From: an uncultured virus (IMG/VR IMGVR_UViG_3300025168_000060)
Lineage: Duplodnaviria; Heunggongvirae; Uroviricota; Caudoviricetes
IMG/VR virus record: IMGVR_UViG_3300025168_000060
Direction: 5' to 3' (one strand)
DNA: 64,000 bases
Shown piece after piece: positions 1-64,000 of the stretch (its first letter is position 1; each line of letters begins with the position of its first letter). The translations under genes were made by a program, and so were the position numbers. The notes beneath the pieces are model-generated. The model was given only the letters and a program-made list of their open reading frames with translations, was not told the DNA's origin and did not search any database.

Positions 1-896
1 TCATGGCCTATGCAAAGACTGGAACGGCAGAAAAGGTAACGGTACCACCTTTTGAAGATATACACAGACTATATGAAGACCAGGTCTTTCGTAATGTGAA
101 TGATGTGGCGACGGCACACACGGCCAGTGAGAAGGCCTTTTTAAACTATTTCGCACAGTTTGGTAAAAGTATTTCGTATTCAGGTGGTTGTGGTCAGAAT
201 TGTGTTATCAATGGTAGATTAAAGGAAAAAATTCCTGGTCTTGTCATAGGACCACATTGTCCGGATGATGGCTTATCGTTAGGTGCATTGAAGGTCATTG
301 CAGACTATAAAAATGAGAAACTGAGTATGAAAAATTTCCCATATATACAGGCAGACGAAGCACCTCAGGATGAACCTACGATAGAGACGATAAGAAAAGT
401 AAGTGACTTAATCAAAGACGGTAAAGTAGTTGCCTGGTATCAAGGTCATGGTGAGATAGGACCTCGTGCATTAGGTAATCGTTCTATACTATACTCGGCA
501 CAAGGTGAACGGCAACGTATTAATGATATTAAACAACGTGAAAGTTTTCGGCCTTTTGGTGCAAGTATACTCAATGGTTTTCAGGAGAAATATTATCATT
601 GTGATTTTGAAAGTCCGTATATGTTATATGTGGTACAAAATAAAACTCGTAACTTTCCGGCCGTCACACATGATGATAACTCTACACGCATCCATACAGT
701 AAAGAGTTCTCAGAATCCGTTGTTTCATACGTTACTCACGGAGTATGTGATTTCTACAGGCATACCGTTGATACTGAATACAAGTTTAAACATTAATGGC
801 AAACCTATTGCCTCAACAATCGCTGAGGCGGAACGCCTATATAATACAACAAGCATTGACGCTTTGTGTGTTGGAAATAGATTATGGATAAAATAA
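1..896 (+). CDS. Carbamoyltransferase (CmcH/NodU family), 5'-truncated by the window edge
   Basis: Motifs SGGCGQNCVIN, DDGLSLGA, GEIGPRALGNRSIL, KQRESFRPF, VTHDDNSTRIHTV and LILNTSLNINGKPI are typical of CmcH/NodU C-terminal domains. Confidence 0.9.
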   Translation, partial: MAYAKTGTAEKVTVPPFEDIHRLYEDQVFRNVNDVATAHTASEKAFLNYFAQFGKSISYSGGCGQNCVINGRLKEKIPGLVIGPHCPDDGLSLGALKVIADYKNEKLSMKNFPYIQADEAPQDEPTIETIRKVSDLIKDGKVVAWYQGHGEIGPRALGNRSILYSAQGERQRINDIKQRESFRPFGASILNGFQEKYYHCDFESPYMLYVVQNKTRNFPAVTHDDNSTRIHTVKSSQNPLFHTLLTEYVISTGIPLILNTSLNINGKPIASTIAEAERLYNTTSIDALCVGNRLWIK

Positions 897-1081
897 AAAA
901 TTTTAAAGTATTTACAAATGCAGGTAAACTCTTTGAGGGTACCAAAATCGCCATAGATGTAAATGAGATAATTACAATATATGAGGATACGTTAGAGAAG
1001 GGTACCAGATTATGGTCACCTCATAATGAATGGTCTGTACAGGAAAGTTTTGATGATGTAATGAGGATTATTAAAGAATGA
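884..1081 (+). CDS. Small hypothetical protein (65 aa), weakly FlbD-like
   Basis: Overlaps both neighbours in operon fashion; pattern IAIDVNEIITI...VQESFDDV. Confidence 0.6.
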   Translation: MDKIKNFKVFTNAGKLFEGTKIAIDVNEIITIYEDTLEKGTRLWSPHNEWSVQESFDDVMRIIKE

Positions 1082-1770
1082 ATTATTTTCCTACTACTAT
1101 CGTAGATAATTTTTTACCAGACCCAAACGCTGTACGAAACTTTGCTCTCTCAGATAAAATAGAATGGCATAGTGACGAAGATGGCAAATGGCCTGGTTCA
1201 AGGTCACAAATGTTATTTGAAGTAGATGAACCACTCTTTCAATTTATTATGGAAAGATACTTGTCTCACTTTTACAATAGAGACGATATGAACAAGGTGA
1301 CTTTTGTTTCACGGATGCAGTTTCAACGAGTAAGTGCAGAATATGATAAAGGTTGGATACATAGTGACCATCCTTTTATTTCTACCTTTATTCTATATCT
1401 AACACCGGATGCCAACCCTAAGTCAGGTACTGGTTTATACACAGCGAAGGATTTGTCAAGTGGTATAAAACATATTGATAAAAAATTTAATGCCTTTACA
1501 GCAGGAGAGAATGTTGAATCGTATAGAGAGGACCACAATGCACAATTCATACAAAATACTTTTGTGTCAAACGTCTATAATCGCTTGTTTAGTTTTGATA
1601 GTTCATTGTGGCACGGCGTTGAAGATTTTAAAAATGATGAAGACAGACTAACACTGGTTATGTTTTTACAAGAACTCACAGGACCGCCTAGTACATTACA
1701 ACGTACTCGTAGTATTCCTTTGTTACGAGATATACCACCAGGGCAAAAAATAGAGAGTAATATACTATAG
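1078..1770 (+). CDS. 2OG-Fe(II) oxygenase-like protein (DUF6445-type)
   Basis: IVDNFLPDP, WPGSR, GWIHSD (HxD), LYLTP, YNRL, distal WHG and R-LT. Confidence 0.8.
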   Translation: MNYFPTTIVDNFLPDPNAVRNFALSDKIEWHSDEDGKWPGSRSQMLFEVDEPLFQFIMERYLSHFYNRDDMNKVTFVSRMQFQRVSAEYDKGWIHSDHPFISTFILYLTPDANPKSGTGLYTAKDLSSGIKHIDKKFNAFTAGENVESYREDHNAQFIQNTFVSNVYNRLFSFDSSLWHGVEDFKNDEDRLTLVMFLQELTGPPSTLQRTRSIPLLRDIPPGQKIESNIL

Positions 1771-1775
1771 GTAGT

Positions 1776-1877
1776 ATGAAAAAGTTATACAGACATATTT
1801 GCCAAATCCTCATTTTTGGAGTATATATAGTATGCTGCCTTTTCAGACCACCAACTTATGATACTCCTGAAAGCTAA
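1776..1877 (+). CDS. Possible 33-aa hydrophobic peptide MKKLYRHICQILIFGVYIVCCLFRPPTYDTPES
   Basis: Hand-translated; fills the gap between neighbours; AGGT upstream. Confidence 0.35.
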   Translation: MKKLYRHICQILIFGVYIVCCLFRPPTYDTPES

Positions 1878-2223
1878 ACATATACAGTTTCCAGAATACC
1901 ACAAGGTGTATCACCTCAACATGCTAGGTAACTTCATAGACTATAGAAGAAAATCATCTACCAGTAGTCAGACAATGAGACTGGAGAGTTTGATGAAAGA
2001 CTTAGACTTGAATGGCATGACACACCCCATTATCGTATCATGGAATGCATACAATGTTTCCGTAGGTCACCAGAGAGTATGGTATGCCAAAGAAAAAGGT
2101 TATACACATATAGATTGTTACCATGTAGAAAATCAAACACAATGGGAACAAATATTTCAATATACACAATCAGATGAGTATTGGCAAAAGAACGAAGTCA
2201 ATAGTAGATATGCAGACCTCTAA
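1858..2223 (+). CDS. Stand-alone ParB/Srx-like domain protein
   Basis: SLMKDLDLNGMTHPIIV...GHQRVWYAKEKGYTHI matches the ParB N-terminal G(H)xR pattern. Confidence 0.6.
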   Translation: MILLKAKHIQFPEYHKVYHLNMLGNFIDYRRKSSTSSQTMRLESLMKDLDLNGMTHPIIVSWNAYNVSVGHQRVWYAKEKGYTHIDCYHVENQTQWEQIFQYTQSDEYWQKNEVNSRYADL

Positions 2224-2830
2224 TATACAAGTGATAGATGTACCCAATGGCACTCAACGTGTTTTAAAGTTTGGTGATAAACTCATACAAGGAAGAATGA
2301 ACAAAGACGGCTCGTTATCGCTAGATTATTTTAAACAACTCATGTATAGTTTTCGTCATGTAAGTGAAGTCAAAAAAATATGCATACTAGGTTTAGGTGC
2401 AGGTTGTTTACATAGACACATACACGAAAGATATCCTGATATACAAATTGATACAGTAGAAATATTACCAGAGATAGTACAAATCGCCAAAGAAAAATTT
2501 TATTTACCTGATGCTGTGAATGTCTATGTTGAGGATGCTCGAACTTGGATAAAAGATAAAACAACTTATACGGCATATGATAGTAATAGTAAAATAATAA
2601 AACCATATGATATTGTTATTGTAGATTTGTATAACGAAGACGAACAAATTTTTGTAGATGATAGAGACTTAAAACGATTAGGTAAATTAGTCGCTTATAA
2701 TTCTCTTATAAATAAAAACACATATGAAGGATATATGGTTCGCTTAAATGCCGTTTATAATAAAGTTTATGAACAGTTTAAACCAGAATTAAAAAGTGAA
2801 GAATATAATCATATAGCATTTTGTCAATGA
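2174..2830 (+). CDS. Spermidine-synthase-like class I SAM-dependent transferase (start may be 2210)
   Basis: ILGLGAG motif I, VEILPEIVQIAKEKF, EDAR, YDIVIVDLY. Confidence 0.8.
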   Translation: MSIGKRTKSIVDMQTSNIQVIDVPNGTQRVLKFGDKLIQGRMNKDGSLSLDYFKQLMYSFRHVSEVKKICILGLGAGCLHRHIHERYPDIQIDTVEILPEIVQIAKEKFYLPDAVNVYVEDARTWIKDKTTYTAYDSNSKIIKPYDIVIVDLYNEDEQIFVDDRDLKRLGKLVAYNSLINKNTYEGYMVRLNAVYNKVYEQFKPELKSEEYNHIAFCQ

Positions 2831-3174
2831 AAGAATTAAAAGCAAAAATTATTACCCACCCGGATAAACACCACATATTGCCACTAGAGGACATTACGTT
2901 TAAGTGGGATAAGGTTACCGGTAACTGGACAAATTTTGCAGATAGTCAAGGTATAAATTATCGTAAATTATTTGACAGCCTAGAAAAGAATGGTATGGAA
3001 CATCCTGTTATGGTTCGTAAAATCAATGAGCAATATCGTAAATGGCAGGCAGGTGGTCGTAGAATTATATGGGCAAAAATGCAAGGATATACACATATAT
3101 CCGCATACTTATTAAAAGAACAAGAGGAAGTGGATGCTATATATGCCGCTCAATATGATGAGACATATAAATAA
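2827..3174 (+). CDS. Second ParB/Srx-like domain protein, paralogue of 1858..2223
   Basis: SLEKNGMEHPVMV...GGRRIIWAKMQGYTHI; ATGA overlap with the upstream stop. Confidence 0.6.
   Translation: MKELKAKIITHPDKHHILPLEDITFKWDKVTGNWTNFADSQGINYRKLFDSLEKNGMEHPVMVRKINEQYRKWQAGGRRIIWAKMQGYTHISAYLLKEQEEVDAIYAAQYDETYK
3166..3173 (+). promoter_or_regulatory. T4-type late promoter upstream of the porin
   Basis: Exact TATAAATA. Confidence 0.65.
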
Positions 3175-3238
3175 TATGAGAGCTCTACATAAATCCTCAA
3201 GTCGAGGTTGATTAATCACATAAACTAAAGGAAAAAAT

Positions 3239-4108
3239 ATGTTATTAAGAACGATAGCATTAACGGTGGCGATACTGTGTATGTTTACATATGCAAATGC
3301 AGTAGAAATAAAACCGTACGGTGCTTTTAACTATAAATGGTCACATGATGAAAATTCAAGTGGCGTTGCATACGACAAATTAGAGAACAATGGCTCAAAC
3401 ATTGGTATTGATATTTCAGAACCAAGTTTAGAAGGTTCAACAATTGGTGCAGTTGCAAAGCTACAAGTTGGAATAGATGTTGATGATTCCGGTAGTGATA
3501 CTTTTGATTCACAGCTTGCTTACGTAGGCATAGTGAATAACGGTATAACATTATCTGTTGGTCGTCAATCACACCCATTCACAGACAACATTGGTGGTAA
3601 ATCATCTTCGTTTAATGTGTATGGTGGCGGTTCTGATTTTAATTATGCAAGCCGCTCATCAAACTCAATTGCCTTATCTAGTGATATGCTAGATGTTATG
3701 GCAGTGATAGATGGTTCATCTGGACAAGATGGCATTGATGAGTACGAAGTTACTTTATCTCATACAGTAATGGGTACAGATGTATCTATTGGTTACGCTG
3801 ATGATGTTGCAAACGATATCTCTTATTGGGGTGCCGGTGCAAGTACAAGTGTAGGTGATATTTCCATTGGTTCTTCATATACAGTATATGACGCTGCTAC
3901 AGACAAAGTAGGCATGGAAGCAACGATTGGTTGGAAAGCAATCACCGTTGGTTACGGAGATAAAGAAGGAACTGGTACATACATGACATACGGTCTAAGT
4001 CACAATATGACAGATAGTCTAACCGTCTATGCAGAAATGCAACAAGATGATTTAGATACTGGTGCTGACTTACAACACTATAGTGTAGGTACTAAGTTTA
4101 CATTTTAA
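3239..4108 (+). CDS. Gram-negative porin (outer-membrane beta-barrel)
   Basis: Sec signal ending ANA; N-terminal PYG; NNGSNIGI, LAYVGI, LSVGRQ; alternating beta-strand pattern; C-terminal YSVGTKFTF (BAM signal); AAGGA RBS. Confidence 0.85.
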   Translation: MLLRTIALTVAILCMFTYANAVEIKPYGAFNYKWSHDENSSGVAYDKLENNGSNIGIDISEPSLEGSTIGAVAKLQVGIDVDDSGSDTFDSQLAYVGIVNNGITLSVGRQSHPFTDNIGGKSSSFNVYGGGSDFNYASRSSNSIALSSDMLDVMAVIDGSSGQDGIDEYEVTLSHTVMGTDVSIGYADDVANDISYWGAGASTSVGDISIGSSYTVYDAATDKVGMEATIGWKAITVGYGDKEGTGTYMTYGLSHNMTDSLTVYAEMQQDDLDTGADLQHYSVGTKFTF

Positions 4109-4141
4109 CATAAATATAAAACACAACAAGGAGAAATTCTT

Positions 4142-4300
4142 ATGAATAAATGGATTAAAGACCACGGTGCTTTGAAAGACTACGGACTAATTATTTTAGC
4201 TGTTGCTCTTTTCACAGGTTTTGTGGCACCAATGTTAATCGTAAAATGGGGTTTAATTGCTTGGATTGCAAGTAACCTATGGAAACGATATAACTCATAA
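4142..4300 (+). CDS. Small membrane protein (52 aa), missing from the ORF track
   Basis: AGGAG RBS, CATAAATA at 4109-4116; MNKWIKDHGALKDYGLIILAVALFTGFVAPMLIVKWGLIAWIASNLWKRYNS. Confidence 0.75.
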   Translation: MNKWIKDHGALKDYGLIILAVALFTGFVAPMLIVKWGLIAWIASNLWKRYNS

Positions 4301-4312
4301 AAGAGGAATACT

Positions 4313-4492
4313 ATGATTAAGAAAATAATCTATGTACTAATAGTTATAGGTGCATTTTATCTTGGTCATCATTTTGGCGAAGACGCTGCTAACGCAATAG
4401 ATAGTATGCCTTTACCTAAGGTGACTATTGAAATGCCTGGTGACGAATTAGACAAACTTGAAGCAGAACTTCAAGCGGAAGAAAGTGAATAA
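4313..4492 (+). CDS. Small protein (59 aa) with N-terminal TM/signal segment and acidic tail, missing from the ORF track
   Basis: GAGGA RBS; MIKKIIYVLIVIGAFYLGHHFGEDAANAID...ELQAEESE. Confidence 0.75.
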   Translation: MIKKIIYVLIVIGAFYLGHHFGEDAANAIDSMPLPKVTIEMPGDELDKLEAELQAEESE

Positions 4493-4501
4493 CTAAAAAA
4501 T

Positions 4502-4527
4502 AAAACCCGGCTTCATGCCGGGTTTTT
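4502..4527. terminator. Bidirectional rho-independent terminator
   Basis: AAAACCCGGC-TTCAT-GCCGGGTTTTT between convergent operons. Confidence 0.9.
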
Positions 4528-4710
4528 CTATGAATAATAATCGTAACGTTGATACAAAATTTTTCTCAACCTTTGCCAAATCACTCTATCTAAAACTTGA
4601 TGACCTGTTCTAGGTTCTCTCAATGCTAAATCATCATACTTAAATTTTAACTTTACTAACTTAGCAAAACATTTACCTTTTATTTCTGTATTTGATTGAA
4701 TCTTGCCCAA
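4528..4710 (-). CDS. Hypothetical protein
   Basis: Last ORF of the minus-strand operon, ends at the terminator; TTG start uncertain. Confidence 0.5.
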   Translation of the reverse strand: MGKIQSNTEIKGKCFAKLVKLKFKYDDLALREPRTGHQVLDRVIWQRLRKILYQRYDYYS

Positions 4711-4910
4711 TGCATATTTCCTTCCGCATTTTCAAAGGTCACATCCTCATAGGTAATTGTCCCATCAGGAATCTTGTTTAAATCAACTTGCATAACAGAA
4801 GCATCATAATCGTCCGTGCAAGCAATTTGTATATTCTCAATCTTAGCGTCTCTCATTCTAAAAGACGTACCACGTCTCACTTCAACAGTATCACCTACTT
4901 TAATTATCAT
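4680..4910 (-). CDS. Hypothetical protein (SH3/KOW-like start IKVGDTVEV)
   Basis: TAATG coupling to the upstream gene. Confidence 0.65.
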   Translation of the reverse strand: MIIKVGDTVEVRRGTSFRMRDAKIENIQIACTDDYDASVMQVDLNKIPDGTITYEDVTFENAEGNMHWARFNQIQK

Positions 4911-5194
4911 TACTGACCTATACTTTCTGCAATTTCTATTTCTTTTGATACTGGTACATATGTCACATAAGTTTTAGTTTTAAATGTGAACATTGAATAT
5001 AATTTTTCGTGTAGATATTCAAAAGATTTTCTTCCAAAACCTGGTGTTCTAAATAACAGACCTTGTCTTTTTTCTAATAAGTTTTTCAAATCAATAATAT
5101 CACTTATATCTTTTTTTTCAATAAGATAATTAAGAGAATATATTACTCTTTTATTCGACATATTATCAATTAGTTTTTTTAATTCTTTATTCAT
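4910..5194 (-). CDS. RNA polymerase alpha-CTD-like (helix-hairpin-helix) protein, 94 aa
   Basis: LLFRTPGFGRKSFEYLHEKL resembles RpoA-CTD L(L/M)RTPNFGRKSLNEI; start at 5194 by TAATG coupling. Confidence 0.65.
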   Translation of the reverse strand: MNKELKKLIDNMSNKRVIYSLNYLIEKKDISDIIDLKNLLEKRQGLLFRTPGFGRKSFEYLHEKLYSMFTFKTKTYVTYVPVSKEIEIAESIGQ

Positions 5195-5472
5195 TACGCA
5201 GCCTCCATCATAGAGTAAGGCACACGCCATTTGCCACCAAGGTTGGTGTCTTTGATAACGGCCTTTTTAGGATTAAGTGTTACGATAACACCAGGTCTTT
5301 TACGACCATTAGGTCTACCAAAGAGAACATGGTCGCCAAGTTTAAATTCAGATTTAGAAGAAGACTTAGCTTCTTTAATAGCACACTCTAAAAGAAACAA
5401 AACACTTTTGTGTTCTGGATTTTTAATGTATTCTAGTATTAAGTCAAGGTTGTTAAATTCAAGTTTTTTCAT
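5194..5472 (-). CDS. Hypothetical protein with C-terminal SH3-like barrel
   Basis: AAAGGA RBS; FKLGDHVLF...GVIVTLNPKKAVI...WRVPYSMM. Confidence 0.7.
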   Translation of the reverse strand: MKKLEFNNLDLILEYIKNPEHKSVLFLLECAIKEAKSSSKSEFKLGDHVLFGRPNGRKRPGVIVTLNPKKAVIKDTNLGGKWRVPYSMMEAA

Positions 5473-5498
5473 AATATAGTCCTTTCGTTTCAGTTAAA

Positions 5499-5675
5499 TT
5501 AGGCTTCGTTCATAACGTTTTCTTCAACGTTAGACCAGTTAATGTCATAAACATTAGGGTAGAAGTTTTTCATAATCTCAACAAACTCTAATCTTTCATT
5601 AGTAGTTTTAAGATTAGCAAATGTTTTAAAGATGTTAAGTTTAGTCATATTGTTTTCTAATTCAGTTATATTCAT
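5499..5675 (-). CDS. Hypothetical early protein (58 aa), missing from the ORF track
   Basis: AAAGGA RBS directly downstream of a sigma70 promoter; MNITELENNMTKLNIFKTF...NVMNEA. Confidence 0.75.
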   Translation of the reverse strand: MNITELENNMTKLNIFKTFANLKTTNERLEFVEIMKNFYPNVYDINWSNVEENVMNEA

Positions 5676-5709
5676 AATGTATCCTTTTTGTTTTTGTTAT
5701 TATTCTTAT

Positions 5710-5738
5710 ACTATAAACTAATTTTAACCATTTGTAAA
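5710..5738 (-). promoter_or_regulatory. Sigma70-type early promoter
   Basis: TTTACA-N17-TATAGT on the minus strand. Confidence 0.75.
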
Positions 5739-5759
5739 GAAAAAAGACCACATTGCTTC

Positions 5760-5852
5760 AAATTAAAATGACTGTTTTTCAATAGGTTAGCAGATATGTA
5801 CAAATTAAATGTGTTGTATTTTTGCAACAACAGCAATGTTCGCTGGATGTTC
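5760..5852 (-). promoter_or_regulatory. Upstream regulatory cassette, copy 1 (LexA-type box, 18-bp palindrome, IHF-like site)
   Basis: GTTC-N7-GTTC at 5838-5852; TGTTGTATTTTTGCAACA at 5812-5829; TAACCTATTGAAA (minus) at 5777-5789; repeated at 63348-63430. Confidence 0.75.
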
Positions 5853-5878
5853 GCTGGTTTTTGTGTATAAAATAGCGT

Positions 5879-5886
5879 TATAAATA
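5879..5886 (+). promoter_or_regulatory. Late promoter
   Basis: TATAAATA before the small-gene/PAAR operon. Confidence 0.75.
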
Positions 5887-5914
5887 TACCATAATATAAT
5901 AAAAGGAGAATATT

Positions 5915-6058
5915 ATGGGATTTTTAAGTAAACTGTGGGAAAATTGGGGTAAAGGACTTAATGCAGGACCAGAGACAAAACCTGCAAAGAAAATAACAAC
6001 GATAAAAAAGAAAACTGTTAAGAAGAAAAAGAAAGCAGTTAAAAAAAAGGTAAAGTAA
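5915..6058 (+). CDS. Lys-rich basic peptide (47 aa), missing from the ORF track
   Basis: AAGGAG RBS; MGFLSKLWENWGKGLNAGPETKPAKKITTIKKKTVKKKKKAVKKKVK. Confidence 0.8.
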   Translation: MGFLSKLWENWGKGLNAGPETKPAKKITTIKKKTVKKKKKAVKKKVK

Positions 6059-6059
6059 A

Positions 6060-6152
6060 ATGGGAACATGTATAAATTGCGAACACGGATGCCATTGTAG
6101 TAGTGGCGGGTCTTGTCAATCATGTGAATGTGCAAACTGTGAGCATGGGTAA
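6060..6152 (+). CDS. Metallothionein-like Cys/His-rich peptide (30 aa), missing from the ORF track
   Basis: MGTCINCEHGCHCSSGGSCQSCECANCEHG: 8 Cys, 3 His; starts 1 nt after the upstream stop and couples by TAATG to the next gene. Confidence 0.7.
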   Translation: MGTCINCEHGCHCSSGGSCQSCECANCEHG

Positions 6153-6280
6153 TGGCATTAAGTAATAATAATTATAGACAAGGTCCTAAGAAACGTACCT
6201 CTATTGGTAATAGTTCTAGGTCTAAACCTAAGAACAAACATAAGAGAAGACAACACACACGAAGTCGTGGTCAAGGGTAA
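6152..6280 (+). CDS. Small Arg/Lys-rich protein ending RGQG (42 aa), missing from the ORF track
   Basis: MALSNNNYRQGPKKRTSIGNSSRSKPKNKHKRRQHTRSRGQG; TAATG coupling on both sides; a similar small gene is recalled next to PAAR/gp25 in marine T4-like phages. Confidence 0.75.
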   Translation: MALSNNNYRQGPKKRTSIGNSSRSKPKNKHKRRQHTRSRGQG

Positions 6281-6555
6281 TGCCTGCTTGTCAAAGAAAA
6301 GGTGATTCTAATTCTGCTGGTGGTAAAATAACTACTGTTACAAATCACAAAGTAAAAGCAAATGGTGAGTTAGTATCCGTTAATGGGTCTAAAGGAACAG
6401 GTCATGGCATAGGTATTCACGCTGCTAATGCTTGGGATACTGCTAATGGCAGTTCAACTGTTAGAGCAGGTGGTATTGCAGTTAATAGAACAGGTGATGC
6501 TGACACTTGTGCTCATGCAAGAGTAGGCGGATCTTCTAATGTAAATGTAGGGTAA
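6280..6555 (+). CDS. PAAR-like tail spike tip protein (T4 gp5.4-like)
   Basis: MPACQRKGD, GSSTVRAGGIAVNRTGD, CAH, GSSNVNVG; position before gp25. Confidence 0.9.
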   Translation: MPACQRKGDSNSAGGKITTVTNHKVKANGELVSVNGSKGTGHGIGIHAANAWDTANGSSTVRAGGIAVNRTGDADTCAHARVGGSSNVNVG

Positions 6556-6559
6556 CTGT

Positions 6560-6567
6560 TATAAATA
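6560..6567 (+). promoter_or_regulatory. Late promoter 5 nt before the gp25 ATG
   Basis: TATAAATA-GTCGT-ATG. Confidence 0.75.
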
Positions 6568-6572
6568 GTCGT

Positions 6573-7016
6573 ATGGCTATCTATCAACAAGGTTATACTG
6601 ACGCTCAACGTACTAATTCAAGTAATAGGTCTGTACGTCTATATAGAGACATTGCGTTATCCTTTGAAAAAAATAGTAATACACAAGATGTTATCGTAAA
6701 GAAAGATATAGAAGCAGTAAAACAATCAGTACGAAACCTGATACTCACAAATCACTTTGAGAGACCATTTCATCCTGAGATAGGGTCAAATGTTACCTCC
6801 ATATTATTTGAGCCAATGAATCCAATTACTGCCAATATACTACAACGAACAATTGCAGAATGTATAGAGAATTTTGAGCCAAGAGCCAGACTTGTTTCTG
6901 TCGTTGCAGAACCTAATTTAGATAGAAATGCTTATTCATGTACGATTGCTTTTTATGTGGTAAATATACCCGGTGAATTAGTACAATTAACAACCATGTT
7001 GGAGCGTAGCAGATAA
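6573..7016 (+). CDS. gp25: Baseplate wedge subunit gp25
   Basis: AVKQSVRNLILTNHFERPFHPEIGS, IENFEPRA. Confidence 0.93.
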   Translation: MAIYQQGYTDAQRTNSSNRSVRLYRDIALSFEKNSNTQDVIVKKDIEAVKQSVRNLILTNHFERPFHPEIGSNVTSILFEPMNPITANILQRTIAECIENFEPRARLVSVVAEPNLDRNAYSCTIAFYVVNIPGELVQLTTMLERSR

Positions 7017-8866
7017 TGGCAAAGAGATTAACAGTATCAGATTTAGAGTTTGACGATATCAAAACAAATCTAAAAACATTTTTAAGACAACAAGACCAAT
7101 TCACAGATTATGACTTTGAGGGGTCAGCAATGGCAAGTATCTTAGATGTATTGGCATACAATACACATTACAATGCTGTATATGCTAACGTGCTGGCAAA
7201 CGAAATGTTTATAGATAGTGCTGACTTACGAAACAGTATTGTATCTCATGCTAAACAATTAGGCTACACAGCAAGAAGTGCTACGGCACCTTTTGCAGAT
7301 ATAACTCTTGTAGTCAATGACGCTAGTGGTGCAACTTTAACGGCTTCACAAGGTACAACTTTTCAAACTGACATTGGTGGTACAACTTACAACTATCTTG
7401 TTAAAGAAGATACAACAATTACACCAGTCTCAGGTGTTTATACTTTTTCTAATTTAGAAATCTACGAAGGTACTTTAGTCAATAACAAATACACCGTAGA
7501 TACAACAAATGCTGACCAAAGATTTTTAATTCGTAATGCTTTGGTAGATACAACAACTTTACAAGTTAAAGTTCAAAACAGTTCAACAGATTCCACAACA
7601 ACAACTTATACTCTTGCCAGTGACTTAGCAGATGTAACAAGTACATCATCAGTTTATTATTTAGAGGCAACGGAAGATAGTCAGTACGAAGTTATATTTG
7701 GTGATGGTGTTTTAGGTAAGGCATTATCAACAGGTAACATTGTTACATTGACATACATAGTTACAAACGGAGATGAAAGTAATGGTGCGTCATCTTTCAG
7801 TTTATCTGGTACAGTAGGAGGATTTTCTAATGTATCAATCACCGTTAATTCTGCTAGTGCAAACGGAGCAGAACCTGAAACGGCAGATAGTATTCGTTTC
7901 AATGCACCAAAAACTTATACAACACAGAATAGGGCTGTAACGGCAAAAGATTATGAAAGCAAAGTTAAACAATTATATCCAAATGCTAAATCAGTTCAAG
8001 TATGGGGTGGCGAAGATAACAGTACACCAGTATATGGTAGAGTGTATATCTCTATTAATCCTGTTGCTGGCGCTACGCTAACAAGTGCAAACAAAACTTC
8101 TATACTTACACAATTAAAAGATTTCAACATTGCAAGTATAACACCAATTATAGAAGACCCAGAAACAACTAAACTTGTTTTAACAACTACTGTACGATAT
8201 GACGCCAAGTCAACAACAAAAAATGCAGACAGTATCAAGTCTTTAATTTTGGCAGCAATTACAACATACAACGAAACTAATCTAACAGAATTTGACCAAG
8301 TGTTTAGACACAGTAAATATATTGAAACAATCAACAAGGTAGACCCTAGTATTCTTTCAAACATTACTACGTTAAAAATACATAAGTCATTTACCGCCAC
8401 AACAACTGGTTCAACAACATACACACTAAATTTTAATAATGCATTTTACAATCCACATAGTGGACATAATGCAACAGCAGGTGGTGTATTAGAAACATCA
8501 TCATTCAAAGTTTCTGGTGATACTACTAACGATTATTTCTTAGATGATGACGGACAAGGTAATGTAAGATTGTATAGAACGGCTGCAGGTGTAAGAACAT
8601 ACTCTAACACTACACAGGGTACAATTGATTACACAAATGGAACAATCACTATCAACAGTTTGCACGTTACAAGTGTAGGCAACGTAGATGGTGCAACATC
8701 AACTGATATAAGATGTACAGTTACACCTAACTCAGTAGATATCGCACCTGTCAGAAACCAAATCATTGAAATAGATGAAGTGAATACAAATGTCACAGTA
8801 ACGGCTGATGACTATGATACAACAACTGGTATAGGTTATACTACAGCGACAAGTTATGCGAGTTAG
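7016..8866 (+). CDS. gp6: Baseplate wedge subunit gp6
   Basis: LEFDDIK, FTDYDFEGS, LDVLAYNTHY, QNRAVTAKDY, VWGGEDN. Confidence 0.93.
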   Translation: MAKRLTVSDLEFDDIKTNLKTFLRQQDQFTDYDFEGSAMASILDVLAYNTHYNAVYANVLANEMFIDSADLRNSIVSHAKQLGYTARSATAPFADITLVVNDASGATLTASQGTTFQTDIGGTTYNYLVKEDTTITPVSGVYTFSNLEIYEGTLVNNKYTVDTTNADQRFLIRNALVDTTTLQVKVQNSSTDSTTTTYTLASDLADVTSTSSVYYLEATEDSQYEVIFGDGVLGKALSTGNIVTLTYIVTNGDESNGASSFSLSGTVGGFSNVSITVNSASANGAEPETADSIRFNAPKTYTTQNRAVTAKDYESKVKQLYPNAKSVQVWGGEDNSTPVYGRVYISINPVAGATLTSANKTSILTQLKDFNIASITPIIEDPETTKLVLTTTVRYDAKSTTKNADSIKSLILAAITTYNETNLTEFDQVFRHSKYIETINKVDPSILSNITTLKIHKSFTATTTGSTTYTLNFNNAFYNPHSGHNATAGGVLETSSFKVSGDTTNDYFLDDDGQGNVRLYRTAAGVRTYSNTTQGTIDYTNGTITINSLHVTSVGNVDGATSTDIRCTVTPNSVDIAPVRNQIIEIDEVNTNVTVTADDYDTTTGIGYTTATSYAS

Positions 8867-8869
8867 TAA

Positions 8870-11800
8870 ATGGCAAAATTTACTAAAAAAATAAACCCAC
8901 TAGTAAGTAGGCAATTTCCTCAACATATACAGGCCAATAATCCCTTATTGGTTGAGTTCATTAAACAATATTATGTGTTTATGGATTCTGCTCAGATTAC
9001 CATATCAAGTGTAACTGCTTCAGACCAAATCTTATTAGAAACAACTACAGAAGGATTTATTGCCTTAAATGCCACCAATGAACGTGGTAATGACGAAAAC
9101 GATTATATACTTAACGAACAAACAAGTGTAGGTGAATTTCAAAAAGGTGAAACAATTACAGGTGCAACGTCAGGCCAAACAGCAACAATACTTGCTGAAG
9201 ATACTGACAATTTAAAAATTTATGTAACAGCGAATAGTTTATTTGTTACAGGTGAAACAATTACAGGTAGTACATCTGGTGCAACAGGTGTCATAGGCAG
9301 ATACCGTGCCAACCCTAACGAGACAATTAATCAACTACTAGAATATGCTAACGTCAATAATACTATAGATGATTTCTTTACAGAATTTAGAAATACGTTT
9401 TTACAAACTATACCTAACACATTAACAGATGGTTTAGATAAGAGACAACTTACAAAAAATATTATAGACTTATACAAAAGAAAAGGTACAAAGAAAGGCC
9501 ATGAGATTTTCTTCCGTGCTTTATTTAATGAAACACCTGAGCTTTATTATCCTACTGTTGATATGCTTAGAGTATCAGATGGTAACTTTGAGAATGAACA
9601 GATAATCAAAGCAACGCTGAACTCACCAACTGACGGTAACATGAACAACTTGGTTGGTAAAACAATCACACAATTAGACATTGTAGGTAACGATACTGTG
9701 GATGCTGCTAGTTCAGTTATTGAAAGTGCAACTGTATCAACTGTAAGTTTAAATGGCATACCACATGACGTGGCAACATTTGTATTAAACAAAGTAAGTA
9801 CAACTGGTACTTTTGCCAGTAATGCAGGTGACGCCGTACTCATAGACGCTACAGATGATTCTGAAACGGATGCAGGTGATGAAATCATACTCAATGGTAC
9901 AGACGCTGATGGTACAAACGCAGGTGATAGATTAGTACAAAATACAAAATCAACTTTTGCAGGTATAGATAACTCAGACCCAGATGTTACAATCACATGT
10001 AATGTTGAAAGTGTTGTGGATGATGTTGATGTTACATCATCTGGTCAATACTATACTGTAGGTGAAACATTTACCTTTACAAAAGAAAAAGGTGGTACTG
10101 GTGCAATAGGACAAATAGAAGAAGTTACTTATGGTGTCATAGATAGTGTACAAGTAGAAAGTGGTGGGTCAGGTTATGCAGTAGGTGATGTTCTTTCAGT
10201 AACAAATCCTACAGACGGTACAGGTCTTGCAGGTAAAGTGGCGATAGTCAATGGTGGTTTTACTTTAGAGGGTGATGTACATGACGATGGCGTAATCATA
10301 CTAGAAGATGGTACAGATTTTCAACTTGTTATGGAAGCTAAAACCAATAGTAGCACAAATGATATAACTAAAATTAGATTAACAAATAAAGGTGGTGGAT
10401 ATCTTTCACTACCAACTGTAACGGTTACAAGTTCTACCGGTAGTAGTGCAACATTATATCCTGTTTCATCTAGTGTTGGTAATGCATTATCAGTTAAGAT
10501 GGTTGACCATGGGTTTAGATATGAGACACCACCAGAAGTTAGTCCTAAATTACATTTACAAATAGATACTGTATCTGCTGGTTTCTCAGATGGTGAAACT
10601 ATTACGGCAGAAAACGAAGACTTTATTGAATTAGAACCTTTTGAACAGGTAGAATTTACCATACTACTAGAAGACTTTAGACAATCAGTTTTAAGATTAG
10701 ATAATGAACATGGTGATATAATTTTAGAAGACGAGTTAGGTGGCGGACAAATTGCAGTAGAAGAATTTGTTACAGAAGCTGTACCTGAAAGTAAGGCACC
10801 TGATAGTTTATTGTTAGATGGTACTAATGGTTCAAGTGCAGACGCAGGCGATAGAGTACGATTTGACGAATACATTTTAAAAGATAATACAGATTACATT
10901 ATTCTTAATGGTACAAATGGCGATAGTGCAAACGCAGGTGGCAAAATACAGAGAGACGATACAGTTACCGTAAGTGCAACATTTGAATCTTTTAATACAA
11001 GTACAAACATTCTAACACTTACACAACCAACTGGTAACTATGATGATAAAGTGACCATTGCAGGTGGCACATCAGGTACTACTGCCAGAGTGAGAAACTT
11101 TAACACAGAAACACCACAAGCAACTATGATTGCAACTGTAGGTACGGCAATAGACACAGACGGTGGCTATACAGGTGTTGATGGCTTTGTTTCAGAAAGT
11201 ACAAAGAAGATACAAGACAGTTTATATTACCAAGATTATTCTTACATTATAAAAGTAGGTGAGAGTATCACAGAATGGCGAGACTACTTAAAATCTGCCG
11301 TGCATCCTGCTGGTTTCTACTTTGCAGGTGAAGTGAGTATAAGAACAAGACTAAATGCAAAAATGAAAACTGGTTACACTAGACTTTCTGGTCTTACTGA
11401 AACTGATGAAGTGATAGAGATACTATCTGTAATCTTTGGCGAGAAGATTGGTAGAAGACTAGGTACGGAAGATGATGGCTCATCTTTACGAGATAATCCA
11501 CATTTAGGTGTTGAGTTAGGTGCAAGTCTATCAGGTCGTGCATTGACATTGAAAGATGAAGTAAAGATAAAACTTAATCAACAACGAGATAGTGGTCAGA
11601 CAATACAAAGTACAAGTGTTACAACAGGATTTGTGTATGCAGGTGCAAGACTAAATACAATAGGTGATATGCCATTTACAGCATTTGGTAATGCAGTAGA
11701 AGGTGGTGGAGGTATGAGTGGTATTACACTTGCAACTTTACACGCATTAAAACTTACTGGAACACAAAACGATACAATTGACCAAGCAACAATTCAGATA

Positions 11801-11941
11801 GCTGACTTTGCAAGTTCAATGGGTACTCGTTTTGCCATACCAACAGAAATAAGTTTTGAAGAAGATAGTTTCAGTTCAGCAGGACCTGCCGCTATCTCAT
11901 TTGATAACCAAGTTAAGAAATTTGATGATAATACTCGTTAG
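8870..11941 (+). CDS. gp7: Baseplate wedge initiator (gp7-like)
   Basis: FIKQYYVFM, IIDLYKRKGT, IQDSLYYQDYSY, AVHPAGFYFAGE; position after gp6. Confidence 0.8.
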   Translation: MAKFTKKINPLVSRQFPQHIQANNPLLVEFIKQYYVFMDSAQITISSVTASDQILLETTTEGFIALNATNERGNDENDYILNEQTSVGEFQKGETITGATSGQTATILAEDTDNLKIYVTANSLFVTGETITGSTSGATGVIGRYRANPNETINQLLEYANVNNTIDDFFTEFRNTFLQTIPNTLTDGLDKRQLTKNIIDLYKRKGTKKGHEIFFRALFNETPELYYPTVDMLRVSDGNFENEQIIKATLNSPTDGNMNNLVGKTITQLDIVGNDTVDAASSVIESATVSTVSLNGIPHDVATFVLNKVSTTGTFASNAGDAVLIDATDDSETDAGDEIILNGTDADGTNAGDRLVQNTKSTFAGIDNSDPDVTITCNVESVVDDVDVTSSGQYYTVGETFTFTKEKGGTGAIGQIEEVTYGVIDSVQVESGGSGYAVGDVLSVTNPTDGTGLAGKVAIVNGGFTLEGDVHDDGVIILEDGTDFQLVMEAKTNSSTNDITKIRLTNKGGGYLSLPTVTVTSSTGSSATLYPVSSSVGNALSVKMVDHGFRYETPPEVSPKLHLQIDTVSAGFSDGETITAENEDFIELEPFEQVEFTILLEDFRQSVLRLDNEHGDIILEDELGGGQIAVEEFVTEAVPESKAPDSLLLDGTNGSSADAGDRVRFDEYILKDNTDYIILNGTNGDSANAGGKIQRDDTVTVSATFESFNTSTNILTLTQPTGNYDDKVTIAGGTSGTTARVRNFNTETPQATMIATVGTAIDTDGGYTGVDGFVSESTKKIQDSLYYQDYSYIIKVGESITEWRDYLKSAVHPAGFYFAGEVSIRTRLNAKMKTGYTRLSGLTETDEVIEILSVIFGEKIGRRLGTEDDGSSLRDNPHLGVELGASLSGRALTLKDEVKIKLNQQRDSGQTIQSTSVTTGFVYAGARLNTIGDMPFTAFGNAVEGGGGMSGITLATLHALKLTGTQNDTIDQATIQIADFASSMGTRFAIPTEISFEEDSFSSAGPAAISFDNQVKKFDDNTR

Positions 11942-11948
11942 AAAGGTG

Positions 11949-11956
11949 TATAAATA
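11949..11956 (+). promoter_or_regulatory. Late promoter 5 nt before ATG
   Basis: TATAAATA-GTAAC-ATG. Confidence 0.75.
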
Positions 11957-11961
11957 GTAAC

Positions 11962-12633
11962 ATGGCATACCAAGCAGTAGGAATAGGCAGTTCAGCGAAT
12001 GACGGAACAGGTGATACTTTAAGAGTAGGTATAGATAAAGTCAATGATAACTTTGTTGAGATATACACGGCTCTAGGTGCAGGTTCAACAACCGCATTAA
12101 AAGTAGTTACAGACGGTGCAAGTGCAGGACAGGCGTTAATTTATGACGCCAGCAATGAAAGATTTCAACCTGGTAGTGTTGCCATAAGTGCAACAATATC
12201 AACACTTACATTTGAAGGTGCAAGTGCTGATAGTTTTGAGACAACTTTAACTGCTGTTGACCCAACAGCAGATAGAACAATCAGTTTACCTAACGATAGT
12301 GGTACAGTAGTTATAGAAGGCGGGTCTCCTGCCGGTACAGCAGCTGCGTCAGATGAGGCGTCAAGTTCTGGTAACGTTACAAGTAATAATAGTAGAATAA
12401 GACATACTCTTACACTAGACGGTACTACAGCAGACAATGCTGAAATAGCTGATGTTACAGTTACATCAAACAAAGTTACAGCCAATAGTGTGATACTGGC
12501 AACAAGTACGGCTGCGGTAGATATACTCGTTCATACTGTTGCGTCAGGTTCATTCAAATACATAATCGTAAACAAATCAGGCGGTACTTTAGCAAATGAT
12601 AGCACCGTGATAACTAACTTTTTGGTACTATAG
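11962..12633 (+). CDS. Baseplate/fibre connector with gp9/gp10-like N-terminus and one fibre module
   Basis: GSSANDGTGDTLRVGIDKVNDNFVEIY; FEGASADSFETT...DPTADRT. Confidence 0.75.
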   Translation: MAYQAVGIGSSANDGTGDTLRVGIDKVNDNFVEIYTALGAGSTTALKVVTDGASAGQALIYDASNERFQPGSVAISATISTLTFEGASADSFETTLTAVDPTADRTISLPNDSGTVVIEGGSPAGTAAASDEASSSGNVTSNNSRIRHTLTLDGTTADNAEIADVTVTSNKVTANSVILATSTAAVDILVHTVASGSFKYIIVNKSGGTLANDSTVITNFLVL

Positions 12634-12642
12634 AGAAAGTGA

Positions 12643-12650
12643 TATAAATA
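12643..12650 (+). promoter_or_regulatory. Late promoter
   Basis: TATAAATA upstream of gp8. Confidence 0.7.
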
Positions 12651-12666
12651 GAAGTAAGGACATACA

Positions 12667-14055
12667 ATGCCAGCAATAATAACAAAAGATTTTAGAATAC
12701 AAAACGCCAGACAGTTTGAAGAAAGCTTTGGCGAAGCAGCAGATACTTATTACCTGGCAATAGGTAGACCACAAGCATTCGCAAATGACCAAGCATTTAA
12801 TGACGGAACAGATACATCACCACCTACACCAGTAGATAGTGTTGGTTCTGTAGATTATTATGTCTATGATGACTTGATGTCAGCAAAAAAGATTACAAGT
12901 TCAGATGTATCACTAGCAATACCAAGAAAAAATTGGGTAACTGGTACAACTTATGACCATTACAGACATGATTATGGAGAAATTAATAGTGCAGGTAATA
13001 CTATTACAGCAAATAGTGGCGCTTCAACAATATTTGACGCTAACTTTTATGTAATGAATAGTACCTTTGACATATACAAAGTTATAGACAATGATGGTAA
13101 CACGGCTTCAACAACTGAGCCAACTGGTAACAAATCAACAAGTGTGTTTAGTACGGCAGACGGATACAAATGGAAATACATGTATTCATTAACAAGTGCT
13201 GAACAAGCAAATTTTCTTTCAACAGACTTTATGCATGTCTCAACTGAAAGTACAGACTACTCAACAACTGCCGGTGCAATAGAAAATGCTTTTGTTACTG
13301 CTGGTGGTAGTTCAGGAACAAATGGTACTTACACTAACGTTGATATTCGTGGTGATGGTTCAAGTGGTAAAGCAACAGTAGTCGTTTCTGGTAATGCAGT
13401 AACAACAGTTACAATAACAACTGCCGGTTCTGGTTACACTTATGCAAGTGTATTAGCGTCAGACATTGGTGGTACTTCAGCTTCAGATATAGACTTCATC
13501 ATATCACCTCCAGGCGGACATGGTTCAGATTGTATCGCTGAGTTAGGTGGTTTCTTTGTAATGACCAATGTTGATTTTGCAACAAGTGAAAGTGGTGAGT
13601 TCAATACATCAAATGATTTTAGAAGAATTGCTTTATTAAGAAACCCAACAGATAGTACGACAGGTTCAACGGCAACTGCTTCAACACTTGACGCTACAAA
13701 GTCAATAACTTTTGCTTCAGGTGCAGGAACTTTCCAAGCAGATGAAAAGATTACTCAAGCAACTTCTGGTGCAATAGGTTTTGTTGTTGATTATAATAGT
13801 ACAACAAGAGTGTTACGATATATACAACCACAATTTGCAAACCAAGGAGTAGATGCTAGTGGCAATAATACGGCGTTTAGTGGAACAAATACAGTTACAG
13901 GCGCTACGTCAAGTGCAACAGGCACACCAACAGCAATAGATGTTACTCCAGAATTAACGGCAGATACAGGCGACATACTGTATATTGAAAATAGAAAACC
14001 AATTAGCCGTGCTTCAGACCAAACGGAGAATGTTAAGTTAATTGTAGAGTTTTAG
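12667..14055 (+). CDS. gp8: Baseplate wedge subunit gp8
   Basis: MPAIIT, YLAIGRP, FYVMNS, DGYKWKYMY, GDILYIENRKPISRASDQTENVKLIVEF. Confidence 0.9.
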   Translation: MPAIITKDFRIQNARQFEESFGEAADTYYLAIGRPQAFANDQAFNDGTDTSPPTPVDSVGSVDYYVYDDLMSAKKITSSDVSLAIPRKNWVTGTTYDHYRHDYGEINSAGNTITANSGASTIFDANFYVMNSTFDIYKVIDNDGNTASTTEPTGNKSTSVFSTADGYKWKYMYSLTSAEQANFLSTDFMHVSTESTDYSTTAGAIENAFVTAGGSSGTNGTYTNVDIRGDGSSGKATVVVSGNAVTTVTITTAGSGYTYASVLASDIGGTSASDIDFIISPPGGHGSDCIAELGGFFVMTNVDFATSESGEFNTSNDFRRIALLRNPTDSTTGSTATASTLDATKSITFASGAGTFQADEKITQATSGAIGFVVDYNSTTRVLRYIQPQFANQGVDASGNNTAFSGTNTVTGATSSATGTPTAIDVTPELTADTGDILYIENRKPISRASDQTENVKLIVEF

Positions 14056-14064
14056 GAGATATAA

Positions 14065-17000
14065 ATGGCAACAAATTTTAATGTCTCTCCTTACTATGAT
14101 GACTTTTCTGAGGGTAATAATTTTCACAGAGTTTTATTTAGACCTGCTTATGCAGTTCAGGCAAGAGAATTAACACAATTACAAACTATATTACAAAATC
14201 AAGTCGCAAGATTTGGTGAGCATATCTTTAAAGATGGTAGTATGGTCATACCTGGGTCAGTTACATACAATTCAAAATATGATTATGTAAAACTGGCAAG
14301 TCATACAACATCAACTGTTTCCAACATGGTAGGTTTAACAGTAACAGGTTCTAGTTCAGGTGTAACCGCAGAGGTAGTAAATAGTTCAGAAGCAAGTACA
14401 ACGGCAGCCGCAACAATCTATGTTGTTTATACAGCGTCAGGTACAGATACAACAACAAAAACTTTTACTGAGGGAGAAACTTTAACATTTACATATAACA
14501 GTATATCATCAAGTTCTGTCGTAGGTACTTCAGGTACTTCTTTACCAACAGATAGTAATGCTATTGGTCAAGGTAGTTCAGTAAATGTACAAGATGGTGT
14601 ATATTTCATTAATGGTTTCTTTGTAAAGAATACTGAACAAACACTTATACTTGACCCATACACAAACACACCAAACTATAGAGTAGGTTTTACAATTACA
14701 GAAAGTTTTCAAACACCTGAGAATGATAGTTCATTAACAGACAATGCAACTGGTTCATCAAACATTAATGCTGCTGGCGCACACAGATACAAAATTGTAT
14801 TAACACTTTCAAAAAAACTTACAACTGATACAGACGATACAGACTTTGTTGAATTAGTAAGAACAAAATCAGGTAACTTAGAAAAAATTGTTAAAAGAAC
14901 AGAATATGGTGTATTAGAAGAAACATTGGCGAGAAGAACCGCAGACGAAAGTGGTGACTATGTTATTAAAGCATTTGATTTAGATGTAAGAGAACATCAA
15001 AATGACGGTAGTAACCGTGGTATATTCTCAGCAGATAGTGAAGGTTTATTTGATGGTCTCAGTACAGAAAACTCAGAAGCAAGATTGGCGTTAGGTTTAT
15101 CTCCAGGTAAAGCATACGTTAAAGGGTATGAAATAGAAACAACAAGTCAAAAATTTCTGACGATAGAAAAAGCAAGAGAGTTTGATACTATACAAAACAG
15201 TACAACAAGATTATCTGTAGGTAACTTTGTAGAAGTTACAAACGTACACGGTAGTCCAGACCTTGGTACTGTATCAGGTGAAACAGAAGCATTTAAAGAA
15301 TTACAATTATTTAAAGATAAGGTATCAGTACGAGGCACACAACCAGCAACAGAAAATGTTGATGTAAAACAAATTGGTCGTGCCAAAGCAAAGTTCTTTG
15401 AATATAAATCAGGTACTGCTGGTGCGTTATCTACAAATATTACATCAATTTATAAACTAGGTTTATTTAACATTGATATGTTCCAACATTTGGCAGTAAG
15501 CACAAATGTTTCATATGACACAGGCGAAACACTTACTGGTGCAACATCAGGTGCAACTGGTATCATTGAAGAAATATCTGCCTCTACATCTACTGACCCG
15601 GATGCATTTATTACGGAAGAAGGTGACGCTTTAGTTTTAGATAGTACAGACGGTGCTTCTCAAACAGACGCAGGTGACCAAATCATACTAGAGCAATCTG
15701 TATTAACAACAATTGTTATAAGTAATGTATCTGGTAGATTTAGTGCAGGTGAAACTGTGGCTGATGAAAGTTCTAATAGTGGTGCAATACTGGCTGATTT
15801 ATCAGACAGAAAAGGTGTAACAGAATATCAATTCGCTGAAGTGAAGTCAGTAGGTATGGCAGGTTCGCCAACATTTACGGCTGACGCAGTATTAACAGTA
15901 ACAGCGGCAAACGAAGAAGATGAAAGTAACGTTACGTTATCTGGTGCAATCAATGTGGTTGCAGGTTCAACAGTAGTCAATGGTAACAATACTAAATTTA
16001 CAAGTGAATTAAAAATAGGTGATAACATTGTCTTTGAAGACGATAGTGGTACACAGTATAGTCGTTTTGTTTCCTCTATTACAACAAACACATTAATGGA
16101 AGTAAGTGCTCAAGTACCTACAATTACAACAAGTGCAAGTACACAAAGAAGAAGAACAAAATTACAAGACACTGCTGATACATCTTTAGTATATAAATTA
16201 CCTGAAGCAGTTATCAAAACATTAAAGACTACTACCAATGCAGGTATCACAGATACAAGTCATAAAGTACGAAGACAATTCGTAGATACTTTATCTAGTT
16301 CTGGTGTGGCAACTTTTAGTGCAGGTGCAAACGAAACATTTGACGCTCACACAGAAGGAGATTTCACATTATCAATAATGACCGCAGGTGCAAGTGATGG
16401 TGCTGTTGGTGATATTATATCACTTTCTGGTAATAACCATGAGGGTGCGGCAATCTTTACTTTAACAGGTTCACCATCAGGCAGACAGTTACAAGTAGAT
16501 TTAGGTGCCAACTTTGCAACGGCTAAAGTTAAGTTGATTGCAACAATAACAAGAGGTGTTGCAGGTGAAAAAACTAAATCACTACAAACAGGTATTACAA
16601 CAACTGTTAGCACAGAGGCTCTTGCAACAGAAAAAACAATTAGTTTAGGTAAGGCAGATATCTTCGCCTTAACAAGTGTCTTTATGGCACCTGACTTTAG
16701 TACGGCTGCAACAACAAGTCATACTGATATCACAGACAGATTTACACTAGACACAGGACAAAGAGATAGTTACTACGACATTGGTCGTATTGTGAGAAAA
16801 GATAATACACAAAATCCTACAGGTAGATTGTTAATTACTTTCTCTCATTTCAATCATGGTACTGGTGATTACTTCTCAGTAGATAGTTATTCAGGTGTTG
16901 TAGATTACGAAGACATACCTTCTTTTGATAGTCCAACAAAAGGTAAATTAGAATTAAGAGATTGTTTAGATTTCAGACCTAGAGTATCAGATAGTTCAAA

Positions 17001-20000
17001 CGTAGTAGGTTTTGGTGGTGTAGATAGTATTGGTGCAAAAGATTATATCAATGCAGGTGCTTCAACAGTAGATATTCCAAAACCTAATAGTGATACAACA
17101 CTAGACTTTGAATTTCATTTAAGCAGAATAGATGGTATCTTTATGACGAAAGAAGGTCTATTCAAACAGGCAAAAGGTACACCGGCAATTGACCCACAAA
17201 GACCAGAAGCAATTGATGACGCTATGTCATTATATTACATAAAACTACCACCATTTACTTTCAATACAAGTGACGTACAAATTGTAACTATGGACAATAG
17301 ACGTTACACAATGAAAGATATTGGTAAGTTAGAACAACGATTAAAGAATGTAGAATACTATACTCAGTTGTCATTGTTGGAACAAACAGCCATCAATACA
17401 CAGGTGCAAGACGCTACAACAGGTTTAGATAGATTTAAAAATGGTATCATAGTAGATAGTTTCAAAGGTCACAATATTGGTGATGTGTTATCAGGTGAAT
17501 ATAGATGTTCAGTTGATATGAGTGAGGGTGAGTTAAGACCAGAATTTAATGCTGACAATGTAAAACTTATTGAGTTAGCTGCAACAGACACAGACGCTGA
17601 AAGAACAACTGCTGGTTATCAGAAAACAGGCGATTTAATTACCCTACCATATTCACATGCAGAAATGGCAAAAAATCCATATGCAAGTAAGTCCGTTAAT
17701 TGTAATCCTTTCTTAGTATTTCAATATAAAGGCGACATTGCATTAACACCTGATGTTGATGAGTGGTACGATACAACAAGAAGACCAGACTTAGTTATTA
17801 ATGATAATAACTTGTTTGATACAATGTCTAATCTTGCAGGAGGTGGTAACAGTTTAGGTACAGTTTGGAATAACTGGCAAACTAACTGGTCAGGTACTTG
17901 GTCACAATCTTCTGGCGCACAACAAGGTAATATAAGTGTAGGTGCAAGTGTAAGTGGTACAGTTACAACAAGAACAAGAACAGGTATTACAAGAGAGATT
18001 GCAGGTTCAAATGTACAAAGACAATCATTTGGTGATAGAATTGTTGATATTGCATTTATACCTTTCATTAGAACACAAGATGTTGCATTTAGTGGTACAA
18101 GATTAAAACCAAACACAAAAGTTTTCCCTTTCTTTGATAACGTATTAGTTACAAGTCATGTAACACCAACAAGTGGTGTAAAAGGTGGTAACTTAGTTAC
18201 TGACGCTAATGGTTCTGTATCAGGTACATTTACAATACCATCAAGTGATACAGAAAGATTTAGAACAGGTGATAGAGTATTTAGATTAACAAGTTCATCA
18301 ACAAATACTACTATTAATGATGATGTTGATACTTTTGCTGACGCTACATATACTGCTCGTGGTTTGCAAACAACTATGGAAGAAACAATACAATCTACAA
18401 GAGTTCCAATTATTAGAGCAAATACAGTATCAGAATCAGATACAAGAAGAACAGTAGATAACATTAGTGCTGGTATTAGTATTGAACAACCAGAAGATAA
18501 TAGAGACCCTCTGGCACAAACATTTATGGTACAAGATTTAGAAGGTATCTTCTTAACAAAAGTAGATTTATTTTTTGAAGAAAAAGACAGTACAGTACCA
18601 ATTAAAGTTTATCTAGTAGAAACAATTGAAAGCAGACCAGGTAGAAGAATTATACCATTTAGTGAAGTAACGGTCCCTGCTGCTGACGTTAACGTAAGTT
18701 CAACGGCTGCAACAGCAACTACTGTAACATTCTCAAGTCCTGTTTATCTACAAGGTGGTAAAGAGTATGCAATTATTCTAAAACCAGATAGTCAGAAATA
18801 TAAAGCATGGGTAAGTAGATTAGGTGATACAGACGTTACTACATCAACAAGAAGAATTACAACTCAACCTTTATTTGGTTCTTTATTCCGTTCACAAAAC
18901 GCAACATTGTGGAGTGAAGACCAAATGGAAGATATGAAACTTACTTTATACAAAGCGACATTTACAACAGGTACTACAGGTACTTTAAGTTTAACAAATG
19001 ACGCTCTGCCAGTAAGAACATTAAACAATAACCCTATTGAGACAAATGCAACTGCCGGTTCAGGTACAACTTTTGGTGGTAACCCAGCGATAGTAAAAAT
19101 TAATCACTTCGCTCATAGTATGAACAGTAGCAAACCTAGTAAGGTAACAATTGCAGGTCTATCAGGTTCAACTGATTTCAATGGTATTTTAGGAAGTGCA
19201 ATCAATGGCACACATGATGTTGGTAACGTAACTGAGGACAGTTATACAATCACCATAACAGGTGACGCAGCTACATCAACAGGTAGTGTAGGTGGTTCAA
19301 GTGTAACCGCAACTGAGGACCGTGCCTTTGAAAGTATTATGCCTAAAATTGGTATGCAAAATTTCCCTGATACAGTATCAGAACACACTATTAAAACAAC
19401 AAGTACAAAATCTATTGATGGTACAGAAACACCTTATTCAACAAGTGCTGACTTTACAAAAATTGTACCAAATGATAACTTTTACTTTAGTACCGCTCGT
19501 GCCGTACTAAGTGGTGTAAATGAAACAAATCATTTAAGTGGTACTAAATCTTTATTTTATAACATAACTTTAAATAGTGTAAATGCAAATTTAAGTCCTG
19601 TTATAGATATGGCAAGAACAAATATGTATGCAATACACAATAGACTAGATAGTCCTACTGCTAGCAATAGAACAGGTTTTGTTGCAGAAACAGATAAATC
19701 TGGTGGTAGTGTTGCAAGTAAATACATTACAAGAGAGATTGCTTTAGAAACACCGGCAACCGCCTTAGATATTAGAATGGCTGCAAGTGTATTCCCTACA
19801 AGTGATATAGAAGTATTCAGAAAAGTAAAAGGTGCTGATGATGATAGAGAAATGAAAGATATACCTTATGTACAAATTACACAAGCCAATACGGCAATAA
19901 GTTCAGAAGGTAGAAGTCAATCACCTTATAACGAAAACTTTAAAACAGATTTCTTTGATTATGAGTTTAGTGAAGAAGGTATAAAAGAATTTCAATCATT

Positions 20001-20085
20001 TAAGATTAAGATTGTTATGAAAGGAACTAACCCCGCATATCCACCAAGAATAACAGATATGAGAGGGATAGCATTGGCAATTTAA
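14065..20085 (+). CDS. Large virion structural protein (DUF4815/VrlC-like), 2006 aa
   Basis: FNVSPYYDDF, VLFRPAYAVQARELTQLQTILQNQ, RRYTMKDIGKLEQR, DPLAQTF. Confidence 0.85.
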   Translation: MATNFNVSPYYDDFSEGNNFHRVLFRPAYAVQARELTQLQTILQNQVARFGEHIFKDGSMVIPGSVTYNSKYDYVKLASHTTSTVSNMVGLTVTGSSSGVTAEVVNSSEASTTAAATIYVVYTASGTDTTTKTFTEGETLTFTYNSISSSSVVGTSGTSLPTDSNAIGQGSSVNVQDGVYFINGFFVKNTEQTLILDPYTNTPNYRVGFTITESFQTPENDSSLTDNATGSSNINAAGAHRYKIVLTLSKKLTTDTDDTDFVELVRTKSGNLEKIVKRTEYGVLEETLARRTADESGDYVIKAFDLDVREHQNDGSNRGIFSADSEGLFDGLSTENSEARLALGLSPGKAYVKGYEIETTSQKFLTIEKAREFDTIQNSTTRLSVGNFVEVTNVHGSPDLGTVSGETEAFKELQLFKDKVSVRGTQPATENVDVKQIGRAKAKFFEYKSGTAGALSTNITSIYKLGLFNIDMFQHLAVSTNVSYDTGETLTGATSGATGIIEEISASTSTDPDAFITEEGDALVLDSTDGASQTDAGDQIILEQSVLTTIVISNVSGRFSAGETVADESSNSGAILADLSDRKGVTEYQFAEVKSVGMAGSPTFTADAVLTVTAANEEDESNVTLSGAINVVAGSTVVNGNNTKFTSELKIGDNIVFEDDSGTQYSRFVSSITTNTLMEVSAQVPTITTSASTQRRRTKLQDTADTSLVYKLPEAVIKTLKTTTNAGITDTSHKVRRQFVDTLSSSGVATFSAGANETFDAHTEGDFTLSIMTAGASDGAVGDIISLSGNNHEGAAIFTLTGSPSGRQLQVDLGANFATAKVKLIATITRGVAGEKTKSLQTGITTTVSTEALATEKTISLGKADIFALTSVFMAPDFSTAATTSHTDITDRFTLDTGQRDSYYDIGRIVRKDNTQNPTGRLLITFSHFNHGTGDYFSVDSYSGVVDYEDIPSFDSPTKGKLELRDCLDFRPRVSDSSNVVGFGGVDSIGAKDYINAGASTVDIPKPNSDTTLDFEFHLSRIDGIFMTKEGLFKQAKGTPAIDPQRPEAIDDAMSLYYIKLPPFTFNTSDVQIVTMDNRRYTMKDIGKLEQRLKNVEYYTQLSLLEQTAINTQVQDATTGLDRFKNGIIVDSFKGHNIGDVLSGEYRCSVDMSEGELRPEFNADNVKLIELAATDTDAERTTAGYQKTGDLITLPYSHAEMAKNPYASKSVNCNPFLVFQYKGDIALTPDVDEWYDTTRRPDLVINDNNLFDTMSNLAGGGNSLGTVWNNWQTNWSGTWSQSSGAQQGNISVGASVSGTVTTRTRTGITREIAGSNVQRQSFGDRIVDIAFIPFIRTQDVAFSGTRLKPNTKVFPFFDNVLVTSHVTPTSGVKGGNLVTDANGSVSGTFTIPSSDTERFRTGDRVFRLTSSSTNTTINDDVDTFADATYTARGLQTTMEETIQSTRVPIIRANTVSESDTRRTVDNISAGISIEQPEDNRDPLAQTFMVQDLEGIFLTKVDLFFEEKDSTVPIKVYLVETIESRPGRRIIPFSEVTVPAADVNVSSTAATATTVTFSSPVYLQGGKEYAIILKPDSQKYKAWVSRLGDTDVTTSTRRITTQPLFGSLFRSQNATLWSEDQMEDMKLTLYKATFTTGTTGTLSLTNDALPVRTLNNNPIETNATAGSGTTFGGNPAIVKINHFAHSMNSSKPSKVTIAGLSGSTDFNGILGSAINGTHDVGNVTEDSYTITITGDAATSTGSVGGSSVTATEDRAFESIMPKIGMQNFPDTVSEHTIKTTSTKSIDGTETPYSTSADFTKIVPNDNFYFSTARAVLSGVNETNHLSGTKSLFYNITLNSVNANLSPVIDMARTNMYAIHNRLDSPTASNRTGFVAETDKSGGSVASKYITREIALETPATALDIRMAASVFPTSDIEVFRKVKGADDDREMKDIPYVQITQANTAISSEGRSQSPYNENFKTDFFDYEFSEEGIKEFQSFKIKIVMKGTNPAYPPRITDMRGIALAI

Positions 20086-20309
20086 TGTATAAAGAATGGC
20101 GAAAGGTTGAGGGACATACAAGTCTCGTAAGAGAAAGTTCTTCAAGTGCTGTTATCAATACAGACAAAACCGCATATAAAAATTTTATGCAAAGAGTAAA
20201 GGAAGCAAAACAAAGTAATGATGATTTAAGAGGTGCAATAAGAGACATAAATAATATTAAGTCAGAAATGCACGAAATTAAATCTTTATTAAAGAAATTG
20301 GTAGAATAA
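20085..20309 (+). CDS. Conserved small coiled-coil protein
   Basis: KVEGHTSLVRESSSSAVINTD...EIKSLLKKL; TAATG coupling. Confidence 0.75.
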   Translation: MYKEWRKVEGHTSLVRESSSSAVINTDKTAYKNFMQRVKEAKQSNDDLRGAIRDINNIKSEMHEIKSLLKKLVE

Positions 20310-20310
20310 T

Positions 20311-22236
20311 ATGGCAGCAAGAAGTGTAGCAGCAACAGATACGTTAGAGACGTTTAGAACGACCTTTAATACTTTATCCGCCACGGATATTGGTGACTTA
20401 GATACGTTAAGTTCCTCTATTAGTGCGACAAGTATTGTTGGTGCGTTAAATGAAATAGAAGCTGAAGTAACCTCGTTTGGTGTTCACACTATTGAAAACG
20501 CAACAGATTTAGGTGGAGCACCGGCAACAGGTGATAGTTTTATTATTAAAGATACATCTGCTAGTGCTGTAAGAGAAATGACTGTAGCCAACTTATTTAC
20601 AAGTCCTACAATTACACAAATCAATTCAGGTTCTACCATAACTTTAGACGCTACAACTGATATCGTTTTAGACGCTGATGGCGGAGACATTTTTTTAAAA
20701 GATGCTGGTACTACTTTTGGTAGTTTAACAAACACATCTGGTAATCTTATTATTAAATCAGGTACAACAACTGCTATGACTTTTAGTGGTGCAAATGTAA
20801 CCATTGCAGGAAACTTAACTGTATCTGGTAGTACAACTACCGTTGATTCCTCAACTGTAAGTATTACTACTGGTTTTGTATTTGAAGGTGCAACAGCAGA
20901 CAGTTTTGAAACAACTTTAACAACGACAGACCCAACAGCAGATAGAACAATTACTCTACCTGACTTAACTGGTACTGTTTCATTAATCACAGCAACTGAA
21001 ACACTTACAAATAAAACATTAACAAGTCCAACAATCAATAGTCCAACTATTGCAACACCAATATTTACAGGTGCAGGTGATGTAAGAGGGTCATTTGTTT
21101 TTGAAGGTGCAACAGCAGATAGTTTTGAGACAACTGTAACTGTTGTGGATCCTACGGCAGATAGAACAATATCATTGCCTAACGCAACAGACACATTGGT
21201 AGGTAAAGCAACTACAGACACATTGACAAACAAGACTTTAACAAGTCCTGCTATCAATAGTCCTACAATTATTTACGAAGGTTCAACAGCAGATAGTTTT
21301 GAAACAACTATAGGTGTTATAGACCCAACTGCTGATAGAACAATTAACTTTGCTAATATAGGTGGTACTTTACAACCATTCGCAACTGCTTCAACTACGG
21401 CGATTTCAACTACTGTTGCAGAATTAAATTTAATAGATGGTGGTACTGCTCGTGGTACAACAGCAGTAGCAACTGGTGATGGTATCTTAATCAATGACGG
21501 TGGTACAATGAGAATGACCAATGTTGATACTGTATCAACTTACTTCTCATCACACAATGTTGGTGGTGGTAACATAGTTACAACTGGTGCTTTAAATGCA
21601 GGTTCAATCACTTCAGGTTTTGGTAACATCAACAATGGTGCTAGTACAATAACAACAACTGGTGCCGTAGGTACTGGTGTTATAACATTAGGCGCTGGTG
21701 GTGCTACAACCGCAGGTAGTATTAAATTTTTAGAAGGTACTGATAATGGTACAAACGCTGTAACATTAATTGGTCCAGTATCAACAGGTGATATTACAAT
21801 TACACTACCAGTTCAAGCAGGTACAGTAGTAGTTTCTAATACAACTGATGGTAATGATGTACAGTTAGACAGTTTAGGTCTTAATACTGCCGCTTCAGGT
21901 ACTGCTGGTGAGTTAAGAGCGACAAATGATATTACTGCCTTCTATAGTTCAGATATTTCTTTGAAAGAAAACATTGTAGAAATACCTAGTGCATTAGATA
22001 TGGTAGATAAATTACGAGGTGTTTACTTTGATTGGAAAGATGACTATATAGAGAGTAAAGGTGGCGAAGACGCTTACTTTATGAGAAAGAAAGATGTTGG
22101 TCTTATTGCACAGGAAGTAGAAGCAGTATTACCAGAAGTTGTTGGTACTCGTAAAGATGGTATCAAGGCGATAAAATATGATAGACTTGTTCCTTTATTG
22201 TTACAGGCTATCAAAGAATTAAAAGAAAAAATATAA
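20311..22236 (+). CDS. Tail fibre protein with C-terminal intramolecular chaperone (peptidase S74)
   Basis: T/G/S-rich modules; AFYSSDISLKENI, GVYFDW, VGLIAQEVEAVLPEVV, YDRLVPLLLQAIKEL. Confidence 0.85.
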   Translation: MAARSVAATDTLETFRTTFNTLSATDIGDLDTLSSSISATSIVGALNEIEAEVTSFGVHTIENATDLGGAPATGDSFIIKDTSASAVREMTVANLFTSPTITQINSGSTITLDATTDIVLDADGGDIFLKDAGTTFGSLTNTSGNLIIKSGTTTAMTFSGANVTIAGNLTVSGSTTTVDSSTVSITTGFVFEGATADSFETTLTTTDPTADRTITLPDLTGTVSLITATETLTNKTLTSPTINSPTIATPIFTGAGDVRGSFVFEGATADSFETTVTVVDPTADRTISLPNATDTLVGKATTDTLTNKTLTSPAINSPTIIYEGSTADSFETTIGVIDPTADRTINFANIGGTLQPFATASTTAISTTVAELNLIDGGTARGTTAVATGDGILINDGGTMRMTNVDTVSTYFSSHNVGGGNIVTTGALNAGSITSGFGNINNGASTITTTGAVGTGVITLGAGGATTAGSIKFLEGTDNGTNAVTLIGPVSTGDITITLPVQAGTVVVSNTTDGNDVQLDSLGLNTAASGTAGELRATNDITAFYSSDISLKENIVEIPSALDMVDKLRGVYFDWKDDYIESKGGEDAYFMRKKDVGLIAQEVEAVLPEVVGTRKDGIKAIKYDRLVPLLLQAIKELKEKI

Positions 22237-22251
22237 TAAAAGGAGTAAATT

Positions 22252-22491
22252 ATGGCTGAGAAAGCAAAAGAAGAAGTGAAAAATATTGACTTAGATATGG
22301 ATAAACTTACCCTAAGAGGTAAAATACACGCTGAGCAATACAATGCTATGAAGGCGGCAAAGTTAAATCATCAAGTTGAGATTGAAAAAATTGATGTGTT
22401 GATGAGTTACTATACAAAGACAATACAAGACGAAGCCAAAAAGTGGGCTGAAGAAAATCCAGAAACACCAGAAGACAAAGAAGATAAGTAA
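22252..22491 (+). CDS. Hypothetical protein
   Basis: AAGGAG RBS; charged helical 79 aa. Confidence 0.7.
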   Translation: MAEKAKEEVKNIDLDMDKLTLRGKIHAEQYNAMKAAKLNHQVEIEKIDVLMSYYTKTIQDEAKKWAEENPETPEDKEDK

Positions 22492-22499
22492 ACTTTCCT

Positions 22500-22507
22500 T
22501 ATAAATA
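22500..22507 (+). promoter_or_regulatory. Late promoter
   Basis: TATAAATA. Confidence 0.7.
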
Positions 22508-22526
22508 GTGTAATAGGAGAGATTAC

Positions 22527-22865
22527 ATGGCAGCATTAGCGAATTTACTTATTGACCAAGGTGCAAGTTTTTCAAGTACAATCACGGTTTTTAATTCTGA
22601 TGATACAGTATTTGACTTAACAGGTTTCACTGGTGCTTCACAGGTACGTAAATCTTATTCTTCAAGTTCAGCGTCAGCAACTTTTACAGTTTCTTTCGCT
22701 TCAGACAGGTCAACAGGTCAGGTAACACTTTCACTAACACCAACACAAACGGCGGCGTTAGAAGAAGGTCGTTATGTATATGACGTAGAAGTGACCAGTT
22801 CAGACAGTACAGTAACAAGAGTGTTGCAAGGTACAGTAACGGTGAGTCCAAATGCGACAAGATAA
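22527..22865 (+). CDS. Small virion beta-sandwich protein (fibre adaptor-like)
   Basis: NLLIDQGASF, DLTGFT, QVRKSY, GRYVYDVEV, RVLQGTVTVSP. Confidence 0.75.
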   Translation: MAALANLLIDQGASFSSTITVFNSDDTVFDLTGFTGASQVRKSYSSSSASATFTVSFASDRSTGQVTLSLTPTQTAALEEGRYVYDVEVTSSDSTVTRVLQGTVTVSPNATR

Positions 22866-22892
22866 TATATTATGGTATAATTTAAGGGAATT

Positions 22893-25694
22893 ATGGCCAT
22901 TAAAGCAAAGATAACATCTACTAATAGTGCAGGTCCTCAAAAAGTATCAGTTACTTTACCAGCTTCAGGTGGTTCAGTCACCTCAGTAGGTTCTACAAAT
23001 GATTTAACAGACGTACAAAAGACCGTCACACTTACAGGTTCATTTTTACAAATCAATGCTGATGGTGGTGCGTTTATATCCCAAGTACCAAAAACAGACT
23101 TTACGGCTTCAAGTGCAACCAGTATACATGGTGGTGCAGCGATACAAACAGAAATACAAACTGGTACAGCCACACTTTCAAACAAGACTTTAACAGCACC
23201 AGTTATAACTGGTAATCTTACGGCAACAGGTGCAACGTTACAAGGTGCGACACCATTACAGTTTGATGGTAGTACATCAGGTGGTAGTGTTACAAAATTT
23301 ACCATTACAAATCCTACAACAGATAGAACAATAACATTCCCTGACGCTACAGGGTCACTTATCACACACGGACAATTTAGTGGTGATGCTACAGTAGCAA
23401 CAACTGGTGCGATTACTTTCGCCACAGTTAATTCAGATACATCAGCAGTAGGTAGTTCAACAGCGATACCAGTAATTACTGCTAACGCAAAAGGACTTGT
23501 AACATCATTAACAACTGCTAGTATTACAACTTCATTAACTGTAGGTGCAGATAGTGGTAGTAATGATGCTGTTGCTCTGGCAAGTGATACATTAAACTTT
23601 GAAGGTGGTAATAATATTACAACCACAGTTTCAGATAACAATATTAAAATAGATGTTTCAAGTAGTCCAGCAGTAACAAGTTTAACTTTTGAAGGTGCAA
23701 CAGCAGACAGTTTTGAAACAACTCTGGCAGTAACAGACCCAACGGCAGATAGAACAGTTACTTTACCCAATGCAACCGGTACTGTAGTTTTATTAGATAC
23801 ATCAGACACATTAACAAATAAACAATTAACAAGTCCTGTTATTGCAGAAATAGTAGGTACAGGTGGTATATTATTAAATGCAGTACAAGACATTACATTA
23901 GACGCCGGTGGTGCAGACATAGTTTTAAAAGATGATGGTACTGAGTTTGGTAGATTTACGAATACATCAGGCGAATTAGTTATTAAATCAAGTAGTAGTG
24001 CAACAGCGGCATTAACATTATCAGGTGCAAACGTTACAGCAGAGGGTAATTTAACTGTAGATGGTAACTTAACTGTAAGTGGTTCAACAACTACGGTGGA
24101 TTCATCCACTATCAACATTCAAAACGCTTTTGTTTTTGAAGGTGGTACAGCAGACAGTTTTGAAACAACATTAACAACAGTTGACCCTACGGCAGATAGA
24201 ACGATATCTTTACCAAATGCAACTGACACCTTAGTAGGTAAAGCAACAACTGATACATTAACAAACAAGACGTTAACAACACCTGTAATTGCTGAGATAG
24301 ATTCCAATAGTAGTATAACATTAGACGCTGCTACAGACATTATATTAGACGCAGGCGAACAAGATATCATTCTTAAAGATGATGGTACTGAGTTTGGTAG
24401 ATTTACAAACAGTTCAGGTCAATTAGCAATTAAATCAAGTAGTAGTGCAACAACGGCTATTACCATGTCAGGTGCAAATGTTACCATTGCAGGTAACTTA
24501 ACTGTAACTGGTAATACTGAGGGTGATGGTAACATTACAATTGGTGATACAGCGGCAGACACAATTACATTTGGTGGTACAATTCAAGGTAGTTTATTGT
24601 TTGAAGGTTCTACAGCAGACAGTTTTGAAACAACGTTAACACCAGGCAACCCTAGTGCTGATATCACATTGACTATGCCATCAAGTGGTAGTGATACCCT
24701 AGTTGGTAAAGCAACAACTGATACATTCACAAACAAATCAATTGATTTAGGTACAAATACTTTAACAGGTTCTTTAGCAGAATTTAATGCTGCTTTACAA
24801 AGTGAGAGTTTTGTTTCTTTGACTGGTAGTGAAACACTTACAAATAAAACATTGACATCACCTACAATTGCAACACCATCAATCACAGGTAATGCAAGTA
24901 TAACTGGTAGTATTATTTTTGAAGGTAGCACAGCAGACAGTTTTGAAACAACGTTACAAGTTACAGACCCAACGGCAGATAGAACACTCACTCTACCTAA
25001 TGCTACAGATACATTAGTTGGTAAAGCAACAACAGATACCTTAACAAACAAAACATTGACGAGTCCACTTGTTTCTGGTCTCTCACTTACAGATAGTAGT
25101 ATTGTCTTTGAAGGTTCAAGTGCAAACAGTTTTGAAACAACTTTAACAGTTACAAATCCTACAGCAGATAGAACAATCACACTACAAGATGGTACTGGTA
25201 CTCTGGCATTCTTAACTGATGTAACAGGTGGTGGGGCAGCAGGTTCATTTACTACACTTACAACTACTGGTAATGTTATTTTAGGAAACGCAACCTCAGA
25301 CACAGTAACATTTAATGCAAGAGTAGCTTCATCTATATTACCTAGTGCAAACGAAACATTTGACTTAGGTTCTGCTTCACTTAGATGGAATGATTTATTT
25401 CTTGCAGGTTCTACAATTAATCTTGGTGGTGCAAGTATATCATCTGACGGTACTGTTATTACAGTACCAACTTCTAGTAAGTTTGCAAATGGTTCATTAA
25501 TACCACAAGCGGACTCTACAACAGGACTTGTTACAAGAGATGTACAACTATTCACAAAGGCAGGAGGATTAAGCACGGCTGCCAAAACATTTAAGATGAA
25601 AGCTGGTGGCGCTTCAGATATTGTGTTTGTTGATTTTACCAGGACAAATGGTTCTAACATAACGGCACAGGAAAGGGCATTTTTCTCATTTTAA
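22893..25694 (+). CDS. Modular fibre protein (933 aa)
   Basis: About six FEG.TADSFETT/DPTADRT modules; C-terminal FDLGSASLRWNDLFLAGSTINLG. Confidence 0.8.
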   Translation: MAIKAKITSTNSAGPQKVSVTLPASGGSVTSVGSTNDLTDVQKTVTLTGSFLQINADGGAFISQVPKTDFTASSATSIHGGAAIQTEIQTGTATLSNKTLTAPVITGNLTATGATLQGATPLQFDGSTSGGSVTKFTITNPTTDRTITFPDATGSLITHGQFSGDATVATTGAITFATVNSDTSAVGSSTAIPVITANAKGLVTSLTTASITTSLTVGADSGSNDAVALASDTLNFEGGNNITTTVSDNNIKIDVSSSPAVTSLTFEGATADSFETTLAVTDPTADRTVTLPNATGTVVLLDTSDTLTNKQLTSPVIAEIVGTGGILLNAVQDITLDAGGADIVLKDDGTEFGRFTNTSGELVIKSSSSATAALTLSGANVTAEGNLTVDGNLTVSGSTTTVDSSTINIQNAFVFEGGTADSFETTLTTVDPTADRTISLPNATDTLVGKATTDTLTNKTLTTPVIAEIDSNSSITLDAATDIILDAGEQDIILKDDGTEFGRFTNSSGQLAIKSSSSATTAITMSGANVTIAGNLTVTGNTEGDGNITIGDTAADTITFGGTIQGSLLFEGSTADSFETTLTPGNPSADITLTMPSSGSDTLVGKATTDTFTNKSIDLGTNTLTGSLAEFNAALQSESFVSLTGSETLTNKTLTSPTIATPSITGNASITGSIIFEGSTADSFETTLQVTDPTADRTLTLPNATDTLVGKATTDTLTNKTLTSPLVSGLSLTDSSIVFEGSSANSFETTLTVTNPTADRTITLQDGTGTLAFLTDVTGGGAAGSFTTLTTTGNVILGNATSDTVTFNARVASSILPSANETFDLGSASLRWNDLFLAGSTINLGGASISSDGTVITVPTSSKFANGSLIPQADSTTGLVTRDVQLFTKAGGLSTAAKTFKMKAGGASDIVFVDFTRTNGSNITAQERAFFSF

Positions 25695-25705
25695 GGATAA
25701 AAAAG

Positions 25706-25713
25706 GATAAATA
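25706..25713 (+). promoter_or_regulatory. Late promoter variant 5 nt before ATG
   Basis: GATAAATA-GTAAC-ATG. Confidence 0.65.
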
Positions 25714-25718
25714 GTAAC

Positions 25719-27731
25719 ATGGCAGATAAAGTACCAATAAGGACGGTCTTTGATGGTAGCGGAAACGCTACTGGATTAGCAGAGTATCAATCAGGCGAGA
25801 GTGTAGGTTTTATACACGGTGGTACTGGTTTAACCACTATAGGAACGTCAGGACAGATACTAAGAGTAAATGGTAGTGCGAATGGCTTAGAATATACATC
25901 TACGATACTCACACCAGACGGAACAATCACATTAGACAGTTCTGGTGACATTATACTAGACGCTGATGGTGCAGACATCATCTTAAAAGACGCTGGTACA
26001 GAATTTGGTAGATTTACGAACTCATCTGGTCAACTTGTTATAAAGTCAAGTTCATCAACAACTACAGCAATCACAATGAGTGGTGCCAATGTTACAATTG
26101 CAGGTAACTTAACGGTAACTGGTAATACTGAGGGTGATGGCAATATCACAATTGGTGACGCTGCCACAGATACAGTTGCTTTTGGTGGTACAATTACAAG
26201 TAATCTAGTATTTGAAGGTTCTACTGGAGATAGTTTTGAAACAACTTTAGCACCAGGTAATCCTAGTGCTGATATTACATTGACATTACCAGCAACAGCG
26301 ACAGATACATTAGCAGGTATTGCTTCAACACAAACTTTATCTAACAAAACATTAACAACTCCTATCATTACGGAGATTGATTCAGGTTCATCAATTACAT
26401 TAGACGCTACAACAGACATAGTATTAGATGCTGGTGGTGCTGATGTTACATTGAAAGATGATGGTACTACTTTTGGTAGTTTATCACAATCTGGTGGCGA
26501 ATTAGTCATCAAGTCAGGTTCATCATCTACAACGGCCATAACAATGGCAGGTGCAAACGTTACCATTGCAGGTAACTTAACTGTATCTGGTACAACGACA
26601 ACTGTGGATTCATCTACAGTTAATATTACAACAGGTTTTGTCTTTGAGGGTGCAACAAGTGATAGTTTTGAAACAACTCTAACGGCTTCAGACCCAACGG
26701 CAGATAGAACATTAACTTTACCAGATGTAACTGGTACTTTAATTTCTACAGGCAATCTATCACAAATTACAAGTGTTGGTGTCCTTACAGGTGCAAATCC
26801 ACTTGTATTTGAAGGTAGTACAGCAGACGCACACGAAACTACTTTAGCAGTAGGTAATCCAGGTAGTGACATTACATTGACGTTACCTAGTTCAGCAAGT
26901 GATACACTTGTTGGCCGTGCAACAACAGACACATTAACAAATAAAACAATAACAAGTCCAACAGTTTCAGGCTTGACATTATCAGATAGTAGTATAGTAT
27001 ATGAAGGTAGTACAGCTGATAGTTTTGAAACAACACTTACAGTAACAGACCCAACAGCAGATAGAACAATCACGTTGCCAAATGCAACTGGTACACTAAT
27101 TACTCATGGTATGTTTAGTGGTGATGCTACTGTAGCAACAAACGGTGCATTGACATTAGCAACAGTTAATTCTGATACTGGTCAAGTAGGTAGTTCAACA
27201 GCAATACCAGTAATTACAACTAACGCAAAAGGACTTGTAACAGCAGTATCATCTGCCTCAATCACCACTTCTTTAACAGTAGGTGCAGATAGTGGTAGTA
27301 ATGACGCCGTTGCCTTAGCAACTGATACATTAGACTTTTCAGGTGGTAGTAATATCACTACAACAGTTTCAAACAATGATATCTCAATCGCTTTAGACGC
27401 AAGTCCAAGCATTACTAACTTAACAGTTGGTGGTAACATTGTATTTGAAGGAAGTACAGCAGACAGTTTTGAGACTACATTAACAGTAACAGACCCAACT
27501 GCTGACAGAACATTTACTTTTCCTAATAGGTCAGGAACAGTAGCAATAACAACAGACACAGCATTTCCACAATCAACTTTAGTACAACACCCAGCATCAT
27601 CAGGAAACCATGATGCAGGATTAGTTACTCAAGCAACTACAGACGCCTTTGGCGCTGTAATAGGTGGTCTATTTGATAATATGGAACCACGTGGTTCTAC
27701 GGATACAGTAGATTTAGGAAGTGTTGCATAA
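25719..27731 (+). CDS. Modular fibre protein (670 aa)
   Basis: HGGTGLT motif plus five FEG.TADSFETT modules. Confidence 0.8.
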   Translation: MADKVPIRTVFDGSGNATGLAEYQSGESVGFIHGGTGLTTIGTSGQILRVNGSANGLEYTSTILTPDGTITLDSSGDIILDADGADIILKDAGTEFGRFTNSSGQLVIKSSSSTTTAITMSGANVTIAGNLTVTGNTEGDGNITIGDAATDTVAFGGTITSNLVFEGSTGDSFETTLAPGNPSADITLTLPATATDTLAGIASTQTLSNKTLTTPIITEIDSGSSITLDATTDIVLDAGGADVTLKDDGTTFGSLSQSGGELVIKSGSSSTTAITMAGANVTIAGNLTVSGTTTTVDSSTVNITTGFVFEGATSDSFETTLTASDPTADRTLTLPDVTGTLISTGNLSQITSVGVLTGANPLVFEGSTADAHETTLAVGNPGSDITLTLPSSASDTLVGRATTDTLTNKTITSPTVSGLTLSDSSIVYEGSTADSFETTLTVTDPTADRTITLPNATGTLITHGMFSGDATVATNGALTLATVNSDTGQVGSSTAIPVITTNAKGLVTAVSSASITTSLTVGADSGSNDAVALATDTLDFSGGSNITTTVSNNDISIALDASPSITNLTVGGNIVFEGSTADSFETTLTVTDPTADRTFTFPNRSGTVAITTDTAFPQSTLVQHPASSGNHDAGLVTQATTDAFGAVIGGLFDNMEPRGSTDTVDLGSVA

Positions 27732-27747
27732 TATAATGATTAACTTT

Positions 27748-27764
27748 GATAAATAGTATAAATA
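27748..27764 (+). promoter_or_regulatory. Tandem late promoters
   Basis: GATAAATA-G-TATAAATA. Confidence 0.7.
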
Positions 27765-27787
27765 ATAGAAGATAACAGGAGATATCA

Positions 27788-30700
27788 ATGCCAACAGCTT
27801 TACAACTAAGAAGAGGAACTACTTCGCAGAATAATTCCTTTACTGGTGTAGTTGGTGAGGTAAGTGTAGATACTGATAAAGATACTTTAAGAGTGCATGA
27901 CGGCTCAACTGCCGGTGGATTTGAGATAGTAAGTTTAACGGCTACCCAAACCCTTACAAACAAAACACTAACAAGTCCAATTATAGCAAGTGCCGCTTTT
28001 TCAGGCGCTTCATTTACATTTGAGGGTGCAACTGATGATAGTTTTGAAACTACATTAACAGCAACAGACCCTACAGCAGACAGAACAGTAACTATCCCAA
28101 ACGCTACTACTACACTAGTAGGAACAGATACTACTGACACTTTAACAAATAAGACTTTAACAAGTCCAGTAATTAGTACAATAACAGGCGGCGGAATAAC
28201 TTTAGATTCCTCAGTAGATATAGTATTAGACGCTGACGGTGCTAACGTAACACTAAAAGACGCAGGTACAACTGTACTTGACTTTGTACTAAATGGTACT
28301 ACAGATGTTACACTAGACGCACCTGGTGATTTAATATTAGATGCAGATGGCGGAGACGTTTTTGTAAAAGACGCAGGTACTACTTACGGTTCATTAACGA
28401 ACACAGGCGGTAACTTAATAATCAAATCAGGAACAACTACGGCTGCAACCTTCTCAGGTGCAAATGTAACTCTTGCAGGTACAGTAGCTTCAGGTGCAAT
28501 AACTTCATCAAGTACAGTTACTGCTACACAAGCAATATTATCAAATGCAAGTCCATTAGTATTTGAAGGTGCAACAGCAGACAGTTTTGAAACTACTATT
28601 GCAGTTACAGACCCAACAGCAGATAGAACTATTACAATACCAAATGCAACAGACACTTTGGTAGGTAAAGCAACTACTGATACACTAACAAACAAAACAT
28701 TAACAACGCCAACTATCGCTCAGATAAATTCAGGTGGCAACTTTACACTTGATGCCGCTACAGACATTATCTTAGACGCTGATGGCGGAGACGTTTTCTT
28801 AAAAGACGCTGGTACAACTTACGGTTCATTAACAAACACAGGCGGTAACTTGATTATTAAATCAGGTACTACAACAGCAATGACCATGTCAGGTGCCAAT
28901 GTAACTATCGCAGGTAACTTAACAGTTTCAGGTTCTACAACTACAGTTGATAGTTCAACAGTTAACTTACAAACAGGTTTCGTTTTTGAAGGTTCAACAG
29001 CAGATAGTTTTGAAACAACACTAGTTGCTACTGACCCAACAGCAGATAGAACAGTAACTATACCAGATTTAACTGGTACTGTATCATTAATTACGGCAAC
29101 AGAAACATTAACAAATAAAACTCTAACAACTCCTGTAATTGCAGAAATAGATAGTGGTTCAACAATCACACTTGACGCAACTACAGACATTATACTAGAC
29201 GCTGATGGTGACAATATCACATTGAAAGCGGGTGGTACAACGGCATTAGATTTTGTTTTAAATGGTGCAACTGATATTACATTAGACGCTCCAGGAGATA
29301 TTAAGATAGACGCTGATGGTGGAGATATTTTCTTCTTAGACGCAGGTACTACTTATGGTAGTGCAACTAATAACTCTGGTAACTTAATCATTAAATCAGG
29401 TACAACAACGGCTGCAACCTTTACTGGTGCAAACGTAGTTCTTGCTGGGACAGTAGGTTCAGGTGCAATTACTTCATCAAGTACAGTAACAGCAACAGGC
29501 GCAGTATTAAGTGGTTCTGTAGTATTTGAAGGAAGCACAGCAGACAGTTTTGAAACAACACTAGGTGTTATAGACCCTACAGCAGACAGAGCAGTAAATG
29601 TTGCCAACGTTGCAGGTACTCTACAACCTTTTGCAGCTGCAAGTACAGACGCAATAACTGCCACACCGGCAGAATTAAACTTAATTGACGGTGGTACTGC
29701 TAGAGGTACTACAGCAATTGCAGACGGTGATGGTGTACTAATCAATGACGGCGGTACTATGAGAATGACTACAGTTCAAACTCTTGCTGCCTACCTTGAT
29801 GACGAAATTACAGCAATGCCAAATCTTGTGTCAACAGGTGCTTTGGACTCTGGTTCAATCACATCAGGTTTTGGTACTATAAACAATGGTTCATCAACAA
29901 TCACAACTACAGGTGCTTTGAGTGCAGGTGCAATCACAGCAGGTGGTCATGTATCACTAGGACAAAATTATTCAGTTATCTTTGAAGGTTCTACAAATGA
30001 TAGTTTTGAAACAACATTAGGTGTAGTTGACCCAACTGCTGATAGAGCAATTAATCTTGCAAACGTAGCAGGTACTTTACAACCTTTTGCCGCTGCTAGT
30101 ACAGATGCAATTTCAACAACACCCGCTGAATTAAACTTAATAGATGGTGGTACTGCTAGAGGTACTACTGCTGTCGCTTCAGGTGACGGTATATTAATTA
30201 ATGATGGCGGTACTATGAGAATGACAAACGTTGATACAGTATCAACATATTTTGCAGGTCATAGTGTTGGTGGTGCTAACATAGTTACTACTGGTGCCTT
30301 AAACTCTGGTACAATTACATCAGGTTTTGGTAACATAGATAACGGTTCATCTACATTAGATACAGGTGCCTTAACGGCAACTACAATTGGCGGTACAACA
30401 GGTACATTCTCAACTGGACTAGAAACAAAAAATGCGGCTACTAGTGCTGGTTTTGTTAAGTTCTTTGAGGATAGTGATAACGGTACTAACGCAGTAACTT
30501 TAATAGGTCCTGCTTCAACAGGTGATATAACAGTTACTTTACCTACACAAGCAGGTACAGTAGTTGTATCAAATACGACAGACGGTAATGATGTTCAACT
30601 AGATAGTTTAGGACTAAACACGGCTGCGTCAGGTACTGCTGGAGAATTAAGGGCAACTAACGATATTACTGCCTTCTATTCATCTGATATTGCTCTCAAG

Positions 30701-30985
30701 GAGAACATTGTTAACATTCCAAGTCCAATGGACTTGTTAAGTAAAATTAACGGTGTATTATTTGACTGGAAACAATCATACATAGATGAAAAAGGTGGCG
30801 AAGACGGATACTTTGTAAGAAGAAATGACGTTGGAGTTATCGCACAAGAAGTAGAAAAAGTTATGCCTGAAATCGTTGCAACAAGAAAAGACGGTATCAA
30901 GGCAGTTAAATATGATAGACTTACTGCTCTTCTTATTGAAGCAGTAAAAGATTTACAAGACCAAATAACAGAATTGAAAAAATAA
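27788..30985 (+). CDS. Tail fibre protein with Mtd-like N-terminus and S74 chaperone (1065 aa)
   Basis: LQLRRGT...GEVSVDTDKDTLRVHDGSTAGG; shared modules; SSDIALKENI...GVIAQEVEKVMPEIV. Confidence 0.85.
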   Translation: MPTALQLRRGTTSQNNSFTGVVGEVSVDTDKDTLRVHDGSTAGGFEIVSLTATQTLTNKTLTSPIIASAAFSGASFTFEGATDDSFETTLTATDPTADRTVTIPNATTTLVGTDTTDTLTNKTLTSPVISTITGGGITLDSSVDIVLDADGANVTLKDAGTTVLDFVLNGTTDVTLDAPGDLILDADGGDVFVKDAGTTYGSLTNTGGNLIIKSGTTTAATFSGANVTLAGTVASGAITSSSTVTATQAILSNASPLVFEGATADSFETTIAVTDPTADRTITIPNATDTLVGKATTDTLTNKTLTTPTIAQINSGGNFTLDAATDIILDADGGDVFLKDAGTTYGSLTNTGGNLIIKSGTTTAMTMSGANVTIAGNLTVSGSTTTVDSSTVNLQTGFVFEGSTADSFETTLVATDPTADRTVTIPDLTGTVSLITATETLTNKTLTTPVIAEIDSGSTITLDATTDIILDADGDNITLKAGGTTALDFVLNGATDITLDAPGDIKIDADGGDIFFLDAGTTYGSATNNSGNLIIKSGTTTAATFTGANVVLAGTVGSGAITSSSTVTATGAVLSGSVVFEGSTADSFETTLGVIDPTADRAVNVANVAGTLQPFAAASTDAITATPAELNLIDGGTARGTTAIADGDGVLINDGGTMRMTTVQTLAAYLDDEITAMPNLVSTGALDSGSITSGFGTINNGSSTITTTGALSAGAITAGGHVSLGQNYSVIFEGSTNDSFETTLGVVDPTADRAINLANVAGTLQPFAAASTDAISTTPAELNLIDGGTARGTTAVASGDGILINDGGTMRMTNVDTVSTYFAGHSVGGANIVTTGALNSGTITSGFGNIDNGSSTLDTGALTATTIGGTTGTFSTGLETKNAATSAGFVKFFEDSDNGTNAVTLIGPASTGDITVTLPTQAGTVVVSNTTDGNDVQLDSLGLNTAASGTAGELRATNDITAFYSSDIALKENIVNIPSPMDLLSKINGVLFDWKQSYIDEKGGEDGYFVRRNDVGVIAQEVEKVMPEIVATRKDGIKAVKYDRLTALLIEAVKDLQDQITELKK

Positions 30986-30997
30986 GGAAACATTACA

Positions 30998-31876
30998 ATG
31001 GCAACACCTAACGCTCAGATAGCATTATCCCAAGTCAATGAAGAATTAGGAACATCTCCTACTGCCACTCAGGTTAATATGGGTGCTTCAGCAGTAAGAG
31101 CTCTTGCAGGAATACCTTCAGGTGCAATTGCAATGAGTGACTTACAACAGAAAACAAACGAATATACTTACACATATATGGTTGTTGCAGGAGGTGGGTC
31201 TGGTGGTGAAAACCAAGGTGCTGGAGGTGGTGCAGGCGGATTTATTACGGCTTCAATCACTAGTGCACCAGGTATCCCATATACAACAACAGTAGGTGCA
31301 GGTGCGGCACCAGGAACTGGGTTTGCAGCTCCAGGACAAAATGGTGGTAACGGTGCATTTGGAAACATACCAACTACAGGCGGCGGAGGCGGCGGTTCAG
31401 AGAACGGTGGGTCAGGTCGTGCAGGAGGTTCAGGTGGCGGAGGACGTCAAGGTGCTTCAGGTGGTTCTGGTATTTCAGGTCAAGGTAATTCAGGTGGTCA
31501 AGGCGACGGCTCTGGTAACGGTGCAGGTGGCGGAGGCGCTAACACAGCAGGTGGTGCATTAAACGGTGGTAGTGGTAAAACATACCCTGGTGATGGTATT
31601 GTCTATGCAGGTGGTGGCGGCGGAGGTAGAAATGGTACATCAGGAGGTCCCGGAGGTGGGGGTAATGGTGGTACAACATCTGCTCAATCAGGTACAGCAA
31701 ACAGAGGCGGCGGAGGTGGCGGTGAAAGACAATGGAATGGTGCTGGACAAGGTGGTTCAGGACGTGTCGTTGTAGTTTATCCAGGCACAGCACAAAAAGG
31801 TACAGGTGGTACTGAATCCACACCAGGTGGTAACAGGATGCATGTATTTAATTCATCAGGAACATGGACATCATAA
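30998..31876 (+). CDS. Glycine-rich virion/fibre-associated protein
   Basis: IALSQVNEELG, IPSGAIAMSD, YMVVAGGGSGG, many GGxGG repeats, HVFNSSGTW. Confidence 0.8.
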   Translation: MATPNAQIALSQVNEELGTSPTATQVNMGASAVRALAGIPSGAIAMSDLQQKTNEYTYTYMVVAGGGSGGENQGAGGGAGGFITASITSAPGIPYTTTVGAGAAPGTGFAAPGQNGGNGAFGNIPTTGGGGGGSENGGSGRAGGSGGGGRQGASGGSGISGQGNSGGQGDGSGNGAGGGGANTAGGALNGGSGKTYPGDGIVYAGGGGGGRNGTSGGPGGGGNGGTTSAQSGTANRGGGGGGERQWNGAGQGGSGRVVVVYPGTAQKGTGGTESTPGGNRMHVFNSSGTWTS

Positions 31877-31877
31877 T

Positions 31878-32438
31878 ATGGCACACTTTGCAGAATTAGA
31901 CGCAACAAACAAAGTTATAAGAATAGTCGTAGTAGATAACAGTAATGTATCTGAGAATATGGCATTAGACGGAGAACAATGGTGTGAAAACAACGTTGAT
32001 GAAGACCCGGCAATTTCTTATGTAGGTGGTAAATATCCAGGCGTTGCATGGAAACAAACATCTTATAATAATAATTTTAGAAAAAGATATGCCGCTATTG
32101 GTGGTCATTTTGTTGACGATAGTGGTGAAGGATACTTTACAGCACCAAAACAATTTGATGACTGGGTACTAAACACGACAGACGGAGCATATTATCCTCC
32201 TGTTGCAATGCCACCAGATAATAAACAAACATATGCTGCTGACAGTAAAACGTGGCATTATAATATAGAATACGACCAAACAAATAAACAATGGATATGT
32301 TATGAAGTATTTGGTGCTTCAGGTGCATACTTTAGAACTCAGGTAAATGCTGATGATAGTTTAACAGACGTTGCCGTATCTAGTCCTACATCAAGTCAAA
32401 TCGCAAAGAAAGTTTGGGACGGCACAGACTGGTCTTAA
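31878..32438 (+). CDS. Conserved phage protein starting MAHFAEL, partner of the Gly-rich protein
   Basis: ATG 1 nt after the upstream stop; WKQTSYNNNFRKRYAAIG, FTAPK, PPVAMP. Confidence 0.75.
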   Translation: MAHFAELDATNKVIRIVVVDNSNVSENMALDGEQWCENNVDEDPAISYVGGKYPGVAWKQTSYNNNFRKRYAAIGGHFVDDSGEGYFTAPKQFDDWVLNTTDGAYYPPVAMPPDNKQTYAADSKTWHYNIEYDQTNKQWICYEVFGASGAYFRTQVNADDSLTDVAVSSPTSSQIAKKVWDGTDWS

Positions 32439-33055
32439 AGATAATTCAACGCTGACTTAGGTATTCCTATAAAAGGTCTTCCATCATAACGATTATATTC
32501 TGCTTCTGGTTCTGAAGCGTCATTGTAATGTAAAAATACTTGACCACATGTTTCGCCATAGAAGGCGTCACGCCAATGTTCTAACTCACAACCTTTATAC
32601 ATTAAACAATCACCAGGTTCTAACATTACTTTAATGCCAGGTTTGCCTTCTTCACCAGATGGTTCTACAAATATTGGCCATTCATCACCACCTAAATTCA
32701 TTGTAGCACTTACAGCACATGATGGTCTATCTTTGTGTCTATGTAATATATCGCCATGTTTATATAAACGAGTATAAGTATATGTTTCAATTAATCTCAT
32801 ATCTATGGCAGTTTCTAACTTAGGTTTTACATGTTGTAATAATGTTGCCATTAATACATCATCATAGTTTGCCCATGTATCAGGTATTTGTGGGTCACCT
32901 AATACACCCCAATGGTCATTGTAAGGTGAGATTTGCCTTGTATCAAACATTAGTTTTGTAATTCTTCTTTTATTTAAAAGATACTTGTAAGAAATCTCAG
33001 CGATTTCAGGTGTGATAGTATTTTTTATTACTTGATAATTATTTTCTTTAAACAT
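32435..33055 (-). CDS. 2OG-Fe(II) oxygenase
   Basis: TYTYTRLY, LHRHKDRPSC, EPGDCLMYKGCELEHWR, QVFLHY; GAGG RBS before ATG 33055. Confidence 0.85.
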   Translation of the reverse strand: MFKENNYQVIKNTITPEIAEISYKYLLNKRRITKLMFDTRQISPYNDHWGVLGDPQIPDTWANYDDVLMATLLQHVKPKLETAIDMRLIETYTYTRLYKHGDILHRHKDRPSCAVSATMNLGGDEWPIFVEPSGEEGKPGIKVMLEPGDCLMYKGCELEHWRDAFYGETCGQVFLHYNDASEPEAEYNRYDGRPFIGIPKSALNYL

Positions 33056-33062
33056 TATATCC

Positions 33063-33533
33063 TCAATCAATAAAGTAAGTTAAAGTCATTCTTGCATTGT
33101 GTATATTATCACCATAAAATCCTTCTGGACTATGTGGAATACTTGAAGAATAATTTATAAATCTATTATACTTATTTTCTATTATTGTTTTTTTCTCATT
33201 AATATATAGTATTGTTCCAGAGTTTGATTGTGGATTATTATGTAGATAAATTAAACCGGCAGTAGTATGGTCATCTGTGTGAATACAATTTTCATCTAAC
33301 TGTACGTCAGCTGTTTGATAGGCAAACCATAGATATATTTTACCACTTGATAGGCCACAGTATTCTAGTATCTGCCTAGAGATATCATCATAGATACTAT
33401 CTGGTACATCTGCTCTCATACCTCTAAAGTATGACGTACCTGTATTACTATACCAATTCTGTTCTAATGCAATCTGACGAATGCCAGGAGCATCATCAAA
33501 GAAATTATCTGCCGTGTTGATTTCTTTGTGCAT
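33063..33533 (-). CDS. 2OG-Fe(II) oxygenase-like (DUF6445-type)
   Basis: DNFFDD, IHTD, GLIYL, KYNR, PHS, RMTLTYF. Confidence 0.75.
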   Translation of the reverse strand: MHKEINTADNFFDDAPGIRQIALEQNWYSNTGTSYFRGMRADVPDSIYDDISRQILEYCGLSSGKIYLWFAYQTADVQLDENCIHTDDHTTAGLIYLHNNPQSNSGTILYINEKKTIIENKYNRFINYSSSIPHSPEGFYGDNIHNARMTLTYFID

Positions 33534-34140
33534 TGTTTTTAAACGTCTCACCTTCCGCTCTTGTAAGTGTTGGTGTTTTGTCGTTTTCATCTAACCAACT
33601 ATACCAACCTGTAATAATATATTTGTCTTCCGTCATAGACTTAATGCCATGATGTGCATGTGTCCATTGTGCAGGCCATATCATTGTAAGACCTTTGAGT
33701 GGTGCTTTTCTATATTTTTGATACCAAAATTCTGTATGTCCTTCGTCAGTTACCGTATTGAGAAAAGTCATAAAGGCTAAATGTCTTTTTCTACACACTA
33801 TGTTACCATTATTCTCATAATGCCATTGTGGGTAACCTTGACCTGGTGCATAGTGTTGAAGACTAATTTTTTCAGATATACTAAATTCTTCCTGGTTTTC
33901 ATCTGACCAACGATATGTTCTCATATATTCCTCTAAACATCTTTGTAATATACCAACATATTTTTTGATTGTATCATTTTCATCTGCCCAATAATCTGTA
34001 TCAGTAGATGATTTTACATCAGGTTTTATTTCACCGTCACCTACTCTACCTGGTCCTTTATTTGGGTTGTTGTTATGTAAATGAATTAATTCGTCACATG
34101 TGCCAGGGTCAATGGCATAATTGCCTATAAATGTTGTCAT
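33505..34140 (-). CDS. 2OG-Fe(II) oxygenase (prolyl-hydroxylase-like)
   Basis: QHYAPGQGYPQWHYE, AFMTFLN, WPAQWTHAHHG, KYIITGW. Confidence 0.88.
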   Translation of the reverse strand: MTTFIGNYAIDPGTCDELIHLHNNNPNKGPGRVGDGEIKPDVKSSTDTDYWADENDTIKKYVGILQRCLEEYMRTYRWSDENQEEFSISEKISLQHYAPGQGYPQWHYENNGNIVCRKRHLAFMTFLNTVTDEGHTEFWYQKYRKAPLKGLTMIWPAQWTHAHHGIKSMTEDKYIITGWYSWLDENDKTPTLTRAEGETFKNNAQRNQHGR

Positions 34141-34700
34141 ACTATTTTAAACTCCTTCATATCTGTTATAATATAATTGCCTGCTACACTATATCTTTCT
34201 TCATGTGTTTTCAGTATCTTATGTGGTGTGTTAGATAGAAATATTAATAAACTACCTTGTTCAACTGGCATATTAAAACTTGTCATGTTGAATATATTAT
34301 ATCCTTTGACATGTGGTCTTAATCCGTCATTTGGCCAATTTTGAAACTGACAACTTTCTCCTTTATTTATATACAGTACAAAACTATATGTTGCGTTATT
34401 GTGTATATGTACTTCACCTTCCGTGTTAGGTTCATATTTTGTTGACCAAGACCTAGTAAGTTTTATTGGTGTGTCAAACACCATTACATTATCGTTAAAT
34501 GCTTGTACTTCTTTTTCTACTTGATTTTTTATATATGAAAATTTATCAAGTAAATGTTCATCAACAGATTGATAACCAAATTCTATTTTACGATATTCTG
34601 TTTTCTTAACCCAATCTATAAAATCTTCCGTTAAATGTATCTTTGTAAATCCTAAAGGTTTACTGAATAATGGTTGTATTTTCAATTCTTGCGAGTTCAC
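34137..34700 (-). CDS. 2OG-Fe(II) oxygenase (TIGR02466-like)
   Basis: PLFSKP, SWST, HIH, SFVLY, GSLLIF..PH, RYSVAGN. Confidence 0.8.
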   Translation of the reverse strand: MNSQELKIQPLFSKPLGFTKIHLTEDFIDWVKKTEYRKIEFGYQSVDEHLLDKFSYIKNQVEKEVQAFNDNVMVFDTPIKLTRSWSTKYEPNTEGEVHIHNNATYSFVLYINKGESCQFQNWPNDGLRPHVKGYNIFNMTSFNMPVEQGSLLIFLSNTPHKILKTHEERYSVAGNYIITDMKEFKIV

Positions 34701-35217
34701 TATCTAATATTCCTTTCATCTCAACATTAAATGATATAATAATCTTTTCTTTATCTAGTAACATTTCTGGTGCTCTATGTAGTGTGTGACTAGGAAACAT
34801 AACAATATCTCCTTCATCTGCCTTAATAGGAAACACACCCAACTCTCTATCATATATTTGTGTTTTTGGTGTGCCTTCAGGTAGATTAACATAATAAACA
34901 CCTGTGAAGTTTCTACCATGTATGTGCCAACCATGTGTTGAATTTTGCACATAAGATTGAAACCATATTTCAAACAATTCGTAGTTTGCATAACCGGCAG
35001 CCTGTACCATATTCAACAAGTGAGGTTCAAAGTAAGGTAGAAAAAATTTTAGCCAAGGTCTTTCATAGTCATTTGATATATCCCAATCCGTCTTTGTAAT
35101 ATTATCATTATAGTATTTGTCATTACTTTGTTTGGGTTCTGCCCAGCCATCATGTACTGCTTGTATTAATTCTTTTTTGATTTTATTGTGATTAAGAAAT
35201 TTTTGTTTTATTATCAT
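34660..35217 (-). CDS. 2OG-Fe(II) oxygenase
   Basis: WFQSY, HGWHIH, TGVYY, EGDIVMFPSHTLHRA, ISFN; ATGA coupling. Confidence 0.82.
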   Translation of the reverse strand: MIIKQKFLNHNKIKKELIQAVHDGWAEPKQSNDKYYNDNITKTDWDISNDYERPWLKFFLPYFEPHLLNMVQAAGYANYELFEIWFQSYVQNSTHGWHIHGRNFTGVYYVNLPEGTPKTQIYDRELGVFPIKADEGDIVMFPSHTLHRAPEMLLDKEKIIISFNVEMKGILDSELARIENTTIIQ

Positions 35218-35813
35218 TTGTATGGGTATCCTAAGTTCCAAATTACTAACGAGTGTCTTATACCTTTTGTAACAGGCGTTACTCTATGCTTAACAAAAGA
35301 AGGAAATACACAAATAGACCCTCTTTGCCTTATCTCATCTACTTTAAATATGCCATTAGGTGTTTCAAACTCTAAGTCACCACCTTCATATTCATCAGAA
35401 TGTGATAGTTGTAATGTACAGGATAACTTTCTTATCTTGCCTTGATATGCCTCATTTTGATTGTCAAAAGGTTTTACATCTTGGTCTTCATGCCAATGAT
35501 AGTATTGATTGAGTTTATACCTGGTAAATTGTGCAGGTTCTGAATAGTCCCATTCAAAGTTCCAACCAGCATTTGTATTTGCTTGATGTATGAGAGGGTG
35601 TAATTCATTATAGACCCACGGCTCTGATATCCAAGATACATTACTGTTTCTATGTACTTTGATTTCTTCTTTTTTACCCTCTGCCTCTTTAGCAGATATC
35701 TGACCTGTTGTAGCAAAATCTTCTTGGAGGGACTTACCAAACTGTACAATTTCGTCACATATCTTTGGTGGTATCGCTGATGTAAAATAATAATAATAGT
35801 TTTCCAATATCAT
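35214..35813 (-). CDS. 2OG-Fe(II) oxygenase (PKHD-type hydroxylase-like)
   Basis: QFTRY, YHWHED, RKLSCTLQLS, YEGGDLEF, VFPSFVKHRVTPVTKGIRHSLVIW. Confidence 0.9.
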   Translation of the reverse strand: MILENYYYYFTSAIPPKICDEIVQFGKSLQEDFATTGQISAKEAEGKKEEIKVHRNSNVSWISEPWVYNELHPLIHQANTNAGWNFEWDYSEPAQFTRYKLNQYYHWHEDQDVKPFDNQNEAYQGKIRKLSCTLQLSHSDEYEGGDLEFETPNGIFKVDEIRQRGSICVFPSFVKHRVTPVTKGIRHSLVIWNLGYPYK

Positions 35814-35818
35814 ATAGG

Positions 35819-35837
35819 TATATATAATGCATAAATA
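35819..35837. promoter_or_regulatory. Back-to-back late-type promoters, each 5 nt from a start codon
   Basis: Minus: TATATATA-CCTAT-ATG(35813); plus: CATAAATA-GTATC-ATG(35843). Confidence 0.6.
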
Positions 35838-35842
35838 GTATC

Positions 35843-36670
35843 ATGGCACAGAATAATCCAATTACAAGTAGAGAGACGTTAAAACAGTATTGTCTAAGGT
35901 CCTTAGGTAAACCTGTTATAGAAATCAATGTAGAAGATGACCAAGTAGAAGATAGAATTGATGAAGCATTGCAATACTTCGCACAATATCACTATGATGG
36001 TACAGAAAGAATGTATCTTAAATACCAGATTACAGCAGATGATAAAACAAGGGCAGTAGCAAACGAAACTCTATCTACAGTAACAGATAGTGCTGATAGT
36101 ACAGTAACAGCAGTATGGCGTGAAGGTAAAAATTATATACCCATGCCATCTAATGTTATGTCTGTGGTACAAGTCTTTCCTTTTACAGATAAGGCCGCAT
36201 TAAATTTATTTGATGTACGATATCAATTAAGATTAAATGATTTGTATGATTTTTCATCAACAAGTATAGTACATTACGATATGACGTTGAGACATTTAGA
36301 TATGTTAGACCATATACTTACAGGTGAAAGACCTATAAGATACAATGCACACAAAAACAGATTGTATATAGACATGGACTGGAACCATGATGTGGATGCA
36401 GGTGATTACCTCATCATAGAATGTTTTAGAAAACTAGATGGTTCTTCCTTTACAGACGTTTTTGATGACATATTTTTAAAGAAGTACCTTACACAGTTAA
36501 TCAAAAGACAATGGGGTGCCAACTTAATTAAGTTTCAAGGTGTTGCAATGTTAGGTGGTGTTGCATTAAATGGCGAACAACTCTATACACAGGCGCAAGA
36601 AGAACTAAACAAACTAGAAGAACAAATACAATTAGCTTACGAATTACCACCGCAATACATGGTAGGATAA
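35843..36670 (+). CDS. gp13: Neck protein gp13
   Basis: LKQYCLRSLGKPVIEINV, YHYDG, LIKRQWGANLIKF. Confidence 0.93.
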   Translation: MAQNNPITSRETLKQYCLRSLGKPVIEINVEDDQVEDRIDEALQYFAQYHYDGTERMYLKYQITADDKTRAVANETLSTVTDSADSTVTAVWREGKNYIPMPSNVMSVVQVFPFTDKAALNLFDVRYQLRLNDLYDFSSTSIVHYDMTLRHLDMLDHILTGERPIRYNAHKNRLYIDMDWNHDVDAGDYLIIECFRKLDGSSFTDVFDDIFLKKYLTQLIKRQWGANLIKFQGVAMLGGVALNGEQLYTQAQEELNKLEEQIQLAYELPPQYMVG

Positions 36671-36674
36671 AAAC

Positions 36675-37547
36675 ATGCGAAATAATTATTTCAGTCATGG
36701 CACACGCTCTGAAAAAAATCTATATGAAGATTTAATTATAGAGCAACTAAAGATATACGGACATGAAGTTCATTATCTGCCAAGAAAAACTGTTACGGAA
36801 GATAAAATATTAGGCGAAGTACCTGATAGTCAGTACACAGAAAATTACATGATTGAAATGTATGTGGAAGACGTAAATGGTTTTGCAGGTTCAGGTGATT
36901 TAGTAGGTAAGTTTGGATTAGAAATAAGAGACGAATTAACTTTTGTGGTCAGCAGACGTACATTTGAAATGCTTGTCGACCAACCATCAAATACAATATC
37001 AATTAATCGTCCTATAGAAGGTGATGTTATATACATGCCTCTATTCAAAAAGTTTTGGCAAGTTGATTTTGTTGAAGATGAGGACCCAATGTATCAAATC
37101 AATGATTTGCCTATCTTCAAACTTAAATGTTCAGTATGGGAATACAGTTCAGAATTAGTTGATACAGGTATTACAGAAATTGATGAGAAACTAGAAAACG
37201 TATCACTAGACTTGTTACTTAATCAGATTACATTAGAGAGTGGTACAACAAGTGCAGGTTCATTAATGGCTGAAGCATCTGACGGTAACATTGAAGCGTT
37301 ATTGACAGAAGCAGGCGCTTACTTAGTAGATGAGGTAGATGGTGATAATATAATTATGGAAGATGACCCTAATTATGTTGACTATATAGTACAAGAGGAT
37401 GCATTAACAGGTAACTTAGCAACGGATTCAAGTGGTGCAAGTAATATAAGTTTTGATGATGAGGCAGGATTAAATGATACTGATTCCTCAAACGATATAT
37501 TTGACTTTAGTGAAAAGAACCCATTTGGTGACCCAAGCGATATATAA
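36675..37547 (+). CDS. gp14: Neck protein gp14
   Basis: YEDLIIEQLKIYG, YLPR, KFGLEIRD, PIEGDVIY, FDFSEKNPFG. Confidence 0.92.
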   Translation: MRNNYFSHGTRSEKNLYEDLIIEQLKIYGHEVHYLPRKTVTEDKILGEVPDSQYTENYMIEMYVEDVNGFAGSGDLVGKFGLEIRDELTFVVSRRTFEMLVDQPSNTISINRPIEGDVIYMPLFKKFWQVDFVEDEDPMYQINDLPIFKLKCSVWEYSSELVDTGITEIDEKLENVSLDLLLNQITLESGTTSAGSLMAEASDGNIEALLTEAGAYLVDEVDGDNIIMEDDPNYVDYIVQEDALTGNLATDSSGASNISFDDEAGLNDTDSSNDIFDFSEKNPFGDPSDI

Positions 37548-37557
37548 AGGATAAATT

Positions 37558-38376
37558 ATGTTTAAAGACGCACAATACCATGAATTGATAAGAAAAACAA
37601 TTGTGGCATTTGGCACATTGTTTAACGATATTTACATCTATCGTAAATCAAGCACAGGTAAAGTAACTCAGAAAATGAAAGTACCTTTAGCATATGGGCC
37701 AAAACAAAAATTTTTAGCAAGAATAGACCAAGATAGTTCAAGGTCAGCAGATAACCCTATTACTACAGCGTTAACTTTACCAAGAATAGGTTTTGAATTA
37801 ACAAGTTTATCTTACGACCCAGCAAGAAAATTAAATAGAGTACAAAAGTTTAAAAAGGTAAAAGGTGCAGACGCTAAGTCAGTACAAAGTTCTTACATGC
37901 CAGTACCTTACAATGTAGGGTTTACTATGTTTACAATGGCAAAAAATAGTGAAGACGCTTTACAAATTGTAGAACAAATATTACCTATGTTTCAACCTGA
38001 CTATACTGTGGCACTCAATGTTATGCCTAACTTAAATATAGTAAGAGACGTACCTATTGTATTAAATGATGTATCTTACGAAGATAGTTATGATGGTGCA
38101 TTTACAGAAAGACGAGTGTTAATGTACACTATGACTTTCACAGCGAAAATGTATTTATACGGACCAGTAACATCAACAGGTGTTATCAAACAAGTACAAG
38201 TAGACCAATACACGGATACAAATACTACTACGGCAAAACGTGAACAAAGATATGTTGTAAAACCAAACCCAACTACGGCCAATGCTGATGATGATTTTGG
38301 ATTTACAGAAACAACTTCTTTCTTCCAAGACGCTGATGAATATGACCCAGATAGCGGTACAGATAAAGAGTCCTAA
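37558..38376 (+). CDS. gp15: Tail sheath stabiliser/terminator gp15
   Basis: IVAFGTLFN, VPLAYGPKQKFLAR, LPRIGFE, QIVEQILP. Confidence 0.93.
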   Translation: MFKDAQYHELIRKTIVAFGTLFNDIYIYRKSSTGKVTQKMKVPLAYGPKQKFLARIDQDSSRSADNPITTALTLPRIGFELTSLSYDPARKLNRVQKFKKVKGADAKSVQSSYMPVPYNVGFTMFTMAKNSEDALQIVEQILPMFQPDYTVALNVMPNLNIVRDVPIVLNDVSYEDSYDGAFTERRVLMYTMTFTAKMYLYGPVTSTGVIKQVQVDQYTDTNTTTAKREQRYVVKPNPTTANADDDFGFTETTSFFQDADEYDPDSGTDKES

Positions 38377-38777
38377 TGAAAAAAGTCGAGGACAAACTAA
38401 ACGAAATCCTTGATATATCTGAAACACTAGAGACAGTAAAACCTACACCAGTTATACCTCGTCCTAAAGAAAAAGAAGATATAGATAGTGATTATAAGTA
38501 TAGCAGAGAAAATCTTTATAGTCTTGTAGAAAGAGGACAAGACGCCATTGATGGTATTGTTAATCTTGCAAAAGAAACAGACCACCCACGTGCCTATGAA
38601 GTTGCAGGTACCTTAATTAAAAACGTAGGTGATGTGACAGAAAAATTATTGATATTACAAGAGAAGATGAAAAAACTAAATGATGAAGTGGTGAAAGGTC
38701 CTAATAAAGTTGAAAATAATTTGTTTGTAGGTTCTACAGCAGAATTACAGAAACTTATAAAAAAGAAAAATGATTAA
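38376..38777 (+). CDS. gp16: Terminase small subunit gp16
   Basis: DYKYSRENL, HPRAYEV, NLFVGSTAELQK. Confidence 0.92.
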   Translation: MKKVEDKLNEILDISETLETVKPTPVIPRPKEKEDIDSDYKYSRENLYSLVERGQDAIDGIVNLAKETDHPRAYEVAGTLIKNVGDVTEKLLILQEKMKKLNDEVVKGPNKVENNLFVGSTAELQKLIKKKND

Positions 38778-39372
38778 TACTTGGATAAATGATACTCACT
38801 TATGGACAACACCTTTATTTAACTTTAACTTTCCTGTTGAACATAAATGGGTGCAATACATAAAAGATAAACAAGACCAGTTAAAAGACAATACACAAAA
38901 TCCAGAAGGTGCATATACAACAAGAACTAACTTATATGAACTCAAAGTTTTTGAACCTTTAGTTTCAACATTTAAAGAAATGAGTTATGCTACATTTGGT
39001 AAAAATTGTGTAGATGTAAAAGTAAGTAACATGTGGGCAAACATATTAAAACGTGGTGACTATCATTTGTTACATACACATAACGAACACACTATGAGTG
39101 GTGCATACTATTTACGAGTACCTGAAAACTCAGGTCAAATATATTTTAGAGACCCAAGACCACAAACAAACTCATGGACAACAAAGTTTATAGACAAAGG
39201 TAATATGAGATTTTATAATGTAGGTGAAGGTGATTTATATTTTTGGCCATCTTTCTTAGACCATGGTACAACACCACATGGTTCTGACGAAGAAAGAATT
39301 GTAATATCTTTTGATTTAGATTATTCAGGACCTGATTATAAGTTTGGAGATAATGGATACAATGGCGAATAA
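38770..39372 (+). CDS. 2OG-Fe(II) oxygenase (TIGR02466-like) between the terminase genes
   Basis: MWANI, HTH, SGAYY, FRDPRP, FWPSFLDH, RIVISF. Confidence 0.85.
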   Translation: MINTWINDTHLWTTPLFNFNFPVEHKWVQYIKDKQDQLKDNTQNPEGAYTTRTNLYELKVFEPLVSTFKEMSYATFGKNCVDVKVSNMWANILKRGDYHLLHTHNEHTMSGAYYLRVPENSGQIYFRDPRPQTNSWTTKFIDKGNMRFYNVGEGDLYFWPSFLDHGTTPHGSDEERIVISFDLDYSGPDYKFGDNGYNGE

Positions 39373-39401
39373 AATAAACGAAGACTATGAAAGGTTAATA
39401 C

Positions 39402-41051
39402 ATGTACGCTAGTCAAAGTAAAAGTTACCTTGGAAATCCTAATTTAAAGGCAGCCAATCAAAAGATACGTTACACAAAGAAACAAGTACGAGAATTTGTG
39501 GCGTGCCAAGATAACCCTATTTATTTTATTACAAATTATTTACAGATAGTTACACTTGACCATGGACTACAACCATTTAAGTTATACGAGTTTCAAAAAG
39601 AAATGGTTGATAAGTTTCATAACAATAGATTTACCATATGTAAATTACCAAGACAGACAGGTAAATCAACAACAATTATTGCTTATCTATTACACTATGC
39701 CATATTTAATCAAAATGTAAATATTGCCATACTGGCCAACAAGGCTGCGGTTGCAAGAGACTTACTAGGTCGTTTACAACTGGCATATGAAAATTTACCT
39801 AAGTGGTTACAACAAGGTGTTATCAACTGGAATAAAGGTAACTTAGAATTAGAAAATGGTAGTAAGATACTGGCGGCTGCAACATCATCAAGTGCCGTAC
39901 GTGGTGGTTCTTATAACGTTATATTCTTAGACGAGTTTGCCTATGTACCTAATAATATTGCAGAACAATTTTTTAGTTCAGTTTATCCTACAATCTCCTC
40001 TGGTAAAAGTTCTAAGGTAATGATAGTTTCTACACCACATGGTATGAATATGTTTTACAAGTTATGGAATGACGCACAAAATCAACGCAACAGTTATGTA
40101 CCTATTGAAGTACATTGGTCAGAGGTACCAGGTAGAGACGAACAATGGAAAGCAGAAACAATAAAGAATACAAGTGAGGCACAGTTTAGAACAGAGTTTG
40201 ATTGTGAGTTCTTAGGTAGTGTAGATACATTAATTACACCTAGTAAGTTAAGAATGTTATCACATAACACACCAAGAACAAGTAATGCAGGTTTAGATAT
40301 ACATGAAATGCCACAAAAAGATAAAAGATATGTAATCACCGTTGATGTTGCAAGAGGCACCGTCAATGACTATTCTGCTTTTGTTGTTATAGACGCAACA
40401 AGTATACCTTATAGAGTTGTTGCAAAGTATAAGAACAATGAAATCAAACCATTACTCTTTCCACAAATTATTCATAAGATTGCAACACAGTACAATCAGG
40501 CAGAGGTACTCATTGAGGTAAATGACATTGGTGGTCAAGTTGCAGACACAATGCAGTTTGATTTAGAATATGATAATCTGATTATGGTCAATCAACGAGG
40601 CAGGTCAGGTCAAGTTGCAGGTACAGGATTTAGTGGAAAACAAAGTCAATTAGGTTTACGAACAACAAAGGCTACAAAGAAAATAGGTTGCTCTAACCTT
40701 AAAGCAATGGTAGAACATGATAAGATAATTATACAAGACTTTCATATTATACAAGAATTATCTACTTATATATTAAAAGGTAAAGAAAAATTTGAAGCGG
40801 AAGAAGGGTCAAGTGACGATTTAGTTACCTGTTTAGTTATGTTTGCATGGTTATCAAATCAAACATATTTCAAAGAACTCACAGACCAAGATATACGTGC
40901 CAGATTAGTAGATGAACAATCACATCAAATGGAACAAGACATGGCACCCTTTGGATTTATTGATGACGGTGTAGATAATCCAGAAGGCGAGACATACAAA
41001 GACCCCTATGGTACTACTTGGTCACCAGTTAAATACAAGAGAGGACTGTGA
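39402..41051 (+). CDS. gp17: Terminase large subunit gp17
   Basis: YLGNPNLK, PRQTGKSTT, IFLDEFA, VSTPHG, VDVARG, DDLV. Confidence 0.96.
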   Translation: MYASQSKSYLGNPNLKAANQKIRYTKKQVREFVACQDNPIYFITNYLQIVTLDHGLQPFKLYEFQKEMVDKFHNNRFTICKLPRQTGKSTTIIAYLLHYAIFNQNVNIAILANKAAVARDLLGRLQLAYENLPKWLQQGVINWNKGNLELENGSKILAAATSSSAVRGGSYNVIFLDEFAYVPNNIAEQFFSSVYPTISSGKSSKVMIVSTPHGMNMFYKLWNDAQNQRNSYVPIEVHWSEVPGRDEQWKAETIKNTSEAQFRTEFDCEFLGSVDTLITPSKLRMLSHNTPRTSNAGLDIHEMPQKDKRYVITVDVARGTVNDYSAFVVIDATSIPYRVVAKYKNNEIKPLLFPQIIHKIATQYNQAEVLIEVNDIGGQVADTMQFDLEYDNLIMVNQRGRSGQVAGTGFSGKQSQLGLRTTKATKKIGCSNLKAMVEHDKIIIQDFHIIQELSTYILKGKEKFEAEEGSSDDLVTCLVMFAWLSNQTYFKELTDQDIRARLVDEQSHQMEQDMAPFGFIDDGVDNPEGETYKDPYGTTWSPVKYKRGL

Positions 41052-41108
41052 AAGTTTGATTATACTAAATAGTAGTAAGAAAAAACTTAAATTTAAGGAG
41101 AAAACAAG

Positions 41109-43085
41109 ATGGCTTTTTTAGTTTCACCAGGCGTTCTGGTTACAGAAAAAGACCTTACTAATGTCGTACCGGCAGTATCAACTAGTATTGGTGGTGCGGT
41201 AGTCGTTAGTGAGAGAGGGCCAATGGAAGAGGTTACGTTAATCTCTAGTGAAGACGAATTTGTTTCTGTATTTGGGAAACCAGACAGTAGCACATTTGAA
41301 TATTTTTTTAGTGCAACCAACTTTTTACAGTACGGAAATGCCTTAAAAGTGGTAAGAGCAGCAACTGGTTGCGTAAACGCAGCCGTGTCAGGCACACCAG
41401 TTTTAATTAAAAACACAACAGACTATCTTAATAATTACTCCACAGGACAAGGAAGTGTAGGTGCATGGGCCGCTAGAGAAGCAGGCACATGGGGAAATAA
41501 CTTACAAGTTTCTACTTGTACCAACTCAACAGCATATGCTCAGACCGCTTCTGGTCTAGTAAATGATTCAACTGCTGCTATTGGCGATACAACTATTACA
41601 GTTGACGCTGGTACTCAGTTTCAGGTTGGTGACTTGTTAGAATTTGGCGATATTTCAAACAACTTTACTGCCGCTCCTAGTGGTAATTATTATAAAATAA
41701 CAAATATAGCAACTCATGTATTAACTATCGCAAGATTTGACCCAGCAACTGGTGCAACTCAAACAGGTGGTTTAAGACATGCTGTAGCAGACAATGCATA
41801 TGTCAAAAGATATTGGGAACATTATTTCCAATTCTCCGCAGCACCATCTACAACTGATGATGTATCAAATGCTGGAGGTTCTAATGACGAATTGCACATA
41901 GCAATCGTTGACCAAGATGGCGGTATCACAGGTACTGCTGGTTCTATCTTAGAGAAGTTTGAGGGTTTATCTCAAGCGTCAGACGCTAAGACAGCACAAG
42001 GTGACACGAACTATTATGCTGATGTTATATATCAACAATCACAATATATTTACTGGATGGATCACCAAACAGTATTATCAACTGCTGGTAACACAAAGAC
42101 TGGTACTGCTTTTGATAATGCATCCACTTCAGCACATATTGTGTTCCAAGACGCATTAACAGGCGGAACTGATGATTTAGTTCCTACTGCTGCTGAACTA
42201 TCCCTTGCATGGGATAAATTTGGCGACGCTGAAACAGTAGATGTAAATTTATTGATAGGCGGACCATCACAAACAAATGCTGATGCTACTGGTGATACCA
42301 TGGCAACAAAAGTAATTGATACTGCTGAATTTAGAAAAGATTGTGTGGCATTTATTTCACCTGCTAGAGCAGATGTTGTAAACGTAACAAATCCTATCGC
42401 ACAGACAGCAAACGTCAAAGCTTTTGCTGACGGTCTTGCTAGTTCAAGTTATGCAGTAGTAGATAGTGGTTACAAATACATGTACGACAAATACAATGCA
42501 GTATATCGTTTTGTACCATTAAACGGTGATATCGCCGGTCTATGTGCAAGAACAGACAGCGTAGCAGACGCTTGGTTCTCACCGGCAGGATTTAGTAGAG
42601 GTCAAGTACGTGGCGCTATTAAACTTGCATTTGATCCAACAAACGCACAAAGAGATGAATTGTATAAAGCTAGAGTAAATCCAGTTGTTACATTCCCTGG
42701 ACAAGGCACGGTCTTGTTTGGTGATAAAACAATGCAGACTAAACCTAGTGCTTTTGACAGAATTAATGTTAGAAGACTATTCATTGTGTTAGAAAAGGCA
42801 ATCGCAACGGCGGCTAAATTTCAACTCTTTGAGTTCAATGATGAATTTACAAGAGCAAACTTTAGAAACCTGATTGAACCATTCTTACGAGACGTTCAAG
42901 GTCGAAGAGGTATTACAGACTTTTCTGTAGTATGTGATGAGACTAACAACACATCAGCGTTAATTGATAGAAACGAGTTTATTGCAGACATCTTCATTAA
43001 ACCAAATCGTTCAATTAACTTTATTCAACTTAACTTTGTCGCAACACGAACAGGCGTAGCCTTTAGTGAAGTGGCAGGCGCATAG
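41109..43085 (+). CDS. gp18: Tail sheath protein gp18
   Basis: SPGVLVTEKDLT, WFSPAGFSRG, FDRINVRRLF, IKPNRSINFIQLNF. Confidence 0.96.
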   Translation: MAFLVSPGVLVTEKDLTNVVPAVSTSIGGAVVVSERGPMEEVTLISSEDEFVSVFGKPDSSTFEYFFSATNFLQYGNALKVVRAATGCVNAAVSGTPVLIKNTTDYLNNYSTGQGSVGAWAAREAGTWGNNLQVSTCTNSTAYAQTASGLVNDSTAAIGDTTITVDAGTQFQVGDLLEFGDISNNFTAAPSGNYYKITNIATHVLTIARFDPATGATQTGGLRHAVADNAYVKRYWEHYFQFSAAPSTTDDVSNAGGSNDELHIAIVDQDGGITGTAGSILEKFEGLSQASDAKTAQGDTNYYADVIYQQSQYIYWMDHQTVLSTAGNTKTGTAFDNASTSAHIVFQDALTGGTDDLVPTAAELSLAWDKFGDAETVDVNLLIGGPSQTNADATGDTMATKVIDTAEFRKDCVAFISPARADVVNVTNPIAQTANVKAFADGLASSSYAVVDSGYKYMYDKYNAVYRFVPLNGDIAGLCARTDSVADAWFSPAGFSRGQVRGAIKLAFDPTNAQRDELYKARVNPVVTFPGQGTVLFGDKTMQTKPSAFDRINVRRLFIVLEKAIATAAKFQLFEFNDEFTRANFRNLIEPFLRDVQGRRGITDFSVVCDETNNTSALIDRNEFIADIFIKPNRSINFIQLNFVATRTGVAFSEVAGA

Positions 43086-43099
43086 AGAGGAGATAGAAC

Positions 43100-43627
43100 A
43101 TGGCTAACGTATCAGACTTTATCTCTAAACTAAAAGGTGGCGGAGCAAGACAGAACCAGTTTAAGGTAACTTTACCTTTTCCAGGTTATGCTGCTGTAGG
43201 TGGCGAAACAGAAAACTTAGCGTTTTTATGTAGTGCTACTCAACTACCAAGCTCAGAGATAGGTGAATTAACAGTAAACTTCCGTGGTAGACCAATCTAC
43301 ATGGCGGGTGATAGAACATTCCAAACTTGGACAACCACTATCATCAACGATACATCTTTTGATATTCGTAACGCAATAGAAAGATGGTCAAATGGTATCA
43401 ACAACCATTCAGACAACGAAGGATTATCAAACCCTACAGACTATCAAGTGGACGCATTTGTCGACCATTTAGATAGAAGTGGGAATACTTTGAAATCTTA
43501 TACCTTTAGAGGCTTATGGCCATTAACTATAGGTACAGTTGACTTGAATATGGACCAAGTATCAGCACTTGAAACTTTTGAGTGTACTTGGAGATATCAA
43601 TACTGGGAATCAAATACCACAACTTAA
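43100..43627 (+). CDS. gp19: Tail tube protein gp19
   Basis: GGGARQNQF, FRGR..AGDRTF..WT.TIIND. Confidence 0.95.
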   Translation: MANVSDFISKLKGGGARQNQFKVTLPFPGYAAVGGETENLAFLCSATQLPSSEIGELTVNFRGRPIYMAGDRTFQTWTTTIINDTSFDIRNAIERWSNGINNHSDNEGLSNPTDYQVDAFVDHLDRSGNTLKSYTFRGLWPLTIGTVDLNMDQVSALETFECTWRYQYWESNTTT

Positions 43628-43635
43628 TTGTGATA

Positions 43636-43662
43636 GGGGCGTCCTCCGGGACGCCCTAAATA
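43636..43662 (+). promoter_or_regulatory. UNCG-capped hairpin overlapping a CTAAATA late-promoter variant
   Basis: GGGCGTCC-TCCG-GGACGCCC followed directly by TAAATA. Confidence 0.6.
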
Positions 43663-43682
43663 TATAAAAAGGAGTAAAAGTA

Positions 43683-45239
43683 GTGGCAGAAATTTTTGGA
43701 TTTGAAATCAAACGTAAACCAACGGCTTCTAATAGTCAATCATTTACAGCACCAACAGCTGACGATGGTACACAGACTATTATGGGTGGTGGTCACTTTG
43801 GTACATACCTCGACATAGAGGGTAAAGTAAATAACGAGGCAGACTTAGTTCGCAGGTATAGAGAGGTTGCAATACAACCTGAATGTGACCAGGCGATAGA
43901 AGAAATTATCAGCGAAGCAATTGTTGTTGATGATAATAAAGAGACGGTCAGACTTAACTTAGGTAAAGTACCGTTCTCACCTAAAATCAAAAAAAGTATA
44001 AATGAAGAATTTAATAACATCCTGTCTTTGATAGAATTTGAAAACAAAGGACATGATATTTTTAGAAGATGGTACGTTGATGGTAGAATAGTGTATCATA
44101 AAGTAATAGACCCTAAAAATGTTAAAGCAGGTATAACAGAATTACGTTACATTGACCCTCGTAAGATTAAGAAGGTCAGAGCAGCAAAACAAAAACCAGG
44201 TGCAGAAAGTTTTGCACCAAAAGACCCTAACAAACCTGGGGTTGTAGAATTTGAAGAATTTTTTATCTACAATGAAAAAGGTGTACAACCTGGCGCAAGT
44301 GCAACACAGGGTTTAAAAATTGCAAAAGACGCTATAGCATTTTGTCCTAGTGGTCTTGTTGACCAACAAAAGAATATGATATTGTCTTACTTACATAAGG
44401 CAATCAAACCAGTTAATCAACTGAGAATGATTGAGGATAGTGTAGTCATATACCGTATTAGTAGGGCACCAGAAAGAAGAATTTTTTATATTGATGTAGG
44501 TAATTTACCAAAAGTAAAGGCTGAACAATATCTAAAAGACGTTATGAACAGATATAGAAACAAACTTGTTTATGACGCTAGCACGGGAGAGATAAGAGAC
44601 GATAGACAGTATATGTCTATGCTAGAAGACTTTTGGCTACCTAGACGTGAAGGTGGGAGAGGAACAGAAATTACTACATTACCAGGTGGTTCAAACTTAG
44701 GTGAGATAGATGATATTAAATATTTTCAAAAGAAATTGTTTCAATCATTGAATGTTCCTTCTTCTCGTTTAGAGGCTGAAGGTAGTTTCAACATGGGTGT
44801 TGCAACAGAAATTAATAGAGACGAATTAAAGTTTAGTAAATTTGTATATAGACTAAGAAATCGTTTTAATAATTTATTCCATGACCTGCTAAAAACACAG
44901 TTAATTCTCAAAGGTATTATTACTATTGAGGATTGGGAAAACTCTTTGGCACGTACCATACGTTACGATTATGTGAATGATGGTTATTTTGCTGAGATAA
45001 AAGAAAGTGAAATGCTTAAAAACCGTATGCAAATCTTTGCAGAGATGAAGAACAATGAAATGGTTGGTACATTCTTTTCACAAGATTTCGTAATGAGACA
45101 TATATTAAAAATGTCAGATGGTGAAATGTTAGAACAACAAGAAAAGATTGCTGCTGAAGCAAAAGCGGCAGAACAGCAACAAGAAGATGAACCTGAACAA
45201 CAGGACCAAGAAGGAGATAATGATGACGGACAAGAATAA
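43683..45239 (+). CDS. gp20: Portal protein gp20 (GTG start)
   Basis: RRWYVDG, YLHKAIKPVNQLRMIED, RAPERRIFYIDVGNLPK, EDFWLPRREGGRGTEITTLPGG. Confidence 0.97.
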   Translation: MAEIFGFEIKRKPTASNSQSFTAPTADDGTQTIMGGGHFGTYLDIEGKVNNEADLVRRYREVAIQPECDQAIEEIISEAIVVDDNKETVRLNLGKVPFSPKIKKSINEEFNNILSLIEFENKGHDIFRRWYVDGRIVYHKVIDPKNVKAGITELRYIDPRKIKKVRAAKQKPGAESFAPKDPNKPGVVEFEEFFIYNEKGVQPGASATQGLKIAKDAIAFCPSGLVDQQKNMILSYLHKAIKPVNQLRMIEDSVVIYRISRAPERRIFYIDVGNLPKVKAEQYLKDVMNRYRNKLVYDASTGEIRDDRQYMSMLEDFWLPRREGGRGTEITTLPGGSNLGEIDDIKYFQKKLFQSLNVPSSRLEAEGSFNMGVATEINRDELKFSKFVYRLRNRFNNLFHDLLKTQLILKGIITIEDWENSLARTIRYDYVNDGYFAEIKESEMLKNRMQIFAEMKNNEMVGTFFSQDFVMRHILKMSDGEMLEQQEKIAAEAKAAEQQQEDEPEQQDQEGDNDDGQE

Positions 45240-45438
45240 TCCTACAAGGGATATGATAGACGCTTTAGCCAATGATGATACTATTGAAGCAGAGAAAAAC
45301 TTTAAGGGTGCATTGAGTGCTAAAGTAGGTACAGAGCTAGATGATAAAAGAAAAGATTTAGCAAGTACAATAATGGCAAAACCACCAGAAAGTACAAATG
45401 ACGATAACGCTGAGCAATCTACGGAAATTGACGATTGA
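45220..45438 (+). CDS. Small acidic prohead core protein (gp67-like position)
   Basis: AAGGAG RBS before ATG 45220; directly after the portal gene. Confidence 0.65.
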   Translation: MMTDKNNPTRDMIDALANDDTIEAEKNFKGALSAKVGTELDDKRKDLASTIMAKPPESTNDDNAEQSTEIDD

Positions 45439-45649
45439 GAGAGACGAACATAAACGTTCTCCAGTCTATAAAAAACAATCACCAAAGGCCAAAAAGGCAA
45501 TTGATGATGTAATGACTATGTTGGCAAAAACGCCATCAAAGGTCTTAACTACGTTCCCAAAAATAATTAAGGACGTGGCAAAAAAGTATGGCGTTAAGCC
45601 AAAAGATATTGAAACCTATTTCGCAAAAGAAACAGGTCTAACCATATAA
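45398..45649 (+). CDS. Basic hypothetical protein in the head module
   Basis: 83-aa ORF between portal and protease. Confidence 0.6.
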   Translation: MTITLSNLRKLTIERDEHKRSPVYKKQSPKAKKAIDDVMTMLAKTPSKVLTTFPKIIKDVAKKYGVKPKDIETYFAKETGLTI

Positions 45650-45661
45650 AGGAGAGTAAAA

Positions 45662-46066
45662 ATGGCAGTAGTAAATAAAAGAACATTAGTAGATAGTGGC
45701 ACACGCCATGTCGTAATGTTTGAAATCAACAATGCAACAAATGATGGAGTATCAGTTGTAGACGCTTCAACATTAAGAGGACACGTTGAAAAACCAACAC
45801 TAGACATTAGAAGTATTAAATGGAATACAACCGCAGCAACAAGTGATGTAGCATTTGAATTTGACGCTAGTACAGACGACCACGGAATATCAGTACATGG
45901 TAGTGGTGAGTTTGGTTTTCATGGTAAACAACCAATGATAACAAATCCAGAAAGTTCTGGCGTTACTGGTGATATAGTTATCACTAACGCAAGTGCTGTT
46001 ACAGGTACTTTTATTTTAGAAGTAGTAAAAACTAAAGGTTATACTAACTCAGGACAAACAAGATAA
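45662..46066 (+). CDS. Small virion-like beta protein
   Basis: AAGGAG RBS; paralogous to the next gene (VDAS.L, FD..T, TGDI). Confidence 0.7.
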   Translation: MAVVNKRTLVDSGTRHVVMFEINNATNDGVSVVDASTLRGHVEKPTLDIRSIKWNTTAATSDVAFEFDASTDDHGISVHGSGEFGFHGKQPMITNPESSGVTGDIVITNASAVTGTFILEVVKTKGYTNSGQTR

Positions 46067-46452
46067 TGGCTGATACAGTAACTTCACAAACTATAACAGA
46101 TGTAGCCGGCACAAAGACCGTAATGAAATTTACGAATAAGAGTGACGGTACAGGAGAAACACTTGTAGCAAAGATGGACGCTAGTGAATTAAATCACGCT
46201 TCAACATCTACAAAGATTGCAAGAGTAATTTATAGTATTAACACAACGGATCCTAAAGGGTCCGTTGAAATACTCTTTGACGGTACAACAAATGCAACCG
46301 CATTGTTTCTTGCCGGTCAAGGTACAATAGATTTACAAACATCTGCTATACAGATATCTAACAATGCGAGCTCACCAACAGGCGACATTTTGTTTTCCAC
46401 TCACAATTTTGTAAATGGAGACAGTTATTCCGTCATTTTAGAGGTTAGATAA
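46066..46452 (+). CDS. Small virion-like beta protein, paralogue of 45662..46066
   Basis: MADTVTSQTI, KFTNKSDGTGE, TGDILFST, YSVILE. Confidence 0.7.
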   Translation: MADTVTSQTITDVAGTKTVMKFTNKSDGTGETLVAKMDASELNHASTSTKIARVIYSINTTDPKGSVEILFDGTTNATALFLAGQGTIDLQTSAIQISNNASSPTGDILFSTHNFVNGDSYSVILEVR

Positions 46453-46460
46453 TATAAATA
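46453..46460 (+). promoter_or_regulatory. Late promoter
   Basis: TATAAATA before gp21. Confidence 0.7.
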
Positions 46461-46484
46461 GAACAAAAGGGGAAAATACGCAAC

Positions 46485-47144
46485 ATGAAACTAATTAGAG
46501 AAGAAATCAATCAGGCTGAATACATTATTGAAGCAGATAATAATGGTAAAAAGTCTCATAAAATTAAAGGTATCTTCATGCAGGCAAACATTAAAAACCG
46601 CAATGGTCGTGTTTACCCACAGGAAGTATTAGAAAAAGAAGTAGGCAGATATAATAGAGAATTTGTACAGAAAAAAAGAGCGTTTGGTGAGTTAGGACAT
46701 CCTGACGGACCAACAGTTAATTTAGAGAGAGTATCACATATCATAACTAAACTTGAAGGTGATAACAAAGGTAACTATATTGGTGAGGCAAAAATTACAG
46801 ATACACCATATGGTAAGATTGTAAAATCTCTAATTGACGAAGGCGCACAATTAGGAGTTTCATCTAGGGGCATGGGTTCCTTGGAGAATAAAGGTGGTAC
46901 GAACTATGTAAAATCAGACTTTTACTTAGCAACTGCTGCTGATATTGTTGCAGACCCTTCAGCACCTCAAGCATTCGTCAATGGCGTAATGGAAGGTAAA
47001 GAATGGGTATGGGACAATGGTATTATCAAGGAACAAGATGTTTCTGAAATACAAGACCAACTAAACCGTGCTAGGCGTGATGAGATTGCCAAAGCGCAAA
47101 CTACTGCTTTTAATAATTTCATGCAGAAATTAACAAAACAATAA
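46485..47144 (+). CDS. gp21: Prohead protease gp21
   Basis: GIFMQA..KNRNGRVY, GELGHP, GVSSRGMGS, DIVADPSAP. Confidence 0.96.
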   Translation: MKLIREEINQAEYIIEADNNGKKSHKIKGIFMQANIKNRNGRVYPQEVLEKEVGRYNREFVQKKRAFGELGHPDGPTVNLERVSHIITKLEGDNKGNYIGEAKITDTPYGKIVKSLIDEGAQLGVSSRGMGSLENKGGTNYVKSDFYLATAADIVADPSAPQAFVNGVMEGKEWVWDNGIIKEQDVSEIQDQLNRARRDEIAKAQTTAFNNFMQKLTKQ

Positions 47145-47193
47145 ATAGTAGTACGCAATTTAAAATATTTTAAAATACGGAGAGATATTAAAA

Positions 47194-48480
47194 ATGTCAG
47201 AAGAATTAAACAACGAAACAGAAATCGTTTCTGAAGCTCCTAAGGGACAAGACGCACCAAAAGCAGGTGCGACTAAAGGTGATTCCATGGTAAAAGGCGG
47301 TGATTACGAAGACGGAGGACCTGCAGTAGTAAGTCCAGACGCAAAATCTTCACCAACTGACCACGCTAAGAAAGTGAAAAAGGATTCATCTGCTCCTACG
47401 AAAGGTGCCGGTTCTCCGGACTCTGCTGAAAAAATGAAAAAAGAAGACGCAGATATGGACGACGCTGATGAAAAAGAAGACGATAAAGAAGATGAAAAAG
47501 ATATGGAAGAAGCAATGCCTAAAACTAAATCAGGCATGATTCAAGCAATGTATGACAACATGAATAAAATGAAAAAGTCAGACATAGCTGCTTCTTACAA
47601 AAAAGTCATGGCTGCGATGAAAGGCATGGACGAAGAAGACGAAGACGAAGACGAAGATAAAAAAGAAAAAGAAATGGCATCTGCCTCTGAGAAAAAAGAA
47701 GCAGTAGAAAAAAGAGTAAAATCTATTGATGTATCAAATGATGTTAACGCTCTTGTTTCTGGCGATGATAGTTTATCTGAGGACTTTAAAACTAAAGCTG
47801 CAACAATCTTTGAAGCGGCAGTTAAATCAAAAGTAAAATCTGAAATTGAAAGATTAGAAGATGAATACTCAAATGAAATAACTGAAGCGAAAGAAAGTGT
47901 TAAAGAAGATTTAACTAATAAAGTTGATAACTACTTAAACTATGTTGTGGAAGAGTGGATGAAAGAAAACGAATTAGCAATTGAAAAAGGTATCAAAGGC
48001 GAAATTGCGGAAGATTTCATTGGCGGTCTAAAACAATTATTTGAAGACCATTACATTGACGTACCAGATGAAAAATATGATGTCCTAGAGGCAAAAGAAA
48101 AAGAACTGGATGAAGCGAAAGCTAAAATCAATGAAATGACGGCTTCAATGATTGAAAAGTCTCAACAAATCGCAGAGTTTACTAAAGAAGAAATTTTAGA
48201 AGACATTACATCTGGTCTTGCAGACACAGAAGTAGAAAAACTAAAATCTTTAGTAGAAGATATAAGTTACGAAGGTGCTGATGAGTACAAGAAAAAATTA
48301 GAAACTATTAAAGAATCTTATTTTGGTGCATCAAAAGCAGCTCCGGAATCAACTGAAAACGTTGATACAATTAACAACACTAGTAATGACAGCACAGTAG
48401 CGGATATGTCTGATAGCATGTCTCGTTATACGGATGCAATTAGTAGGGTAAAAGGTAGAGATATCTACAATAACCAATAA
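47194..48480 (+). CDS. gp22: Prohead scaffold protein gp22
   Basis: Acidic; FKTKAATIFEAAV, YLNYVVEEWM; AATAAATA late promoter at 47140. Confidence 0.92.
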   Translation: MSEELNNETEIVSEAPKGQDAPKAGATKGDSMVKGGDYEDGGPAVVSPDAKSSPTDHAKKVKKDSSAPTKGAGSPDSAEKMKKEDADMDDADEKEDDKEDEKDMEEAMPKTKSGMIQAMYDNMNKMKKSDIAASYKKVMAAMKGMDEEDEDEDEDKKEKEMASASEKKEAVEKRVKSIDVSNDVNALVSGDDSLSEDFKTKAATIFEAAVKSKVKSEIERLEDEYSNEITEAKESVKEDLTNKVDNYLNYVVEEWMKENELAIEKGIKGEIAEDFIGGLKQLFEDHYIDVPDEKYDVLEAKEKELDEAKAKINEMTASMIEKSQQIAEFTKEEILEDITSGLADTEVEKLKSLVEDISYEGADEYKKKLETIKESYFGASKAAPESTENVDTINNTSNDSTVADMSDSMSRYTDAISRVKGRDIYNNQ

Positions 48481-48502
48481 TTAAGAAAAGGATAGAATTA
48501 AA

Positions 48503-49765
48503 ATGTATAATTCAGAAAACTTACAGGAAAAGTGGTCTCCGGTTCTTGAGCATGCGGATCTACCAAAAATAGATAACCCATACAAAAGAGCGGTAACTGC
48601 TGTTATCCTAGAAAACCAAGAAAAAGCGGCGAGAGAAGACAAAGCTTTCTTAGGTGAGATTGCGAATGTAACTGGTTCAGCGATAGCTAACTGGGACCCA
48701 ATCCTAATTTCACTTGTAAGAAGAGCAATGCCAAATCTTATTGCTTACGACATCTGTGGCGTTCAACCAATGACAGGACCAACTGGTCTTATCTTTGCAA
48801 TGAAGTCCAGATTTACTTCAAACTCAGGTACAGAAGCACTATTTAACGAAGCAGATTCAGATTTCTCTGGAACTGGAACTCAAAGTGGTACTCTAAATCC
48901 AGGGTTGATGAACGATACTACAACTTCCGTTACTGCTGGTACTGGTATTGCAACTGCTACGGCAGAAGCATCATCATCTTTTGCAGAAATGGCGTTCAGT
49001 ATTGAGAAATCAACTGTAACAGCTAAAACTAGACAGTTAAAAGCTGAGTACACAATGGAACTTGCACAAGACCTTAAAGCAATTCACGGCTTAGACGCTG
49101 AAACTGAATTAGCTAACATCTTGTCTGCTGAGATTCTTGCTGAGATTAACCGTGAAGTAGTAAGAACTATTTACGAAAAAGCAAAAAAAGGTGCAGGTGT
49201 TAATACAACAACTGCTGGAACTTTCGACCTTGATACTGATTCAAATGGTAGATGGTCTGTTGAGAAATTCAAAGGACTAATGTTCCAAGTTGAAAGAGAC
49301 GCTAACGTAATCGCACAAGAAACAAGAAGAGGAAAAGGTAACATTGTTATCTGTTCATCTGACGTAGCAAGTGCTTTACAAATGGCAGGTATCTTAGATT
49401 ACACTCCTGCTTTAAACAACAGTCTAAACGTAGATGATACTGGTAATACTTTTGCTGGAACATTAAACGGTAGATACAAAGTATATATTGATCCATATGC
49501 AAGTAACAATACTGCTGCTCAATACTATACTGTTGGATATAAAGGAACTTCACCTTACGATGCTGGTATGTTCTATTGCCCATACGTTCCACTACAAATG
49601 GTGAGAGCGGTTGGTGAGAACACATTCCAACCAAAAATTGGTTTCAAAACTAGATATGGTCTAATTAGAAACCCATTTGCGGAATCAAGTGCTCAAACTA
49701 CTGACACTGGAAGTGACCAATCAAACATTTACTACAGAATGGTAAAAGTTACAAACTTAATGTAG
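48503..49765 (+). CDS. gp23: Major capsid protein gp23
   Basis: LVRRAMPNLIAYDICGVQPMTGPTGLIFAM, ELAQDLKAIHGLDAE, YCPYVPL, FQPKIGFKTRYG. Confidence 0.98.
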   Translation: MYNSENLQEKWSPVLEHADLPKIDNPYKRAVTAVILENQEKAAREDKAFLGEIANVTGSAIANWDPILISLVRRAMPNLIAYDICGVQPMTGPTGLIFAMKSRFTSNSGTEALFNEADSDFSGTGTQSGTLNPGLMNDTTTSVTAGTGIATATAEASSSFAEMAFSIEKSTVTAKTRQLKAEYTMELAQDLKAIHGLDAETELANILSAEILAEINREVVRTIYEKAKKGAGVNTTTAGTFDLDTDSNGRWSVEKFKGLMFQVERDANVIAQETRRGKGNIVICSSDVASALQMAGILDYTPALNNSLNVDDTGNTFAGTLNGRYKVYIDPYASNNTAAQYYTVGYKGTSPYDAGMFYCPYVPLQMVRAVGENTFQPKIGFKTRYGLIRNPFAESSAQTTDTGSDQSNIYYRMVKVTNLM

Positions 49766-49788
49766 GATTCATTTCCTCCAATGAAATC

Positions 49789-49815
49789 AAAGGGCGCTCA
49801 GGCGCCCTTTTTTTT
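49789..49815 (+). terminator. Rho-independent terminator after gp23
   Basis: AAAGGGCGC-TCAG-GCGCCCTTTTTTTT. Confidence 0.92.
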
Positions 49816-49890
49816 GGTCTCCTGTTCTTATACATAGTATAGTCATCAACTTAAACAACTAGCAGGTGAGGCTAGAGATATGGAGAATAT

Positions 49891-50955
49891 ATGTTTAAAA
49901 AACTGACTTCATTCCTGATTGTAGTATCAGGCATGATTTTATTATCTACAACTACACAAGCAAAAGACCCTAAAATTGGTTTCATCTACATTGGTCCTCC
50001 AGGCGACCACGGCTGGACTTATATGCACGACCAAGGTAGACAAGACATTGAAATTGAATTAGGTTTTGAAACCACATACATTGAAAACGTACCAGAAAAC
50101 GCTGATGCTACTAGAGCAATACAAAAATTAGCAGCTTCTGGACACGATTTAATCTTTACAACATCTTTCAATTACATGGATCAAACTTTAGAAGTGGCAG
50201 AACAATACCCAGATATAAAGTTTGAACATGCAACTGGTTACAAAAGACTAGACAATGTTTCAACATATTCATCAAGGTTCTATGAAGGTAGAACTATTAG
50301 TGGACATATTGCCGCTAAAGAAAGTAAGACAGGCATTATAGGTTATATTGCCAGTTTTCCAATACCTGAAGTTGTAAGAGGTATTAACGCTTTCATGTTG
50401 GCTGCACAAAAGGTAAATCCAGATATTCAAATTAAGATTATATGGGCATACACTTGGTACGACCCGGCAAAAGAGGGTGATAGTGCAAAAACTTTAATCA
50501 ATCAAGGTGCAGATATTATAGTACAACATACTGATACATATGCACCATGTAGAGTGGCACAGGAGATGGGTGTGAAAGCATTTGGTCAAGCAAGTGACCA
50601 ATATAAGTTTTGTCCAGAGGCACATCTAACCGCAATCATTGATGAGTGGGGACCCTACTATGTTGCAAGAGCGAAAGCATTAGCAGATGGTACATGGGAA
50701 TCTACTGATACATGGAAAGGTTTAGATAGTGGCATGGTACAAATGGCAAAATACACCAATATGCATCCAAATACAAAGTATGAGGCGATTGCCATAGAGA
50801 ATGCTTTGAGTGAAGGTAAAATGCATTCCTTTGAAGGACCTATTTACAATCAGGCAGGCGAACTAATGGTACCAGAAGGTGAAGTTGCACCTGACGGTAT
50901 GTTACTAGGCATGAACTGGTACGTAAAAGGTATAGACGGACAACTACCACAATAA
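49891..50955 (+). CDS. BMP/PnrA-family ABC transporter periplasmic binding protein (purine/nucleoside-binding type)
   Basis: Signal peptide; IGFIYIGPPGDHGWTYMHDQGR, DLIFTTSFNYM, FEHATGYK, FPIPEVVRGINAF, WYDPAKE, GADII.QHTD. Confidence 0.9.
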   Translation: MFKKLTSFLIVVSGMILLSTTTQAKDPKIGFIYIGPPGDHGWTYMHDQGRQDIEIELGFETTYIENVPENADATRAIQKLAASGHDLIFTTSFNYMDQTLEVAEQYPDIKFEHATGYKRLDNVSTYSSRFYEGRTISGHIAAKESKTGIIGYIASFPIPEVVRGINAFMLAAQKVNPDIQIKIIWAYTWYDPAKEGDSAKTLINQGADIIVQHTDTYAPCRVAQEMGVKAFGQASDQYKFCPEAHLTAIIDEWGPYYVARAKALADGTWESTDTWKGLDSGMVQMAKYTNMHPNTKYEAIAIENALSEGKMHSFEGPIYNQAGELMVPEGEVAPDGMLLGMNWYVKGIDGQLPQ

Positions 50956-50962
50956 TTAACAA

Positions 50963-50990
50963 AAGGCGCCTTCACGGCGCCTTATAAATA
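50963..50990 (+). promoter_or_regulatory. Hairpin fused to a late promoter 5 nt before the gp3 ATG
   Basis: AAGGCGCC-TTCAC-GGCGCCTT overlapping TATAAATA(50983-50990)-GTAGT-ATG. Confidence 0.7.
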
Positions 50991-50995
50991 GTAGT

Positions 50996-51571
50996 ATGAC
51001 AGATTTAAGTTTATCAGAAAAACAACCTACTACTTTAGATTACGCTGACCCTACGAAATTTAAGTTTCAGATAATCAAATTACCTACTGTAGAGTACAAT
51101 ACCACAGCGGCAAACGTGCCTGGTATTACATTAACAGAAATGACCCAACCTACAAGACTACAGCAATTAAAGATTGCAGGTAATGATATAAGCTTTGATG
51201 ATTTAACAGTTACATTTATTGTAGATGATGAACTCATTAATTATAGAAAAGTACATGACTGGATGGTAGGTCTAGGTCAAGTAGATAGTGATAACAAGTT
51301 TAGAGATATATTAACAGAAGGAAAAGATAGATTTCCTTTATCTCAATTACATGCAACAAAAGGTAGCACACCTGATGGTGCAGTATATTCAGACGCTAAA
51401 CTTATACATTTGTCAAACAGAAACGTACCTAAAGTAGAGGTAAGTTTTGTAGATTGTTACCCTAAATCATTAAGTGCTTTAGACTACAATCAAGGTGCAA
51501 CTGATACAGAATACTTACAAGCGACAGTAACCTTTGGTTACAAGTATCACAGTTTCACTACGCCTTTTTAA
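50996..51571 (+). CDS. gp3: Tail completion/tube terminator gp3
   Basis: P..FKF.I.KLP, ANVPGITL, FDDLTVTFIVDDELINY..VHDW; position between gp23 and uvsY. Confidence 0.88.
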   Translation: MTDLSLSEKQPTTLDYADPTKFKFQIIKLPTVEYNTTAANVPGITLTEMTQPTRLQQLKIAGNDISFDDLTVTFIVDDELINYRKVHDWMVGLGQVDSDNKFRDILTEGKDRFPLSQLHATKGSTPDGAVYSDAKLIHLSNRNVPKVEVSFVDCYPKSLSALDYNQGATDTEYLQATVTFGYKYHSFTTPF

Positions 51572-51599
51572 GACGTATATATATTATTAGGATTAAATT

Positions 51600-52028
51600 A
51601 TGAACTTAGACGAACTACAGCAGGCTGCTGAAAAAGATTTGAAGATTGACGATACTGAACTTGACATAGAAAGTTTAAATACACCAATCATACACGCCAA
51701 GTACCTCAAACATTACTCTACCTATAGTCTCATGCTGACAAAAGCACAGAGTGAATATTCTTCTTTGTATAAAAGAAAGTGGGTATTCTATACAGGTAAA
51801 GCAGACCCAGAGGAATATAAAGAGAAAAACTTTGAACTTAAAGTATTACGACAAGACGTAGGCACTTTTATAGAAGCAGACGAAGAAATTGTTAAACAAC
51901 AACAAAAAGTTTCTTATTTAAAAATTGTATGCCATTATTTAGAGAACACATTGAAACAAGTCAACAACAGAGGTTTTCAAATAAAGAACGCCATTGACTG
52001 GAAAAGATTTACGGAAGGAAGTATGTAA
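51600..52028 (+). CDS. uvsY: Recombination mediator UvsY
   Basis: DLKIDDTELDIESL.TP..HAKYL, YTGKA, RGFQIKNAIDW. Confidence 0.93.
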   Translation: MNLDELQQAAEKDLKIDDTELDIESLNTPIIHAKYLKHYSTYSLMLTKAQSEYSSLYKRKWVFYTGKADPEEYKEKNFELKVLRQDVGTFIEADEEIVKQQQKVSYLKIVCHYLENTLKQVNNRGFQIKNAIDWKRFTEGSM

Positions 52029-52849
52029 TGATATTTTGTATAGGTAACGGCGAAAGCAGAAAGAACTTTGATTTAGAAACACTACGACCATACGGTAAGA
52101 TATATGGTTGTAACGGACTGTATAGAGATTTTACACCTGACATATTACTGGCAATGGACTATAACATATGCCACGAAATATATCGTAGTGGTTATGCCTT
52201 TGACCATCCTGTTTATTTAAAAACATGGCAAAAGAATCCACATTCCATGTATGAAAAACTATTTCATCCTGAAACCGCGGCAAAATTTATTGGTCAAAAC
52301 ATAGACCCATATGAATATACTGATGAGTGGGCATGGCGTGGCGAGAAGAAAAGATTTTTTGTTTGTTGGGCAAACAATAGAGACTTAATGAAAAAAATGA
52401 GAGAAGAACGAAAAGACTGGAACGAAGATGATTTTAAGTTATATCTCAGCGAAGACCAAGAAGGTTATCTCATTACATGGACAAAGAAAAAAGATAAAGT
52501 AATGGGTTTAGGTAAGTATGCGGTGGAGAAAACAAATGCAGGTATATTAATTGCACAGATGGCAGCAGATAAAGATAAACTCATTTATCTACTAGGTTAT
52601 GATTATCACTCTAAAGACAAAACAGTAAACAATATGTACAAGGGTACAAAAGGTTATGTAGGTACAAATGCAAAAGCAATAGTACCAGATAACTGGATAA
52701 TGCACACAAAGAGATTACTTAATCACTATGACAAAGACCACAAATTTGTCCATGTTGGTGATCCTATAGAAGAATTAGCAGACAAAAAGAACTGGGAAAA
52801 TATCTCTTACGAAGAACTTAATGAGCGAATTAGCCGTAACGAAATTTAA
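52028..52849 (+). CDS. Hypothetical Rossmann-like protein (sialyltransferase/Maf-like motifs)
   Basis: FCIGNGESR, IYGCNGLYRDFTPD.L...D, IYLLGYD. Confidence 0.55.
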   Translation: MIFCIGNGESRKNFDLETLRPYGKIYGCNGLYRDFTPDILLAMDYNICHEIYRSGYAFDHPVYLKTWQKNPHSMYEKLFHPETAAKFIGQNIDPYEYTDEWAWRGEKKRFFVCWANNRDLMKKMREERKDWNEDDFKLYLSEDQEGYLITWTKKKDKVMGLGKYAVEKTNAGILIAQMAADKDKLIYLLGYDYHSKDKTVNNMYKGTKGYVGTNAKAIVPDNWIMHTKRLLNHYDKDHKFVHVGDPIEELADKKNWENISYEELNERISRNEI

Positions 52850-54290
52850 CGAAGCGTACATTAAGTGTACAAGTGAAGATTTAGGACTCTTACAGTCTCT
52901 ATCTGACTTCTTTACGTTTCCTGTACCAGGTGCCAGTTTTATGCCATCAGTACGAGCCAAAAGATGGGACGGCAAAGTACGTCTTTTTTCAAAGGCGACA
53001 GGAAAAATTTATGCTGGACTGTTACCTTACATACAGCATTTTTGCAAGGAAAACAGCCATACAATCATACTAGACGAGTCCTTAACCATTGGTGATGGCG
53101 TTCCTACCAATGATGTTTCCAAGTTTATTGACAAATTATCATTGAAAGACATAGAGATAAGAGATTATCAATTAAATGCGGTGACCCATGCATTGAACAA
53201 TAAAAAGACAATACTCTTGTCACCTACTGCCTCAGGTAAGTCATTAATCATTTATTGTATTATAAGAATGATGAAAGTTTTAGGTCACAGGTGTTTATTG
53301 ATTGTGCCTACCACATCTTTGGTAGAACAAATGTACAAAGACTTTATTGATTATGGTTGGGACGCTGAGAAGTATGTACAACGAAAGTATTATGGTTATG
53401 AGATTGATGATAGCAAACCTATTGTTGTTTCTACATGGCAATCACTGGCGACCTTTGATAAGAAATACTTTGACCAATTTGGTTGTGTCATAGGTGATGA
53501 AGCACATTTATTTAAGTCTAAAGAGTTACAGAAAATATTAGGTGCTTTAATAAACGCTAAATATAGAATAGGTACCACTGGTACTTTAGATGATAGTAAG
53601 ACACACAAGCTTGTACTTGAAGGTCTATTTGGCACCGTACATCATGTTACGACAACACGAGAGCTGATAGACAGGAAACAACTTGCTGACCTAAAAATAC
53701 AATGTATTGTGTTGAAGTATCCTAAAGAGGATTGTATTCAAGTCAAAGGTCTAAAGTACCAGGAAGAAATGGATTTTATAGTTTCACATGAAAAGAGAAA
53801 CAAGTTTATTCGTAACTTAGTACGAAAACAAACTGGTAATACTTTGGTATTATTTCAGTATGTAGAAAAACATGGTAAGATATTACATCAAATGATTGGT
53901 GATACTATTGACCCACAAACACGAAAACTCTTTTTTGTTTATGGTGGTACAGATACAAAAGATAGAGAAACAGTCAGGAGTATAACAGAAAATGAGACCA
54001 ATGCTATTATCGTTGCAAGCTACGGTACGTTCAGTACCGGTATTAACATCCGCAATTTACATAACATTGTTTTTGCTAGTCCTTCTAAATCTAAAATTCG
54101 CAATCTCCAGTCTATTGGTAGGGGTCTTCGTCTTGGTGGTAATAAAGACGTTGCTACGTTGTATGATATATCTGATGATTTTACCTATAAGAGTTATAAG
54201 AACTTTACTATGAACCATTTCCTAGAAAGGATAAATATCTATAGTGAGCAAGAGTTTGACTATGAAATATTTAATGTGGACCTTATATGA
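52821..54290 (+). CDS. uvsW: DNA helicase UvsW
   Basis: WDGKVRLF, RDYQ, SPTASGKS, GDEAH, GTTGT, STGINIRNLHN, LQSIGRGLR. Confidence 0.96.
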   Translation: MSELAVTKFNEAYIKCTSEDLGLLQSLSDFFTFPVPGASFMPSVRAKRWDGKVRLFSKATGKIYAGLLPYIQHFCKENSHTIILDESLTIGDGVPTNDVSKFIDKLSLKDIEIRDYQLNAVTHALNNKKTILLSPTASGKSLIIYCIIRMMKVLGHRCLLIVPTTSLVEQMYKDFIDYGWDAEKYVQRKYYGYEIDDSKPIVVSTWQSLATFDKKYFDQFGCVIGDEAHLFKSKELQKILGALINAKYRIGTTGTLDDSKTHKLVLEGLFGTVHHVTTTRELIDRKQLADLKIQCIVLKYPKEDCIQVKGLKYQEEMDFIVSHEKRNKFIRNLVRKQTGNTLVLFQYVEKHGKILHQMIGDTIDPQTRKLFFVYGGTDTKDRETVRSITENETNAIIVASYGTFSTGINIRNLHNIVFASPSKSKIRNLQSIGRGLRLGGNKDVATLYDISDDFTYKSYKNFTMNHFLERINIYSEQEFDYEIFNVDLI

Positions 54291-54748
54291 CAGATAGAAA
54301 AGAAATAAAAACAAAGACAGTTACAATACCTACACCTAGAATGTTAAAATTATCAACAGGTGAACAGGTTATCTGTATCATGTATGTACAGGAAGGTAGT
54401 GATTTTATTCGCTTATCTGACCCTTATAAAATAGAATTACATAATTTTGATATGGATCCTACACAATACTATATGGAAGAAAGAATGTCAATGAAACCTT
54501 GGGTGTGGCAATCCAGTGATAAAATCTTTTCTATACATAAGAATAATATAATGACTATCGCCATGCCTAACGCAGAAATCAAAGATTACTATAATAATAT
54601 ACGTTTAGGGCATATAAAGATTCCTGCACAGGAAAAACTAAAACCCATGCCTAGTGAGGACGAGTTTAACAGATTACTTGATAAACTTGGTGATGAAGAC
54701 TACTTTGATGTCATTGAACATCTTAAAGGTAAGAAGACGGTACACTAA
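54287..54748 (+). CDS. Conserved hypothetical protein (Sm-like N-terminus)
   Basis: LKLSTGEQVI...MKPW; usual position between uvsW and gp55. Confidence 0.7.
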   Translation: MTDRKEIKTKTVTIPTPRMLKLSTGEQVICIMYVQEGSDFIRLSDPYKIELHNFDMDPTQYYMEERMSMKPWVWQSSDKIFSIHKNNIMTIAMPNAEIKDYYNNIRLGHIKIPAQEKLKPMPSEDEFNRLLDKLGDEDYFDVIEHLKGKKTVH

Positions 54749-54781
54749 GATATACCTGTATCTGAAGGAGGGACACCGCCC

Positions 54782-54810
54782 ATTATATACTAACCCACCA
54801 ATAAAGTCAA
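54782..54810 (-). promoter_or_regulatory. Orphan antisense sigma70 promoter
   Basis: TTGACT-N17-TATAAT on the minus strand with no minus-strand gene downstream. Confidence 0.7.
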
Positions 54811-54837
54811 GCCTTTTTTTAATTAACTTATTAAAGC

Positions 54838-54866
54838 TTTACTTTTTATCAAAAATGTGTTATAAT
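54838..54866 (+). promoter_or_regulatory. Sigma70 promoter for gp55
   Basis: TTTACT-N17-TATAAT with extended -10 TG. Confidence 0.8.
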
Positions 54867-54894
54867 ACATATAATTTAATAAAGGAAATTTATT

Positions 54895-55452
54895 ATGACT
54901 GAAACAGTAAAACTAAAAACACCTAAGAAAAAGGAACATTATGTTTCCAATAAGGAGTTTTTAGTTGCAATGAAAGAATTTAAAAAGAAGTGTTTAGCTG
55001 CAGAGAAAAGAGGAAGAAGGCAACCACCTATAAGTGATTACATAGGTGAATGTTTTTTAAAGATTGCCAATCATCTATCTTACAGACCAAACTTCATTAA
55101 CTACACATACAAAGAAGATATGATATCTGATGGTATAGAGAATTGCCTACAGTATGTATCAAACTTTGATCCAGAAAAAAGTAACAATCCTTTTGCTTAC
55201 TTTACACAAATTATATACTACGCTTTTATTCGTAGAATACAAAAAGAAAAGAAACAAACAACAATCAAACAGAAACTTATTCTTAAATCAGGACTAGATG
55301 AATTAGTTTTACAGGCCGGTGATGATGGTGATTATCAAAATCAATATGCGGACTTTCTAAAGAAGAACATGATTGAGACAGAACCAGAGAAACCAAAAGA
55401 GAAAAAGGTAAGAAAGAAAGAACCTAAGAAATTAGAATACTTTATGCAATGA
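54895..55452 (+). CDS. gp55: Late-transcription sigma factor gp55
   Basis: HYVSNKEFL, YIGECFLKIA..LS..PNF.NY, DMISDGIENCLQY, NPFAYFTQI. Confidence 0.96.
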   Translation: MTETVKLKTPKKKEHYVSNKEFLVAMKEFKKKCLAAEKRGRRQPPISDYIGECFLKIANHLSYRPNFINYTYKEDMISDGIENCLQYVSNFDPEKSNNPFAYFTQIIYYAFIRRIQKEKKQTTIKQKLILKSGLDELVLQAGDDGDYQNQYADFLKKNMIETEPEKPKEKKVRKKEPKKLEYFMQ

Positions 55453-56930
55453 CAGAAAAGATTATAATTGTAGGAGGTGGTAGTGCAGGCTGGATGTCAG
55501 CGGCAACACTTATCAAAGCCTTTCCTCACAAAGACATCACCGTAATAGAAAGTCCTAATACACCCACCGTAGGTGTAGGTGAAAGTACCATTGGTAGTAT
55601 TAATGATTGGTTATCTTTCTTAGAACTAGAAGATAAGGACTGGATGCCTCATGTAGGTGCTTCCTATAAATTAAGTATTAAGTTTACAGACTTTTATAAA
55701 AAAGGTGAAGAATTTCATTACCCATTTGGTTTACCTTATGAACCTTATATTTCTAATGATACACGAAACAAATGGTATTTAAAGAAACATTTACAGAATT
55801 GTAAAACATCTGACTATGCTGAATGTATGGCACCACAAATTGCCTTAGCGAATACAAACAAAATGGCAAAATCTTTTGATGGTTTTGATTATCACAAAGA
55901 CGCTGCTTATCATTTTGACGCTTTACTCTTTGCAAAATATCTAAAAGAGAATTATTGTTTACCAAGAGGTGTAAAACATATAAAAGAACATATAAACACC
56001 GTAGAAACAAATGAACATGGTATTATATCATTGAACGATAAACATACTGCCGACCTATACTTAGATTGCACAGGCTTTAAATCTTTGTTAATGAAAGAAG
56101 TAAATAGTAAGTTTATTCACATGAACCATATTTTACCAAATGATAGTGCATGGTCAACAAAATTAGAATATACAGATAAAGAAAAACAATTAGAACCATA
56201 TACAAATTGTACCGCTATAGAAAACGGTTGGGTATGGAATATACCTCAATGGCAAAAGATTGGTACTGGTTATGTTTATTCAAGTAAGTATATTGATGAT
56301 GACCAAGCGTTAGAAGACTTTCATAACTATTTGGGAAAACCAAAGAATGTAAATTATAAAAAAACAGGTATGAGAGTAGGTAGACATAAACATATGTGGA
56401 AAAAGAATGTATGCTCTATAGGACTGGCTGCAGGTTTTATTGAACCTTTAGAAAGTACAGGTCTCCTTCAAACACATGTATTTTTATTAAAACTTGTAAA
56501 GAATTTAGAACGAGGCAAAGTATCACAGTTTGATAAAGATACACACAATTTAGAATGTAATGATATATTTGATAACTTTGTTGCCTTTGTGGCGATGCAT
56601 TATTCTTTATCACATAGAGACGATACACAATATTGGCGTGATGTAAGAGAAAGAAGTATTGCGGAGTTAGAACTAGTGCAAAAAGTAATGAAAGTAAAAC
56701 ACATTGACCATTATTTTACAATAGATGGTGGTATGCATTATATTGCCACAGGTATGAATTATGATCCTATCTCTATGACAGATATATTAACAAAACAATA
56801 TGAACTAGACACAGATATAATAGATGAAAAATATGTGGCAACATTTGATACAAATAAGAATAGATGGAAAAATAATGCCAAAAAAGAACTTACATTATAT
56901 AAATTTTTAAAGGAGAATATACATGGGTAA
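55449..56930 (+). CDS. Flavin-dependent halogenase (tryptophan halogenase/PrnA family)
   Basis: VGGGSAGW, VGVGEST, ASYKLSIKF (catalytic Lys), AYHFDA, DCTGF, GWVWNIP (WxWxIP), FIEPLESTG. Confidence 0.92.
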   Translation: MTEKIIIVGGGSAGWMSAATLIKAFPHKDITVIESPNTPTVGVGESTIGSINDWLSFLELEDKDWMPHVGASYKLSIKFTDFYKKGEEFHYPFGLPYEPYISNDTRNKWYLKKHLQNCKTSDYAECMAPQIALANTNKMAKSFDGFDYHKDAAYHFDALLFAKYLKENYCLPRGVKHIKEHINTVETNEHGIISLNDKHTADLYLDCTGFKSLLMKEVNSKFIHMNHILPNDSAWSTKLEYTDKEKQLEPYTNCTAIENGWVWNIPQWQKIGTGYVYSSKYIDDDQALEDFHNYLGKPKNVNYKKTGMRVGRHKHMWKKNVCSIGLAAGFIEPLESTGLLQTHVFLLKLVKNLERGKVSQFDKDTHNLECNDIFDNFVAFVAMHYSLSHRDDTQYWRDVRERSIAELELVQKVMKVKHIDHYFTIDGGMHYIATGMNYDPISMTDILTKQYELDTDIIDEKYVATFDTNKNRWKNNAKKELTLYKFLKENIHG

Positions 56931-57969
56931 AATTGCCTTGATTAACGACACCCATTTAGGTTGTAGAAATGATAATCCTAATTACCATGAGTATATCTAC
57001 AAGTTTTGGGAAGAACAGTTTTTTCCTTATATAGAACAAAACAATATAGATACAATCATACATTTAGGTGACGTGTTAGATAGACGTAAGTATGTGAATT
57101 TTAAAACACTACAAGATTTCAATGAAAGAATAGTCAAAAGATTAAACGCCTATAATGTACATATCATTGTAGGTAACCATGACACCTATTATAAGAACAC
57201 AAACAATGTCAATGCACCACAAGAATTGTTAAGTCAATACCATGTGTATAGTCAACCAACAAAGGTGACAATAGATGATATGAACATGTTAATGATACCT
57301 TGGGTAACACCTGAGAACTATGATAAAACAAAGATGATGTTAGAACAAGAAAGTGCTGACATGGTACTAGGTCATTTAGAAATCAAAGGTTTTGAAATGC
57401 ACAATGGTCATGTGAGTGATACAGGTTTAGAACAATCATTATTCAGTAGATATGAAAAAGTATTATCTGGTCACTTTCACAAAAAGAGTGACAACGGCCA
57501 TATATACTATTTGGGTAGTCAATATGAAATGACTTGGTCAGATTATAATTGTCCTAAAAACTTTCATGTACTGGACACAGAAACAAGAGAAATAGAAGCC
57601 ATTCGTAACCCTTTGACTATTCATTCTAAAATATATTACAATGATGAAACAACAGACTATGCAAATTTTGATTATGATACATGCAACCATAAATATATTA
57701 AACTCATTGTAGAAAAGAAAACAGATTACTTTATGTTTGATAAGTTTGTTGATAACATATATCAAAACGCCAAACCTTATGACTTAAAGATAATAGAAGA
57801 CTATTCAGACTTAGACGCTACGAGTGTGGCAGACGATATAGTGGAACAAAGTGAAGATACCCCTACTTTACTGGACACCTATATAGAACAAACAGATACT
57901 ACCTTAGATAAAGGTAGATTAAAAAACTTGATGAAAAGTTTATACACGGAGGCATTTGATTATGAGTAA
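56923..57969 (+). CDS. gp47: Recombination endonuclease gp47 (Mre11/SbcD-like)
   Basis: DTHLG, HLGDVLDRRK, VGNHD, GHLE, SGHFH. Confidence 0.95.
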   Translation: MGKIALINDTHLGCRNDNPNYHEYIYKFWEEQFFPYIEQNNIDTIIHLGDVLDRRKYVNFKTLQDFNERIVKRLNAYNVHIIVGNHDTYYKNTNNVNAPQELLSQYHVYSQPTKVTIDDMNMLMIPWVTPENYDKTKMMLEQESADMVLGHLEIKGFEMHNGHVSDTGLEQSLFSRYEKVLSGHFHKKSDNGHIYYLGSQYEMTWSDYNCPKNFHVLDTETREIEAIRNPLTIHSKIYYNDETTDYANFDYDTCNHKYIKLIVEKKTDYFMFDKFVDNIYQNAKPYDLKIIEDYSDLDATSVADDIVEQSEDTPTLLDTYIEQTDTTLDKGRLKNLMKSLYTEAFDYE

Positions 57970-58651
57970 TGATTACCCAGACCACTTGTATTATAACAAT
58001 ACATACTTTTTTGGTCCTTATTTACATCATGGTAGAGTTGACCCTAAATTTATTAAAGACTTATTAGCCATAGGTGAGAAATCACAGGATATGGTTGATA
58101 TGAAAAAGAACTTAGCAGGTGATTTAAAAGGTGAGTGGAAGTTTAGTGAAGAAGACCAAAGATGGTTTTGTAAACACATGAGATTAAACTTTGAACATTA
58201 TGTGAAACAACGTGCCAGTTGGCATGCTGATTCAGAATTAGAAAAAAGAGGATATATTATAGATAACGTATGGATTAATTATCAACATCCAGGTGATTAT
58301 CAACCAGAGCATATACATGCAGGTGATTTTAGTTGGGTTATTTATTTACAGAATCCACCAGGACTAGAAGAAGAAAGAGATAACCACGATACACGAGGTC
58401 CTGCACCAGGTACAATTACCTTCTCTTATGGTGAGGGTGTTGGTATGTCAATTGAAAACTATGCTGTCATCAATCAAAACTTTGCCAATAAAGTAGGTGA
58501 CTTCTTTATATTTCCGGCACAATTAAGGCATTCTGTACCACAATTTAAGAGTGAGGGTGTGAGAATATCTATAAGTGGGAATGGTAGTTTCCAAGAAAAA
58601 CATAGTCCATATAATGATTACTTTTATGGAGAACAAAGAATAAACAATTAA
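57962..58651 (+). CDS. 2OG-Fe(II) oxygenase between gp47 and gp46
   Basis: VWINYQ..GDYQPEHIHAGDFSWVIYL, FIFPAQLRHSV, RISISGN. Confidence 0.85.
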   Translation: MSNDYPDHLYYNNTYFFGPYLHHGRVDPKFIKDLLAIGEKSQDMVDMKKNLAGDLKGEWKFSEEDQRWFCKHMRLNFEHYVKQRASWHADSELEKRGYIIDNVWINYQHPGDYQPEHIHAGDFSWVIYLQNPPGLEEERDNHDTRGPAPGTITFSYGEGVGMSIENYAVINQNFANKVGDFFIFPAQLRHSVPQFKSEGVRISISGNGSFQEKHSPYNDYFYGEQRINN

Positions 58652-60363
58652 TGATAATATTTGAAACGATAAGGTGGAAGAACTTTCTTTCCACTGGCAA
58701 TACCGGTATAGAAGTAAAACTAAACGAACACCAAGATACACTTATTGTAGGTCACAATGGTGCAGGTAAATCAACAATACTTGACGCCTTGTGTTTTGGT
58801 CTTTTTAATAAACCTTTTAGAGATATTAAGAAAGAACAAATGGTCAATAGTGTTAATCTAGGTGGCACAGAAATAGAAATAGAGTTTAGTATCTCTAATA
58901 ATAAGTACAGAATTAAACGTGGCATTAAACCTAATGTGTTTGAAATACACCTGAATGGTGAACTTGTCAATCAGGATGCCTCTATTGCTGACCAACAAAA
59001 ATACTTAGAACAACAAATATTGAAATTTAATTACCGTAGTTTTACACAGGTTGTTATACTAGGCAGTAGTGCATTTGTACCTTTTATGGAATTAAAATCA
59101 CCACATAGACGAGAAGTTGTGGAAGATATACTTGATATAAAGATATTTTCTGTAATGAATATGTTAGTAAAGATACAAATAAAAGAAATACAAGACCAGT
59201 TACGAGATATTGATAGAGAGATTGATATTACCAAAAACAAAGTAGAGACACAGGAAAGATATATTGAACAAACAGGTAAGCAAACACAATCTACAATAGA
59301 TGATTACAATAAGAAGATACAAGAAAACAAAGACGCATTAAACAAATACAATGACCATAAAGCAGAGTTAGAAAAAGTATTAAACAAAGAAAAAGAAAAG
59401 ATACTAGATGAGAATAAGGTACGAGAACAAGTAAAGAGATTAAATGCCTTTGAAACACAGTTTGAAACAAAAGTCAATGAGTGTACTAAACATAAAAAGT
59501 TTTATGAAGCACATGATAATTGTCCTACATGTCAACAGACTATAGACCCACAGTTTAAATCAGAAAAGATATCTAAAGAAAACAACCAGATGTTAAAGTT
59601 TAATCAGGCATTAGAAGATGTTGCCAAAGAAATATCTAGTAAACAACGAAGACTACAAGCCATTGCAAGTGTCTATGAGAATATGAAAGTAACAGAAATA
59701 GATATTGCGAAGTTTGAACAATCTAGTAACGAACTACAAAACATTAATCGTAAATTAGAAAGTCAAGTAAATACTCTTATGCAACAAAGTGAAGAAACAG
59801 GTAATGCAAAAGGTAAACTAGAGTCCTTACAAGAAATGATGGCACACCACGAGAGTGAACAGTTACGAAAAAAAGAAGAACTAGATTATCTACAGGCTGC
59901 CAGAGTAATGTTGGCAGATACAGGTATCAAAACAAAAGTTATCAAACAATATCTGCCTATAATGAACCAGTTGATAAACAAATATTTGGCGTCTATGGAC
60001 TTCTTTGTTAATTTTAAATTAGATGATGAGTTTAGAGAGATTATAAGAAGTAGATTCCGTGATGACTTTAGTTATAGTAGTTTTAGTGAAGGTGAAAAGA
60101 TGAGAATAAATCTGGCACTATTGTTTACATGGCGTGCCATTGCTAAGATGAAGAACAGTATATCTACCAATCTATTAATGTTAGATGAAATATTTGACAG
60201 TAGTTTAGATGGTCAAGGTACAGATGACTTTCTAAAGATACTGAATACACTAGAAGGTGAGAATGTGTTTATCATATCACATAAGACAGACCTGATGGCA
60301 GATAAGTTTAAAAACATAATGAGGTTTGAGAAGTACAAAAACTTTACAAGGATTGTTGAGTGA
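58651..60363 (+). CDS. gp46: Recombination ATPase gp46 (Rad50/SbcC-like)
   Basis: WKNFLSTGN, GHNGAGKST, CPTC hook, FSEGEK, LDEIFD. Confidence 0.96.
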   Translation: MIIFETIRWKNFLSTGNTGIEVKLNEHQDTLIVGHNGAGKSTILDALCFGLFNKPFRDIKKEQMVNSVNLGGTEIEIEFSISNNKYRIKRGIKPNVFEIHLNGELVNQDASIADQQKYLEQQILKFNYRSFTQVVILGSSAFVPFMELKSPHRREVVEDILDIKIFSVMNMLVKIQIKEIQDQLRDIDREIDITKNKVETQERYIEQTGKQTQSTIDDYNKKIQENKDALNKYNDHKAELEKVLNKEKEKILDENKVREQVKRLNAFETQFETKVNECTKHKKFYEAHDNCPTCQQTIDPQFKSEKISKENNQMLKFNQALEDVAKEISSKQRRLQAIASVYENMKVTEIDIAKFEQSSNELQNINRKLESQVNTLMQQSEETGNAKGKLESLQEMMAHHESEQLRKKEELDYLQAARVMLADTGIKTKVIKQYLPIMNQLINKYLASMDFFVNFKLDDEFREIIRSRFRDDFSYSSFSEGEKMRINLALLFTWRAIAKMKNSISTNLLMLDEIFDSSLDGQGTDDFLKILNTLEGENVFIISHKTDLMADKFKNIMRFEKYKNFTRIVE

Positions 60364-61064
60364 AATATTTTCCAGTAGTTGTAGATAATTTCTTCCGTAA
60401 TCCAGATTTGATAAGAAAACTGGCATTGAGTTTAAACTATACACCTGATGATAAAGGTAGATGGCCTGGTCAGCGAAGCGAACAGTTACATACAATAGAC
60501 TATGAATTGTTTATGAGTATTATGTTAAAGATTATGTCTATCTATACAGACTTTGCTTATTCAAACGTTACATGGGAAAATGCTAGTCTTTACTTTCACA
60601 AAATAAAAGATACAGGTGATAAAGAACTGAATAAAGGTTGGATTCATATTGACCAAGACTTTGAATTAGCAGGACTATGTTATTTGAATCCTGGTGTAAA
60701 TGATATAAACACAGGCACCTCACTTCACTCAATAGAAGACCACCACAAGTACGAAAGACATTATTATAAACATTTGTATTATCGAGGCGACAATGTGGAT
60801 ATAAATGATTATAAGAAAGAACTGAAAGAACACAATGACAAATATACAGAAACAATGAGAATATCTAACGTGTATAATAGAATGATTACCTATGATACAA
60901 AAGAACATCATTGTTTAAATGGCATATCAGAGAATGAAGAAAGATTAACTATGTTATTGTTTATGAGTGATATATCACCAGAAGGTAAGTTTCCTGTTTC
61001 CAGAATACAAGATGACAAACAGTATGATAACTTTATTGAAGAAAGGATAAATTTTTTATTATGA
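60360..61064 (+). CDS. 2OG-Fe(II) oxygenase-like (DUF6445-type), paralogue of 1078..1770
   Basis: YFPVVVDNFFRNPD, GRWPGQRS, GWIHID, SNVYNR, HHC, ERLT. Confidence 0.8.
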   Translation: MKYFPVVVDNFFRNPDLIRKLALSLNYTPDDKGRWPGQRSEQLHTIDYELFMSIMLKIMSIYTDFAYSNVTWENASLYFHKIKDTGDKELNKGWIHIDQDFELAGLCYLNPGVNDINTGTSLHSIEDHHKYERHYYKHLYYRGDNVDINDYKKELKEHNDKYTETMRISNVYNRMITYDTKEHHCLNGISENEERLTMLLFMSDISPEGKFPVSRIQDDKQYDNFIEERINFLL

Positions 61065-62071
61065 AGATAACAATTGCCAGATTACGAAGTGGTACAAATT
61101 ATAAAGAACCACTACACGATATTATGGATAGTTTCTATGACCTATACAGACGATACATGGAAGAAAATACACAACACACTTATGGTGTTTATAACTTTGG
61201 ATGGGGTCATGCAAACAGAAAAAAGTTAGATGATATACCAGATAGTGACGTTATTATTATACCAAGTGAGAATGAATTTACACAACACATTAAAAACTTT
61301 GTTGACCCAAGGCACAAAGCAAGAAGTGATGAAATGGTCAAACAAATAGGTGAACACCTATCAAATAAACATGTAATGATATGGCGTAGTGATAGAGCAG
61401 ATAATGAAGAACTGTATCGTAACAAAACATTTAAAGACCAACCCATTGGCAAGTTTAGTACATTAGACGAAATGGATATACCTGGTGGACTACATGGCAT
61501 GAAGTATCATTTTATTACAGAAAACTATCCGGCAAAACTAGATGAAACACGAGACATAGATTTTGTCTATTGGGGTACAGATAAACGTAAGACAACAGAA
61601 AATGTTGATAGTGGTGATCCTAGGCACAAAGTATTTAAACAGATATACAAAGAAAAGAAGTTGTCCTCATACTGGATTGGTAAATTTAGTAATATAGAAA
61701 GAAATATGAAGATAAACCGTATGGTGCATATATTACCATATCTAACAAGTGGTAAAGGTACATTGTGTTTTAACTGGATGAGTGAGACAGCCACAACAAG
61801 TAGATACCATGAGGCATTGGCCTGTGGGTTGATACCATTTGTATGGCATAACTATGATGTAAACAATACAATAGTCGCTGACCCATGGCAGAGAGTATCA
61901 AGTGTAGAAGAACTCTATGAAAAGTATGAAGAATTAAATGGAGCCAAAGGTGATTTATGGGGTCAAAAACTGATGGACATAGAAGAAGAATATAAAAAGA
62001 ATGTCCTGAAATCAAAAGATGAGTATTATCAACTATTTAAGACAAGGCTTGACAAATTGTTAGAATTATGA
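61061..62071 (+). CDS. GT-B glycosyltransferase resembling T4 DNA beta-glucosyltransferase
   Basis: N-terminal MKITI; DFVYWG..KR; TSRYHEALACGLIPFVWHNYDVNNTIVADPWQRVSSVEELYEKYEEL parallels the T4 BGT C-terminal region as recalled; similar length. Confidence 0.65.
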   Translation: MKITIARLRSGTNYKEPLHDIMDSFYDLYRRYMEENTQHTYGVYNFGWGHANRKKLDDIPDSDVIIIPSENEFTQHIKNFVDPRHKARSDEMVKQIGEHLSNKHVMIWRSDRADNEELYRNKTFKDQPIGKFSTLDEMDIPGGLHGMKYHFITENYPAKLDETRDIDFVYWGTDKRKTTENVDSGDPRHKVFKQIYKEKKLSSYWIGKFSNIERNMKINRMVHILPYLTSGKGTLCFNWMSETATTSRYHEALACGLIPFVWHNYDVNNTIVADPWQRVSSVEELYEKYEELNGAKGDLWGQKLMDIEEEYKKNVLKSKDEYYQLFKTRLDKLLEL

Positions 62072-62077
62072 TAGGAT
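62049..62077 (+). promoter_or_regulatory. Sigma70 promoter for the DUF4338-like gene
   Basis: TTGACA-N17-TAGGAT with extended -10 TG. Confidence 0.75.
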
Positions 62078-62090
62078 ATAGAATTATATT

Positions 62091-63347
62091 ATGGAAAAGA
62101 AAATAGATCCGCTACTAGAAGAGCAATGGGAGGTTTTTCAAAAAGAAAACCCAAGTGCGACATATCGTCACGTTGATGAGAATGAACTGGTAGATAGACT
62201 AACAAAAGAATTAACTTATGCTTCTAATATGTCAGTAGAAGAATACACACTATATCAAAAATGGTGTGAAGTAAAAAACAAATATCCTGCACAAAAAGTA
62301 AATACTTTATTTGGTGAAGAAAGTCAATTAGTTGACCAGTCAAAAGATAAGTTATTAGTACATGTGAAAAACAATATATGGTCACCTAAAGACCCTATGG
62401 ACTTTGAAAAGTTAGAACCAGAGTTAATCTATACAAAAGACATACCCAATGGGTCACAATTGTGGAATGCAATTCGTACATTTGCTTCTACAATGAAAAA
62501 CAATAACAACATAGGTCGTAACCTTAACTTTATTGTAAGAGATAAACCAACAAAGAAATACTTAGGTGTTATTTGTATCTCATCAGACTTTTTAGATTTA
62601 ACACCAAGAGACAATTACATAGGTTGGGATAGAGAACGTAAAACGAAGAAGATGATTAATCATACGGCAATAGGTAGTACGATTGTGCCACTACAACCAC
62701 TAGGGTTTAATTATACAGGTGGTAAGTTATTGGCGTTATTATGTTTATCTGATAAAGTACAAGAAATATGGAAAAGAGAATATGGTGACACGATGGTAGG
62801 TGTAACAACAACAAGTCTATATGGTAGTTTTAGTCAGTATCAAAATCTTAAATACTGGAAGAAAAGAGGTCATAGTTCAGGTAGTGTATCTTATGAAGCA
62901 ACAAAACCTACAATTTCTATGATACGAGATTGGTTAAAAGAAAATCATACAAGAAAATACTTTGAATGGTATGGTGCAACAAAACCTACAGGCCAGCCTT
63001 ATAAGAGAGACCACAGAAATAGGTCACATACATTTGCCTACAGTAAGTTAGGCATACCAAGAGAGATTACAAAGTCTGCTCATAGTCGTGGTATCTATTT
63101 TAGTACACTATATGATAACACTTGCGAATTTTTAAAAGAAGAAATAACGGAAGATAAGTTAAAAAAATCATTTGATAGTAGTATTGAAGGACTTGTAAAT
63201 GTATGGAAAAACAAGTATGCTAGTAAGCGTATTAAATCATTGATTAACCAGTCTAGGACGAACATGGAGACACTTTATTATGATGACTTGATACATCTAA
63301 CTTGGGAAGAAACAAAGAATAAGTATCTAAAACAGGTAGGAAGATGA
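62091..63347 (+). CDS. DUF4338/DruA-like protein
   Basis: GRNLNFIVRD....YLGVI, RDNYIGWD, IVPLQPLGFNYTGGKLLALL, GVTTTSLYG..SQY. Confidence 0.75.
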   Translation: MEKKIDPLLEEQWEVFQKENPSATYRHVDENELVDRLTKELTYASNMSVEEYTLYQKWCEVKNKYPAQKVNTLFGEESQLVDQSKDKLLVHVKNNIWSPKDPMDFEKLEPELIYTKDIPNGSQLWNAIRTFASTMKNNNNIGRNLNFIVRDKPTKKYLGVICISSDFLDLTPRDNYIGWDRERKTKKMINHTAIGSTIVPLQPLGFNYTGGKLLALLCLSDKVQEIWKREYGDTMVGVTTTSLYGSFSQYQNLKYWKKRGHSSGSVSYEATKPTISMIRDWLKENHTRKYFEWYGATKPTGQPYKRDHRNRSHTFAYSKLGIPREITKSAHSRGIYFSTLYDNTCEFLKEEITEDKLKKSFDSSIEGLVNVWKNKYASKRIKSLINQSRTNMETLYYDDLIHLTWEETKNKYLKQVGR

Positions 63348-63430
63348 GAACATTTAGCGAACACCACATCTGTTGCAAAAATACAACAGTACAAAAATGA
63401 TAAGTCATTGAAAAACAACGATTTTAATTT
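63348..63430 (+). promoter_or_regulatory. Upstream regulatory cassette, copy 2 (LexA-type box, 18-bp palindrome, IHF-like site)
   Basis: GAAC-N7-GAAC at 63348-63362; TGTTGCAAAAATACAACA at 63371-63388; TAAGTCATTGAAA at 63401-63413. Confidence 0.75.
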
Positions 63431-63441
63431 ATATTATTTTG

Positions 63442-63470
63442 TTGACATTTGAACCAAAATGGTATAGGAT
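63442..63470 (+). promoter_or_regulatory. Sigma70 early promoter
   Basis: TTGACA-N17-TAGGAT. Confidence 0.8.
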
Positions 63471-63493
63471 ATAGAAATAATTAACGAGGTATT

Positions 63494-64000
63494 ATGAAAC
63501 AAATTAGTAAAGAACAAAAATCAAATTTAGCAAGATTACTTGCAACAGAAAATCTTAACATAGAACACAGAAAAGTTAAGACGGCTTATTTTATTCCTAA
63601 AACTAGAACTTTATGCCTTCCAATATGGGAAGATATGAGTAACGATTTATATGACCTTTTATGCGGACACGAAGTTGGTCACGCTTTATATACTCCACAA
63701 GATGAAACAGTTTTAAAAGAAGCAATGAAGAATATTCCTCATTCATACTTTAATGTTGTAGAAGACATTAGAATTGATATGAACATGAAGAAGAAATATC
63801 CTGGTTTAAGAAAATCTTATTTCAATGGTTATAAAGAATTAGTTGAAAGAGACTTCTTTGGTAATATCCAAGAAGACGCTAACTCTATGAGATTTATTGA
63901 TAGACTTAATATCTTTACTAAATCTGGTAACTTAGAACAAACAATTGAATTTAACGAACAAGAACAAGAATTTGTTAACAAGTCACAAAAACTTGTTACA
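63494..64000 (+). CDS. HEXXH metallopeptidase-like protein of marine T4-like phages (often next to a CobS/MoxR AAA gene); runs off the window, missing from the ORF track
   Basis: GAGG RBS; MKQISKEQKSNLARLLATENLNIEH..TAYF....LCLPIW..YDLLCGHEVGHALYTP..NVVEDIRI..KYPGL. Confidence 0.85.
   Translation, partial: MKQISKEQKSNLARLLATENLNIEHRKVKTAYFIPKTRTLCLPIWEDMSNDLYDLLCGHEVGHALYTPQDETVLKEAMKNIPHSYFNVVEDIRIDMNMKKKYPGLRKSYFNGYKELVERDFFGNIQEDANSMRFIDRLNIFTKSGNLEQTIEFNEQEQEFVNKSQKLVT

Follow-up and report, generated by a model that had tools for sequence, protein, structure and literature searches.

The genes that directly follow gp46 in the window analysed here (a 64,000-nucleotide stretch from a T4-like marine phage of the SAR11-infecting kind) raise the question of what a BGT-like glycosyltransferase and a DruA-like protein do side by side, and on which substrate. 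The first-pass annotation had read them, together with an oxygenase-like gene, as a trio that might build a new base modification by hydroxylation, glycosylation and acylation, or else as a setting for a phage-borne DruA aimed at host defence or rival phages. All three open reading frames are real and lie on the + strand where that annotation had placed them, with gp46 (58651–60363) immediately upstream (Table 1). An additional element, an atypical glycine tRNA, is found 3.8 kb downstream on the same contig, past the end of the window, and for that reason could not have been seen at first. The window also holds a carbamoyltransferase gene at positions 3–896. We hypothesize that a BGT homologue, a DruA-family GNAT and the atypical tRNA-Gly move between phages as a set that would place glycine, and then a sugar, on DNA, a reading that we hold tentatively and with slightly less than even confidence.

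Table 1 Features of the locus, in window positions unless a contig is named.
Feature	Position	Strand	Remarks
DUF6445 2OG-Fe(II) oxygenase-like gene	60360–61064	+	234 aa; lineage-specific insert, outside cassette
BGT-like GT-B glycosyltransferase (GT)	61061–62071	+	336 aa; cassette core
DruA/DUF4338-family GNAT-fold protein	62091–63347	+	418 aa; predicted Gly-tRNA-dependent transferase
sigma70-type promoter-like site	62049–62077	+	inside GT 3' end, ahead of DruA-like gene
Atypical tRNA-Gly(UCC), 74 nt	contig G000 C1, 67161–67234	+	between CobS-like gene and rpS21

The predicted structure of the GT (AF2 pLDDT 93.5) has T4 BGT as its best Foldseek match (E 4.8e-8), and the VIA structure search places BGT first at Z 19.4 (rmsd 3.6, 287 residues aligned), AGT at 15.7 and the others, non-DNA glycosyltransferases, at 14.5 or below. 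From the amino acid sequence, BGT was reached by a wider profile only: no family in Pfam, PHROG or NCBIfam scored over its cut-off for GT, searches of the PDB with a single sequence or a narrow profile returned nothing for GT or DruA, and a 39-sequence GT profile run against PDB sequences had BGT as its sole match at E<0.001 (E 6e-4). In a 161-column alignment of the nucleotide-sugar domains (E 2.7e-4), GT residues G172, R188, R248 and E251 align with G189, R195, R269 and E272 in the C-terminal part of BGT. Residue D111, which follows strand E104–109 and is invariant in 55/55 rows, matches the catalytic D100 of BGT by eye only, and the domain with the D100 counterpart was not aligned by MAFFT and hhalign. 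Judged by profile and model, the GT is a true homologue of T4 BGT, as its resemblance to that enzyme had first suggested.

If the GT is a BGT homologue, does the phage make the hydroxymethylcytosine (hmC) that BGT glucosylates? A hydroxymethylase gene elsewhere in the genome, for which the first-pass annotation had proposed a search, did not turn up: the thymidylate-synthase family PF00303 was found in 0/5 records and in 0/3 complete relatives, two of them GT-bearing (control 10/14), and a T4 gp42 query, run without a positive control, matched 0/5 records. Tet_JBP (PF12851) was likewise found in 0/5 records, with the control genomes also giving no match. Because the complete relatives are without a thymidylate-synthase-family hmC gene, the acceptor of the GT is probably something other than hmC.

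One hypothesis is that the neighbouring oxygenase supplies the hydroxyl instead, with the DUF6445 protein hydroxylating a base for GT to glycosylate and DruA to acylate. The frames are adjacent and overlapping, and a BGT-type enzyme needs a hydroxyl where no hmC synthase was found. The oxygenase matches Pfam DUF6445 (E 2e-7) with an HxD motif at H96. However, it has no Tet_JBP match, DUF6445 stands within two genes of GT in only 2 of the 39 GT clusters, and it is absent at the site in phage HTVC008M, where GT directly follows gp46. Moreover, the window has at least nine genes of oxygenase type at scattered positions and, elsewhere in it, two more DUF6445-like genes. The oxygenase is a passenger and not a member of the cassette. 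The proposed order of hydroxylation, glycosylation and acylation finds no support either, because DruA often occurs without GT (GT adjoins 7 of 25 DruA clusters) and GT almost always has a base-modifier gene as neighbour. We consider the three-enzyme scheme very improbable.

The 418-residue protein matches PF14236 DruA at 76 bits versus a cut-off of 27 (E 3e-21) and PADLOC DruA1 (E 5e-20), and the PF14236 domain is present in 51/51 family members. Given this membership, the phage DruA might act on host Druantia as a decoy or inhibitor, or might serve in phage-on-phage defence. The helicase of Druantia type I, DruE, carries a DUF1998/MZB domain. That DruE-type MZB domain (PF09369) was found in 0/4 records (control 8/14, with the record of this contig itself 51% complete), two DruA-like paralogues are conserved in 3/3 complete genomes, the atlas clusters nearest to the protein are 96–100% viral, and a glycine tRNA would be superfluous for a decoy. 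The counter-defence role raised in the first pass is without support, and we give it hardly any probability.

A different function is suggested by the fold. DUF4338 has been called a GNAT (PMC10853773), and the Phold preprint notes DruA-like folds among Synechococcus phages. The model of the protein (AF2 pLDDT 89.7) has Mu Mom as its top VIA match (Z 10.7, rmsd 4.1, 170 residues aligned, model residues 103–351), with a small margin of 1.0 Z over the next GNAT (9.7), and as rank 2 in Foldseek (E 6e-3). Helices at 272–319 lie between late strands, as in the Mom-type insertion. These results favour the GNAT, Mom-like fold that had been suspected for this protein. The profile alignment of DruA with Mom (hhalign) is empty, no match to the Mom Pfam family occurs in the 51 members, and the essential Mom residues R111, S124, D149 and R151 have no counterpart by eye, with only Y159 seemingly kept (as Y250). 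Mom transfers glycine from Gly-tRNA-Gly onto the N6 of DNA adenine, according to PMC13219725.

The glycine tRNA of this contig was missed by ARAGORN and by Rfam at gathering score, and relaxing the score threshold of ARAGORN produced mostly noise. A search pattern drawn from this contig's RNA and that of HTVC008M has a single match in the contig versus 0.06 per shuffle, and the minimum free-energy fold of the match is a cloverleaf. Identity elements of tRNA-Gly are the pairs G1–C72, C2–G71 and G3–C70, U73 and an NCC anticodon. The RNA shows these three pairs, U73 and CCA in an acceptor end and U73-CCA terminus that were set by the search pattern. The anticodon, anticodon stem and T stem were left free, and the anticodon is NCC in 125/125 family matches (TCC 85, ACC 27, GCC 13), pairing in the anticodon and T stems reaches 98.7% versus 26–52% when slid, and covariation amounts to 136 both-side changes versus 34 shuffled. 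The D-loop reads AAAAGUA in 60/62 and the T-loop GGCAGUA in 59/62, both loops being largely pattern-set; the D-loop GG and T-loop UUCGA of translational tRNAs are absent. The shortest form has 63 nt and a stub D-arm. By its cloverleaf, NCC anticodon and covarying stems, the atypical RNA is a glycine tRNA. In HTVC008M a tRNA-Gly(ACC) lies at 91140–91213, and since Table 1 of PMC7029224 gives that phage 0 tRNAs, it appears, as far as that table goes, to be unannotated. All that four RNA runs contained were scattered contigs from relatives, with almost no coverage of the tRNA, and they are uninformative either way.

Does this tRNA accompany DruA? In a redundant set of 131 scanned loci, 29 have it beginning 2–50 nt past the stop codon of DruA, and after de-duplication it is present in 12/16 DruA slots versus 0/7 slots with PLP enzyme and N6-MTase genes (Fisher p 0.0013, kinship uncorrected). 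A looser pattern also matched inside gp45 of PLP/N6-MTase phages; folding ruled these matches out as false, and the strict pattern was used for the counts for that reason. A covariance model gave no match in 23 PLP/N6-MTase loci, which is weak evidence because two positives, L162 and L019 (63 and 68 nt), escaped it as well. Starting from the tRNA, DruA was found in 15/75 long and 2/45 short loci and PLP, N6-MTase or CmoA in none. Four of the 16 DruA slots have no tRNA nearby, including the GT+DruA locus L190, and L191 has GT and tRNA without DruA. The cultured phage HTVC008M carries GT, DruA and tRNA-Gly and phage Mosig, on the same host, DruA and tRNA-Gly with no GT match. Two PLP/N6-MTase phages have a canonical tRNA-Gly elsewhere in the genome, and DruA was not found in five PLP/N6-MTase contigs, which are 15–29% complete.

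The linkage of GT and DruA noted at this locus recurs: within two genes of GT, the 39 clusters hold DruA in 23, a PLP enzyme in 11 (N6-MTase in 10) and C5-MTase with CmoA in 1, so that a base-modifier gene is present in 35. An alternative hypothesis is that DruA and GT modify phage DNA independently, DruA making a glycine adduct and GT acting on a different base supplied by some other enzyme or on a canonical base, and that they adjoin simply because modification genes cluster. The GT of L117, beside CmoA/C5-MTase, is almost the same as those of L114 and L115, beside a short DruA, so GT may be indifferent to its partner; GT stands without adjacent DruA in L191 and in L092/L096, the latter two having none of DruA, PLP, N6-MTase or C5-MTase/CmoA adjacent and GT8-type genes nearby. 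In addition, the DruA-like gene has a promoter-like site of its own, TTGACA-17-TAGGAT with TG, within the last GT codons. A promoter consensus scan alone is at chance level (39 sites versus 30 ± 6), whereas the stricter TTGAC-N18-TAGGAT occurs four times in the contig, always on the + strand ahead of genes (62049, 63442, 65864, 68935), and the TTGAC hexamer is kept at the same place in close relatives. The sigma70 promoter assigned to this gene in the first pass is read here as a putative promoter, a promoter-like site. Against independent action, no route to hmC was found, the 35 of 39 clusters have a base-modifier beside GT, and the GT tree tracks the partner gene rather than gp46, whose own tree was built by the quick method: compared with the window, L203 has 65% identity in gp46 and 49% in GT, and freshwater-type DruA phages have 42–46% and 58–65%. 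Independent action appears unlikely to us, if by no means negligible.

Under the favoured hypothesis of glycine followed by sugar, the tRNA-Gly would receive its glycine from the host GlyRS and take no part in translation, since its anticodon is always NCC, including ACC, and the D-loop GG and T-loop UUC are lost. The DruA-like GNAT would transfer glycine from this tRNA onto a base of replicating phage DNA. DNA is the predicted acceptor because of the Mom-like fold, the place in the replication module, and the exchange for cassettes of DNA amino-methyltransferase or C5-MTase/CmoA type; by analogy with Mom, the base would by default be adenine, modified at N6. The BGT homologue would then add a sugar to the glycine adduct, acting second because DruA often stands without GT and GT rarely without a base-modifier gene. 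The GT, the adjoining DruA-like gene and the tRNA that accompanies this gene across related phages together make it likely that the phage decorates its own DNA in this way. Any protection would be incomplete because the k-mers CGCG and GATC are still strongly avoided in these phages; the avoidance is independent of the cassette, with CGCG avoided in nearly all states and CCGA mainly in the HTVC008M lineage.

Could the GNAT instead acylate a sugar, an envelope polymer or a protein, with GT perhaps building the sugar acceptor? Fem-type transferases use tRNA to acylate non-DNA targets. The Mom catalytic residues are not evident here, the structural margin is small, and PMC7029224 describes many LPS-type sugar genes in these phages. 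However, the DruA-like gene sits in the replication module, by gp46 or DNA polymerase, in a slot that DNA-methyltransferase-type genes take elsewhere, and the VIA structure search puts GT nearer BGT/AGT than any LPS enzyme. We judge a non-DNA target improbable. DNA modification is the likeliest role of the GT and DruA-like pair, so that the idea of a new base modification survives in this part, without the oxygenase step and the order first proposed. A broader version is rather doubtful: in T4-like phages that abound in the sea and in fresh water, the system may be modular, with a first handle made as DruA glycine, as an amino-MTase and PLP product, or as carboxymethylcytosine, which a single BGT-like GT family would then glycosylate.

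If glycine and sugar are indeed placed on DNA, viruses of SAR11 would carry a DNA glycoside without a hydroxymethyl-pyrimidine, its glycosylated base derived from neither hmC nor hmU; phages would bring their own tRNA and keep it for DNA chemistry; and the DruA/DUF4338 family would gain a function and a reaction that extends tRNA-dependent DNA modification beyond Mu Mom. A literature search, mostly of the main text of open-access papers (the Mom homologue network in the supplement of PMC13219725 may include these proteins), found no report that links genes of the DruA family to tRNA-Gly or to this GT.

How does the locus compare with known systems? Druantia type I DruA (DUF4338, PF14236) belongs to the same Pfam family, over cut-off, yet the phage DruA is stand-alone, in a lytic phage, with two paralogues per complete genome and no DruE-type domain found. 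The CmoA/CmoX/CmoY carboxymethylcytosine pathway (PMC12783734) likewise involves glycine and a base handle on which hypermodification can continue; in some phages, GTs of this family have a CmoA-like gene and a C5-MTase as neighbours, neither of which was seen in this contig, and the word glycosyltransferase does not occur in the main text of that paper. In MT/5mYOX(TET)/GT clusters, BGT-like GT-B enzymes put varied sugars on modified bases (bioRxiv 2023.12.21.572611, whose text mentions neither GNAT nor Pelagibacter), but those clusters depend on 5mYOX or ThyS, whereas the DUF6445 protein here has no TET match. T4 BGT (PDB 1c3j, 1qkj), with AGT second, shares the GT-B fold with GT as its best structural and profile match, with only 14% structural identity, no match of GT to the BGT Pfam family and an acceptor domain that sequence cannot align; its hmC comes from a thymidylate-synthase-family hydroxymethylase, a gene that the complete relatives lack. 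Mu Mom (PDB 8bv8; PMC13219725) shares with the DruA-like protein the GNAT fold with its late helical insertion and the link to a glycine tRNA, and differs in length (241 versus 418 residues) and sequence. Mom uses the tRNA-Gly isoacceptors of E. coli, whereas the phages described here encode an atypical tRNA-Gly of their own, often together with GT.

The three open reading frames of the first-pass annotation were recovered where it had placed them. The contig measures 75,817 bases, beginning with the 64 kb of the window; it is 51% complete and T4-like in gene order, and its DruA-like protein and glycosyltransferase (GT) are 79% and 67% identical, respectively, to proteins of Pelagibacter phage HTVC008M. 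For this reason we take it to be an HTVC008M-like myovirus, and we infer its host from this kinship. Over the whole contig CGCG (2 observed, 71 expected), CCGA/TCGG (5 observed, 96 expected) and GATC (36 observed, 429 expected) are strongly avoided; CCGA avoidance belongs mostly to HTVC008M and its kin, without tracking the cassette.

Features of the contig and of related loci (W, window; G, whole contig G000 C1; L numbers, individual loci of related phages from IMG/VR)
Feature	Position	Strand	Remark
Carbamoyltransferase gene	W 3-896		cut at contig start
Porin gene	W 3239-4108		
Bmp-family ABC substrate-binding protein gene	W 49891-50955		after gp23
Tryptophan-halogenase-family gene	W 55449-56930		between gp55 and gp47
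DUF6445 oxygenase	W 60360-61064	+	
GT	W 61061-62071	+	
DruA-like gene	W 62091-63347	+	
Promoter-like motif TTGAC-N18-TAGGAT (four copies)	W 62049, 63442; G 65864, 68935		each precedes a + strand gene
Inverted repeat CTGTTG...CAACAG	W ~63366-63384		short; between DruA stop and peptidase promoter; similar words in relatives
G+C-rich hairpin	G ~67113-67150		just upstream of atypical tRNA-Gly; a changed version persists in L003
Atypical tRNA-Gly, 74 nt	G 67161-67234		past window's end; sole pattern match in contig
63-nt tRNA-Gly-like RNAs	L060:8307-8369; related loci L016, L059-L090		directly after DruA; 3-bp stub D-arm, short CCC loop, near-canonical T-loop
PLP enzyme/amino-methyltransferase cassette	L205:4278-7312; L196, L207, L467-L489		GT not in all
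C5-methyltransferase + CmoA-like gene + GT	L117-L119, L123, L124, L126		after DNA polymerase

The GT is a real homologue of T4 beta-glucosyltransferase (BGT), the enzyme it had first been said to resemble. In Foldseek no GT-B enzyme matches its model (pLDDT 93.5) as well as T4 BGT and AGT do, VIA-align gives Z scores of 19.4 for BGT, 15.7 for AGT and at most 14.5 for others, and a profile of 39 diverse members run against 177,635 PDB sequences matched BGT alone at E<0.001. The C-terminal domain was aligned to BGT over 161 columns, placing G172, R188, R248 and E251 on BGT G189, R195, R269 and E272; D111 is a by-eye candidate for BGT D100, in an acceptor domain not aligned by computation. PF00303 matched none of three complete relatives, two of them GT-bearing (positive controls, 10/14), and from this absence BGT's substrate appears to be missing in these phages. 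For the Tet_JBP family (PF12851), five records gave no match, but neither did any control genome.

GT loci were gathered from IMG/VR, and their 124 full-length GTs formed 39 clusters at 95% identity. The oxygenase, which the first-pass annotation had counted with GT and DruA, is a DUF6445 protein; among the window's genes tested, nine or more are of oxygenase type, this one included. Within two genes of the GT, DUF6445 occurs in 2/39 clusters and any oxygenase in 7/39, three of the seven being an unrelated oxygenase upstream of gp46, and in HTVC008M the GT directly follows gp46. The DUF6445 oxygenase is a passenger outside the cassette.

The linkage of GT and DruA recurs in relatives. The slot after gp46 holds either GT and DruA or an alternative cassette of a PLP fold-II-like enzyme (phrog_7093), GT and an SPPY-motif amino-methyltransferase, which with or without GT is itself a candidate pathway of base modification. 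In the slot at DNA polymerase, GT neighbours a short DruA, or a C5-methyltransferase and CmoA-like gene, the carboxymethylcytosine pathway of PMC12783734; loci of the latter kind may make glycosylated carboxymethylcytosine. One of these partners accompanies the GT in 35 of the 39 clusters. A DruA-first scan found GT beside only 7/25 DruA clusters, several PLP/N6-methyltransferase loci have no GT, and the GT tree groups by partner, not by gp46. Because the GT is nearly always partnered and its partners often lack it, the pattern suggests that a first modifier makes a handle and the GT acts as an optional second step, which would reverse the proposed order of hydroxylation, glycosylation and acylation.

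The DruA-like family matches PF14236 in all 51 aligned members, and DUF4338 is named a GNAT in PMC10853773. Structural matches of the model (pLDDT 89.7) are GNATs, with Mu Mom first in VIA-align by a small margin (Z 10.7, next 9.7) and second in Foldseek (E 6e-3), in agreement with the earlier GNAT/Mom-like suggestion. A DruE-type domain was absent from the four records searched, and the protein belongs with the GNATs rather than with a Druantia system; the trio with the oxygenase and a counter-defence role are both very improbable, even when their probabilities are added. Complete relatives carry two DruA paralogues each, which in HTVC008M follow gp46 and DNA polymerase. HTVC008M combines GT, DruA and tRNA-Gly; Mosig, a phage of the same host, has DruA and tRNA-Gly and gave no GT match. 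DruA-like folds in Synechococcus phages have been noted in the Phold preprint.

The contig also encodes an atypical tRNA-Gly (UCC anticodon) that folds as a cloverleaf and matches a pattern expected 0.06 times per shuffle of the contig; neither ARAGORN nor Rfam detected it. With the anticodon left free, a scan of the collection gave at least 125 matches, and all matches listed read NCC. Among the 62 distinct sequences in the matches listed, 98.7% of anticodon- and T-stem cells are paired, as against 26-52% when slid, and both-side changes number 136 in a subset of 36 sequences (29 distinct), as against 34 in shuffles. The D-loop GG is missing from the family, as is the T-loop UUC, and its anticodon is often ACC, features that fit a GlyRS-charged RNA unused by ribosomes, as we infer this one to be. 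The 74-nt form lies between a CobS-like gene and rpS21 in the HTVC008M lineage, and in 29/131 loci (a redundant set) a tRNA-Gly-like RNA, mostly the 63-nt form with a stub D-arm, begins 2-50 nt after the DruA stop. Five loci (L224, L247, L251, L255, L291) have two atypical tRNA-Gly each, with TCC and GCC anticodons, flanking gp45-gp44, the same number as the DruA paralogues. When loci spanning gp46 or def to gp45 were de-duplicated on gp45, the tRNA was present in 12/16 DruA slots versus 0/7 alternative-cassette slots (p 0.0013, kin not being independent). Loci collected tRNA-first, most of which end before either DruA site, showed DruA in 15/75 long and 2/45 short cases, GT in two and the PLP, N6-methyltransferase or CmoA genes in none.

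The reading we tentatively prefer is that phage DNA receives glycine first and then sugar: the DruA-family GNAT and atypical tRNA-Gly would put glycine on DNA, and the BGT-like GT would then add sugar to the glycine-bearing DNA. Against this, 4/16 DruA slots have no tRNA nearby, one locus (L190) has GT and DruA without the tRNA and another (L191) GT and the tRNA without DruA, and canonical tRNA-Gly occurs elsewhere in two PLP/N6-methyltransferase phages. Moreover, GTs next to CmoA and next to short DruA are almost alike, two partnerless GT clusters lie near RuvC-like and GT8-type genes, and CGCG and GATC avoidance stays strong. Four RNA runs compared with the region gave scattered contigs of relatives and almost no coverage of the tRNA, and so speak neither for nor against the reading. 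That DruA and GT leave two independent marks on DNA is a less likely alternative. Less likely still is a target other than DNA; pelagimyophage glycosyltransferases are held to alter the host O-chain, which counts against a DNA role, but that argument rests on GT8 (PMC7029224). The original interpretation is supported in part: the BGT-like GT and the GNAT-fold DruA stand, with the oxygenase dropped, the order reversed and tRNA-Gly added.

A literature search without supplements found no published description of GT, DruA and tRNA-Gly in combination; new here are this genome's atypical tRNA-Gly, its free-anticodon and covariation support, and the cassette-swap contrast. In Mu, Mom moves glycine from Gly-tRNA-Gly onto adenine N6 in DNA and requires R111, S124, D149, R151 and a helical insertion (PMC13219725). 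The DruA-like protein has a helical stretch at a similar place to that insertion, whereas it has no sequence similarity to Mom and by eye does not keep the four residues. It likely works in Mom's manner, short of being assigned as a Mom.
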